From the NCBI GenBank assembly GCA_951406725.2, contig OX597837.1, positions 9,858,001 through 9,922,000 of the forward strand: a stretch of DNA of 64,000 nucleotides, written 5' to 3'. This DNA comes from Octopus vulgaris. Lineage: Eukaryota. The notes below the pieces were generated by a model. It was not told the origin of the DNA, did no database searches, and worked only from the letters and a program-made list of their open reading frames with translations. The position numbers were made by a program, and so were the translations under genes. Shown here piece by piece: positions 1-64,000 of the stretch (the first letter of the stretch is position 1; every line of letters begins with the position of its first letter).

Positions 1-411
1 GATGAAACGGTGCATCGTCTAAGAAATTACAGGGTAAATGTTTTTCAATTTTCTCCTGGTTTACGGAATTGACGTTATTTTGCGGTTAAAGCTTTTGGCT
101 GTTATTTCTAGTGGGTGAATGGCCTATTATGGCCGTTCCTTGATTGTGATGTTGAACTTAAAAATGGTTTATGACTATTTAATTTTTTCCCACTAGGCCG
201 CTGGTGGCAAAAGAATTCTACAAAATTTTTTTTGCCACCCTATATTGATTAATTATGAATTTTCTGGTTAATTCCGTAATGGAATCGGCGGCTTATATTT
301 ATTTGCTGCCGTTAAATTTGGCGCGAGTGCGACGATTTGAAAATTTTAGGTCAGATATTGACGAGGTAGCAACGAGAATGCCTCGTGAAAAATATCTGTT
401 CCGGCTTGGCT

Positions 412-518
412 ATTTCTTACTGATGAATCTAAGGGCCTATGGTAGATTGGCTTGATTTAATTTAATCAGGTTAGTTTTCCATTAAACAGAAGATGAAACG
501 GTGCATCGTCTAAGAAAT
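412..518 (+). ncRNA. Type I hammerhead ribozyme
   Basis: Stem I ATTTCTTA(412-419)/TAAGAAAT(511-518), core CTGATGA 420-426, stem II ATCT/AGAT with 60-nt insert, GAAA 495-498, near-palindromic stem III CGGTGCATCG, GTC cleavage triplet ending 510. Confidence 0.8.
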
Positions 519-901
519 TACAGGGTAAATGTTTTTCAATTTTCTCCTGGTTTACGGAATTGATGTTATTTTGCGGTTAAAGCTTTTGGCTGTTATTTCT
601 AGTGGGTGAATGGCCTATTATGGCCGTTCCTTGATTGTGATGTTGAACTTAAAAATGGTTTATGACTATTTAATTTTTTCCCACTAGGCCGCTGGTGGCA
701 AAAGAATTCTACAAAATTTTTTTGCCACCCTATATTGATTAATTATGAATTTTCTGGTTAATTCCGTAATGGAATCGGCGGCTTATATTTATTTGCTGCC
801 GATAAATTTGGCGCGAGTGCGACGATTTGAAAATTTTAGGTCAGATATTGACGAGGTAGCAACGAGAATGCCTCGTGAAAAATATCTGTTCCGGCTTGGC
901 T

Positions 902-1008
902 ATTTCTTACTGATGAATCTAAGGGCCTATGGTAGATTGGCTTGATTTAATTTAATCAGGTTAGTTTTCCATTAAACAGAAGATGAAACGGTGCATCGTC
1001 TAAGAAAT
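902..1008 (+). ncRNA. Type I hammerhead ribozyme (second unit)
   Basis: Same sequence as 412-518; predicted cleavage after C1000. Confidence 0.8.
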
Positions 1009-1392
1009 TACAGGGTAAATGTTTTTCAATTTTCTCCTGGTTTACGAAATTGACGTTATTTTGCGGTTAAAGCTTTTGGCTGTTATTTCTAGTGGGTGAA
1101 TGGCCTATTATGGCCGTTCCTTGATTGTGATGTTGAACTTAAAAATGGTTTATGACTATTTAATTTTTTCCCACTAGGCCGCTGGTGGCAAAAGAATTCT
1201 ACAAAATTTTTTTTGCCACCCTATATTGATTAATTATGAATTTTCTGGTTAATTCCGTAATGGAATCGGCGGCTTATATTTATTTGCTGCCGATAAATTT
1301 GGCGCGAGTGCGACGATTTGAAAATTTTAGGTCAGATATTGACGAGGTAGCAACGAGAATGCCTCGTGAAAAATATCTGTTCCGGCTTGGCT

Positions 1393-1499
1393 ATTTCTTA
1401 CTGATGAATCTAAGGGCCTATGGTAGATTGGCTTGATTTAATTTAATCAGGTTAGTTTTCCATTAAACAGAAGATGAAACGGTGCATCGTCTAAGAAAT
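1393..1499 (+). ncRNA. Type I hammerhead ribozyme (third unit)
   Basis: Same sequence as 412-518; predicted cleavage after C1491. Confidence 0.8.
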
Positions 1500-1720
1500 T
1501 ACAGGGTAAATGTTTTTCAATTTTCTCCTGGTTTACGGAATTGACGTTATTTTGCGGTTAAAGCTTTTGGCTGTTATTTCTAGTGGGTGAATGGCCTATT
1601 ATGGCCGTTCCTTGATTGTGATGTTGAACTTAAAAATGGTTTATGACTATTTAATTTTTTCCCACTAGGCCGCTGGTGGCAAAAGAATTCTACAAAATTT
1701 TTTTTGCCACCCTATATTGA

Positions 1721-1809
<89 letters not shown>

Positions 1810-1817
1810 CATGTATA

Positions 1818-2210
1818 GGCGCAGGAGTGGCTGTGTGGTAAGAAGCTTGCCTCCCTATCACATGGTTCTGGGTTCAGTCCCACTGCGTGGCACATTGGGC
1901 AAATGTCTTCTACTATAGCCTCGAGCCGACCAAAGACTTGTGAGTGGATTTGGTTGACAGAAACTGATAGAAGCTCGTCGTATGTATGTGTGTGTGTGTG
2001 TGTGTGTGCGTGCGTGTTTCTATGTCCGTGTTTGTTCCCCCAACATCGCTTGATGCTGGTGTGTTTACGTCTCCGAAACCTAGCGGTTCGACAAAAGAGC
2101 CCGATAGAATAAGTTCTGGGCTTACAAAGAATAAGTCCTGGGATCGATTTGTTCGACTAAAGGCGGTGCTCCAGCATGACCGCAATCAAATGACTGAAGA
2201 AATAAAAGAA
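1818..2210 (+). mobile_element. SINE family A (tRNA-like head, CORE-like segment, internal TA/TG microsatellite, LINE-like tail)
   Basis: A-box-like GTGGCTGTGTGG, B-box-like GGTTCAGTCC, TTGGGCAA CORE-like motif, tail GGCGGTGCTCCAGCATG...TGACTGAA; more than 12 copies in the window. Confidence 0.85.
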
Positions 2211-2914
2211 TATATACATACATATATATATATAAAGGGTATATCAATTTTATATACATACATTATATATATATGTATATGTATGTGTATATGTGAATGT
2301 ATATCTTTATTTATATAGATATATAATCTTTTTAAATATTCAGATACTTATAAAGGTATGTTGGGGTTGGAGTTTATGATGTATATATACACACACCCAC
2401 ACTTCATACACCCCTATATAATAACCGTACAATCTGTCCTCGCAGCTAGACGTGTGCACAGCAGTCACGCCGTAGGTTCCGTGCCAGTTATGCTGCGAAT
2501 GATCGAATGTTTTTGCAAATGAAATCCTGTTTAGCTTATCTTATAAATAGACAGACGTCAGGCTCTGCGCATTCGCAACACAACGCTGAGCATTTTCTCC
2601 GTTCTTTACACAAAAACATAGACGAGTGTGTGCCTATGAATGTGCGTGTGTCTGTGCGCGCCTCCTGTGTATTTGTAAGCCTCCGTGCTTTACATCAGGA
2701 AGTGAGTACGTGAGGAAAATAGATTTTTTTCTTTTTTTTTCACAAATTTATCTTGAAAACAAATCTGAAGTTGGAATATATCGCCATCTTTGAAACGTTG
2801 ATGTCAAGAATACAAAATCTTTTTGTTGAAGAATATTTTTATGAAACTTTCAAGAAAATTTGGTGGCGGGATGGGTACTAAATATTTTGTATTATTACAT
2901 TGAGTATTATTACA

Positions 2915-3268
2915 TTGAAAGTTGTCCATAGGTCCCGGCCCGAAAGTCATCTTGAACTGGCGGGTCAGGTATTCCTCGTCGACGCCCAGGTTCGCCCCGA
3001 GATCGTCGTCGTACCTCCCCTCCACTAAACCTCAATAGGATGCTTTCGTGGTGATGCAGTCGCTCAAGGTCGACCCAGGACAACATAGTTGCTGGAGAGC
3101 AACGCGACACTCGCGGTGCCATTCGCCCTTCCTCGGTCTCCTTTTGATCCACGACTGCAGTTCGGTCATGGAGACGAGCTGTAGGAAAGCGCGACCCACA
3201 AACGGCAACCACACCTGTTCACTGTCGTCTACGTAGAGCCGGAGATGTCGCAGTCTCAGCGCGTGTCT
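2915..3268 (-). mobile_element. Tx1/L1-like LINE ORF2 fragment (region C-terminal to RT), one in-frame stop
   Basis: ORFs 3032-3319 and 2804-3025 are in the same frame: RHALRLRHLRLY...WHRECRVALQQL...TTKASY*GLVEGRYDDDLG...FGPGPMDNFQ. Resembles Tx1-type ORF2 from memory. Confidence 0.65.
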
Positions 3269-3307
3269 GGCTGTAGTTGGAATAGTTCTAGCCTTTAATT
3301 TCCCAGA

Positions 3308-3615
3308 GTGTAGGCACATGGCCTAGTGGTTAGAGCAGCGGACTCACGGTCGAGGAATCGCGGGTTCGAATCTCAGACCGGGCGATGTGTGTGTTTATGA
3401 GCGTAACACCTGAGCTCCACGCGGCTCCGGCAGAAGGTAATGGCGAAACTTCTGCTGATTCTTTCGCCACAACTTTCTCTCACTCTTTCCTCCTGCATCT
3501 TGCAGCTCACCTGCGAAAGACCGGCGTCCCGTCCAGGTTGGGAACCTATACGCCAAGAAACCGGGAAACAGGCCCTTATGAGCCAGACATGGCTCGAGGA
3601 GGAACAAACATAAAA
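3308..3615 (+). mobile_element. tRNA-derived SINE family C (Meta-domain-like 3' part)
   Basis: Head TGGCCTAGTGGTTAGAGCAGCGGACT...GGTTCGAATC. Body CCTGCGA..GACCGGCGTCCCGTCCAGG...GAAACCGGGAA. Second copy at 9668-9968. Confidence 0.8.
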
Positions 3616-4394
3616 CAACATTAGTTTCCAGGCAATTTGTCTCAATTTCAACCATTCTGAAAATTGATTATACACCGATGTTCGCAAGATCGGAAAAGAC
3701 AACATGGTGGTCTTTACATTGACGTTAATCCTACGAAAATAATTCATGATTTTAACGAAGAATTACCTCTCCTTTCATTCGGACCACTTGTTTTCAATGT
3801 AGTCGTCAGTGGTTCAAAATGGTGGATTTCATTCCAGACTCCGACTGTTGGTTTATCGGATATATAATCCTTCCATTTCGTGTTTAAAATGGCGCTCATA
3901 TTATTAGTTTTTTCGGGGCGGGGGTAATGGGAACGCTCCAGTTTCTTTTTCACAAGATGACAGCTTGATAAATCATCACTTCAGTTAACATCAAGATGCA
4001 TGTATGTATATGTGTACATGTGTGGGTGTGTATGTATGTGAGGATATAAAATAGACGTTAGAGAAAGAGCCGTGTGTGTGTGTCTGTGTGTGTGTGCGAA
4101 TGTATGAGCGTGTGCGTGAATACACACACACACATATTTATATTGATACTAAGATAGACAGATGCATACAGATACGAATATGTATGTATATATATATATA
4201 TACACATATATACATATACATGTGTTTGTATGTTTGTATGTGTTGTTCGTATGCATATATATATGTGATTATATACATAAATATATGTAAGTGCATATAT
4301 ATATGAATATATATATACATATATATACACATACACTTATATATATATATACATATGTGTGTGCATATTATACAAACAAATTTATACATTTATA

Positions 4395-4451
<57 letters not shown>

Positions 4452-4686
4452 TATGTATACTCAAACACTCGCACACATAGACACATACATACACACATAC
4501 ATATACAGATGCAACCTGTCTAATGAGTCGCTACTATAAAAACAGTGAAATGAATTGTATTTATATAATATATATAAGTATATATATATATATAAGCAAA
4601 GCTATCGCCAAATGATGAGAATTATTTAGCTGATGGTGATGGCGTTGGTAGTGACGGCATGCGAAGATGCTGAGGATTGTTGAGCT

Positions 4687-5830
<1,144 letters not shown>

Positions 5831-6229
5831 TAATCTGCATGGCTTCATCTTTCTCATCAGCTCACATCATTTGAATACCAGACGTAGCAACTTCCTCTAT
5901 TCATAGTGTGGTAAGTGCATAAATGTACTCTTAACATACGAAGTTGACGGGCGAGGGCCGGGCGGGGCGGGGCGGTGTGGGGGTGCAAATGATGTCGGTG
6001 AAGAATACTATATCTGGCGTGGGTAGATGGAAGAGGAGAAGATGGGGAGGAAGGAGACGGAGTGTGATTATAATGAGGATGTTGAGAGAGAGAGAGTGGA
6101 TGGGAGGCTGAGGCGGAGGAGGATGGTAGGGAGGTGCACAGTGAAGGGGATAGAAGAGCGAAAATAAATAATATTCAAAGAAAAATGGGATATTTGCATT
6201 GGCAAAGAAGTAATTGAAGGAATAATAAC

Positions 6230-6273
<44 letters not shown>

Positions 6274-6284
6274 TAGTCCTTTCT

Positions 6285-6428
6285 ATTATAAGCATAAGGA
6301 GTGAGAAATTTTGGTGGGAGGGCACTAATCGATTAGATCGACCCAAGTGTTTCACTGGTCCTTAATTTATCGACCCGGATGGGAAGCAAAGTCGACCTCG
6401 GCGGAATTTGAAATCAGAACGTAATGAC
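6285..6428 (-). mobile_element. SINE family B fragment
   Basis: AAAGTCGACCTCGGCGGAATTTGAA and TTTATCGACCC motifs; near-duplicate at 6643-6857. Confidence 0.75.
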
Positions 6429-6610
6429 GAGAAGTACGTGGAATAAATAGGGGCTGTAATAAGGGTGGAGCACTTGCAGAAAACAGCACTGATTGGAACC
6501 GCTCGAATACTCCGGGTGGTGCTCGAAAAATAAGAGCTGTTACTTTAGTTCACTGGTGGTGAACAGTTGACACTGTAGTACATCTTCAACTTTAGAAACT
6601 GTGCAAAAGC
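6429..6610 (+). mobile_element. 3' end of RLE-type (R4/Dong-like) non-LTR retrotransposon
   Basis: Translates EKYVE*IGAVIRVEHLQKTALIGTARILRVVLEK* (stop 6531-6533), the typical QKxxLxGTAxILR C-terminus. Short UTR, then (AAT)n. Confidence 0.7.
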
Positions 6611-6642
6611 AATAATAATAATAATAATAATAATAATGATAA

Positions 6643-6857
6643 TCCTTTCTATTATAGGCACAAGGAGTGAGAAATTTTGGTGGGAGGGCACTAGTCGATT
6701 ACATCGACCCAAGTGTTTCTCTGGTCCTTAATTCATCGACCCGTAAAAAGGATGGGAAGCAAAGGCGACCTCGGTGGAATTTGAAATCAGAACATAACGA
6801 CGAGCGAAATGCCGCTAAGCATTTCATCCGACGCGCTAACGATTCTGCCAGCTCACT
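6643..6857 (-). mobile_element. SINE family B
   Basis: Ends ...GCTAACGATTCTGCCAGCTC, the reverse complement of the family head. Confidence 0.8.
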
Positions 6858-6862
6858 GCGTT

Positions 6863-6884
6863 GATAATAATAATAATAATAATG

Positions 6885-6926
<42 letters not shown>

Positions 6927-7013
6927 GTAATAATAGAAATAATAATAATAATAAAAATAATAATAACAATAATAATAATAATAATAATAATAGTAATAAT
7001 AGAAATAATAAAA

Positions 7014-7075
<62 letters not shown>
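6863..7075. repeat. (AAT)n microsatellite
   Basis: Direct reading. Confidence 0.95.
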
Positions 7076-7076
<1 letters not shown>

Positions 7077-7200
7077 GTTTTAAATTTTGCTATAAAGGGC
7101 ACCGATTTTGGGGGCGGGGATGAATTGATTACATCGACCCCAGTGTTTAACTGTTACTTATTTTATCGTCCCCGAAAGGATGAATGGCAAAGTCGACCTC

Positions 7201-7232
<32 letters not shown>

Positions 7233-7775
7233 AAATGCCCTGATGCAGTACCAGGCAGTGGCTCTCGTGGCTTCTGATCTTAACTGATGTACATTGTTTT
7301 GTCCTGGTATAAAACATGGGCTACAGCAAATATTCTGCTCAATACCACAGATTTGCTTGTCAGTTGTTTGACCTTAACCAGTTGAGCATGTCCCTTAGTG
7401 GCTGACGATATGTGCATCTCTGATCACTAGCAGAAGTAGTTGGGGAGCATCATAGCCATGTGTTGAGAGGGATTCTTTGGGGTTTGAATAATTCACCTCT
7501 GGAAACATGGGTGTTTTGTTCAACATCCTTAAACAACCCTTATTCAGGAAGCTTCTGAGCGGGATAGGCTACTTGACCTGAAGAAAATTCTAACTGGGCC
7601 CCACCTGCAAGGTTATGCGCTGTTTATCTTGATATGAGATCACCATGTCACGCACATATGGTTGTGATGTATGTGCCTAGTGTACCCTTATCAGACGGGA
7701 AGTCATGATGGGTATACTGGGCTTCGTATATTTTACCCCAGTGTCACTTTGATGGCATGCACTGCTCTCTCACTC
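7233..7775 (+). mobile_element. ~550-bp non-coding interspersed element (family D) ending in (AAT)n
   Basis: AAATGCCCTGATGCAGTACC...CTGCTCTCTCACTC. Reverse copies at 32440-32838, 33328-33822, 36811-37355, 37905-38129. Confidence 0.8.
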
Positions 7776-7823
7776 GATAATAATAACAATAATAATAATA
7801 ATAATAATAATAATGATAATTAA

Positions 7824-8052
7824 TTCGTTTATTGGCCACAAGGGCTAACAGAAATTAATTAAAACATAAAAGGACAAAACACAGGACGAAAGTTACAAAG
7901 GGTTTTGTCCGTTTGCAAAAAATCCGTGTAAAAATTCTAGAGATAACAACGAAAATATAACAATTGAAATTCCCAATAAGGAAAGGCTCTTCGAAAGGTT
8001 TCTCGTGGAAAAACCCATAAAAGCCACGGGAGCCTGGTCAAAAGTGGGGTAG
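7824..8052 (-). mobile_element. LINE-like 3' UTR (family E) embedded in (TAA)n
   Basis: Minus strand ends CCCTTGTGGCCAATAAACGAA then TTA repeats. Copies at 30417-30556 (-) and 33080-33277 (+). Confidence 0.65.
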
Positions 8053-8061
8053 AGAATAATG

Positions 8062-8119
<58 letters not shown>

Positions 8120-8216
8120 CAATGTTTTCTCCTAAAGTCACAAAGCCTAAAATTTTGGATCAGGAGATTTAGTCGAGATCATTAACGTCTGTACATGACT
8201 GGTATTTATTTTGGAC

Positions 8217-8466
8217 CGGTTCTCCGTCGGTTACGACGTCAATTGTTGATGTTGATACGCCCGACCGAACAGCCTGCTCTGAAATTAACGTGCGAGTGGC
8301 TGGGCAGTCTACAAATACGTGTACATTTCACACAGAGAAACAGGACGATGCTGGGTCCCTTTGAAATACAGGTACAACTTCATTTTTGCCAGTTGAGCGG
8401 ACTGGAGCAACGAGAAATAAAGTGTCTCGCTCAAGGACACAACTTGTCGCCGGGAATCAAACTCAT
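8217..8466 (-). mobile_element. CORE-type SINE fragment
   Basis: GGAGCAACGAGAAATAAAGTGTCTCGCTCAAGGACACAAC, the reverse of GTGTCCTTGAGCGAGACACTT; shared with 23131-23372 and 47995-48331. Confidence 0.7.
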
Positions 8467-8468
8467 AA

Positions 8469-9068
8469 GGCGGCGAGCTGGCAGAAACGTTAGCACACCG
8501 GGCGAAATGCTTTGTGGTATTTCGTCTGCCGTTACGTTCTGAGTTCAAATTCCGCCGAGGTCGACTTTGCCTTTCATCCTTTCGGGGTCGATAAATTAAG
8601 TACCAGTTACGCACTGGGGTCGATGTAATCGACTTAATACCTATGTCTGTCCTTGTTTGTCGTCTCTGTGTTTAGCTCCTTGTGGGTAATAAAGAAATAG
8701 GTATTTCGTCCGCCGCGGCGTTCTAAGTTCAAATTCCGCCGAGGTCAATTTTGCCTTTCATCCTTTCGGGGTCGATAAATTAAGCACCAGTTACGCACTG
8801 GGGTTGATGTAATCGACTTAATCCGTTTGTAATCGACTTAATCCCCTCTGTGTTTAGCCCCTTGTGGGTAGTAAAGAAATAGGTATTTCGTCTGTCTTTA
8901 CGTTCTGAGTTTAAATTCCGCCGAGGTCGACTTTGCGTTTCATCCTTTCGGGGTCGATTAAATAAGTACCGGTTACGCACTGGGGTTGATGTAATCGACT
9001 TAATCCGTGTGTCTGTCCTTGTTTGTCCCCCTCTGTGTTTAGCCCCTTGTGGGTAGTAAAGAAATAGG
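8469..9068 (+). mobile_element. SINE family B, head plus tandem head-less repeats (3 body units)
   Basis: GGCGGCGAGCTGGCAGAAACGTTAGC head. Body TTCAAATTCCGCCGAGGTCGACTTTGCCTTTCATCCTTTCGGGGTCGATAAATTAAGTACC restarts after AAAGAAATAG at ~8701 and ~8882. Confidence 0.85.
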
Positions 9069-9667
9069 GAATCAAACTCATGACCTTTCGTTCGTAGGTC
9101 GAATACTCTAAGCATTATGCCACGCCCCTTCACGCTACTAATTTAATCGGCCCAGAAAGGATGAAATGCAATGACGACCTCGGCGGAACTTGAACTCGCA
9201 AGAAGTGCCATTAAGCCTTTTGTCAGGCATTGCCAGCTGGTCATGCTTTGGGGCTTCATTGGACTATTACTTTGTATGTCCATCCATTATTTTAAAGCTA
9301 GACCATAGCGGATCTACTTCTAGCATAAGGGTTGTCCACAAAGTGGCTATCCCTCTCATATGTATATAATACGATTATACTGAACCTTCATTATTTTAAA
9401 GCAATAAATTGTAATTTGGAAGGCATTTGGTTGCTATTTCTAGAAAGTCAACTGACTACTTCATTATTACTGTTATGTATTCCGCCGAGGTCGACGTTAC
9501 ATTTCATCCTTTCGGGGTCGATAAATTAAGTACCAGTTGCATACTGGGGTTGATCTAATCGACTGGGCGGCCCCTCTCCCAAAATTTAAAGCCTTATGCC
9601 TAGCGTAGGAAGGATTATTACAGTTGTTTTTGTTGTTTAGTGCGTGTTATCCCTGGTAGGAAGATAG

Positions 9668-9968
9668 GTTGTTCCTTGTCGAGCCATGCCTGGCTCATAA
9701 GGGCCGCTTTCCCGGTTTCTTGGCGTATAGGTTCCCCACCTGGACGGGACGCCGGTCCGTCGCAGGTGAGCTGCAAGATGCAGGTGGAAAGAGTGAGAGA
9801 AAGTTGTAGCGAAAGAGTCAGCAGAAATTTCGCCATTACCTTCTGCCGGAGCTGCGTGGAGCTTAGGTGTTTCGCTCATTAACGCACACATCGCCCGGTC
9901 TGAGATTCGAACCCGCGATCCCTCGACCGCGAGTCCGCTGCTCTAACCACTAGGCCATGTGCCTCCAC
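9668..9968 (-). mobile_element. tRNA-derived SINE family C
   Basis: Reverse-complement copy of 3308-3615. Confidence 0.8.
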
Positions 9969-10629
9969 TGTTATCCCTGATCGATTAGACTGAAAACCAA
10001 ACAGCTCCCAGCCGTGACTATCCCGTTTTATTCACATATGCATGAGGCATACGGCGACATTATCCAGTATGACCATCTCTAGAACGGTTGGTGTGAGAGA
10101 GATTTGGTTGTTATTTCTAACAGGTTCAGTAATTACGTAGAGGCTACTGGATAAAAGTGATTTAGTATAAGACGGCATGCAACCACAATCTCGTTATTTC
10201 TTTTAGTTTGATAGATTACATAGTCGTTTCAATAGACGCAATAGGCTGCAAGGTAGTGTTTTAACGATCGTGGGGCTTGATCCTCGGAACGTAAATAAAC
10301 AAACGACCTATAAGGTAAGATTATCTGTTTGTTGATAAGCAAAATAAATTTTGCAATAATAACAAAAACAGACACAAAAAAATGTTGAAGCCAGAAATAA
10401 TAACTGGTGTCGCTTACATACAAAAAGATTTATCAATATAATGTATGTGTGTGTGTGTGTATACAAATAAGTGTGTGTGTGTGAGTGGGGGAATATATAT
10501 ATAATCTATTCGTTTATATTTTTATGTATATGTATGTTTGTGTGTATGTGTGTGTTTGTGTGTGTGCGTGCGTGCGTGATCTTAAGCTTTTCCGTTACTT
10601 ATCTATTTTAAGTTCTACTTATATACATA

Positions 10630-10844
10630 GAGTGCGTGTGTGCTAACACACACCTATAAGTATATATGTGTATATACATACACACACATAAACACACATA
10701 GACGCACATACACACACACGCACACACACACATATATACATACATATACATACATATATATGAAGATGTATATATGTATATATATATATATAAAGATATA
10801 TATGTATATATATATAAATATATGTATATATATATATAAAGATA

Positions 10845-10881
<37 letters not shown>

Positions 10882-11228
10882 GTGTGTGTGTGTGTGTGTG
10901 TGTGTATGCATACACACACACACAGACTATGTATGATAAAATGAATTAAAAATAGATAAGCAAAACAGAAACGGAAGCATTAACACAAACGTATATATAT
11001 AGGGACGTATACACACACACACACACACATATGTTCATACAGATGCAAACACACACGCACGCGCACACACACACAGATAGACAGAGAGGGTGAGAGACGT
11101 GGAGAAGAGAGAGAGAGAGAGAGAGAGTTGATAGATTGATAAGTAACTTGTAATAAATACTTGCGTGCATACATATATATTTCTACACACATTTTATATA
11201 TGTGTATATATACATACACACACACACA

Positions 11229-11280
<52 letters not shown>

Positions 11281-11394
11281 GATATATATGTATGGATGCA
11301 TATATGCATATATATATAGGTATATATTTGTATATATGTATATGTATTTATTTGTATGTATATATATATATGTATATGTATGTGTGTGTGTGTA

Positions 11395-11458
<64 letters not shown>
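10630..11458. repeat. Compound (TA)n/(CA)n/(GT)n microsatellites
   Basis: Direct reading. Confidence 0.9.
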
Positions 11459-11459
<1 letters not shown>

Positions 11460-11714
11460 AAGTGTATTCAAAGCAGAAGTAAATGACTTTAGATGTGATG
11501 ATAATTTGGGCGGAAGAAAAGGAAAAAAAAATCAATCACATTCAAACAAATATGGCTGCTGATCATAACAACAATATCAATAATAATAACAACAACAACA
11601 ACAATAATAATAATAATAACGATTATAATAACAACAACAATAACAACAGTGGAAACAAACTAATAAACAGGTTTATTGTGTTGATGAGCTCGAGGGTAAA
11701 CACTAAAACACTCT

Positions 11715-11750
<36 letters not shown>

Positions 11751-11825
11751 ATGCATACACACACAGGAAGAGATACTAATACGGAAACAGACGCCTGCTA
11801 TAATACACAACAAGCTGACATTGTG

Positions 11826-11859
<34 letters not shown>

Positions 11860-12135
11860 CTTTCTCCTCATCCTTCACCCTCTTGTACTGTCGTATATTC
11901 CTCCCCACCTCTACAAACTCAATACCACTATAAAAACTCTTCACACAGGAACTTAGTTTGATTTCAAAAACCCCACTAGAATGGGAGAAAGCGCTAATAC
12001 ATGATCTAAGTTATATGATGTATAAAAACATGTAATATACAAATAAATATCTGTAAATATAAACCATCCGATTTTCTGAGCACCTCATTTCTTCTAATAT
12101 ATAATACCTGTACATCATCTCCAACCCTTCCAATA
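11860..12135. mobile_element. (TA)n-flanked interspersed repeat, possibly a Penelope terminal repeat
   Basis: Reverse-complement homologue at ~34363-34645; both abut (TA)n tracts. Confidence 0.6.
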
Positions 12136-14136
<2,001 letters not shown>

Positions 14137-14490
14137 GCTGGTGTGTTTACGTCCCCGTAACTTGGCGGTTCGGCAAAAGACACCGATGGATCAAGTACTA
14201 GGCTTACAAAGAGTAAGTCCTAGGGACGATTTTCTCGACTAAAGGCAGTGCTCCGGCATGACCAAAGTTAAATGACTGAAATAAGTAAAAGACTATAAGA
14301 GAATATTTATTTATTTATTTATTTATATACGACGGGCTTCATTCAGTTTCCATCAACCAAATCCACTACTCACAAGCCTTTGATCAGCCCAAGGCTATAG
14401 TAGAAGATACTTGCCCAAATGCTACGCGTTATAACTGAACCCAAAGCGATGTGGTTGAGAAGCAGGCTTCTTACCACCAGCGACACCTGT
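14137..14490. mobile_element. SINE family A halves (3' half on +, 5' half on -)
   Basis: GCTGGTGTGTTTACGTCCCCG... on plus; ACGACGGGCTTC...GACTTGCCCAA-like sequence on minus. Confidence 0.75.
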
Positions 14491-14781
14491 ATGCATGTAT
14501 GTATGTATGTATGTATGTATGTATGTATGTATGTATGTATGTATATATGTATGTATGTATGTATGTATGTGTGTATGTATGTATGTATATATGTATGTAT
14601 GTATGTATGTATTTATGTGTGTATGTATGTATATATGTGTGTATATATGTATATATGTATGTATGTATGTGTGTATGTATGTATGTGTATGTGTACGTAT
14701 GTATGTATGTATGTATGTATGTATGTATGTGTGTATGTATGTATATATATATGTATGTATGTGTGTATATATGTATGTATG

Positions 14782-14814
<33 letters not shown>

Positions 14815-14857
14815 GTGTATATATGTATGTATGTATATATGTATATATGTATGTATG

Positions 14858-14891
<34 letters not shown>

Positions 14892-14977
14892 TGTATGTAT
14901 GTATGTATGTATGTATGTGTGTATATATGTATGTATGTATATATGTATGTATGTATGTGTGTATATATGTATGTATG

Positions 14978-15010
<33 letters not shown>

Positions 15011-15149
15011 GTGTATATATATATGTATATATGTATGTATGTATGTGTGTATGTATGTATGTGTATGTGTACGTATGTATGTATGTATGTATGTATGTAT
15101 ATATGTATGTATGTATGTATGTATATATGTATGTATATATGTATGTATG

Positions 15150-15183
<34 letters not shown>

Positions 15184-15328
15184 TGTATGTATGTATGTAT
15201 GTATGTGTGCATGCATGTATGCATGTATGTATGTATATATGTATGTATGTATGTGTGTATGTATGTATGTATGTGTGTGTGTGTATGTATGTATTTATGT
15301 ATGTATGTATGTGTGCATGCATGTATAC
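14488..15328. repeat. (GTAT)n tetranucleotide array
   Basis: Direct reading. Confidence 0.95.
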
Positions 15329-15693
15329 AGGGCGAGTTTCCACGCTGATTCCGTCAACGAAATTCACTCACACGACATTGGTCGCCCAGGGTTTTAATAG
15401 AAAACACTTACTAACAGTACCACTAAAACAATTAGTGAGAATACCAGTCAGTGGGACCGAACCTGAGACCACATCTTTGCAAAGCGACCCGCTTAACCAC
15501 ACGGCCATTCCTGCACAATGAAATTGAATACCTCCTCCCCTGTCGATGTCGATAAATGGAATATTGGACTCGTTCAATCACCAGAACCAAAATATTTATT
15601 AAATTAATGATGTGGGTGTGTATTGGACGGGCAAGTGTACTCTTAACGTAAACGTGCAGACGGAATTACGATTATACAGTGTGGCTGAGAAAT

Positions 15694-15700
15694 GTGTTTA

Positions 15701-15735
<35 letters not shown>

Positions 15736-16550
15736 ATGTGTATGTGTGTGTCAATATGTGTGTGTTCTTGTGTGTGTGTGTGTGTGTTTATGTGTGTGTG
15801 AGCGAATGCATTTATGTGTATGTGTGTCAATATGTGTGTATTAGTGTGTGTGTTTTTGTGTGTGTGTTCTTGTGTGTGTGTTCTTGTGTGTGTGTGTGTG
15901 AGCGCATGCATTTATGTGTATGTGTGTCAATAGGTGTGTGTTAGTGTGTGTGTTTTTTTGTGTGTGTCCTTGTGTGTGTGTGCGCATTCATTTATGTGTA
16001 TGTGTGTCAATATGTGTGTGTGTGTGTGTGTGTTCTTGTGTGTGTGTGTGTGTGTTCTTGTGTGTGTGTGTTTATGTGTGTGTGTGAGGATGCATTTATG
16101 TGTATGTGTGTCAATAGGTGTGTGTTAGTGTGTGTGTTTTTGTGTGTGTGTTTTTGTGTGTGTGTTTTTGTGTGTGTGTTCTTGTGTGTGTGTTCTTGTG
16201 TGTGTGTTCTTGTGTGTGTGTGTGATTTTGTGTGTGTGTCTGCGTTTGTGTATTTGTCTGTGGGTATGTGCGTATGTGTGTGTGTCTGTATGTTTGTGTT
16301 TGTGTATGTCTGTATGTATGCATGTGTCTGTGAGCGCGTGTGTTTATGTCGGGGGTGTATGTGAGTGTGTGTCTGTGTGAGTGTGTGAGTTAGTGTGGGT
16401 GTTTGTGTGTGCGTGTGCGTGTGTATGTGTTTGTTTGTTTGTGCGTGTGCGTGTGTATGTGTTTGTTTGTTTGTGTGTGTGCTTGTGTATGTGTGTGTGT
16501 TTGTGTCTCTGAGCGCATGTGTTTATTTGTGTGTGCTCGTATGTGCGTGA
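15694..16550. repeat. GT-rich array with higher-order unit GCATTTATGTGTATGTGTGTCAAT
   Basis: Unit recurs about 5 times between 15730 and 16115. Confidence 0.85.
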
Positions 16551-16574
16551 TTGGGTTTTTCTCGGTGACCGATA

Positions 16575-17405
16575 CTCTTTCTCTCTTTCTCCCTTGCTCT
16601 TTCTCTCTCTCCCTTTCTCTCCTGCATTGTCGCTTTCACTTTTTCTCTCATCCTTTCTGTCTTTTTCTTTCTTTTCCTCTCTCTTTCTCCTTTTCTCTTT
16701 TTCCTCCTTTCATTCATTCTTTCTTTCTCTTTCTCTCTCATTCTCTCTCTTTTTCTATATTTCTTACTCTTTCTCTTTCACTCTCTTTCTCTCTGTCTTT
16801 CTGTTTTGTTCTTTTTCTCTGCCTCTCCCTCTCCCTCTCTGTCACTCTGTCTCTGTCACACACTCTCTCTCACTCCTCTCTCTCTCTCTCTCTCTCTTCA
16901 TGTCTGTAATTCTATCTTTCCCTCTCCCTATCTCTCTCCCTCTCTCTCTCTCACTCCTCTCTCTCTCTCTCTTCATGTCTGTAACTCTATCTGTCCTTCT
17001 CCCTATCTCTCTCCCTATCTCTCTCTCACTCCCCTCTCTCTCTCTCTCTCTCTCTCTCTTTAGTAATTTTATCTTTCCCTCTCCCTATCTCTCTCACTCT
17101 CTCTCTCTCACTCCTCTCTCTCTCTCTCTCTTCATGTCTGTAACTCTATCTGTCCTTCTCCCTATCTCTCTCCCTATCTCTCTCTCACTCCCCTCTCTCT
17201 CTCTCTCTCTCTCTTCAGTAATTCTATCTTTCCCTCTCCCTATCTCTCTCCCTCTCTCTCTCTCACTCCTCTCTCTCTCTCTCTTCATGTCTGTAAGTCT
17301 ATCTTTCCCTCTCCCTATCTCTCTCCCTCTCTCTCTCTCACTCCTCTCTCTCTCTCACTCCTCTCTCTCTCTCTCTTCATGTCTGTAAGTCTATCTTTCC
17401 CTCTC

Positions 17406-17439
<34 letters not shown>

Positions 17440-17660
17440 AGTAATTCTATCTTTCCCTCTCCCTATCTCTCTCTCTCTCTCTCACTCCTCTCTCTCTCTC
17501 TCTTCATGTCTGTAATTCTATCTTTCCCTCTCCCTATCTCTCTCCCTATCTCTCTCCCTATCTCTCTCCCTATCTCTCTCCCTCTCTCTACCTCCTCTTT
17601 TCCTCTCTTTCTCCCCCCTCTCCTCTCTCTCTCTCTCTCTCTCCCCTTCTCCCTTTCTCT
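16575..17660. repeat. CT-rich array with higher-order unit CTCTTCATGTCTGTAA.TCTATCTTTCCCTCTCCCTATC
   Basis: Unit recurs at least 6 times from 16895 to 17530. Confidence 0.85.
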
Positions 17661-17789
17661 AACACTGAACGAATGACCACTATACGATTCCATCGCTCTG
17701 CAACCAATTCCAGGCCGACCCGTGTGACGACACTTCCATGTCTACAGAGTTTATTTCGAACCCGCAATATTCTTCTATGGCATTACTCC

Positions 17790-18178
17790 CTTTTACTCTT
17801 TTTCTTCTTTCAGTCATTTCACTGCGGCCATCGCCTTTAGTCGAGCAAATCGACCCCGAGGATTTATTCTTTGTAAGCCCAGTACTTATTCTATCGATCC
17901 ATTTTGCCGAACCGCTAAGTTACGAGGCCTTAAACACACCAGCATCGGTTGGGGGGACAAACACAGACACACAAACATATACATACATATATATATATAC
18001 ATATGCATATATACGACGGGCTTCTTTCAGTTTCCATCCACTAAATCCACTCACAAGTCTTTGGTCGGCCCGGGGGCTATAGTGGAAGACACTTGCCCAA
18101 GATGCCACGCAGTTGGACTTAACTCGGAACCATATGGCTGGTAAGCAAGCTACTTACCACACAGCCACTCCTGCGCCT
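17790..18178 (-). mobile_element. SINE family A
   Basis: Ends CCACACAGCCACTCCTGCGCC, the reverse head. Confidence 0.85.
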
Positions 18179-18216
18179 ATATATATAATAGAAGCTCCTT
18201 CTATAAAATAAAAATA

Positions 18217-18288
<72 letters not shown>

Positions 18289-18380
18289 TGTATGTATACA
18301 CATATATATATATATATAAATGCATATACATTTGTACATATATAGACGTATATATAAAAATATATGCATATATACATCTA

Positions 18381-18421
<41 letters not shown>

Positions 18422-18458
18422 GATAAATATATATATATACATATATAAACACAAATAT

Positions 18459-18508
<50 letters not shown>

Positions 18509-18718
18509 GTGTGTGCGTGCGTGTACATTATTCGGTTGAAGGCCATGTCATCATTCTGAACTTTCTGCGAATGTAACCGCTTTTGCAGACGACAGCTGTT
18601 CTGGCAGACATGAATGCGTGCACATGTGGGGACACGTTTATAATATGAATGTAGGATATTATTTCAAGCTGGTAGCATTTCAGACTAGGCTGCGTCATTC
18701 AAGTTAGCTTGGCAATCC

Positions 18719-18776
<58 letters not shown>

Positions 18777-18777
<1 letters not shown>

Positions 18778-18993
18778 TTTATTTTAAGCAGCAGAAAATT
18801 CAACAAAATCTGTTACTCTGAGTTTCTCGTTGCCGTTCATCAGACAGTTAAAACTGTCTGATGAACGGCAACGAGAAACTCAGAGTAACAGATTTTGTTG
18901 AATTTTCTGCTGCTTAAAATAAAGCATATTACTCTACCCCTGGTATTTGAGTACTTTTTTTCCACCTTGTTTCACATTTATGTGTTTACTCCG

Positions 18994-18996
<3 letters not shown>
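18777..18996. mobile_element. Inverted Penelope-type terminal repeat: 73-bp-arm palindrome plus tail, in (TA)n
   Basis: 18777-18849 is the reverse complement of 18852-18924 (2-nt spacer). (TA)n on both sides; contains an HHR. Confidence 0.8.
18854..18891 (+). ncRNA. Minimal type I hammerhead ribozyme (mirror copy on minus, 18810-18847)
   Basis: CTGT-CTGATGA-ACGGCAACGA-GAAA-CTCAGAG-TA-ACAG: stem I CTGT/ACAG, CG-GCAA-CG stem II, palindromic stem III, GTA triplet. Confidence 0.7.
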
Positions 18997-19057
<61 letters not shown>

Positions 19058-19165
19058 ATCCGGTTCTTGACTGAAGACTGAGGGTTTCGAATGTCCTGTC
19101 CGTGTTTATTGTATCGTCTTCTAAGAGTTATACGTTCTTGTCCATGTTGTATTTTTCTACATACC

Positions 19166-19226
<61 letters not shown>

Positions 19227-19361
19227 CAGTTTAAGGATTAATAGATATGTGGGTATTCTATTTCTGATTATGCACACATATATACGCATATATTTACATA
19301 TAGACATACACATATACATAAATGCATATATTAATATTGAGTTATCTATATATATATATTT

Positions 19362-19473
<112 letters not shown>

Positions 19474-19840
19474 ATACGTTGGACTTCTTCCAGTTTCCAT
19501 ATGGTTGGTAAGCAAGTTACTTAACACACAGCCACTCCAGCGCCTATATAAATATAAATATATATATATTTATATACATTCATACGTACATACATACACA
19601 TATATGTATATATGTATGTATGTATATATGTAAGTGCGTGGGGGTATATATATATGTATGCGTGTGTGTGTGTGTGTGTGTGTGGACTGCCAGAATCTCT
19701 ACAGATTTAAATCCCTTGCTGTGTTTCCACCGGATTTCTCTGTACTGAGTCGAGATATTCCACTTGATCAACTTTGCCATTCATTCTTTCGTGGGTAACT
19801 TAATAGTAAGTCGAAAGATCCAAGAATTGCTAACAAAACA

Positions 19841-19977
19841 CAGGAGTAGCTGTGTGGTAAGTAGCTTGATCCGGGTTCAGTCGCACTGCGTGGCACCTTG
19901 GACAAGTGTCTTCTACTATAGCCTCGGGCCGACCAAAGCCTTGTGAGTGGATTTGGTAGACGGAAACTGAAAGCCGG

Positions 19978-20029
<52 letters not shown>

Positions 20030-20245
20030 GCGTGTATGTTTGTGTGTCTGTGTTTGTCCCCCTAGCATTGCTTGACATCCAATGCTGGTGTGTTTATGTC
20101 CCCGTCACTTAGCGGTTCGGCAAAAGAGACCGATAGAATAAGTACTGAGCTTACAAAGAATAAGTCCCAGGGTCGATCTGCTCGACTAAAGGCGGTGCTC
20201 CAGCATGGCCGCAGTCAAATGAAATAAACAAGTAAAAGAGTAAAA
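19841..20245 (+). mobile_element. SINE family A
   Basis: Family head, internal TA/TG tract, tail CAAGTAAAAGAG. Confidence 0.85.
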
Positions 20246-20258
20246 CAGTATGCTTTGC

Positions 20259-20670
20259 TGTAACCCACCAAAGTCCATCCCCTCCTCACCGGGGTGGGGA
20301 CGCTGGCAACGGGTAGTGTGAGAGCTATGCCGTTGGGAACTTCGGTTCCTGGTCGGGCCACCCAAGGCAGATTGGTCTGACACCGAGTGGTATTAGGGCC
20401 ACAACCCGGCAGACGGGGCTCTGGTGAAAATCCTCGGAGTGTCTGTCTCGGCAACCGGCGGCTCCTCGGTCGTTCTGTCCCTGCGTCTGCGGACAATCTG
20501 CGGCAAACAGGATGTCTCTACATGCGGGATTGTTGGGGACAACTTGTGAAATTCATATTCCCCACGAAACTTCTTCCACTGCCGTGGTTCGAGATGCCTC
20601 GAGGGTGGTAGAAGAAGCCGACTCAACCCGCCCAGGGTGAATGTAGCCACAAGTACAAATAAGTAAGTAA
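20259..20670 (+). mobile_element. Short RTE-related non-autonomous element (RTE-like 5' UTR, TAAG tail)
   Basis: GAGAGCTATGCCG...GGGCCACCCAAGGCAGATTGGTC resembles BovB/RTE 5' sequence (GAGCCATGCC...GGGCCACCCAAGA) from memory; ends TAAGTAAGTAA. Confidence 0.5.
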
Positions 20671-20740
20671 CCTACCGAATCAGCATCTAAATTCCCACCC
20701 AACCATCCAGTCCCTGCTGACGTTATCAAATTATCAATTA

Positions 20741-21136
20741 CTAGCACTATCGCCCGGCGTTGCTCGGGTTTGTAAGGGAAATAACTATATAAGCATTTTT
20801 AGAGAGTTATAGCCAAAAGATAGCAAAAAAAATGCATTAAAAATGGAAAAAAAATTATGGTAATTTTTTTTAAATCGTTGACTCATCGTAGACATTTTTA
20901 GAGAGTTACTTCCTTATATAATAGCGAAAAAATGCATCAAAATGGAAAAAAATAATGGTAAATTATTTTTAAAATCGTAGACTCATCGTAGACGCACGCT
21001 AATACCCAGAAGGGCTCGATATGAATCACGACTATAAGATACCCGCTTTTGGTTAAACTGCACCGCAAAATGTGGGAGTAGTTAGGAATCTAAATCGTAG
21101 GAGACAGACACACAACCTTACTTTTATATATAAAGA
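20741..21136 (-). mobile_element. Non-autonomous Helitron
   Basis: Minus strand begins TCTTTATATATAAAA and ends CCCGAGCAACGCCGGG (hairpin)...CTAG. Inserted between A and T, no TSD; internal partial duplication. Confidence 0.85.
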
Positions 21137-21267
21137 TCAATCATTTAGCTCATCCTCAAAGTCCTTCTTTTTCCCTCTTCCATTTGCTTGTTCGACTGTG
21201 AAGATATTATTACTAAGACGGTTCTTGTTCTTAGAAAAAACAATTCAAACAGGCGAAATATATTTCT

Positions 21268-21658
21268 TAGCTTACCAATCACATGGTTCCGGGTTCAGTC
21301 CCACTGCGTGGCATTTTGGGCAAGTGTCTTCTGCTATAGCCTCGGGCCGACCAAAGCCTTGTGAGTGGATTTGGTAGATGGAAACTGAAAGAAGCCTGTC
21401 GTATATATGTATATATATATATATGTGTGTGTGTGTGTATATATGTTTGTGTGTCTGTGTTTGTCCCCCTAGCATTGCTTGACAACCGATGCTGGTGTGT
21501 TTACGTATCCGTCACTTAGCGGTTCGGCAAAAAGAGATTGATAGAATAAGTACTGGGCTTACAAAGAATAAGTTCTGGGGTCGATTTGCTCCACTAAAGA
21601 CGGTGCTCCAGCATGGCCGCAGTCAAATGACTGAAACAAGTAAAAGAGTAAAAGAGTA
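21268..21658 (+). mobile_element. SINE family A (5'-clipped)
   Basis: Family body and GTAAAAGA tail repeats. Confidence 0.85.
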
Positions 21659-22479
21659 ATGTGTCCTGGCATTCATTTCATCGGTTGTTTATAGTTCTTC
21701 TCTATGAGCGTGGCTTTATTTTCGTATCAGAGTTATTTCTGTTAATTTTAGCCAGTTTTTCTATATTTATGTCGCCACTGAGGCCTTACTCGTAAAGGTC
21801 ACTAACAGTTCTTAGATGAAATGCCAATATTTTATGCCTGGATCCGGTGCTTTTCTATATTGGTGATTTTCTCACAAAGTCTTAACCCATTTGTAGCCAT
21901 ATTTCTGTTGAAATATACTGCCTTTCCTTTTATTAAATAAATATTATCTTTCTTTTTCTATTTTGCATCTAGACTAAGCCCGTAAGATGCAAGTGGACCT
22001 AAAGGGCGGACTCGTCTTCCTGGAGGAGGCAGAGGTAACATCACTTCAATTAGACAGATTCCTCTATGCCCAAAACTGCATAGAATTAATCGAATAAGAA
22101 GTTAAAATCCAGTTCTGATATACTTTTCCAAGAAAAATATGGGTTCTACGAATGCAGTCGATGAAATGTGATGGATACGAGCAAAAACAAAGCAAATGTA
22201 AGTATTTATAAAAACTTCAGAACGTCAGTTCTTTAAGAAGAACGTGAGACTTGATCAGTATCGTATATGACAATTGGAATGGTTATTACAATTTTAGTTT
22301 GTTGCCCATTTAAGGGATTATTTGGGTTGCGGAACCTGATACGGTGTTTTGCAATTTGAACTTAAGTTCCTCAAATGCAACATCAGTGTAATGGTTGAGC
22401 GCTGAAAGGTAACCTAAAATAAAAAAAGCTTGACTTTTACACTAAATATATATGTGTATGTATATGCATATATGTATTA

Positions 22480-22562
<83 letters not shown>

Positions 22563-22564
22563 AT

Positions 22565-22785
22565 GTCCAGACGCCACGATAGATCGTTAGTATATATATG
22601 TACACATGTATATATATTTCCTACCTTGTTTTTTGTGTGTATCTTTCTGTAGAAGAGCGTAGGCTCGATATACGTAATATATATATTTTCTAATCCTGAG
22701 TATATATGTATATATATATATATACTAATACATCTGTTTGTTTGTACACCACCTGCCTATCGTCTTTTGTTTATTTTCGTAAATT
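22565..22785 (+). mobile_element. Penelope-type terminal repeat copy with damaged HHR
   Basis: CTTTCTGTAGAAGAGCGTAGGCTCGA and CCACCTGC..CGTCTTTTGTTTATTTTC match the 3' end of the GIY-YIG element at 51600-51876. Confidence 0.7.
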
Positions 22786-22795
22786 TATATATGTG

Positions 22796-22899
<104 letters not shown>

Positions 22900-23130
22900 G
22901 CATATATGGGTACAGGACGTCACCAACGGTAAACAACATGAAATACGAAAACAAATGACTTCCATACGCAAACAAGGAGAAAAACAGATGGAAAACAAGA
23001 CAAATAATACAAAGAACGACCCTTCATCAGTTGTCGGCTTTCAAGCATTGTGTGTATGTGTGTGTATACATACATGTGTGTATGTACATATATATGTATA
23101 ATATATATATACATATATAAAATAAATACG

Positions 23131-23372
23131 CCCTTTTAAAGCCTAGCCAGATTCATGGGCCCGGTTTCCCGGTTTCAATGGCGTATGTGTACCCCAGCTG
23201 GACGGGACGCCGGACCTTCGCAGCGTTACTCTTTTTGCCAGCTGGGTGGACTGCAGCAACGTGAAATGAAGTGTTTTGCTCCAAGAACACAACGCGTCGC
23301 GCGGTCCAGGAATCGAAACCACAAGCTTACGGTCATGATGCTGATACCCTAACCACTAAGCCACGCGCCTTC
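23131..23372 (-). mobile_element. tRNA-headed CORE-type SINE with Meta-like tail
   Basis: Reverse head GGCGCGTGGCTTAGTGGTTAGGGT, GGTTTCGATTCC; CORE-like GTGTTCTTGGAGCAAAACACTT; GGCGTCCCGTCCAG...GAAACCGGGAAACCGGGCCC tail. Confidence 0.75.
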
Positions 23373-23410
23373 TACTATATACATATATATATCATATTTA
23401 TATATACATG

Positions 23411-23447
<37 letters not shown>

Positions 23448-24353
23448 GTATTTACGAAAAATACGGTGTTATTTTAATTATGTACCTTATGATAATTTAC
23501 ATTCTTCATCGGGGTATAAATGTATGTATGATTGCATATACGAATTTATGAATATATGTGAGTGGATCTGTTTGTAAGCATGTATGTGTGTGTAAGTGTG
23601 GGCTAGTATCTCTTATGTTATGTTGTGATTTGACTGTGTATGTGCGTATGTGCGCACGTTTACAAGTGTGCGCGTGTGGATGTTTCTCAGCTAACCAACC
23701 GTAAAAAAAAACAATTGTAATTTAAATTTAAAAGTATAAGCCAATCAAATCCCGGCGTTCGTTTCATAACTATTTCGGAAATTAATAATATATTAGTGTC
23801 ACAATAGAAATTTTTTTTAATTCACATGCATCTGTGGAAATTAACACCATGTAAACTGATTGACTTGACTGCTTTTTGTATGTATGTGCAAATATTTAAT
23901 GCCTTGCATAATACTGTGGTATTATGTTGGTCCCTAGTTTTGCTACTATATTGCTAATTATGTGATGTATGTATTGTTTTATTAGTATTAATGTTATTAG
24001 AAATAAGAACAATGATATTGGTAGCATTAATGATATTGATAACAGTATTGATGTTAACATTAATGACTTTTTGTAAATTAGTATTAGGTAATACTGACTC
24101 TATATATCTGCATTGAAGTATGAATATGTCTATGTTCTCTTTGTTGTAATATCTTAATATTAAGTTGAAAAACATTGAATATGGAACATATATATATATT
24201 TTATTGATTTATATTATTTGTATTATTATGTATATGTATATGTGTATGTATAAGAGTATGAGTATATGCACTCATATATATATGTAAATGATTTATTATG
24301 GGTATGTACCCACACTTATATGAGTATATATGTAATTTGGTTTATACTTTAGA

Positions 24354-24480
24354 ATCTCCGAAGAGGCCTTAAGATATCTTTGTAAGTGTCTCAATTTTAA
24401 CTTCATATTGGCATACTATACATGGCTAATATAGGTAAAATGGGACATATTTATCTGCATGGCCGAAACAGCTGTAAGAT
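24354..24480 (+). ncRNA. Type I hammerhead-like motif, CCGAAGA core, 92-nt stem II loop
   Basis: ATCT-CCGAAGA-GGCC-(92 nt)-GGCC-GAAA-CAGCTG-TA-AGAT. Confidence 0.6.
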
Positions 24481-24702
24481 ATAGTGTATATTTATATTTA
24501 TATCTATTTATATTTATTTATTTATACCCTCTTATAATGATTGTACTTTTTGTATTGTATTACTCATTCATGTACGCTGTTTTGTTATATATTTTTATGT
24601 TTAACCCTAATGTTCTTATGTAGTGGTTTAATAAAATATATGATTGGGTATTATCTGGTAGTTGATAAATGATTTAGATGTATTTCTCCATTTTCTTATT
24701 TT

Positions 24703-24703
24703 G

Positions 24704-24749
<46 letters not shown>

Positions 24750-24788
24750 TGTATGTATGTGTATATATATATATATATGTATGTATGT

Positions 24789-24820
<32 letters not shown>

Positions 24821-25238
24821 ATATATATATATATGTATGTATGTGTATATATATATATATATATGTATGATATATATATATATATGTATGTATGTGTATA
24901 TATATATATGTATGTATGTATGTATGTATATATATATATATGTATGTATGTATGTATGTGTATATATATATATGTATGTATGTATGTATATATATATATG
25001 TGTATGTGTATATATATATATGTATGCATGTATGTATATATATATATGTATGTATGTATGTATGAATATATATATATATGTATGTATATATATATGTATG
25101 TATGTATATATATATGTATGTATGTATATATATATATGTATGTATATATATATATATATGTATGTATATATATATACGTATGTATATGAATGTAGGCATA
25201 TATATATGAGTGTATGTGTGTGTATATATATATGTATG

Positions 25239-25269
<31 letters not shown>

Positions 25270-25442
25270 GTGTGTGTATATATATATGTATGTATATATA
25301 TATGTATGTATGTATATATGTATGTATGTATATATATATATATGTATGTATGAGTATATATGTATATATGAGTGTATGTGTGTATATATCTATATCTATA
25401 TATTTCTCTCTCTTACACTTTCTCTCTATCTTTCACTGTATG

Positions 25443-25477
<35 letters not shown>

Positions 25478-25636
25478 GTATGTATGTGTATGTATATATG
25501 TATGTATGTGTATGTATATATATATGTATGTATGTATATATATATATATGTATGTATATATATATATATATGTATGTATATATATATATATATGTGTGTG
25601 TGTATATATATGTATGTATGTATATATGTATGTATG

Positions 25637-25667
<31 letters not shown>

Positions 25668-25718
25668 GTATGTATATATATATGTATGTATATATATATG
25701 TATGTATATATATATATG

Positions 25719-25765
<47 letters not shown>
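24703..25765. repeat. (TA)n/(TATG)n array
   Basis: Direct reading. Confidence 0.95.
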
Positions 25766-25767
<2 letters not shown>

Positions 25768-26253
25768 AAGCACAGTTTAGCTGACTATACCCCGGGTACC
25801 ACTGCACCAAAGGTAAAGCGTGACTATGCAATTCACCATTACACCAACCCATAAAAGAAAAAAATAAATAAACAGTTAAAACAAGTAAACAAACAAATAA
25901 TAATGTATTTATTTATTTATTTTTCTTTTTGAGTGAAACTTGTTTTGTTTATATATTTTGGGAAACGTAGATAAACATTAAAAAAAAAAAAAATACCCAC
26001 AATTTGTTGCTAAGCAACGAAAGAATTTCACGTCCCGAGTAGATAAAACAAAACTATACAGTAAAACTTGTGCTTGGAATAGTGAAAACGATATTACACA
26101 CACACACATGTATGGCTGGGTGTATATATGTACAGGTGTGTGTGTGTGTGTATGTGTGTGTGTGTGTGTGTGTGTGTATAATAAATTTGTATCCAATTAT
26201 ACATGTACATGTTTTCCTACATAGACAGAAATACAAATACAGACACATATGTC

Positions 26254-26294
<41 letters not shown>

Positions 26295-26304
26295 GTTTAC
26301 ATCA

Positions 26305-26314
26305 ATCTATTTAT

Positions 26315-26371
<57 letters not shown>

Positions 26372-26460
26372 ATCTATCCAGCAATCTATCTATCTATCTA
26401 GCAATATATCTATCTATTTACCTATCTATCTACCTACCTATGTATCTAGCTAACTATCTG

Positions 26461-26500
<40 letters not shown>

Positions 26501-26588
26501 CCTACCTACCTACCTACCTACTTACCTACCTACCTACCTACCTACCTACCTACCTACCTATCTATCTTTCTATCTATCTATCTATCTA
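26305..26588. repeat. (TATC)n/(TACC)n array
   Basis: Direct reading. Confidence 0.9.
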
Positions 26589-26885
26589 CGTTGTGTGTGT
26601 TTATTGATCGAAAACACCTAAAGCTCCACGAGGCTCCGGCCGGGGCTGGTGGCGACCCCTGTTGTACTCTTTCGCTACAACTTTCTCTCACTCTTTCTTC
26701 CTGTTTCTTGTCCCCGACATCCTACGCAACTGCTGAGCCTGGATGCGCATTCATCCATCCATCGATGCTCTCGGTGTCGGGGGTTGACCTGCTTTCTCTT
26801 CTGCGGGGTCTTATGAATTGCAAAGGACCACCGTTTCGGACTTCTCCCATCTTGCGAGCTCTGGGACGAAGACCGTTCCTCTCAA
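26589..26885 (+). mobile_element. SINE family C' (5'-truncated), ends in (CAA)n
   Basis: Matches 58164-58445. Confidence 0.8.
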
Positions 26886-27051
26886 CAACAACAACAACAA
26901 TCATCGTCATCATCATCGTTATCATCGACACTACAACCACCACTAACAACAATAACAAGAACAGCAACAATAACAACACCAACAGCAATAACAGCGTCAG
27001 CAACATGGCAACTTGAGCGAGAAGGTGGCAACAACAACAACAGCAACAATA

Positions 27052-27462
27052 TATTTCTTTATTGCCCACAAGGGGCTAAACACAGAGGGAACAAACAAGG
27101 ACAGACAAAGGGATTAAGTCGATTACATCGACCCCAGTGCGTAACTGGTACTTAATTTATCGACCCCCGAAAGGATGAAAGGCAAAGTCGACCTCGGCGG
27201 AATTTGAACTCAGAACGTAATGGCAGACGAAATACCTATTTCTTTATTACCCACAAGAGGCTAAACATAGAAGGGACAAACAAGGACAGACAAAGGGATT
27301 AAGTCGATTATATCGACCCCAGTGCGTAACTGGTACTTGATTTAACGACCCCCGAAAGGATGAAGGGCAAAGTCAACCTCGGCGGAATTTGAACTCAGAA
27401 CGTAACGGCAGACGAAATACCGCAAAGCATTTCGTGCTAACGATTCTGCCAGCTCACCACCT
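27052..27462 (-). mobile_element. SINE family B tandem dimer
   Basis: Two bodies joined at GAAATAC|CTATTTC. Confidence 0.85.
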
Positions 27463-27539
27463 TAACAACAGCAACAATAGCATCAACAACAAAAGCAATA
27501 TCGTAATCTCCTGCCGTTAAGTTAGTCAGTTGCCACTTC

Positions 27540-27610
27540 ACCGCGCGCCCCGCCCACATACATCCGCCATATCTCGCTGTCTCTGCTGACAGTCCTGCCA
27601 CCTGGTGGTG
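27540..27610. promoter_or_regulatory. Candidate regulatory island: GC box, CCGCCAT and CTCF-like motif
   Basis: CCCCGCCCAC 27548-27557, CCGCCAT 27564-27570, CTGCCACCTGGTGG 27595-27608 (reverse CCACCAGGTGGCAG). Motif match only. Confidence 0.35.
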
Positions 27611-27718
27611 ATGATCTGTACAATAACAGTAAACATGGAAATGACTAACGAGGTCATACGGGAGGGGGGCACAACACATTTGCGTTACTCATACGGCTTG
27701 TTTATTTTGTGCGCGCAC

Positions 27719-27911
27719 GTATGTATGTATGCGTGTGTATGTATGTATGTATGTATGTGTGTACGTATGTATGTATGTATGTATGTATGTATGTGTGTAT
27801 GTATGTATGTGTGTATGTATGTATGCATGTGTGTATGTATGTGTGTATGCATGTATGTATGTGTGTGTGTATGTATGAATGCATGTATGTATGTATGTAT
27901 GTATGTATGTA

Positions 27912-27946
<35 letters not shown>

Positions 27947-27960
27947 GTGTGTATGTATGA

Positions 27961-27993
<33 letters not shown>

Positions 27994-27997
27994 TGTA

Positions 27998-28029
<32 letters not shown>

Positions 28030-28124
28030 CATGCATGCATGCATGTATGTATGTATGTATGTATGTATGTATGTATGTATGTATGTGTGTGTGTGTGTGT
28101 GTGTATGTATGAATGTATGTATGA

Positions 28125-28157
<33 letters not shown>

Positions 28158-28253
28158 TGTATGTGTGTGTGTGTGTATGCATGTATGTATGTATGTATGT
28201 ATGTATGTATGTATGCATGCATGCATGCATGTATGTATGTATGTATGTATGTA

Positions 28254-28288
<35 letters not shown>

Positions 28289-28432
28289 ATGTATGTATGT
28301 GTGTGTGTGTATGTATGTATGTATGTATGTATGTATGTGTGTGTGTGTATGTATGTATGTATGTATGTATGTATGTATGTGTGTGTGTGTATGTATGTAT
28401 GTATGTATGTATGCATGTACGTATGTGTGTAT
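27719..28432. repeat. (GTAT)n/(GT)n array
   Basis: Direct reading. Confidence 0.95.
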
Positions 28433-28822
28433 CTATGTCATTGTTCAGTTTATTTCACGATTTCTTGCCAAGAGAGAACGAACCGGTTTCTAACCTACAT
28501 CCAAGGTTTCTTCATTGGAATTTGAACATCAATAACAGGGTATTTCTGTTGGTGTATGTATGCATGTATGTATGTATGTGCTTTATGTATGTGTTCTCAT
28601 GTATGTAGTTACATATCTAGACCTGCTCATATATATTCAAATGATAAACTTCTGGAAAGTTTTACAGATTTTTACAGTTCCACCGATTGATTGGACCTAT
28701 AGTCTTAGAATTAGCTTTCTCCTTTCTGGTTTTGAGAAGCGTAATTTCTCAAGATTGGTATTTAGGCAGTGTGTTACATATCCCAGGGCCCCAATAATTA
28801 CTGGTATAAACCTGAACTTGTA
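28433..28822 (-). mobile_element. 3' end of RLE-type non-LTR retrotransposon embedded in (TACA)n
   Basis: Minus 28822-28637 reads YKFRFIPVIIGALGYVTHCLNTNLEKLRFSKPERRKLILRL*VQSIGGTVKICKTFQKFII*. PVIIGALG is typical of the RLE C-terminus; the UTR runs into CATA repeats. Confidence 0.7.
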
Positions 28823-28948
28823 TGTATATATGCTTGCATGTATGTTTGTGTGTATGTATGGATATATGTATGGCGGTGCCCCAGCATGGCCACAGCTCAT
28901 GAGCTGAAACTAGATAAAATAAAAAAATTATAAATAATATACATACTA

Positions 28949-28980
<32 letters not shown>

Positions 28981-29013
28981 GTATGTATGAATGAATATGT
29001 ATATGTATGTATG

Positions 29014-29055
<42 letters not shown>

Positions 29056-29065
<10 letters not shown>

Positions 29066-29466
29066 TATTAGAGACAAAACCACTATTTTGCAAAACAAAC
29101 AAGGAAAGACTTAATCAATACATAAAATTTTAATAAATAGTCAAAAAAACCGCCACTACAATCGTTTCTTGTCTTGATCGACAATCTTCAGGTGGACTTC
29201 AATAAGTCAGTTTCAAATTATTAATTTGAAACTGACTTATTGAAGTCCACCTGAAGATTGTCGATCAAGACAAGAAACGATTGTAGTGGCGGTTTTTTTG
29301 ACTATTTATTAAAATTTTATGTATTGATTAAGTCTTTCCTTGTTTGTTTTGCAAAATAGTGGTTTTGTCTCTAATAACATTTTATAATATTTTACTATAA
29401 AATTGGATTTAATCCTAAATCTGATTTTTCCCTGTAAATTTGGATTTATTCCCTAATATTTATTAT

Positions 29467-29470
<4 letters not shown>
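29056..29470. mobile_element. Inverted Penelope-type terminal repeat: 165-bp-arm palindrome plus tail, in (TA)n
   Basis: 29056-29220 is the reverse complement of 29222-29386 (centre 29221, one mismatch seen). (TA)n on both sides. Confidence 0.85.
29247..29289 (+). ncRNA. Type I hammerhead ribozyme (mirror copy on minus, 29153-29195)
   Basis: CCAC-CTGAAGA-TTGTC-GATCAA-GACAA-GAAA-CGATTG-TA-GTGG. Confidence 0.8.
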
Positions 29471-29514
<44 letters not shown>

Positions 29515-29789
29515 CATGAGAGAAAAGGAGAGAAAATGGAATTCACGCGACTCTTTATTATTCATTACGATCGTTTCGGCCCATCGTGTATTTGTACCTC
29601 GTGGGTGATATACTTTACGAACAGTTGTGCTGCATCATTGGTGCGGGTGTCGTGTCATGTGACTTGTCAAAAGGTGCCCCCTTTCTTTAATCTCCGTTTC
29701 GCTTATTTCGATTTTGGCAGTTAAAATGAAGAACACTTCTCGTATAAGTAATAATTGATTTACAAAGGATCAAAAAATATTTTCCAATT

Positions 29790-30020
29790 GACATCCATAA
29801 AATCTAATAAACCGGATATTAATGTGAACGACCCAAAACAATAAAGCTTGTTTATTGATTGACATGAGCATACCATGTGATCATAATATTTCATCAACAA
29901 AATTTTGAAAAGCTTAGAAAATATAAAAATTTGCTGATTGAAATCGGAATGAGGAAGCATCTTAAGACGATTACAATATCAATGAATATAGGAACACTTG
30001 GAACGACCAAAAAAAGGACA
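29790..30020 (+). mobile_element. Degenerate restriction-like endonuclease domain of an R4/Dong-like element
   Basis: With frameshifts: NKPDI...CLLIDMSIPCDHNIS...FEKLRKYKNLLIEIGMRKHLKTITISMNIGTLGTTKK (PD..D..K motif). Confidence 0.7.
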
Positions 30021-30353
30021 TCCCTGACTTGTTTTAACGGGTACGCCACACGTATTGAGAAGAACATTGTCGCTGTGAGTTTTCTTTCCTTTTTTGCCCC
30101 TTTTTTCTTTTTCTTTCTTTCATTTTTCCATTTATATAGAAATATAGAAAGGATTGAGGTAACTCCACCTGAAGATATATGAATCAAGGTTAAATGAGTC
30201 CAATCTTCAACTGGTTCAAAAAATAATTTTGGCAATCTACCAAAATGAAGTAGATTGACAAAATTATTTTTTGAACCAGTTAAAGACACACAAGATGTTT
30301 GAAATATCGTTCACTAGATAACAATGGCACTCTTCTTTTAATTTTAATAACAC

Positions 30354-30417
<64 letters not shown>

Positions 30418-30558
30418 TCGTTCGTTTATTGGCCACAAGGGCTAACAAAAGTCAATTAAAACATAAAGGGACAAAACACAGGACGAAAGTTAAAAAGGGT
30501 TTTGTCCGTTTGAAAAAGGTCCGTGTAAAAGTTCAAGAGATAACAATGAAAATCTAAC

Positions 30559-30599
<41 letters not shown>

Positions 30600-30613
30600 T
30601 GATGATGATAACA

Positions 30614-30652
<39 letters not shown>

Positions 30653-31454
30653 ATATATACACAACTCTCTCCCCCCATACTTTCTTTCTCATTCTCACTC
30701 GCCTCTCTCTTTTCCTCCCTCTCTCTCTTTCTCTCTTTTTCTTTAAATACGGACACAAACACACATACATAATTACATAAACACCTGTATACATATCTTT
30801 ATTATAACACTCAACTACTCACAGTTACGTGCTTATGCACTCACACACACACATACACCTGAGATTTAAATGTATTACAAATTAATGACTTAATATGTAT
30901 GAAAGTCATCACCAACCGCCAAACCAGCCACCAACTAAATCGCCAGCCCGCCAGACTGTCAGCCAAGTCTTGTAATCCGTGAGGTCGCTTACGACTGCGG
31001 GTTTATGCTCCACTTTGAACATTTGCAAACACATGCACGCACATATGCATATTGAAACAGCATAATAAATGCATGCATGCACCAAAGTGCAGCTGCATAC
31101 ACACACGCACACACACACACGTTCACAGACACAAACACATACATATATCTACATACAGATACAGGGATACGTATATAGCTATTGAGAAGAAATAAGAAAG
31201 CAATCACCACCAGAGGTGTATATACATACACACACAGCGACACACAAACACACAAACATACGCTTATATATACATACATACATACATACATATACTTATA
31301 TACATGTACATACAACTATATATATATATACACATACATATATATATACATAAATATACTCAAACATAATATACATACACACATATATACATATAGTTAT
31401 ATATATACATATATATATATACTTATATTTACATATATATATTCACATGACCAA

Positions 31455-31865
31455 TACCTATTTCTTTACTGCCCACAAGGAGCTAAACACAGAGAGGACA
31501 AACAAGGACATACAAACGGATTAGGTCGACCCCAGAGCGTAACTGGTACTTATTTAATCGACCCCGAAAGGATGAAAGGCAAAGTCAACCTCGGCGGAAT
31601 TTGAACTCAGAACGTAGCGGCAGACGAAATACCTATTTCTTTACTGCCCACTAGGGGCTAAACACAGAGGGGACAAACAAGGACAGACAAACGGATTAAG
31701 TTGGTTATATCGACCCCAGTGCGTAACTGGTACTTATTTAATCGACCTCGAAAAGATGAAAGGCAAAGTAGACCTCGACGGAATTTGATCTCAGAACGTA
31801 ACGGCAGACGAAATACCGCTAAGCATTTCGTCCGACGTGCTAACGATTCTGCCAGCTTGCCACCC
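31455..31865 (-). mobile_element. SINE family B tandem dimer
   Basis: Same junction as 27052-27462. Confidence 0.85.
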
Positions 31866-32057
31866 TTTCACACGACCAATACCAGCAAAAACACACACAT
31901 ATAGTCCAAAACATAATGCATACACTTACATATATAGATAAACCAATGACACAATTATGGATATTTTTCAGACATGCGCCACAAGAGTCAACGGAGAAAT
32001 CCTGATAGTCGTCTTCATTTGAAGCGTATATACACACACACATATACATATATACAC

Positions 32058-32121
<64 letters not shown>

Positions 32122-32439
32122 GATATATGCTATACGTTTGTGTATCTTTTCTCAGCAATCGACTCGAGAGAGAGTTCTGTGATCTTAACATAAAAGAGAA
32201 CGTGTGTGTGTGAGACCGACCCAGGGGGAAGTAACTGTCAGAAGCTTCTTGCTTCGATGGAGATGGCATTTACGGATACTACGAGAACTACTATTGAATC
32301 TACAGGAACTTTGGAATGTTACGTGGACAGCTATGGAAAGTAAGATCTCAAAAAATCTATCTTTTACCCTCTTTTGCTCTCTTTTCGTTGTTTTCATCCT
32401 TTTACTTCTCATTATTCATTATCATTATTATTATTATCA

Positions 32440-32852
32440 TCATGGTGATCTCATATCAAGATAAACAGCACATGACCTTGCAGGTGGGACCCAGTTAGAA
32501 TTTTCTTCTTGTCGAGTAACCCATCCCACTCAAAAAGTCCCTGAATATACGAAGCCCAGTATACCCATCATGACTACCCGTCTGATAAGGGTACACCAGG
32601 CACATGCATCACAACGATATGTGCGCAACATGGTGATCTCATATCAAGATAAACAGCACATGACCTCGCGGGTGAGGCCCAGTTAGAATTTTCTTCTTGT
32701 CGAGTAACCCATCCCACTCAAAATGTCCCTGAATAAAGGTTGTTTAAGGATGTTGAACGAAACACCCATGTTTCCAAAGGTGAATTATTCAAACCCCAAA
32801 GAATCCCTCTCAACACATAGCTATGATGCTCCCCCACTTATTATTATTATTA

Positions 32853-32891
<39 letters not shown>

Positions 32892-33277
32892 GTTTTTTTC
32901 CTTCTTCCTTCAATTTTGTTTCCATTTCTTGCCGAGCGTCTTTCCGACGCCCAGAACACCGGACAAAGAGATTCACTGTGTACACTAATAGGCCGTTAAA
33001 ATATACATACCTGATTGTTCATTTACAAAATCAAGTCTTGTAGAAAAGTATTATCATTACAATTATTACAGTTATTATTAGGGTTTTTCCACGAGTAACC
33101 TTTCGAAGCGCCTCCCCCTATTGGGAGTTTTAATTGTTACTTACATTTCTTTGTCATCCTGCTTTTGTACACGGACGTTTTTCAAACGGACAAAACCCTT
33201 CGTAACTTTCGTCCTGTGTTTTGCCCCTTTATGTTTTAACTGATTTTTGTTAGCCCTTGTGGCCAATAAACGAACAA

Positions 33278-33328
<51 letters not shown>

Positions 33329-33822
33329 GAGTGAGAGAGCAGCACATGCAATCAAAGGGACAGCGGGGTAGAAATATACGAAGCCCAATATACCCGTCAC
33401 GAATACTCGAGGCGCGACATGGTGATCTCATATCAAGGTAAACAGCGTATGAGCATGCAATTTTTTAAATTTCAAGTCGAATGACCCATCCCACTCAAAA
33501 GGTACCTGAATAAGTTTTGGTTGGAGATGTTTTAAAGACACACCCGTGTTTCTAGAGGTGAATTATTCAAATCACAAATAATTCATCTCAGCACATGGCT
33601 ATGATGCTCCCCCACTACTTCTGCTCGTGATCAGAAATGCACATATCGTCAGCCACTAAGGGACATGCTCAGCTGGTTAAGGTCAAACAACTGACAAGCA
33701 AATCTGTGGTATTGAGCAGAATATTTGCTGTAGCCCATCTTTTAGACCAAAACAAAACAATGTACATGATAACACTTCCAATCAGTTAAGATGAGAAGTC
33801 AAGAGAACCATTGCCTGGTATT
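32440..33822 (-). mobile_element. Cluster of TAA-associated elements: two family D copies, a Dong-like 3' UTR (~32893-33040) and family E tail (33080-33277, +)
   Basis: Homology to 7233-7775, 36428-36540 and 7824-8052; separated by (ATT)n tracts. Confidence 0.7.
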
Positions 33823-33844
33823 TTATCATCATCATCATCATCAT

Positions 33845-33880
<36 letters not shown>

Positions 33881-34150
33881 CATTTTAATACTTCGCTTAG
33901 AACTTAATGTGGACATGCTTCAGAACGAAGTGTCAGTTAAGTACAGAGGGTCGTAAGGAATCTGAATGACGAAGGAATAAATATTTATGCAATGGATTTC
34001 GTTATAAATATATATTATATTATATAATATATAATATTATATTATATTATATTATATAATATATAATATTATATAATATTATATTATATTATATATATAT
34101 ATATAATATTATATCCGTAAAATAATATGTGACAATTATTTAAAAGCCAA

Positions 34151-34211
34151 GATAAAACTCTGAGTTTCGGATGACGAAGTGGAAATCCACAACACCATCT
34201 CTTCGGTTATC
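34151..34211 (-). ncRNA. Type I hammerhead-like motif, CCGAAGA core
   Basis: Minus: GATAA-CCGAAGA-GATGG...TCATCC-GAAA-CTCAGAG-TT-TTATC; lies between TA-rich tracts. Confidence 0.6.
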
Positions 34212-34283
34212 TGGCCATCTCTTTCTTTCTTTTCTTATCTTACCGTTTTTACCAATATATAATATTATATATATATATATATA

Positions 34284-34368
<85 letters not shown>

Positions 34369-35159
34369 AGGTTTGGAGATGATGTACAGGTTTTATATAT
34401 TAGAAGAAATGAGGTACTCAGAAAATCGGATGGTTTATATTTACAGATATTTATTTGTATATTACATTTTTTATACATCATATAACTTAGATCATGTATT
34501 AGCGCTTTCTCCCATTCTAGTGAGGTTTTCAAATTGAACTAATTTCCTGTGTGTAGAGTTTTGACCATTTTATAGTGGTATTGAGTTTGTGGTGGTGGGG
34601 AGGAATATAAGACAGTACAAGAGGGTGATGGATGAGGAGAAAGTGAGAGAGAGAACATGTGTATATATGTGTGTGTGTGTGTGTGTGTTTTTGTATTTGG
34701 GATGAGTGCTAAAGAAAAAGAGGGGAAGAGAGAGGAAAGAAGAAGAAAAGAATGTTTTTGGTCTGCTGGACAGGATATTGACTCCAAGGAGGGGGTCTAA
34801 AATCTTGGGGAATATATATATATAGTAAATAAAAAAAAACGAAGAACAGACAAGCAAAAAACAACGCGAGGACGTGGTACATGCAAAACATTAGCAGATG
34901 CTGAGGGAAGGAAAGAAAGGTGGTTTAACGTTTCGAGCAATGCTCTTTTTCAGAAACTGCAAATAGAGGGAAGTCCAAGAGAAAAGGAAGGCCGAGGAAA
35001 CAAAATAGGCAACGATTTACATGTGGTTACGTTTTGATGCATGTCTGCATATTTTTGCTTTCAGGCTATCTATATTTGGCCTAATTGTTTAAATCTTATA
35101 TAATTGATGTGTTTTCTTTCGTCTATTTCTATATCTGCTTATGTTTGTGCCTATGCACA

Positions 35160-35179
35160 CACACATACTTATACATAAA

Positions 35180-35212
<33 letters not shown>

Positions 35213-35635
35213 GCATACATACATGCATACATGCATGCATACATACATACAAACGTACAAACGTACATACATACATACATACATATACATACATACATGT
35301 ACATACATACGTATACATATACATACATACATGCATGCAAACATACATGCAAACATACATACATGCATACATACATACATACATACATAAATACATGCAT
35401 ACATATACATAAACATATACATAAAGTTATACACATATATATATATATATATATATAGTTACACACACAAACGCACTCACGAACGCATACTAACACACAC
35501 ATATATACGCATACACATACACTTATATAAATTTATACATATATATATAGTTACACACACAAACGCACACACGAACGCATGCTAACACACACACACATAT
35601 ACACATACACATACACTTCCACATATATATGTACC
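35160..35635. repeat. (CATA)n/(CA)n array
   Basis: Direct reading. Confidence 0.9.
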
Positions 35636-35775
35636 TGTATGATTGTATAAGTACAAATCTATCCTCTTTCTATTCACTAAGTATATGAATTAATCCCTCG
35701 TCACCTGTGTGTAAACACGTGATGGATTACGACGGTCTACTTACCTATATTGTATATTGTATATTTACGGATAAA

Positions 35776-35990
35776 GGCGGCAAGCAGGCAGAAACGTTAG
35801 CACACGGGGCGAAATGCTTAGCAGCATTTCGTCTGTCTTTACGTTCTGAGTTCAAATTCTGCCGAGGTCGACTTTGCCTTTCATCCTATCGGGGTCGATA
35901 AATTTAAGTACCAGTTGCGTACTGATGTCGATCTAATCGAGTGTCTCCTTCCCGCAAAATTTCGGGCCTTGGGCTTAGTGTAAAAAAGAA
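35776..35990 (+). mobile_element. SINE family B
   Basis: Family head and body. Confidence 0.8.
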
Positions 35991-36139
35991 TATTGCTAAG
36001 GCAATGACCTGGCAGTCTTTAAAGTGCTTAGAACCGTTCTAATTATTCGATAAATTAAGTACCAGTGATATACTGAGGTGGATGTAATCGACTTGTACCC
36101 GCCACCAAGATTTCAGGCCTTGTTCCTATAGTAGAAAGG

Positions 36140-36207
<68 letters not shown>

Positions 36208-36222
36208 CATTATTATTATTAA

Positions 36223-36289
<67 letters not shown>

Positions 36290-36359
36290 ATCATTATTAT
36301 TATTATTATTAATATCATTATTATTATTATTAATATCATTATTATTATTATTATTAATA

Positions 36360-36405
<46 letters not shown>

Positions 36406-36427
36406 CATTATTATTATTATTATTATG

Positions 36428-36772
36428 TTTTTCCTTCTTTCTTCAAATTTTCTTCCGTTTCTCGCCGAGTGTTTTCCATACACCTAGGGCAGAGAAGCTC
36501 ATTATATGCATTCCCAGATTACACACGCAAATTCACAGATAGAATATGTATTTAAAAATTAATAAATAAATAAATTCGTAGATGGATGTTGTTTTCACAG
36601 CGATAATGCTCTTCTCAATACATGAGCCGTTCCAGTTAATACGATTTTTTGCACTTCCTGTAGGGATGGTAAGCTTGGAATCATTTTCAAATAGGTTTCA
36701 GTACCTTTTTTTATCATTCCTAGAGATCCTACAATCACTGGTACTGTAGTCGCCTTGAGATGCCACATTTTT
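36428..36772 (-). mobile_element. 5'-truncated R4/Dong-like element inserted in (TAA)n
   Basis: Minus 36771-36595: KMWHLKATTVPVIVGSLGMIKKGTETYLKMIPSLPSLQEVQKIVLTGTAHVLRRALSL*. (ATT)n on both sides. Confidence 0.85.
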
Positions 36773-36776
36773 CATC

Positions 36777-36810
<34 letters not shown>

Positions 36811-36811
<1 letters not shown>

Positions 36812-37355
36812 GAGTGGTAGAGCAGTGCATGCCATCAAACTGACACTGGGGTAGAATATACGAAGCCCAATCATGACTCCCTATCTGATAAGGGTACACC
36901 AGACACATGCATCACAACGATATCTGCGTGACACAGGGATCTCAAATCATGATAAACAGCACATGACCTCGCGGGTGAGGCCCAGTTGGAATTTTCTTCA
37001 GGTGGTCGTGTAGCCCATCCATCTCAAAAGGTCCCTGAATAAGGGTTGTTTAAGTATGTTGAACGAAACACCCATGTTTCCAGAGATGAATTATCCAAAC
37101 CTCCAAGAATTCCTCTCAACACACGGCTATGATGCACCCCCACTACTTCTGCTCGTGATCAGAGATGCACATATCGTCAGCCACCAAAGACATGGTCAAC
37201 TGGTTAAGGCCAAGCAACTGACAAGCAAATCTGAGCTGAATATTTGCTGTGGCCCATCTTTTATACCAAGACAAAACAATGTACATGATAACACTTCCAA
37301 TCAGTTAAGCTCAGAAGCCATGAGAACCACTGCCTGGTACTGCATCTGGGCATTC
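36811..37355 (-). mobile_element. Family D element, full length, between (ATT)n tracts
   Basis: Reverse complement of 7233-7775. Confidence 0.85.
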
Positions 37356-37438
37356 TATTATTATTATTATTATTATTATTATTATCATTATTATTATTAT
37401 TATCATTATTATTATTTTTATTATTATTATTATTATTA

Positions 37439-37482
<44 letters not shown>

Positions 37483-37516
37483 ATTATTATTATTATCATC
37501 ATCATCATTATAATTC

Positions 37517-37550
<34 letters not shown>

Positions 37551-37581
37551 CATTATTATTATTATTATCATCATCATTATA

Positions 37582-37640
<59 letters not shown>

Positions 37641-37725
37641 CATCATCATCATTATAATTCTTCTTCTTATTATTATTATTATTATTATTATTATCATTAT
37701 TATTATTATTATCATCATCATTATA

Positions 37726-37784
<59 letters not shown>

Positions 37785-37869
37785 CATCATCATCATTATA
37801 ATTCTTCTTCTTATTATTATTATTATTATTATTATTATCATTATTATTATTATTATCATCATCATTATA

Positions 37870-37905
<36 letters not shown>
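37356..37905. repeat. (ATT)n/(ATC)n array with higher-order duplication
   Basis: ATCATCATCATTATAATT(CTT) motif recurs periodically. Confidence 0.9.
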
Positions 37906-38349
37906 GAATGATAGAGCAGCGTAATGCCATCACGGTGATGCTGCAGTACAAAGTGAATTATCCAAACCTCCCAGAATCCCTCTCAACACACGGCTATGAT
38001 GCTCCCCCACTACTTCTGCTCGTGGTCAGAGATGCACATATCGTCAGCCACTAAGGGACATGGTCAACTGGTTAAGGTCAAACAACTGACAAGCAAATCT
38101 GTGGTATTGAGCAGAATATTTGCTGTAGCCGATGGTGATCCTGCTGCTGGGTTGTTTTTTTCACTGTTTTTAATAACTTAATCTTGTAATCTTCTTTAAT
38201 GAGATTATCTTAATTTGAATTTGTTTGTTTAGCAAATAAAATTAAATCGGTGGGTGGGTGGGTGGGTGGTTTGGTGGATCCGGTAAAAGGGATTCAGTTA
38301 AGTTACTTTGTATGGATTTAGAGATGGGTGTGGATTTTCAGATGCCCAT

Positions 38350-38736
38350 GTTTGAGTGTATATGAATGTGTGTGTGTGTGTGTGTTTGTCTGAATCTCTG
38401 TGTGTTAGTATATGAATGTCTGTGTGTGTGTGTGTGTTTTCTGAATCTGTGTATGTTAGTATATGAATGTGTGTTTGTTTGAATGTGTGCGTGTTAGTAT
38501 ATATGTGTGTGTGTGTGTGTGTATGTGTGTGCATTTGTCTGAATCTGTGTGTGTTAGTATATGAATGTGTGTGTGTGTGTGTGTGTGTGTGTTTGTCTGA
38601 ATGTGTGTGTGTTAATATATGAATGTGTGTGTGTGTGTTTGTCTGAATCTCTGTGTGTTAGTATATGAATGTGTGTATTTGTGTGTGTGTTTGTCTGAAT
38701 CTGTGTGTGTGTGTGTTTGTCTGAATCTGTGTGTTA

Positions 38737-38796
<60 letters not shown>

Positions 38797-38825
38797 CTGC
38801 GTGTGTGTGTGCGCGTATGTGCGTG
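38350..38825. repeat. GT-rich minisatellite, unit TGTCTGAATCTGTGTGTGTTAGTATATGAATG
   Basis: Recurs about 7 times. Confidence 0.85.
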
Positions 38826-39115
38826 CGATGAAAGATGTTAAGAGTGTAGAATGATTGTACGCTAAAATCTATAGTGACCGACTCTGCTAAAAATAGCAGC
38901 CGAATCTTTAACTTCTTCAAGACACGGACATGTACAACAGTCTTACAAAGAATGCCAAATAAATAAGTAAAAACAAGTAACTGGTATGAAAATGCCCAGA
39001 TCAAGAATACTTAATAAGAAAGAGATTCTTTTCTACTCTAGGCATAAGAGCCGAATTGTGGGGGGGGGCAGTCGATTATATCGCATCCAGTACGCAACTG
39101 GTACTTAATCTATCG

Positions 39116-39625
39116 ACCCACATAGCCTTGTCTTGACCACATAGTCATGTCTTGACCACAAAACCACGCTTTGACCACATAGCCATGTCTTAACCATAAA
39201 ACCATGCCTTGACCACATAGCCATGTCTTGACCACACGACCATGCCTTGACCACAAAGCCATGCCTTGACCACATAGCAATGTCTTGACCACATAGCAAT
39301 GTCTTGACCACATAGCCATGGCTTAACTACATAGCTATGTCTTGACCACAAAACTATGTCTTGACTACATAGCTATGTCTTGACCACATGGCCATGTCTT
39401 GACCACATAGCCATGGCTTGCCCATATGGTCATGTCTTGACCACATAGCCATGTCTTGACTACATGGCCATGTCTTGACCACACGACCATGCCTTTATCA
39501 CAAAACCATGCCTTGACCACATGGCCATGTCTTGACCACAAAACCATGTCTTGACCACATAGCCATGTCTTGACCACACGACCATGCCTTGATCACAAGG
39601 CCATGCCTTGACCACATAGCCATGT
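39116..39625. repeat. 19-bp minisatellite (TTGACCACATAGCCATGTC), ~26 copies
   Basis: Direct reading. Confidence 0.93.
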
Positions 39626-40759
39626 TTGCGCCAATGTTTTTCGGACTTTTCCTACTCTATCAATTCGCTTTTATCATGTGTTACATACTTACGTAATAAC
39701 ATGCTTCGAAATAAACTATCAGTTCAAGACCCATCGGTTGGAACAAAGAAGCTGTGTTCTTGGAGATATATTCCACTCTCTCTCTCTCTCTTGTTATCAG
39801 AAAGTTCATTTAAGTCTACTAAGTGGTTTAGTGTGCTGGCTAAAAGGAGCAATTCTTCGCTGAAAATAACGACGCCTGATACTACATTTTTACAGCAGGG
39901 TAACAAATGTTACGGCGAGACGTAAACAAACCAGCATCGGTTATCAAGCGGTGGCAGAGAGACACAAACCCACAAATACACACATACATATATATGTATG
40001 CATATATATATATGTATATATATATATGTATATTTATATATGTATGTATATATATATGTAAATATATACGACGGGCTTCTTTCAGTTTTCACCTACCAAA
40101 TCAACTGACAAGGCTCTGGTCGGCCCTAGGCTATACTAGAAGATAGATAGGTGGATAGATAGATAGATAGATATATTTTTATACAGGTACCGGCCGTGGT
40201 TGTATAAAAGTGTTGAAATTGGTTTAAGGTTACTCAAGGAGATTCTTGCGGAGCGAATTCCAAAATTAGTAAACATGGTTTACAGTTTCCATAAGTGCGA
40301 TATTCTCTGACCAAAGATTCCGCAATACGGAGATGCTTATAAATGGCTGCATAGAAATCTGATAGAATTTTCTTGTATAAAAGTCAAGAGGTTCAGATAA
40401 TTGCGAAAGTGCATCCATTTCTGTGAGCAGAAAATGGTAAAAATCAGTAGCATGGTGGAAAATAATGTGGTGGGGGGGAGGAGAAAAAAATTGAACGCTA
40501 AAGATATCGATTCAGATATTCAGCTTATGTAAAGGAGAGACCAAATATATATATACACCTCGCTAACCCACATATACATACATACATACATATAAAAGTA
40601 CATACATACACACACAGAAACACTGGCATCCATAAAGTTAAATTCACAAGCATTGCCGCGCGCGCGCTTATACAAACACACACATAAATATACACATATA
40701 TTATATATTATATATACATATATATATACATATATATATAAATATATATATATATACAT

Positions 40760-40792
<33 letters not shown>

Positions 40793-40997
40793 GAAATGGA
40801 TAAATGAATTATCTTGTTACGGATTATTCAAAAGATAACCGATACCTGGGTAGCAAAAGTCACAACAGAAAAATCACGGTTGAGGTTACGACCATGGGGT
40901 CTCAAACCCGTGCCTTAGTGCGGAAATTTGAAGTTTATATATTTAGTGTAGGAAGAAATGGAGCTGAACGAAGATTTAACAAAATTCCTTTTTATTA

Positions 40998-41081
40998 TTT
41001 TCTACATATGTTTCAAAGGCTGCAAACTCCCTAATTCAGATTGAATAAGGAGACCATTTTGCAGCCTTCTCTTCAGGAAAA
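40998..41081 (-). ncRNA. Type I hammerhead ribozyme with long paired stem II
   Basis: Minus: TTTTC-CTGAAGA-G-AAGGCTGCAAA...TTTGCAGCCTT-T-GAAA-CATATG-TA-GAAAA; inside a ~500-bp segment bounded by (TA)n. Confidence 0.75.
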
Positions 41082-41310
41082 TTCAGGAACTTAATTCTCC
41101 AACAAAATGCACATCAAACTTATCGACAAACGCTCGCGAGGAGCCCATGGGGTAAATGGCACAAAACTGTCTCTCAATATGCGTTGACGCCAGGCTGGGT
41201 GAAAGCCGACGAAAAAGTCCGTTGAGATAAATCAAGGTCAAAATCCGGCTAACAGGGGGAGGGTTACAGGAAAATCAAAGAGTGAGAATGTATTCTGTAT
41301 GACTGGTGTT

Positions 41311-41820
<510 letters not shown>

Positions 41821-41876
41821 CTATCCTCTAAATTTCACTTAAACCTTACTGACAAAGCACTTAAGTAGCAAAACAC

Positions 41877-41946
<70 letters not shown>

Positions 41947-42203
41947 AAATTCATCCGACAGAATGAAAACGTTTTTTTTTTTTTCATTGCTCTTTGCCCT
42001 TTTTTTGAGTTGTGTAGATGAATATGTATGAGCGGCGATTGTGAATGTGTGTGAATTTGGGGCATGAAGAGTAGTTTCGATGGCCGACTTCAAACGGCCT
42101 TGCTTCGCTCATTGTTGTATAGACGTGTGTCTGTGTGTATGCAGTGCATATGAGTGATATAAATACATACCCAATACGTACCCATGTATTATGTGTTTGT
42201 GTG

Positions 42204-42261
<58 letters not shown>

Positions 42262-42377
42262 AAAAAAGAACACAAACTGGGACAAGAACGCAAAACATTT
42301 AGAAGACGATACAAAAAACACGAACGGGACATTCGAAGCCTTCAATCTTCCTTGCAATTTAGGCTGATTAATCTTGA

Positions 42378-42470
<93 letters not shown>

Positions 42471-42529
42471 ATTCTTGGTGTTGCAATAATAATAATAATA
42501 ATAACAATAGTTATTATTATTATTATTAT

Positions 42530-42571
<42 letters not shown>

Positions 42572-42587
42572 CTGCTGCAGCAGACGC

Positions 42588-42639
<52 letters not shown>

Positions 42640-42655
42640 TAAAAATTCTATGTTG

Positions 42656-43180
42656 GCGCAGGTATGGTGGCTGTGTGATTAAGAAGCTTGCTTTGCAGCC
42701 ACATGGTTTCGGTTTCAGTCCCACAGCGCGGGACCTTGGCCAAGTTTTTTTCTGCTATAGCTGCGAGTGGACCAATGCTTTGTGAGTGAATTTGGTTGAC
42801 GAAAACTGTGTGGAAGCCCATCATATATATATTTGTGTGTGTGTGTGTTTGTTTCCTTGTGTCTGTCTCCCACCCCCACTGCTTGACAACTGGTGTTCGT
42901 TTGTTTACGTTCCCGTAACGTAGCGATCAGGCAAAAAGAGTCTGATAGAATACTCTTTACTCTTTACTCTTTTACTTGTTTCAGTCATTTGACTGCGGCC
43001 ATGCTGGAGCACCGCCTTTTATCGAGCAACTCGACCCCGGGACTTATTCTTTTGTAAGCCCAGTACTTATTCTGTCGATCTCTTTTGCCGAACCGCTAAG
43101 TAACGGGGACATAAACACACCAGCATCGGTTGTCAAGCAATGCTAGGGGGACAAACACAGACACACAAACACACACACAC

Positions 43181-43236
<56 letters not shown>

Positions 43237-43508
43237 TACGACGGGCTTCTTTCAGTTTCCGTCTACCAAATCCACTCACAAGGCTTTGGTCGGCCCGAGG
43301 CTATAGTAGAAGGCACTTGCCCAAGGTGCCACGCAGTGGGATTGAACCCGGAACCATGTGGTTGGTAAACAAGCTAATTACCACACAGCCACAAGTACCA
43401 GACTTTAAAAAAAATGTACCGGGGACTATTTGTTCGACTAAAACTATTCAAGGTTGTGCCCCAGCATGACCGCAATCCAACAACTGAAACAGCTAAAAGA
43501 TAAAAGAT
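42656..43508 (+). mobile_element. Older SINE A copy interrupted by a younger inverted SINE A (42952-43392, -)
   Basis: Host sequence GATAGAAT|AAGTACC is split; the inner copy is near-identical to other young copies. Confidence 0.8.
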
Positions 43509-44197
43509 ACGATTATTGTACTATTAGCTAATGTTTTTCCATCTATTTCGCTTCCCGGTTGTTCTCTGTTGCAATCTGCTGTAATGTTTCCTTGTTGAAA
43601 ATTCACGGTTTTCTGACGAGAAAATGTCGCACTTTACTCTCTTGTATTTACAATGTAATTTCCATATTACATAGTTTGTTTGATCTATGTTCTGTAATTT
43701 GTATTTGACAGGAAATGTTTTTTCTCATCGACTGCAAATCACAAAAGCCTTTCCCATCTGTATTTATATCAAAGTTGTATGTTTGTTTGTTTTTTTCAAA
43801 TCAGTCTGGTGTAATTGTAATATATTCTAACGTCGATTTTCTGGTTAAGTGTATGTACACAGATAGTAAACTGTAGTTAACACTTGAATAATTTAAATAA
43901 GTACAGTGTGGAAGACAGATATTTAACTATGCAAAAATACACAAAGGTTGTTTGACTTTGCTTAAACATTTATGATTTAGTGTTGAAATCTACGTCGTGT
44001 CAACTGCGACCTTGCGACCGAGGCGTTGTCAGTGTGACTTTGACACAAACCTGGGATAGTCCGAACTTGGACTGGGGATCAATGATGAGATATTTTAAAA
44101 GAACGGAAATACCCAATGGCAGCAGAATACGACACTGTGCCCAAATATTTCATCTGTAGATACTCACACACACACGCTCTTTCTCTCTCTCTCTCCG

Positions 44198-44240
<43 letters not shown>

Positions 44241-44338
44241 CTCTCTCTCTCTCTCGCTCTCTCACACATTAGAAGCTTAACAGTGTTCCAATGAAAACAC
44301 CAGAATATAACACTGGTGTTGTGTCCGAATATTGCATC

Positions 44339-44417
<79 letters not shown>

Positions 44418-44580
44418 TAAGTAATTAAGGGTTTAGCAACGAATTGCCTCACCAACACACCGAATTTAGAAATTACTTAGTATTACTTAAATTTTCCTCG
44501 AATGGGGCTTTTACATGCCGAAATCTACTTGGTGTAATTGATAATTATTCCAAATTAATTAATTTCACCCTTTATTATTA

Positions 44581-44640
<60 letters not shown>

Positions 44641-44786
44641 CATACATATATATATATATACATATACATACATATACATACACGCGCACATGCAAACACA
44701 CTCACACACACACACATATGTATGTATGTATGTACGTATGCATGTATATATGTATGTATGTATGTGTGTGTGTATCTATGTATGTA

Positions 44787-44817
<31 letters not shown>

Positions 44818-44955
44818 ATGTATGTATATATGTATGTATGTAAGATAGAAAATATTTTAGTGGGGAAACACATTTGGTGGATATAAATAGTGAAAGAGAA
44901 AACATGAAAAAAAAACACAAAAGAATCTTGCAAACCAAATCCAAAAACGAAACAA

Positions 44956-45156
44956 AAGATTTGTTTTACAGGATTTAAGAGTATATTTAAGAGTATAATA
45001 ATAATAGTAAAGATATTATACAATTTTGTACAGAATAACTAAGGACCAGTCCTTACTTCAATTATGTCGAAAGAACAAAACCTTGCTTTGTACAAAATTG
45101 TATATCTTCATTATCATGGCTCTAAGTATGCTCTTAAATCCGGTAAAACAAATCTT
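44956..45156. repeat. Imperfect ~200-bp foldback (MITE-like)
   Basis: AAGATTTGTTTTACAGGATTTAAGAG / CTCTTAAATCCGGTAAAACAAATCTT and ATACAATTTTGTACA / TGTACAAAATTGTAT. Confidence 0.65.
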
Positions 45157-45162
45157 CTGTGT

Positions 45163-45219
<57 letters not shown>

Positions 45220-46369
45220 AAATGAGCAACAAGTATATCAGAGGTAATGTAATCAAAATGAGCAACAAGTATATCCGAGGTAATGTGGTACGATCGTTTC
45301 ATGCTACTTCATTTCATTACACACTTGTTGCTTATTTTGATTGTAATCACCCCATGGATTTACATGGATAATACCATACAAAATTCTGGTGCCTTTGACT
45401 TAAGTACCATATTCATCTGAATCTAAATTTTGCTGAACTTATATATACATACATACATACATACATACATACATACATACATTACATACATTACATACAT
45501 TCATACATATGTACGTACGTATGTAAGTATATATAACATGGGTCCGGGCTTGCTCAATCTCGCTCGAATCACCTGGATGAGGGATTATATTTTAAGATCC
45601 GAAACAGTCAGTAACCCCGCGATTCAACGCTGACGATGAGCCCAAGCAGTGCATCTGAAAACATATTGCAAGTGTAGCGCCTTCTTCGATGATAGTACAA
45701 GATACATTCATTCATAGAACATACAAAATGCACAAACTTTTCTGTTAAGCTTTCATACCAATTAAGCTGAAAATAACTTCTCATATGTTGTGGGCTGTAA
45801 AACACTTAGATAATTACCACACAGCGTATATAATTCTACATTCTTGGCATTTTGCAATTATTTTAGTAGAACGTTCACCTTATCTTGTGCGGGAATTACA
45901 AAAATCCATCGAGACTCATTTTATTCCATTCTCCTTTACGTTTTTAGCTATCATTTTAATCTTTTGTTCTTTTATCGTTCTTGAGCTCAATGGCTTGAAG
46001 TTCTGGTTACCCTCTTTTCATAGAGTGGCTTAGATCACAACATTCTCCTGCGAAGAGGACGCCGGACCGTTCTCGGTTTCAAATCCAGAGAAAGAGTGAG
46101 TAAGTTGTCTACATCGACTCCGGGTTTTGAATGAATGAAAGCTTCCTTGGGCAATTGTCTTCTACTACTGCCCAATGTCGACCAACGCCATGTAAGTGAA
46201 TTTGGTAGACAGAAATTGAAGGAAGCCCGGCTGTGTGCTGAGACGTTTGCTTCCCAGCGACACAGTTCCAGGTTCAGTCCCACTGCGTGGCACCTTCAGC
46301 GAGTTGGACCGACCAAAGATTTGTGAGTGGATTTGACAGACAGAAACTGAAAGAAGCCCGTTTATATGT

Positions 46370-46471
<102 letters not shown>

Positions 46472-46511
46472 GTGCGTGTGTGTGTGTGTATACCGAAATA
46501 CATGCAAAAGC

Positions 46512-46780
46512 CGTCGAGCTGGCAGAATCGTTAGCACGCTGGGCGAAATGCTTAACGGTATTTCGTCTGCCGTTACGTTCTGAGTTCAAATTCCGCCGAG
46601 GTCGACTTTACTTTTCATCCTTTCGGGGTCGATAAATTAAGTACCAGTTACGCACTGGGGTCGATATAATCGACTTAATCAGTTTGTCTGTCCTTGTTTG
46701 TCCCCTTTTATGTTTAGCCCCTTGTGGGCAATAAAGAAATAGGTATTTCGTCTGTCTTAATCCCTTTGTCTGTCCTTATT
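46512..46780 (+). mobile_element. SINE family B
   Basis: Head, body and start of a second unit at ~46742. Confidence 0.85.
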
Positions 46781-47096
46781 TGTCTCTTCTACGTTTGTAA
46801 TCGAAAGATCCAGCACTGTTACATACAGTCGTTCGTTCATTATATCTGTGGATTATGTTAATGGCATACGCGTATGTAGATTCGAGGGTTATATTAATCG
46901 TACACAAAGTATGTAAAATGCTCAACCAATTAAAATAGAAAGATACAAGATTCAGTTTCCTCACACACACATTGTGTCAGACTCATTCTACTACACAAAA
47001 ACGTTAAGGGTACACGTGGCTTTGGAATAACGCTGCCACCATAAATCAATCGATCTATCTAATCACCTGTCTATCTAACTGCTTACAGCCTGCGTG

Positions 47097-47160
<64 letters not shown>

Positions 47161-47188
47161 CCTATCTATCTATCCACCTGTCTACGTG

Positions 47189-47250
<62 letters not shown>

Positions 47251-47390
47251 AAAATATAAAATGGGACAAGAACGCAAAACATTCAAATAGACGACACAAA
47301 AAACGAACGGGTCATTCAAAGCCTCTAATCTTCAGTCAAGAACCGGATCATCCTCGCAATTTCGGCTGATTAATCTTATATATATATAAG

Positions 47391-47449
<59 letters not shown>

Positions 47450-47815
47450 GTGTGGTAAGAAGCTTGCTTCACAACCACTTCCGGGTTCAGTCCCACAGCG
47501 TGGCACCTTGGGCAAGTGTCTTCTACTATAGCCTCCGGACGACCAAAGCCTTGTGAGTGGATCTGGTAGACGGAAACTGAAAGAAGATCGTGGGTGTGTG
47601 TGTGTGTGTGTATTTATGTGTCTGTGTTTGTCCTCCCATCGTCGCTTGACAACTGATGTCGGTGTGTTTACGTCCATATAACTTAGCGGTTCGGCAAATG
47701 AGAACAATAGAACAAGTACAAGCCTTACAAAGAATACGTTCTGAGGTCAATTTGTTCGACTGAAAGGCGGTGCTCCAGCATGGCCGTAGTCAAACGATTG
47801 AAACAAGACAAAGAA
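47450..47815 (+). mobile_element. SINE family A
   Basis: Family motifs. Confidence 0.8.
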
Positions 47816-47847
47816 TAACCGTAAACACACACACACATACACACACG

Positions 47848-47923
<76 letters not shown>

Positions 47924-47994
47924 TATATATATTTGCATATGAGTGTGTGAACAGTTATCTATCTATGTCTATATGTGGGTGTATGTGCACGTAT

Positions 47995-48331
47995 AAAGAC
48001 CCCCTTCGGTCATGAGTGACCATGGGTTTGCACCTAGAGAGTTACCCTCTGAGGCACAAGTCTGGGCAAGGTTGTTTTTATGGAAGACCAGCAGTCACCC
48101 ATGCATACCAGCCTCCCCTCTCCACGCCACCAGTGTTATCCAAGGGAAAGACAAAGGCCGATACAGCTTGGCACCAGTGACGTCGCAACTCATTTCTACA
48201 GCTGAGTGAACTGGAGCAACGTGAAATAAAGTGCTTTGCTCAAGAACACAACACGCAGCCCGGTCCGGGATTCGAACTCACAACCTCACGATCGTAAGCT
48301 CGACGCTCTAACCACTGAGCCATGCGCCTCC
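47995..48331 (-). mobile_element. tRNA-headed CORE-type SINE
   Basis: Minus: GGAGGCGCATGGCTCAGTGGTTAGAGCG...GAGTTCGAATCCC...GTGTTCTTGAGCAAAGCACTTTA. Confidence 0.85.
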
Positions 48332-48344
48332 ATATATGTGCACG

Positions 48345-48419
<75 letters not shown>

Positions 48420-48432
48420 ATGTATGTATATA

Positions 48433-48478
<46 letters not shown>

Positions 48479-48531
48479 TATATACATACATATATATATA
48501 TATGTATGTATAAATGTGTATTTATATACAT

Positions 48532-48573
<42 letters not shown>

Positions 48574-49216
48574 CTACATGTGTACGGATGAATGTATGTA
48601 TGTATGTATGTAAATGGATGGGTGTTTGTAAATGTATATCTTTATACAAGCACACACACACACACACACATACACGTACATAAACACAGTCTTAAATTTC
48701 TTCAGAAAACGCGATACACTCCCACAAAAAAAAAAACGAAAGAAAAAGAAAAAAAAACGCATCAAACATTTTTTCTCAATGGATTCTCGATCCATCACCG
48801 ACCCCCACCCCCTCCATCACCACCACCACCACCACCACTTCAATCTCCAGCCACCTGTCACCTTTTCTATTCTGTAGAAATCACCCCACAGGCGTACAAG
48901 AAGAAGAATATTACAACATTGATCTCACCCGTCTGGGAATATCTACAAAGGTCAAGGACATAGACCAATCACCTCTAAATAAATAAGAAATTATTCGGAT
49001 TTATATATGTATATATATATGTGTGAGTGTGTATGTGTGTGTGTGTGTGTGTCTGTGTGTGTGTGTGTGTGTGTATTTATTTATTAATTTATTTGTGAGT
49101 GTAAGTACGTTTCTCCTATGTGTGTGAGTGCGTGAATATAAGCATATAGGTGTGTGTATATATGAAGGTTAGCATGTATGTCTCTGCGTTTAGATGAATG
49201 ATTTTATATGTGTATT

Positions 49217-49258
<42 letters not shown>

Positions 49259-49572
49259 TGTGTGTGTGTGTGAAGATATGTGTACGTATAGAATCATTCC
49301 TACAAACACATACACGTACACACACATTTAGATATATTTATACCTATATATATAATTATATATATATATATATGTGTGTGTGTATGTGTATGTATGTATG
49401 TATGTATGTATGTATGTATGTATGTATGTATGCGTGTAGGTATACACACACTTCACAAACACATACACATACATATACTAAGTTACATGTGCATACACAC
49501 TTATCCAGATATAATCCAAGCCTAATTAGCGATATGGAATTCAGTAAGCTATTCAATTACTTAATAATCCAT

Positions 49573-49604
<32 letters not shown>

Positions 49605-50251
49605 CACACCCATACACACACACGTATACATACACACACGCATGCATACAGATATTTACACACATACATATATACGCACACACACATACGTAATCTCAAA
49701 TTCTTACGCACAAAAATTTTCTGACACATACACACATACATATATATACACACTGCCACACATACATATATACACACTGCCACACATACACACACTCACG
49801 TACGCTAACAGGAAGAAACAAAGACAGATACATAACTATGTAGACACACAAACATACACACACGCGCGCGCACATACACACACATACATACAATCACGTA
49901 CATAGATATGTTACACATATAGGCAGGTATACATTCGTGTGTACACAGGATGAGAGAGAGAGGCTAGTGTGGTTTTAATATCGACCATTGGGCGGGGCCC
50001 ATCGACAGAGATAAACCGTGTAGAGATTGCAAAATCGCTAATTTATTAGCCTCCATTGTTTTTTGTTGTCGGAGAGTTACAGAATCGTTAGCGCGATGGA
50101 CAAAATGCTTAGCAACATTTCGACCATCTTTACGTTCAGAGTTCAAAATCAGCCAAGATTCACTTTGCCTTTCAATGTTCGAGGGTCGATAAAATAAATC
50201 CACTAGCCCACTCCTCAAAATTCCAAGTTTTATTCCTTGTGCAGAAGAAAT

Positions 50252-50410
50252 TATTCGGCTGGTGCGTAATTATTGCGGCATTTTTTTTTCCAACAAATTT
50301 TATTCAACAAAAACCATAACAACATGTAACAAAAACATCTTTGAATGATTATTCCGGAGCATATTCACCATCTACTTCAATTACTGCTTCCCATTTGGTT
50401 GACAGACGGT
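50252..50410 (-). mobile_element. Mariner-like transposon 3' end (TIR plus transposase C-terminus)
   Basis: TATTCGGCTGGTGCGTAATTATTGCGG resembles mariner TIRs; minus reads DRLSTKWEAVIEVDGEYAPE*. Confidence 0.7.
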
Positions 50411-50492
50411 CAGACTGTAATTTAAAGATGTTTTTGTTAAATATTGGTATTGTTTATAAAGGCGACGAATATATATATATATATATATATAT

Positions 50493-50856
50493 ATTTGCCC
50501 TTACATCTCCAACACCACCCGCCTCACTAGCACCCACCATCGACCCTATCCCATCATCCACTCCTTCACCTGCACCTCCAGCAATATTATCTATTGCATC
50601 TCTTGCTCTCTCTGCAATTCCTTGTACATCGGACAAACGGGACGCCGCTTGGCTGACCGGTTCGCGGAACACCTTCGTGACATCCACCTTGCGAACGACA
50701 CACCGGTCTCACGCCATTTCCGCTCAACCGGTCACTCCTTGCAACACCTATCTGTGTTCGGTTTGTCCTTACACAGAGGCCATCCGGATTCCCGTTTGCG
50801 CCGTGAACAGGAATTAATCTTCTCTCTTCGCTCTTATACGCCATTTGGTCTCAACT
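50493..50856 (+). pseudogene. Penelope-like element GIY-YIG endonuclease domain (5'-truncated ORF)
   Basis: ICPYISN...SFTCTSSNIIYCISCSLCNSLYIGQTGRRLADRFAEHLRDI...VSRHF...GH...RLRREQELIFSLRSYTPFGLN; frame stays open to 51203. Confidence 0.9.
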
Positions 50857-51739
50857 CTCCCCCCTCCTCATCTAACCTCACCCCCTCCTCACCTATCCTT
50901 TCTCCCCCGACCCCTACTTCTTCAGTCCTTCATCCTTTCACCCCTACTCCCCTTCCCTTCTTCCCTCTTTCTCCCTCCCTCTTCCCCTTCCCTCTGCTCC
51001 CTCACTCCCTCTCTCCCCTTCTCTCTCCCCCTCTCTCTCCCCCTCTCCCTCTTTCCTCCTTCATCCCCCTCATCCCCTTCCTTCTCCCCCATCCTATCCT
51101 CTCCCCCTTCTCCTCCCCCTCTTCTTCCCCTCCCCTTCTCCCCCCTCTTCTCTTCCTCCCCCTCTTCTCCCCCTCCCCCTCTTCTCCTCACTACACCACA
51201 TGACTTTACACATCACATCACATATGATGTGCCATACTACATACACACACCAACTCATACCTACTAATACGTACTAATACATACTAGTACATACTAATAC
51301 TTACACCAACCCTATACATACACACGTCCAGACCCCGCATACGCACTTATACTCTCTCACACACACACACCTATACATACCAATACGTACTAATACATAC
51401 TAATACATACTAATACATATACCAACCCCATACATACGCACGTCCAGACCAATCTTACGCACTAATACTCTCTCATACACACACACACACACATACACAC
51501 ACCCTTATACATACTAATACATACACCAACCCTATACATACACACATCCAGACCCCTCCCACGCACTTTTAGCTGGTCCCTCAACCCTTTTATCAACCCT
51601 ATTATCTCCCCTTATTTCGCTCTCGCGTCTCATGTTTGATCTTTGACCTCTGGCCGAAATCAGATCGCCATGTTGATTCGTTAGCTACTGCACGCATTTT
51701 TTTTCTCTCCTTCTTTCTGTGTTTTTCTCTCTCTGTGTA

Positions 51740-51777
51740 TCTTTCTGTTGAAGAGCGTAGGCTCGAAACGTTAAAGA
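51740..51777 (+). ncRNA. Minimal hammerhead-like motif, non-canonical CTGTTGA core
   Basis: TCTTT-CTGTTGA-A-GAGC-GTAG-GCTC-GAAA-CG-TT-AAAGA. Confidence 0.55.
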
Positions 51778-52377
51778 CTTGTTTTATTTATATTTCCTGA
51801 GCGCCATACCAATACAATTGTTCGTTTGTTTTCCACCTGCCTTCGTCTTTTGTTTATTTTCATAAAGCTTCCCGTTATATATATGTATGTGTGAGTTTGA
51901 GGTTTAGAAACCAACTAAGGGATAGTACCTATCCAATATACTGCTGATAGTGTACCCAAATATTCATACACAAGTGCTAATTATTACGTGGCAATCTCGC
52001 AGTTGAGTATAATATATGGGCGGGGGTGAAAAATAGTTTACCCTTGATTTATACGGCAAATAAGAAAGTGGAAAGGATACAAAATTGGCACCTAGAACTA
52101 TATTTCTCATTCCAGCAGTACCCGCCAGTATAATGCACATATAAGTAAATAGAATAGTGCACTCGAATGTCAAAGGCAGCGAAAACAAGGAAATGGCGTT
52201 TAGGTGCCGAAAATGTAATGTTTAGTTATTGGCCACTGATGAAGGGATTCGACCTGTGCACATCCGTCAGTTCTAAATTTTCATTTTGCAGTAAATTCAT
52301 GCGTGAGCAAGCAAGCGCGTACACGTGCCTTTATATATGTACGCATCTGTATGTGAACATGTGTAAATATATATATA

Positions 52378-52415
<38 letters not shown>

Positions 52416-52627
52416 TGTGTGTAAATATACATGTATATTAAATATATACTTATGTAATATATGTAGGCGAATACATATACGTATATGTTCGGCCAAGTAT
52501 ATATATACTCACATGTAACAAATACATTATGCATGTATGTGCATATATGTGTGTGGGTGCATGCGTGTCTGTATATTTATATGTGTGCGTATACATATAT
52601 AATTGTCTATACATGTGACTGCATATG

Positions 52628-52707
<80 letters not shown>

Positions 52708-52711
52708 CATA

Positions 52712-52786
<75 letters not shown>

Positions 52787-52789
52787 TAT

Positions 52790-52829
<40 letters not shown>

Positions 52830-53157
52830 ATATACATTTGTATATTCGTGTATATATATTACGACATGTGTAGTGACGCTTTTGTGCCATCCCGTTCCAT
52901 AACAACTGTTTCTATTGATTACTTAAGAGTTCATTAGCGACACGACCTGACATTTCTCCAATTAACTAATTAGAATACAATCGTAAAATAGAACAAATAC
53001 CACCACCACCACCACCACCACCGCCCCTACCGGCAACTAGTAACATGAACAACAGCAACAACAATAATAACAACAACCACAATGCACAAAACACATGAGT
53101 CTGTATTGATTATTGACTTTGTGAATTACATTCTTTATTTATTTCATATATACATGT

Positions 53158-53560
53158 CGCAGGAGTGGCTGTGTGGTAAGTAGCTTGCTAACCAACCACA
53201 TGGTTCCGGGTTCAGTCCCACTGCGTGGCATCTTGGGCAAATGTCTTCTGCTATAGCCCCGGGCCGACCAATGCCTTGTGAGTGGATTTGGTAGACGGAA
53301 ACTGAAAGAAGCCTGTCGTATATATGTATATATATATGTGTGCGTGTGTGTTTATGTGTCTGTGTTTGTCCCCCTAGCATTGCTTGACAACCGATGCTGG
53401 TGTGTTTATGTCCCCGTAACTTAGCGGTTCGGCAAAAGAGACCGATAGAATAAGTACTGGGCTTACAAAGAATAAGTCCCGGGGTCGATTTGCTCGACTA
53501 AAGGCGGTGCTCCAGCATGGCCGCAGTCAAATGACTGAAACAAGTAAAAGAGTAAAAGAG
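53158..53560 (+). mobile_element. SINE family A, young full-length copy
   Basis: Complete head to GTAAAAGA tail. Confidence 0.9.
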
Positions 53561-53567
53561 AATGTTT

Positions 53568-53633
<66 letters not shown>

Positions 53634-53694
53634 GTAGGTAGGTAGGTAGATAGATAGATAGATAAATAGGTAGGTAGATAGATAGATAGATAGG

Positions 53695-53935
53695 GAGAGT
53701 TTACGAAAAAAAAACAAAAGACAAAGATAGGTGGTGTACAAAACAAACAGATGTATTAGTATAACGCTCAGGAATTGAAAAAGTCTTTTACGTTTCGAGC
53801 CTACGCTCTTCTACAGAAAGGGACACAGAAAAAACAAGGAGAGAAAAAATGTGTGTAATAGCTAACGATCTATCATGGCGACTGCCAGACAGAAGGGTCA
53901 CACACGAGAGGGAAGAAGTAGGGAGATAACAAAGA
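53695..53935 (-). mobile_element. Penelope-type terminal repeat with HHR-like motif (53785-53820)
   Basis: Minus CTTT-CTGTAGA-AGAGCGTAGGCTC-GAAA-CG-TA-AAAG; homologous to 51600-51876. Confidence 0.75.
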
Positions 53936-54024
53936 TAGGTAGGTAGGTAGGTAGGTGGATAAAAATTTATATCATAATATTTTAGATGCTCGATCAGCAC
54001 CTGTAGTCGAACAAATCTTCTTTG

Positions 54025-54129
54025 TATTCGGCTCTTTTGCCGAACCGCTAAGTTATGAGGGCATAAACACACCTGCATCGGTTGTTAAGCGATAGTGGGG
54101 GTACAAACACCAACACACCGACACACAAG

Positions 54130-54191
<62 letters not shown>

Positions 54192-54812
54192 AACACACAC
54201 ACACATACACACACATGCACGTTTGTATATATACAACGGGCTTCTTTCAGTTTCCGTCTACCAAATCGACACACAAGGCTTTGACCGGCCCGGATCTATG
54301 ATAGAAGACAATTGCTCAAGGTTCCATGTAGTGGGACTGAACCCGGAACCATGTGGTTGGTAAGTCAGCTACTTACCACACAGCCACACCTGTGCCTATA
54401 TACATACTCTTTTACTCTTTTACTTGTTTCAGTCAGTTGATTGCGGCCATGTTGGAGCACCGCCTTTAGTCGAGCAACTCGACCCCGGGACTTATTCTTT
54501 GTAAGCCCAGTACTTATTCTATCGGTCTCTTTTGCCGAATCGCTAAGTGACGGGACATAAACACACCAGCATCGGTTGTCAAGGGATGTTGGGGGAACAA
54601 ACACAGACACACAAACACACACATGCATATACATATATACATATATACATATATGCGACGGGCTTCTTTCAGTTTCCGTCTCCCAAATCCACTCACAAGG
54701 CTTTGGTCGGCCCGAGGCTATAGTAGAAGACACTTGCCCAAGGTGCCACGCAGTGGGACTGAACCCAGAACCATGTGGTTGGTAAGCAAGCTACTTACCA
54801 CACAGCCACTCA
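54025..54812 (-). mobile_element. Two adjacent SINE family A copies
   Basis: Reverse heads end at ~54397 and ~54811. Confidence 0.85.
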
Positions 54813-55009
54813 AAATTATATTATGTATGTGCGTGTGTATAAACACTTTCAAAACATCATTCAAACAAAAAATATTACTTTGGCTTCGTCAGACAGGAGA
54901 CGGAAATTGTTTTTGATGGACAAGTGTAGCGGTGGTGGTCAGGGCTGGAGTGGGGGATTGGTGCGGAGCGATGGAATATGGGGATGTTGATGCTGAAGTT
55001 GATGTTGTG

Positions 55010-56385
55010 GTGGTTGGTGGTAGTGGCGGTGATGACGATGATGATGATGGTAGTGGTGGTGGTGGTGGCGGGTGGTGTTGGTGGTTGTGGTGGTGGTGGT
55101 GGTGGTGGTGGTGGTGGTGGTGGCGGGTGGTGGTGATGGCGGGTGGTGGTGATAGTGATGATGATGCTGGTTGTGGCGATGATGATGATGATGATAACGA
55201 TAATGGTGAAGATGTTCTTGCTGTTGGTGACAATGATGATGATGATGATGGTGGTGGTAGTGGTGATGCCAGCGATGAGGATTATCATCATCATGTTGCT
55301 GTTGCTGTTGATGGTGATGAGGAGGAGGAGGAGGGGAGGAGAAGGAACAGGAGGTGGAGAGGGGAAGGGGAGGAGTGTGGTGGTGGTCATGGTGGTGGTT
55401 GTGCTGCTGCTGCTGCTGCTTCTACTGTTGCTACTGGTGATGGTGCGGGCTTTGGTAGTGGTGGTGGTAGTGGTGGTGGTGGTGGTGGTGGTGGTGGTGG
55501 TGGTGGTGGTGGTGGTGGTGGTGGTGGTGGTGATGGTAGTGGTGGTGGTGGTGGTGGTGGTGGTGGTGGTGGTGGTGGTGGTGGTGGTGGTGGTGGTGGT
55601 GGTGATGGTAGTGGTGGTGGTGGTGGTGGTGGAATGGTGGTGGTGGTGGTGGTGGTGGTGATGGTGGTGGTGGTGATGGTGGTGGTGGTGGTGGTGGTGG
55701 TGGTGGTGGTGGTGGTGGTGGTGGTGGTGGTGATGGTGGTGGTGGTGGTGGTGGTGGTGTTGGTGGTGGTGGTGGTGGTGGTGGTGGTGGTGGTGGTGGT
55801 GGTGGTGGTGGTGGTGGTGGTGGTGGTTGTTGGTGGTGGTGGTGATGGTGGTGGTGGCGGTGGGTGGTGGAGATATCTGGGGCAAGCATTGCTGTTGGAA
55901 GCTGCAGATCTGTTTACAAGGAGATTGGAAGATGTACACGTAGAAGACATGGTGCTGGAGGTGGTGGTGGTGATGGTGGTGGTGGTGGTGGTGGTGGTGG
56001 TGGTGGTGGTGGTGGTGGTGGTGGTGGTGATGGTGGTGGTGGTGATGGTGGTGGTGGTGGTGGTGGTGGTGGTGGTGGTGGTGGTGGTGGTGGTGGTGGT
56101 GGTGGTGGTGGTGGTGGTGGTGGTGTTGGTGGTGGTGGTGGTGGTGATGGTAGTGGTGGTGGTGGTGGTGGTGGTGGTGGTGGTGGTGGTGGTGGTGTTG
56201 ATGGTGGTGGTGGTGGTGGTGGTGGTGGTGGTGATGATGGTGGTGGTGGTGGTGGTGGTGGTGGTGGTGGTGGTGGTGGTGGTGGTGGTGGTGGTGGTGG
56301 TGGTGGTGGTGGTGGTGATTGGTAGTGGTGGTGGTGGTGGTGGTGGTGGTGGTGGTGGTGGTGGTGGTGGTGGTGGTGGTAGCAT
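55010..56385. repeat. (GGT)n/(GAT)n trinucleotide region with unique islands
   Basis: Direct reading. Confidence 0.9.
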
Positions 56386-56447
56386 TGATGGTAATGTTTG
56401 CATTAGTATCCCGTTGCAAGATTCTTCACTTTGGTGAGACATTTCCG
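55387..56447 (-). CDS. Possible Pro/Thr-rich terminal coding exon of an unknown host gene
   Basis: Minus-strand pyrimidine tract and CAG (56450-56448) precede EMSHQSEESCNGILMQTLPSMLPPP; unique islands stay in frame. (ACC)n has no stops in any frame, so evidence is weak. Confidence 0.3.
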
Positions 56448-57219
56448 CTGGATATTACACACAAAAAGAAATGCCAGAAATTCTAGCTGATCTCAGAATG
56501 ATAAACAATAATCCCATGCCCGATAATCGTTCATCGATTATCCAATAATCGATTAAATCAATCATTTTCCCTATTGATCCTCATCTCGACTGTAAAAGTG
56601 GGGAGCGAAAGACATGACGATTCCAATAACAACCATGTTGAAACAGAACCATGGTACAACACACCGAAGGTCAAAAGCGCTCCAGGCGTGACCATACCGT
56701 CAAATTTTCTCTTTTGTTTTTAAGCCTCGTGTATCTAATACTACACCAGACCAATGTCACCTTAGATATTTCTTGTTGTGGTTTAACCCAGATTTGCCCT
56801 GATCGAGGAGACCTCAAAACGTCAAAAGCGTTCCAAATGTGACTAATGTTTGTGAGTATTTGTACGTGTATGATTATGGGCTTCTTTTTTGCTTCCTTGT
56901 TTGTTTTTTGTTGTTTTTGTGTGTGTCTGTGGTGGGTCTTTTTTGTCGGTGTTTGTCCCTCATCACTGCCTGAAAAGCAATGTTGGTTTGTTTAGAACAC
57001 TCTAACTAGCGGTTCGGCAATAGGAGCACGATAGAATTAATATCAGGCTTTAACACAATAAATACTGGGGTCGATTTGTTCGAAACGGTGCCCCAGCATA
57101 GCCGCAGTCCAAAGACTGAAATAAGTAAAAAGCAGAAGATATCGAAGACAACGGCACCGAATTCTGTCTCCATATATTGTCTTTTGTAATGAGGGCAATG
57201 TGAGAGCTGAAGGAAAATA

Positions 57220-57386
<167 letters not shown>

Positions 57387-57434
57387 GACGGGCTTCTTTC
57401 AGTTTCCGGCACAGTGGGACGGTACTTGAATCAG

Positions 57435-57655
57435 GGCGGCGAGCTGGCAGAAACGTTAGCACACAGGGCGAAATGCTTAGCGGTATTTCGTCTGCCGTTA
57501 CGTTCTGAGTTCAAATTCCGCCGAGGTAGACTTTGCCTTTCATCCTTTCGGGTTCGATAAATTAAGTACCAGTTACTCACTGGGGTCGATATAATTGACT
57601 TAATCCGTTTGTCCTCTCTGTGTTTAGCCCCTTGTGGGTAGTAAAGAAATAGGTA
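57435..57655 (+). mobile_element. SINE family B
   Basis: Family head and body. Confidence 0.85.
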
Positions 57656-58086
57656 CTTCAATCGAAGTGGTTGTAGGTAAAACTTTCTGAACCGCACGCC
57701 ACCCCACCGTCCTCTACCATAACCAAATAATAATCAATCACAACTACCATTGGCAAAATGCCATACATTTTCAACGTCGAAGCAGTATCGATGTTATCAA
57801 CCTCAACATTTCGTTATAAAGATTTCCCATAGAAAAACATCTGATATGCTCCTTGAACTGTCCAAGGAATAGCGCCATTTGCAATACATCTTGGAACGGA
57901 AATTAAGAAGAAAGATATATGTGTCAGGTAATTCATTATATCCAGCGATGAAAAGAGATTAAGGTTCCATCCAGCTAGATTTTTGAAATCGAAGCATGAA
58001 GTGTGCCAATGTGCCAATGTAAATCCCGTACCACAAGAAGGGTTATTTATTAGTGCAGCACCTCTCTAACAACAACAGCAACAAAA

Positions 58087-58445
58087 GTGGAGGCGCAATG
58101 GTCCAGTGGTTAGAGCAGCGGACACGCGGTCGGAGGATCGTGGTTTCGATTCCCAGACCGGGCGTTGTGTGTGTTTATTGAGCGAAAACACCTAAAAGCT
58201 CCACGAGGCTCCGGCAGGGGGTGCTGTACTCTTTCGCTCCAACTTTTTCTCACTCTTTCTTCCTGTTTCTTGCCCCCGACTTCTTACGCAACCGCTGAGC
58301 CTGGATGCGCATTCATCCATCCGTCGATGCTCTCGGTGTCGGGGGTTGACCTGCTTTCTCCTCTGCGGGTCTAACGAATAGCAAAAGACCACGTTTCGGA
58401 CTTCTCCCATCTTGCGAGCTCTGGGACGAAGACCGTTCGCTCAAC
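58087..58445 (+). mobile_element. tRNA-derived SINE family C', full length
   Basis: Head shared with family C; different 3' half shared with 26589-26885; CAA-rich tail. Confidence 0.85.
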
Positions 58446-58491
58446 AGACAAACAAACATACAAAAGCAAACAGCAACAACAACAATAATAA

Positions 58492-58562
<71 letters not shown>

Positions 58563-58711
58563 AAAGGAAATGAAAAAGTTCTTTTTACCGGTTGCGCATT
58601 TGTTATGCTTATCAAAAGATATTTTTTTAAGAGAGATTAGAGTTCCTTTCTGATAGATTTTTTCCTCTTATCTGACTTTATGTTGGGTTTGCTGTCTCTT
58701 ATATGCTGTCT

Positions 58712-58794
<83 letters not shown>

Positions 58795-58797
<3 letters not shown>

Positions 58798-58990
58798 CTG
58801 TGTTTGTCCCCTCATCCTCGCATGACAACTGATGCTGGTGGGCTTACGTCCCCGTAACTTAGCGGTTCGGCAAAGGGGACCGGCAGAATAAGTACTAGGC
58901 TTACAAAGAATAAGTCCTGGGGTCGGTTTGCACAACTACAGGGGGTGCACCAGCATGGCCGCAATCAAATGACTTAAACAAGTAAAAGAA

Positions 58991-59028
<38 letters not shown>

Positions 59029-59260
59029 TGTATTTGTGTGTATTTGTGTGTATGTGTCTTTGTGTCTGTGTTTGTCCCTCCTCCATCCCTTGACAACCGA
59101 TGTTGGCGTATTTACGTCCCCGTAACCTAGCGTTTGGGCAAAACAGCTCGATGGAGTAAGTACCAGGCGTGCAAAGAACAAGTCCTGGGGACGATTTCTT
59201 CGACCGAAAGGCGGTGCTCCAGCATGGCCGCAGTCGAATGCCTGAAACAAGTAAAAGAAT
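58795..59260 (+). mobile_element. Two SINE family A 3' halves
   Basis: TGTTTGTCCC...CAAGTAAAAGAA occurs twice. Confidence 0.75.
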
Positions 59261-59789
59261 AAAAAAATAAAAAAAAATACGTGCAGTCTGTGTCTGTGTG
59301 TGCGTGTGTGACAGGGAGAGGGGGAGAGGGAGGGAGGGAGTAGGAGAGAGAGGGGGGAGAGGGAGGGAGGGAGGGAATAGGAGAGAAAGAGAGACAGACA
59401 GGCACAGAGAGAGAGAGAGAGAGAGAGAATGATGAGCGTATCTGTGTGTCTGTGTGTTCGCTGCTAATAGCTGTACGAATGATGACTTGGCATTCAGTGA
59501 GATTCATGTTTGTGTGTATGTCTGTGTGTGTGTGTGTGTGTTTGAGTTTGTGTGCGTGTGTGTGTGTGTGTTGTTGGATGTGCACGTATGCTTGTATGTG
59601 TGTGTGTGTGTGTGTGTGTATCAGTTATAGCAATATGCATGTGTGTGTGTGTATGTCAATGCAGAAACTTCTCTTTCGGTTTCAAATTCCGCCGAGGTCG
59701 ACTTAGCCTTTCATCCTTAACAGTGTCAATTAAATAAGTACCAGTTACGCACTGGGATCAATGTAAAAAATACACAAATGCAAATACAT

Positions 59790-60002
59790 ATTCTCTTTCT
59801 CTTTTCTCTTTTACTTGTTTCAGTCATTTTGACTGCGGCCATGCTGGAGCACCGCCTTTAGTCGAGTAAATCGACCCCGGAACTTATTCTTTGTAAGCCC
59901 ATTCTATCGGTCTCTTTTGCCGAACCGCTAAGTGACGGGGACATAAACACACCAGCATCGGTTGTCAAGCAATGCTAGGGGGGCAAACAGACACACAAAC
60001 AT

Positions 60003-60053
<51 letters not shown>

Positions 60054-60216
60054 TACGACGGGCTTCTTTCAGTTTCCGTCTACCAAATCCACTCACAAGG
60101 CTTTGGTCGGCCCGAGGCTATAGTAGAAGACACTTGCCCAAGGTGCCACGCAGTGGGACTGAACCCGGAACCATGTGGTTGGTAAGCAAGCTACTTACCA
60201 CACAGCCACTCCTGCA

Positions 60217-60218
<2 letters not shown>
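59790..60218 (-). mobile_element. SINE family A
   Basis: Full reverse copy. Confidence 0.88.
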
Positions 60219-60261
<43 letters not shown>

Positions 60262-60264
60262 TAC

Positions 60265-60310
60265 CACACGCCGACGATAGGCAATACACCTTGAAAGCAT
60301 GGTCCGTGTG
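60265..60310 (+). ncRNA. Type I hammerhead-like motif, CCGACGA core
   Basis: CACACG-CCGACGA-T-AGG-CAATACA-CCT-T-GAAA-GCATGG-TC-CGTGTG; stem III is broken by one change in this copy. Confidence 0.6.
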
Positions 60311-60624
60311 TGGTTTCCGCTTCATCGGGGAATTACCTCCCTTTGCAGGATAAGGACACCGTGACGGTGTCTAGCCTTTCTGGTTACGTCGATGTTCGCC
60401 TGGGGCTAAATGCAACAGTAACACCCCCACCACCCTGCCCTGTCCCTAGCCATATTCAGATGGCTTTAGTCCCTTATGTTATCGAGCAGTTACTGTCTAT
60501 ATCTCTTTTAGAGAATTATTATTGCTTTCGAACAGATTTTCGAAATCAGCAAATGTATTTTGCTTGAAAATCTATATATGAATATCCTGCAGAGTGAGAA
60601 TTCGTCGAGGAAGCGGAAGCCTAC

Positions 60625-60670
60625 CACACGCCGACGATAGGCAATACACCTTGAAACCATTGTCCGTGTG
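60625..60670 (+). ncRNA. Type I hammerhead-like motif, CCGACGA core (second unit)
   Basis: As above with GAAA-CCATTG-TC; the two copies imply an ancestral palindrome CCATGG. Confidence 0.65.
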
Positions 60671-61179
60671 TGGTTTCCGCTTCATCGGGGAATTACCTCC
60701 CTTTGCAGGATAAGGACACCGTGACGGTGTCTAGCCTTTCTGGTGACGTCGATGTTCGCCTGGGGCTAAATGCAACAGTAACACCCCCACCACCCTGCCC
60801 TGTCCCTAGCCATATTCAGATGGCTTTAGTCCCTTATGTTATCGAGCAGTTACTGTCTATATCTCTTTTAGAGAATTATTATTGCTATATATATATTTTT
60901 TTTTCAAAAGAAAAACAGGATGCAAAGGGTTTAGCGGTACATATGTTTCTGGCTTTATTAGACGGTTTATATCAATGCATAATTGATGTAATTTGTATGT
61001 CAATAGCCTTCTTCAGCCGCGCACAATTACTACTCCAAGGACATGTATTACATTATAAGTTTTGGGAAGCAAATCCTCATAGTCGCATATACACACACAA
61101 ACATATATATATATATACACAAATACATATATGTATATTATTATACACACACACACACATATACACAAATACATATACG

Positions 61180-61238
<59 letters not shown>

Positions 61239-61242
61239 TATA

Positions 61243-61273
<31 letters not shown>

Positions 61274-61359
61274 GAGTGTGTTTAAATGTATACCGGTTTG
61301 TATGTATGTGTGTGCGTATATGTATATGCATGTATGTATAAGTATGTATATATGCATGA

Positions 61360-61748
61360 CATCTAGAAATATAGCGGCCCTCGAACAGAATGCCATTCTG
61401 CTATTCCAAATGTCACACTTATTCCGTCGAGAGAGAGAGAACCAGGTATTTCAATAGCTTGGGATTCAAAGGCCCACAGCTATTAAATATTTTGCCATAA
61501 AACCTGAGAGGGCCCTATGGAATGGTGGGAAGGACTTATATATTTTTCAAGAAGCACCTTGACCTTCTTCCGTCCAAGATCCCGGATAAACCTACATCAT
61601 CACTAGAAACTCAAAACTAGGCAGCACTATCAAATTTCCACTTTCACCGACAGTCAACCACATGAGAATGGCTATTGCAAAGCTGATGATATGACGGTGC
61701 TCCAGCATGGTTACGATCTTTGGGCTGAAATGCATAAAACAATAAAAT
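61360..61748 (+). mobile_element. Degenerate 3' end of CR1/L2-like LINE
   Basis: With frameshifts: RTRYFNSLGFKGPQLLNILP*NLRG...FKKHLDLLPSKIPDKPT...AALSN, then tail GACGGTGCTCCAGCATGG...GCTGAAA. Confidence 0.7.
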
Positions 61749-61767
61749 AGGCGTAGGAGTGGCTGTG

Positions 61768-62050
61768 TTCAAATTCCGCCGAGGTCGACTTTGCCTTTCA
61801 TCCTTTAGGGGTCGATAAATTAAGTACCAGTTACGCACTGGGGTCGATATAATCGACTTAATCCGTTTGTCTGTCCTTGTTTGTCCTCTCTGTGCTTAGC
61901 CCCTTGTGGGTAGTAACGAAATAGGTATTTCGCCTCTGGCTACGTTCTAAGTCCAAATGCCTCCGAGGTCGACTTTGCCTTTCATCCTTTCGATGGAATC
62001 GACCAGTCGTCTCCCCACAAATTTCAGGCCTTGTGCCAAACAGTAGAAAG
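61768..62050 (+). mobile_element. SINE family B partial dimer
   Basis: Body, then GAAATAG|GTATTTCG junction. Confidence 0.75.
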
Positions 62051-62579
62051 TATACGTTAGTAACGATCTGGAAGAACAACAACTCAATACCAGGAAGTTG
62101 GATAAACAAAGATTTTAAAAGCATATTTTTTGCTAAATTTCTTTGTTGACAGGGACGGGTTCAGCCAAATAAAACTTGAGTCAGTACAAAGTCACTATTA
62201 TTATTATCCGAAAAATAACTTTCAAATAACAAAAACAATTTTGACATTTGCGTATGTATGCGTTTGTGATGTTTGACCATCTCTGAGTCGGCTTATCTGT
62301 CTGTATGTCTGCTTGCCTACATGTCTATGTATGTATGTATGTATGTACACGGAGTAGATGAAACAGGGACAACTGAAGAAGGGGGGTTATTCCTTGTGTT
62401 ATTTGTCCTGTACTCTGTTTTTTCGTTGTTTAAGAAAAATGTCCATTTCCTTGGTTTTGTGTTTATGTTTTCGTTTCTCATTGTGTTCGACGTTTTTTTG
62501 GTGTATATATACATATAGATGTAGGTACGTACATATATGTATGTATATATGCATATGTTTTATTTAATTATTATTTTGT

Positions 62580-62930
62580 TATGTATGTATTATGTATGTA
62601 TGTATGTATGCATGTATGTATGCATATATGTACATATGTACGTATGTATGTACGTATATATGTATGTACGTATGTATGTATGCATGTATGTATGCATATA
62701 TGTATGTATGTATATATGTATGTATGTACGTATGTATGTATGTATGTATGTATGTATGTATGTATGTATGTATGCATGTATGTATATATGTATGTATGTA
62801 TGTATGCATGCATGTATGTATGTATGTATGCATGTATGTATGTATGTGCGTATGTATGTATATATGTATGTACGTATGTACGTATGTATATACGTATGTA
62901 TGTATGCATGTATGTATGCATATATGTATG

Positions 62931-62964
<34 letters not shown>

Positions 62965-63091
62965 TGTATGTATGTATGTATGTATATATGTATGTATGTA
63001 TGTATGTGTGCATGTATGTACGTATGTATGTATGTATGTACGTATGTATGTAAGTATGTATGTATGCATGTATGTATGTATGTTTGTATGC

Positions 63092-63124
<33 letters not shown>

Positions 63125-63152
63125 TGTATGTATGTATGTATGTATGTATGTT
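62580..63152. repeat. (GTAT)n array
   Basis: Direct reading. Confidence 0.95.
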
Positions 63153-63450
63153 TGTTTCGGTCTCCCAGCCTAGTTTAAGAAATATTCAAACTCGAATATT
63201 TACAGAATATATTATTAAGAGATTTATTTCTGGAAAGACATCTTTTCTTTGGGATGGCGTCGACAGAGATGAGAAAAGGAGAGAAGAAGAGTTGAGTGGG
63301 AAACTATAAGAAAACGAGATGAGAAAGAGAGAGAGGGGGTAAAAGAGGGTGAGATAGAGAGATGGAGAAAGAAAGGTTGAGGTTTCAATTGAAGGGGGTT
63401 TCCGTCGGTGATAGTGATGCTCCAAAGTATTTATACTACACACACACGCG

Positions 63451-63532
<82 letters not shown>

Positions 63533-63578
63533 TATATATATATATTTATATATATATACGTATATATATACGTATATA

Positions 63579-63640
<62 letters not shown>

Positions 63641-64000
63641 TGTATATGTATATATGTGTGTAAATATATGTCTAAATATACATTTGTATATGTACATATG
63701 CGCGTGTGTTAGTGTGCACATGTACACATATATGTATATGTATGTTTATGCATATATATTTAAAAAAGGGTATCGAAAGAAAAGGGAGTAGAAGAAGCCG
63801 AAGACGAAGAAGGAGGAGAGGAGGAGGAGAAGAAGAAGAAAGAGAAGAAGAAGTATTGAAGAAGAAGAAGAAGAAGAAGAAGAAGAAGAAGAATGATGTC
63901 GAGAGAAAGGATAGAAGAGATGATAGATGGTGGTGGTGGTGGAGATAGCAGTATGTGGCAGGGCTTGAAACGTGATTATTGCAGAGATGAGGTCAAAGGT

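Follow-up and report, generated by a model that had tools for sequence, protein, structure and literature searches.

A dispersed 360-nt hammerhead-bearing repeat in Octopus vulgaris with insertion ends of the PLE type

What kind of element is a 360-nt tandem repeat that carries a hammerhead-like motif in each unit and stands between two AT runs of an octopus contig? The locus lies in a stretch of 64,000 nucleotides of Octopus vulgaris (OX597837.1, positions 9,858,001 to 9,922,000 of the forward strand), which we call the window, and had been read as the reverse-transcribed copy of a structured, viroid-style circular RNA. As that original prediction held, 1.74 tandem units (626/360 nt) are present between (TA)n runs, at 60261..60886 on the plus strand. 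Unit 1, phased as in the prediction, spans 60261..60620, and unit 2 (60621..60886) is 266 nt long, stopping at unit position 266; the two differ by substitutions at 3 positions (60297/60657, 60301/60661, and 60385/60745). The left (TA)n run (60219..60260), the presumed target, is preceded by a very abundant repeat, which we take to be a SINE, and the right (AT)n run (60887..60896) is joined directly to the end of unit 2. Stops occur in all six circular frames of 3 natural units, no frame stays open around the circle of the predicted cut-to-cut monomer (60305..60664, plus strand), and no open reading frame lies in the unit or continues from the arrays, RT and GIY-YIG both being absent from the repeat. 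The claim that it is unrelated to a 491-nt repeat at window positions 1-1728 stands (best BLAST E 0.25). Elsewhere in the window, a short minus-strand match (26/31) to unit positions 255-285, at 6591-6619, is perhaps an old remnant of the family, and a degraded GIY-YIG-like fragment of another Penelope-like element (PLE) lies at 50547-50800, shortly after an (AT)n run.

Each unit displays one type I hammerhead topology, with stems I to III, GAAA, and the cut triplet in register. In motif 1 (60265..60310, plus strand), stem I is formed by 60265-70 and 60305-10, the core at 60271-77 has a C at position 4, stem II (60278-92) has a U-U at its base and is followed by GAAA at 60293-96, and the predicted cut falls at 60304/60305. 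Stem III is damaged in both motifs, at 60297 in motif 1 and, by a break in its palindrome, at 60661 in motif 2 (60625..60670, plus strand; predicted cut 60664/60665), each lesion occurring in 1 of 151 family copies. All motifs quoted in the original prediction are in place, including the stem I arms at 60265 and 60305, the rod arms at 60315/60610 and 60341/60583, and the hairpin arms at 60355/60366, 60372/60404, 60448/60460, and 60534/60566. The hammerhead-like motif was spotted, but its non-canonical core was overlooked: C occupies position 4 in 148 of the 149 young copies that were aligned, and no match to Rfam at gathering thresholds was found anywhere in the window. Stem III of the young family is a perfect 8-nt palindrome, with a predicted duplex of −11.2 kcal/mol in the family form versus −4.7 kcal/mol for the window pair, in which each partner carries its private lesion.

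The core varies among relatives in an orderly manner. Parsed per locus, the window type (67 of 83 loci) yielded C3-G8 with C4 in 62 entries, U3-G8 in 7, and U3-A8 in 3; the cores of a sister subfamily (25 of 27 loci) are all U3-A8, with a G-C base of stem II save in one entry, and those of an older family, family C (8 of 29 loci), are all canonical. Across subfamilies, the 3:8 pair persists as C-G, U-G, or U-A, the four stem III sequences that occur are all palindromes, and the motif of the young family is homologous to the canonical hammerhead core of family C. In family scans, the hammerhead was found on one polarity only. The U4C change is reported to lower activity considerably in vitro, while still permitting viroid infectivity, and occurs as a natural variant, and U3-A8 is described as an active natural covariant (PMC3088659), found in schistosome PLEs as well (PMC4209133). 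Judged from this pattern of sequence variation, the hammerhead motif is under constraint, as a putative ribozyme.

The window copy belongs to a large family. Across the genome assembly (2.8 Gb, 227 contigs), the unit search gave at least 206 matches among 40 of the 1033 candidates scored, and the full-length ones among the matches listed are 97-99% identical and distributed over many contigs. Genome-wide, the exact junction pattern of the “long” end defined below occurs at least 768 times (control 0) and that of the “short” end 630 times (control 1), with 399 exact copies of the ribozyme motif and 2346 copies of an internal unit motif. Beyond subfamilies at 85-96% identity, there are the sister subfamily at ~75% identity (40 of 1927 candidates scored) and the older family C (40 of 2608 candidates scored). 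Older relatives (L171-L200, L159, and L169) combine a canonical hammerhead with the same long 3′ end, and in more distant ones a single hairpin motif and a stretch resembling the tail are retained. A single locus without a fold, the case set against the original prediction, is contradicted by the dispersal of the copies and a folding z of about −7; the repeat is multi-copy and structured. The window locus is an ordinary, damaged, single-armed copy of this young dispersed family. At two loci (L024 and L187), family copies directly adjoin the (AT)n end of an array of the 491-nt family, and both kinds of element therefore stack at shared targets.

The ends of the insertions proved the most informative feature. 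Of the 69 arms in the 40 loci with the highest scores, 65 end at unit positions 215-223 (32 arms) or 260-267 (33 arms), that is, within 17 of 360 positions, the two fixed 3′ ends lying 44 nt apart; for this scoring, an older piece at L017 was dropped and L048 was merged across a spurious match. Twenty-seven of these loci are two-armed and head-to-head, 24 of them with one end of each kind (L050, which has both ends and a third short piece, was left out of this count), and 12 have, as in the window, one arm only. The other set, the first 40 long-end matches on contig C1, was selected for the long end, so that only the partner arm is informative; 2 of the 40 matched too little to be scored, 34 have an inverted partner arm, and 32 of the 34 partners are short-ended. 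Pooled, 56 of 61 two-arm loci consist of one short and one long end. An AT-rich 3′ flank accompanies 62 of 69 arms in the top-scoring loci and 70 of 72 in the C1 set, the latter having been selected on such a junction at one arm. The ~75% sister subfamily has the same two ends, about 43 nt apart. In the window, the long end is at 60886, the putative reverse-transcription start used at this locus, and the short end, at unit position 222, corresponds to 60842 (and 60482), a putative first start that was not used here; the 44-nt tail between them (60843..60886) is the most conserved stretch in the oldest relative. The expectation that copies begin at varying permutations thus holds for the 5′ ends, which are scattered, but not for the 3′ ends, for which random permutation is rejected by the two fixed sites. 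The paired-end, head-to-head arrangement had escaped the original prediction.

This arrangement is the footprint of a PLE. Insertions of PLEs comprise an inverted 5′-truncated copy and a 30-40 bp tail often present at one end only (PMC8557442), and Naiads PLEs prefer (TA)n targets (PMC8557442; PMC3846280). In vitro, two internal reverse-transcription starts follow the cleavage of both strands of an AT-rich target, which explains the PLE insertion pattern (PMC11167929), and PLEs can mobilise other sequences in trans (PMC8557442, PMC11167929, PMC3846280). The PLE-like paired ends therefore suggest that a PLE enzyme pasted the 360-nt repeat in trans, and we regard PLE mobilisation of the family as very probable. 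The 491-nt hammerhead repeat of the window, which continues upstream of position 1 (L251, L236-L250), has a canonical core and a long stem II and is likewise a young dispersed family (40 of 1030 candidates scored). At 16 of its loci, mostly chosen for matches on both strands, one arm ends at unit positions 252-261 and the other at 147-152 in 14 and at 131 and 121 in two; the arms run into (AT)n, and the tail, about 105 nt, far exceeds the 30-40 bp described for PLEs. At L102:1170-2130, ~170 bp of neighbouring repeat DNA are duplicated in the flanks of a sister-subfamily arm, possibly as a long target-site duplication.

Candidate enzymes are encoded in the same genome. A search in which 150 of 6136 candidates were scored gave 50 GIY-YIG loci, including two young local PLE families with intact RT and GIY-YIG frames of 781 and 775 aa; in Pfam searches with the 781-aa frame and a 574-aa truncated copy of the 775-aa family, GIY-YIG scored above the cut-off and RVT_1 just under it. 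Both families have two end sites, about 30-33 nt apart, that run into (AT)n. Their ends have no sequence match to the retrozyme tail, and the 50 loci yielded no helper whose 3′ end matches. A tail match beside the PLE in L163 was rejected as a helper end, being a separate older relative and not part of the PLE. The terminal repeats of both families contain hammerhead-like motifs, with a U3-A8 core in the 781-aa family and, in the 775-aa family, the C4 core and U-U base of stem II of the window family. That young PLEs and the retrozyme have these odd cores in common is a lead and not an assignment of the helper. Regarding their organisation, the 775-aa PLE (L231, G000:C1:27840500-27850400; L163) forms 4271-bp tandems with two ORFs, of 454 and 775 aa, and the 781-aa PLE (L151-L162) has a separate upstream ORF of 479 aa, 28% identical to the upstream ORF of the other family. 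PLEs have been described as single-ORF elements.

The predicted structure of the monomer was compared with dinucleotide shuffles, as the original prediction had proposed. The circular fold of 60305-60664 reached −121.7 kcal/mol (z −7.5) and the linear fold −124.6 kcal/mol (z −7.0; second run −7.1), energies attained by 0 of 100 shuffles in both cases; the z-score was about −4 for the reverse strand and −5.2 for the sister-subfamily monomer. The prediction of a long rod with branched hairpins is thereby upheld, with one helix, TAGCC/GGCTA, occurring in the family consensus fold but absent from the window MFE. By contrast, the assertion that the full rod needs a circle or a multimer fails, given that a linear monomer cut at the ribozyme site makes the same rod, and the “unit junction” at 60620/60621 is merely where the unit had been started; the fold is therefore no argument for a circle. 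When 22 natural monomers were placed on a hand-edited consensus-fold structure of 63 pairs, 98.3% of the cells were paired, against 33-46% in slid controls. Two-sided changes affect 7 of the 63 pairs, including stem I and the 3:8 pair, although their number is not above that in shuffles (119/500) and they reflect about three lineages, on a structure derived from the same alignment. As modelled, the monomer is highly self-paired, as in animal non-LTR retrozymes.

Whether the template was a circle, a cut monomer, or a multimer can be approached through the cut site and the variants. The 5′ ends do not pile up at the predicted cut (unit positions 42-48), where 1 of 69 and 2 of 72 arms begin, which speaks against a linear cut monomer as the main template; at the cut itself, 228 junction-spanning units are without a single indel, one insertion lying a few bases downstream. 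The variant analysis considered substitutions alone and covered 71 of 83 arrays, with 324 pieces of at least 93% identity. Divergence was 0.63% within arms, 0.93% between arms, and 1.22% between arrays. Of 187 cases of variants shared by three or more arrays, 158 were fixed within the array and 29 polymorphic; among private variants, 7 were fixed in every unit (5 of these in both arms), 9 were intermediate, and 78 were single. The 14 pieces of L232 (4.4 kb) are free of substitution differences, and L073 departs from the L232 haplotype by a single change, which 8 of its 8 covering units carry. For a new change to reach both inverted arms, a unit-length template must have been read repeatedly, as a circle would give, and insertion-wide haplotypes, together with the indel-free crossing of the cut, favour a circular template, although uniform donors would also give uniform daughters. 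Other arrays depart from uniformity: L019 has one variant in the second unit of both arms only, L040 and L233 show alternating variants, and L050 is a mosaic, patterns that fit dimer circles, linear multimers, or recombination. Given PLE mobilisation, we consider a circular RNA template likely. Among sequencing runs on record as RNA, none is listed as carrying the 360-nt unit. Four further runs are RNA by our guess only; three contained one 390-nt contig (360+30, a closed assembly loop; depth 8-22), which a tandem DNA array would give equally, and the fourth gave fragments (depth ~400). Three more runs guessed to be RNA and one of uncertain type contributed nothing decisive. Since the cut junction also occurs in genomic tandems, RNA-seq reads across it would be informative only after RNase R treatment.

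We therefore lean towards a dispersed, non-coding 360-nt animal non-LTR retrozyme, pasted into (AT)n by a PLE RT/GIY-YIG enzyme in trans, probably from circular RNA. Arrays would be transcribed, neighbouring hammerheads would form weakly cutting dimers by pairing of the palindromic stem III, and the cut monomers would be ligated to circles. The PLE enzyme would then cut an (AT)n target on both strands, and priming from each nicked end would start at one of the two internal AU-rich sites of the same RNA; both reverse transcriptases would roll round the RNA until stalling, and the two cDNAs would be joined at variable 5′ ends. The narrower proposition, that the insertions are direct genomic records of rolling-circle reverse transcription by a PLE dimer on a ribozyme-made circle (sometimes a dimer circle), with two primed sites and both arms rolling, seems to us evenly poised. 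Several observations sit uneasily with the retrozyme reading: the lower in vitro activity reported for C4 (PMC3088659), which the window subfamily combines with the U-U stem II base; the 9 private variants found in some units only, the second-unit variant of L019, and the mosaic L050; the GIY-YIG loci without a matching 3′ end (50 loci; 150/6136 candidates scored); the 44-nt tail, longer than described for PLEs; and the multicopy, head-to-tail arrangement often seen in non-autonomous PLEs of Chlamys, a group reported without canonical hammerheads (PMC8557442). The covariation, coming from about three lineages and from the alignment that gave the structure, belongs with these. The window locus itself is probably a poor or dead donor, with only the long-end arm kept and stem III lesions in both motifs.

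A PLE could have made the same insertions from a linear multimer that ran through an existing array without being cleaved, in which case the weak hammerhead would be mostly a passenger and circles rare or irrelevant. Hammerhead cleavage is dispensable for PLE insertion in vitro, where the predominant substrate is unprocessed RNA (PMC11167929), which weighs against the retrozyme reading and agrees with a multimer, as do the non-canonical core, the position-matched variants in both arms of L019, and the alternating L040 and L233 and mosaic L050; exact junctions and the lack of a pile-up at the cut fit equally. However, alternating variants fit dimer circles too, and whereas a mutation starts out in a single unit, 7 private variants and the L073 change occupy every covering unit, often in both arms, and 78 singletons have not spread, so that a monomer-to-multimer step is needed; the ribozyme helices and the 3:8 pair are, moreover, maintained across subfamilies. 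We consider the multimer possible but rather doubtful. The notion that the unit is the pseudo-LTR end of an autonomous PLE, the arrays being 5′-truncated copies, draws on an anatomy that is the same as that of PLE insertions, on the homology of Xenopus retrozymes to PLE pLTRs (bioRxiv 10.64898/2026.07.22.740005), and on a degraded RT fragment that abuts a family C piece, the oldest relative, at L199. It is nonetheless very unlikely: arms reach 10.9 head-to-tail units and end inside a unit, and PLE protein matches occur within only 6 of 141 family loci, 3 of the 4 that were read having the PLE set off from the array by AT runs or other DNA. A pLTR ancestry of the unit is possible. Hardly credible, finally, is a satellite-like repeat spread by DNA-level duplication and unequal crossing-over, its hammerhead a chance look-alike. 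The missing Rfam match and a few adjacent units with shared variants in L002, as local duplication gives, would suit it, but the arrays are short and dispersed, their 3′ ends fixed and strand-polar and their 5′ ends variable, and have inverted arms and AT-rich junctions; the fixed paired ends contradict a satellite, and the homology to a canonical hammerhead and the two-sided changes in helices speak against it.

Under the retrozyme reading, the original interpretation is retained in part: the locus is a copy of a reverse-transcribed, hammerhead-bearing, dispersed repeat, with the circle favoured by the haplotypes, but “viroid-style” overstates the case for a genome-encoded retrozyme with a PLE integration footprint. 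The 360-nt family is probably a further animal retrozyme, and its insertions carry useful mechanistic evidence. It bears on which enzyme spreads animal retrozymes and on whether the RNA circle serves as template. PLEs have been named as strong candidates for retrozyme mobilisation (PMC7229834, 2020), as proposed in a review too (PMC7761336), and a 2026 preprint describes PLE co-occurrence and pLTR homology in vertebrates, with mobilisation remaining to be characterised (bioRxiv 10.64898/2026.07.22.740005). In the main texts of PMC7229834 and of that preprint, supplements aside, “tail” does not occur, nor does “inverted” outside a reference; the text of the octopus repeat annotation (PMC13282606) contains neither “ribozyme” nor “retrozyme”; and, subscription papers and supplements aside, our literature search turned up neither a cephalopod retrozyme nor an account of PLE-type paired ends in retrozymes. 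In the octopus genome, it is the insertions that bear the PLE footprint and its two mapped start sites, alongside young intact PLEs, and the family offers a short defined RNA, defined cDNA starts, and candidate enzymes for a direct in vitro test, as well as a natural series of hammerhead core variants. If true, the rolling-circle reading would single out PLEs, on mechanistic grounds, as the mobilisers of animal retrozymes, and the unrelated 491-nt family of the same window would do likewise, with a tail of about 105 nt.

Among known systems, the family works like the animal non-LTR retrozymes and, on testable features, fits with them. These have units of 350-390 bp in mussel and of 330 and 350 bp in axolotl and, like the octopus repeat, are non-coding tandems of 150-450-bp units with GC <50%, one type I hammerhead per unit, a short stem III, and high self-pairing; the U-U base of stem II recalls the axolotl HHR_Amex2 (PMC7229834). 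They differ in that cleavage and circles have been demonstrated for them (PMC7229834), whereas both are predictions for the 360-nt family, and the C4 core is family-wide here, with U3-A8 and U3-G8 in sister subfamilies; the main text describing them makes no mention of head-to-head arms or of fixed paired 3′ ends (PMC7229834). With endonuclease-positive PLEs, the family has in common the inverted 5′-truncated copy, the one-end tail, the two internal starts, the AT-rich or (TA)n targets, and the hammerhead in the repeat (PMC8557442, PMC11167929, PMC3846280); unlike them, its unit has no ORF, and its 44-nt tail is without a match to the PLE ends examined. Non-autonomous PLEs of Chlamys, such as MRC1, resemble it in their multicopy head-to-tail insertions but generally share 3′ sequence with an autonomous family and reportedly have no canonical hammerheads (PMC8557442), whereas the 360-nt family keeps a hammerhead motif and has no 3′ match to a helper among the 50 GIY-YIG loci. 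Hammerhead viroids and satellite RNAs resemble the family in size, strong self-pairing, hammerhead, and dimer-type stem III; by contrast, the 360-nt family gives no hint of RNA-RNA replication or of infectivity and is genome-encoded and spread as hundreds of DNA insertions.
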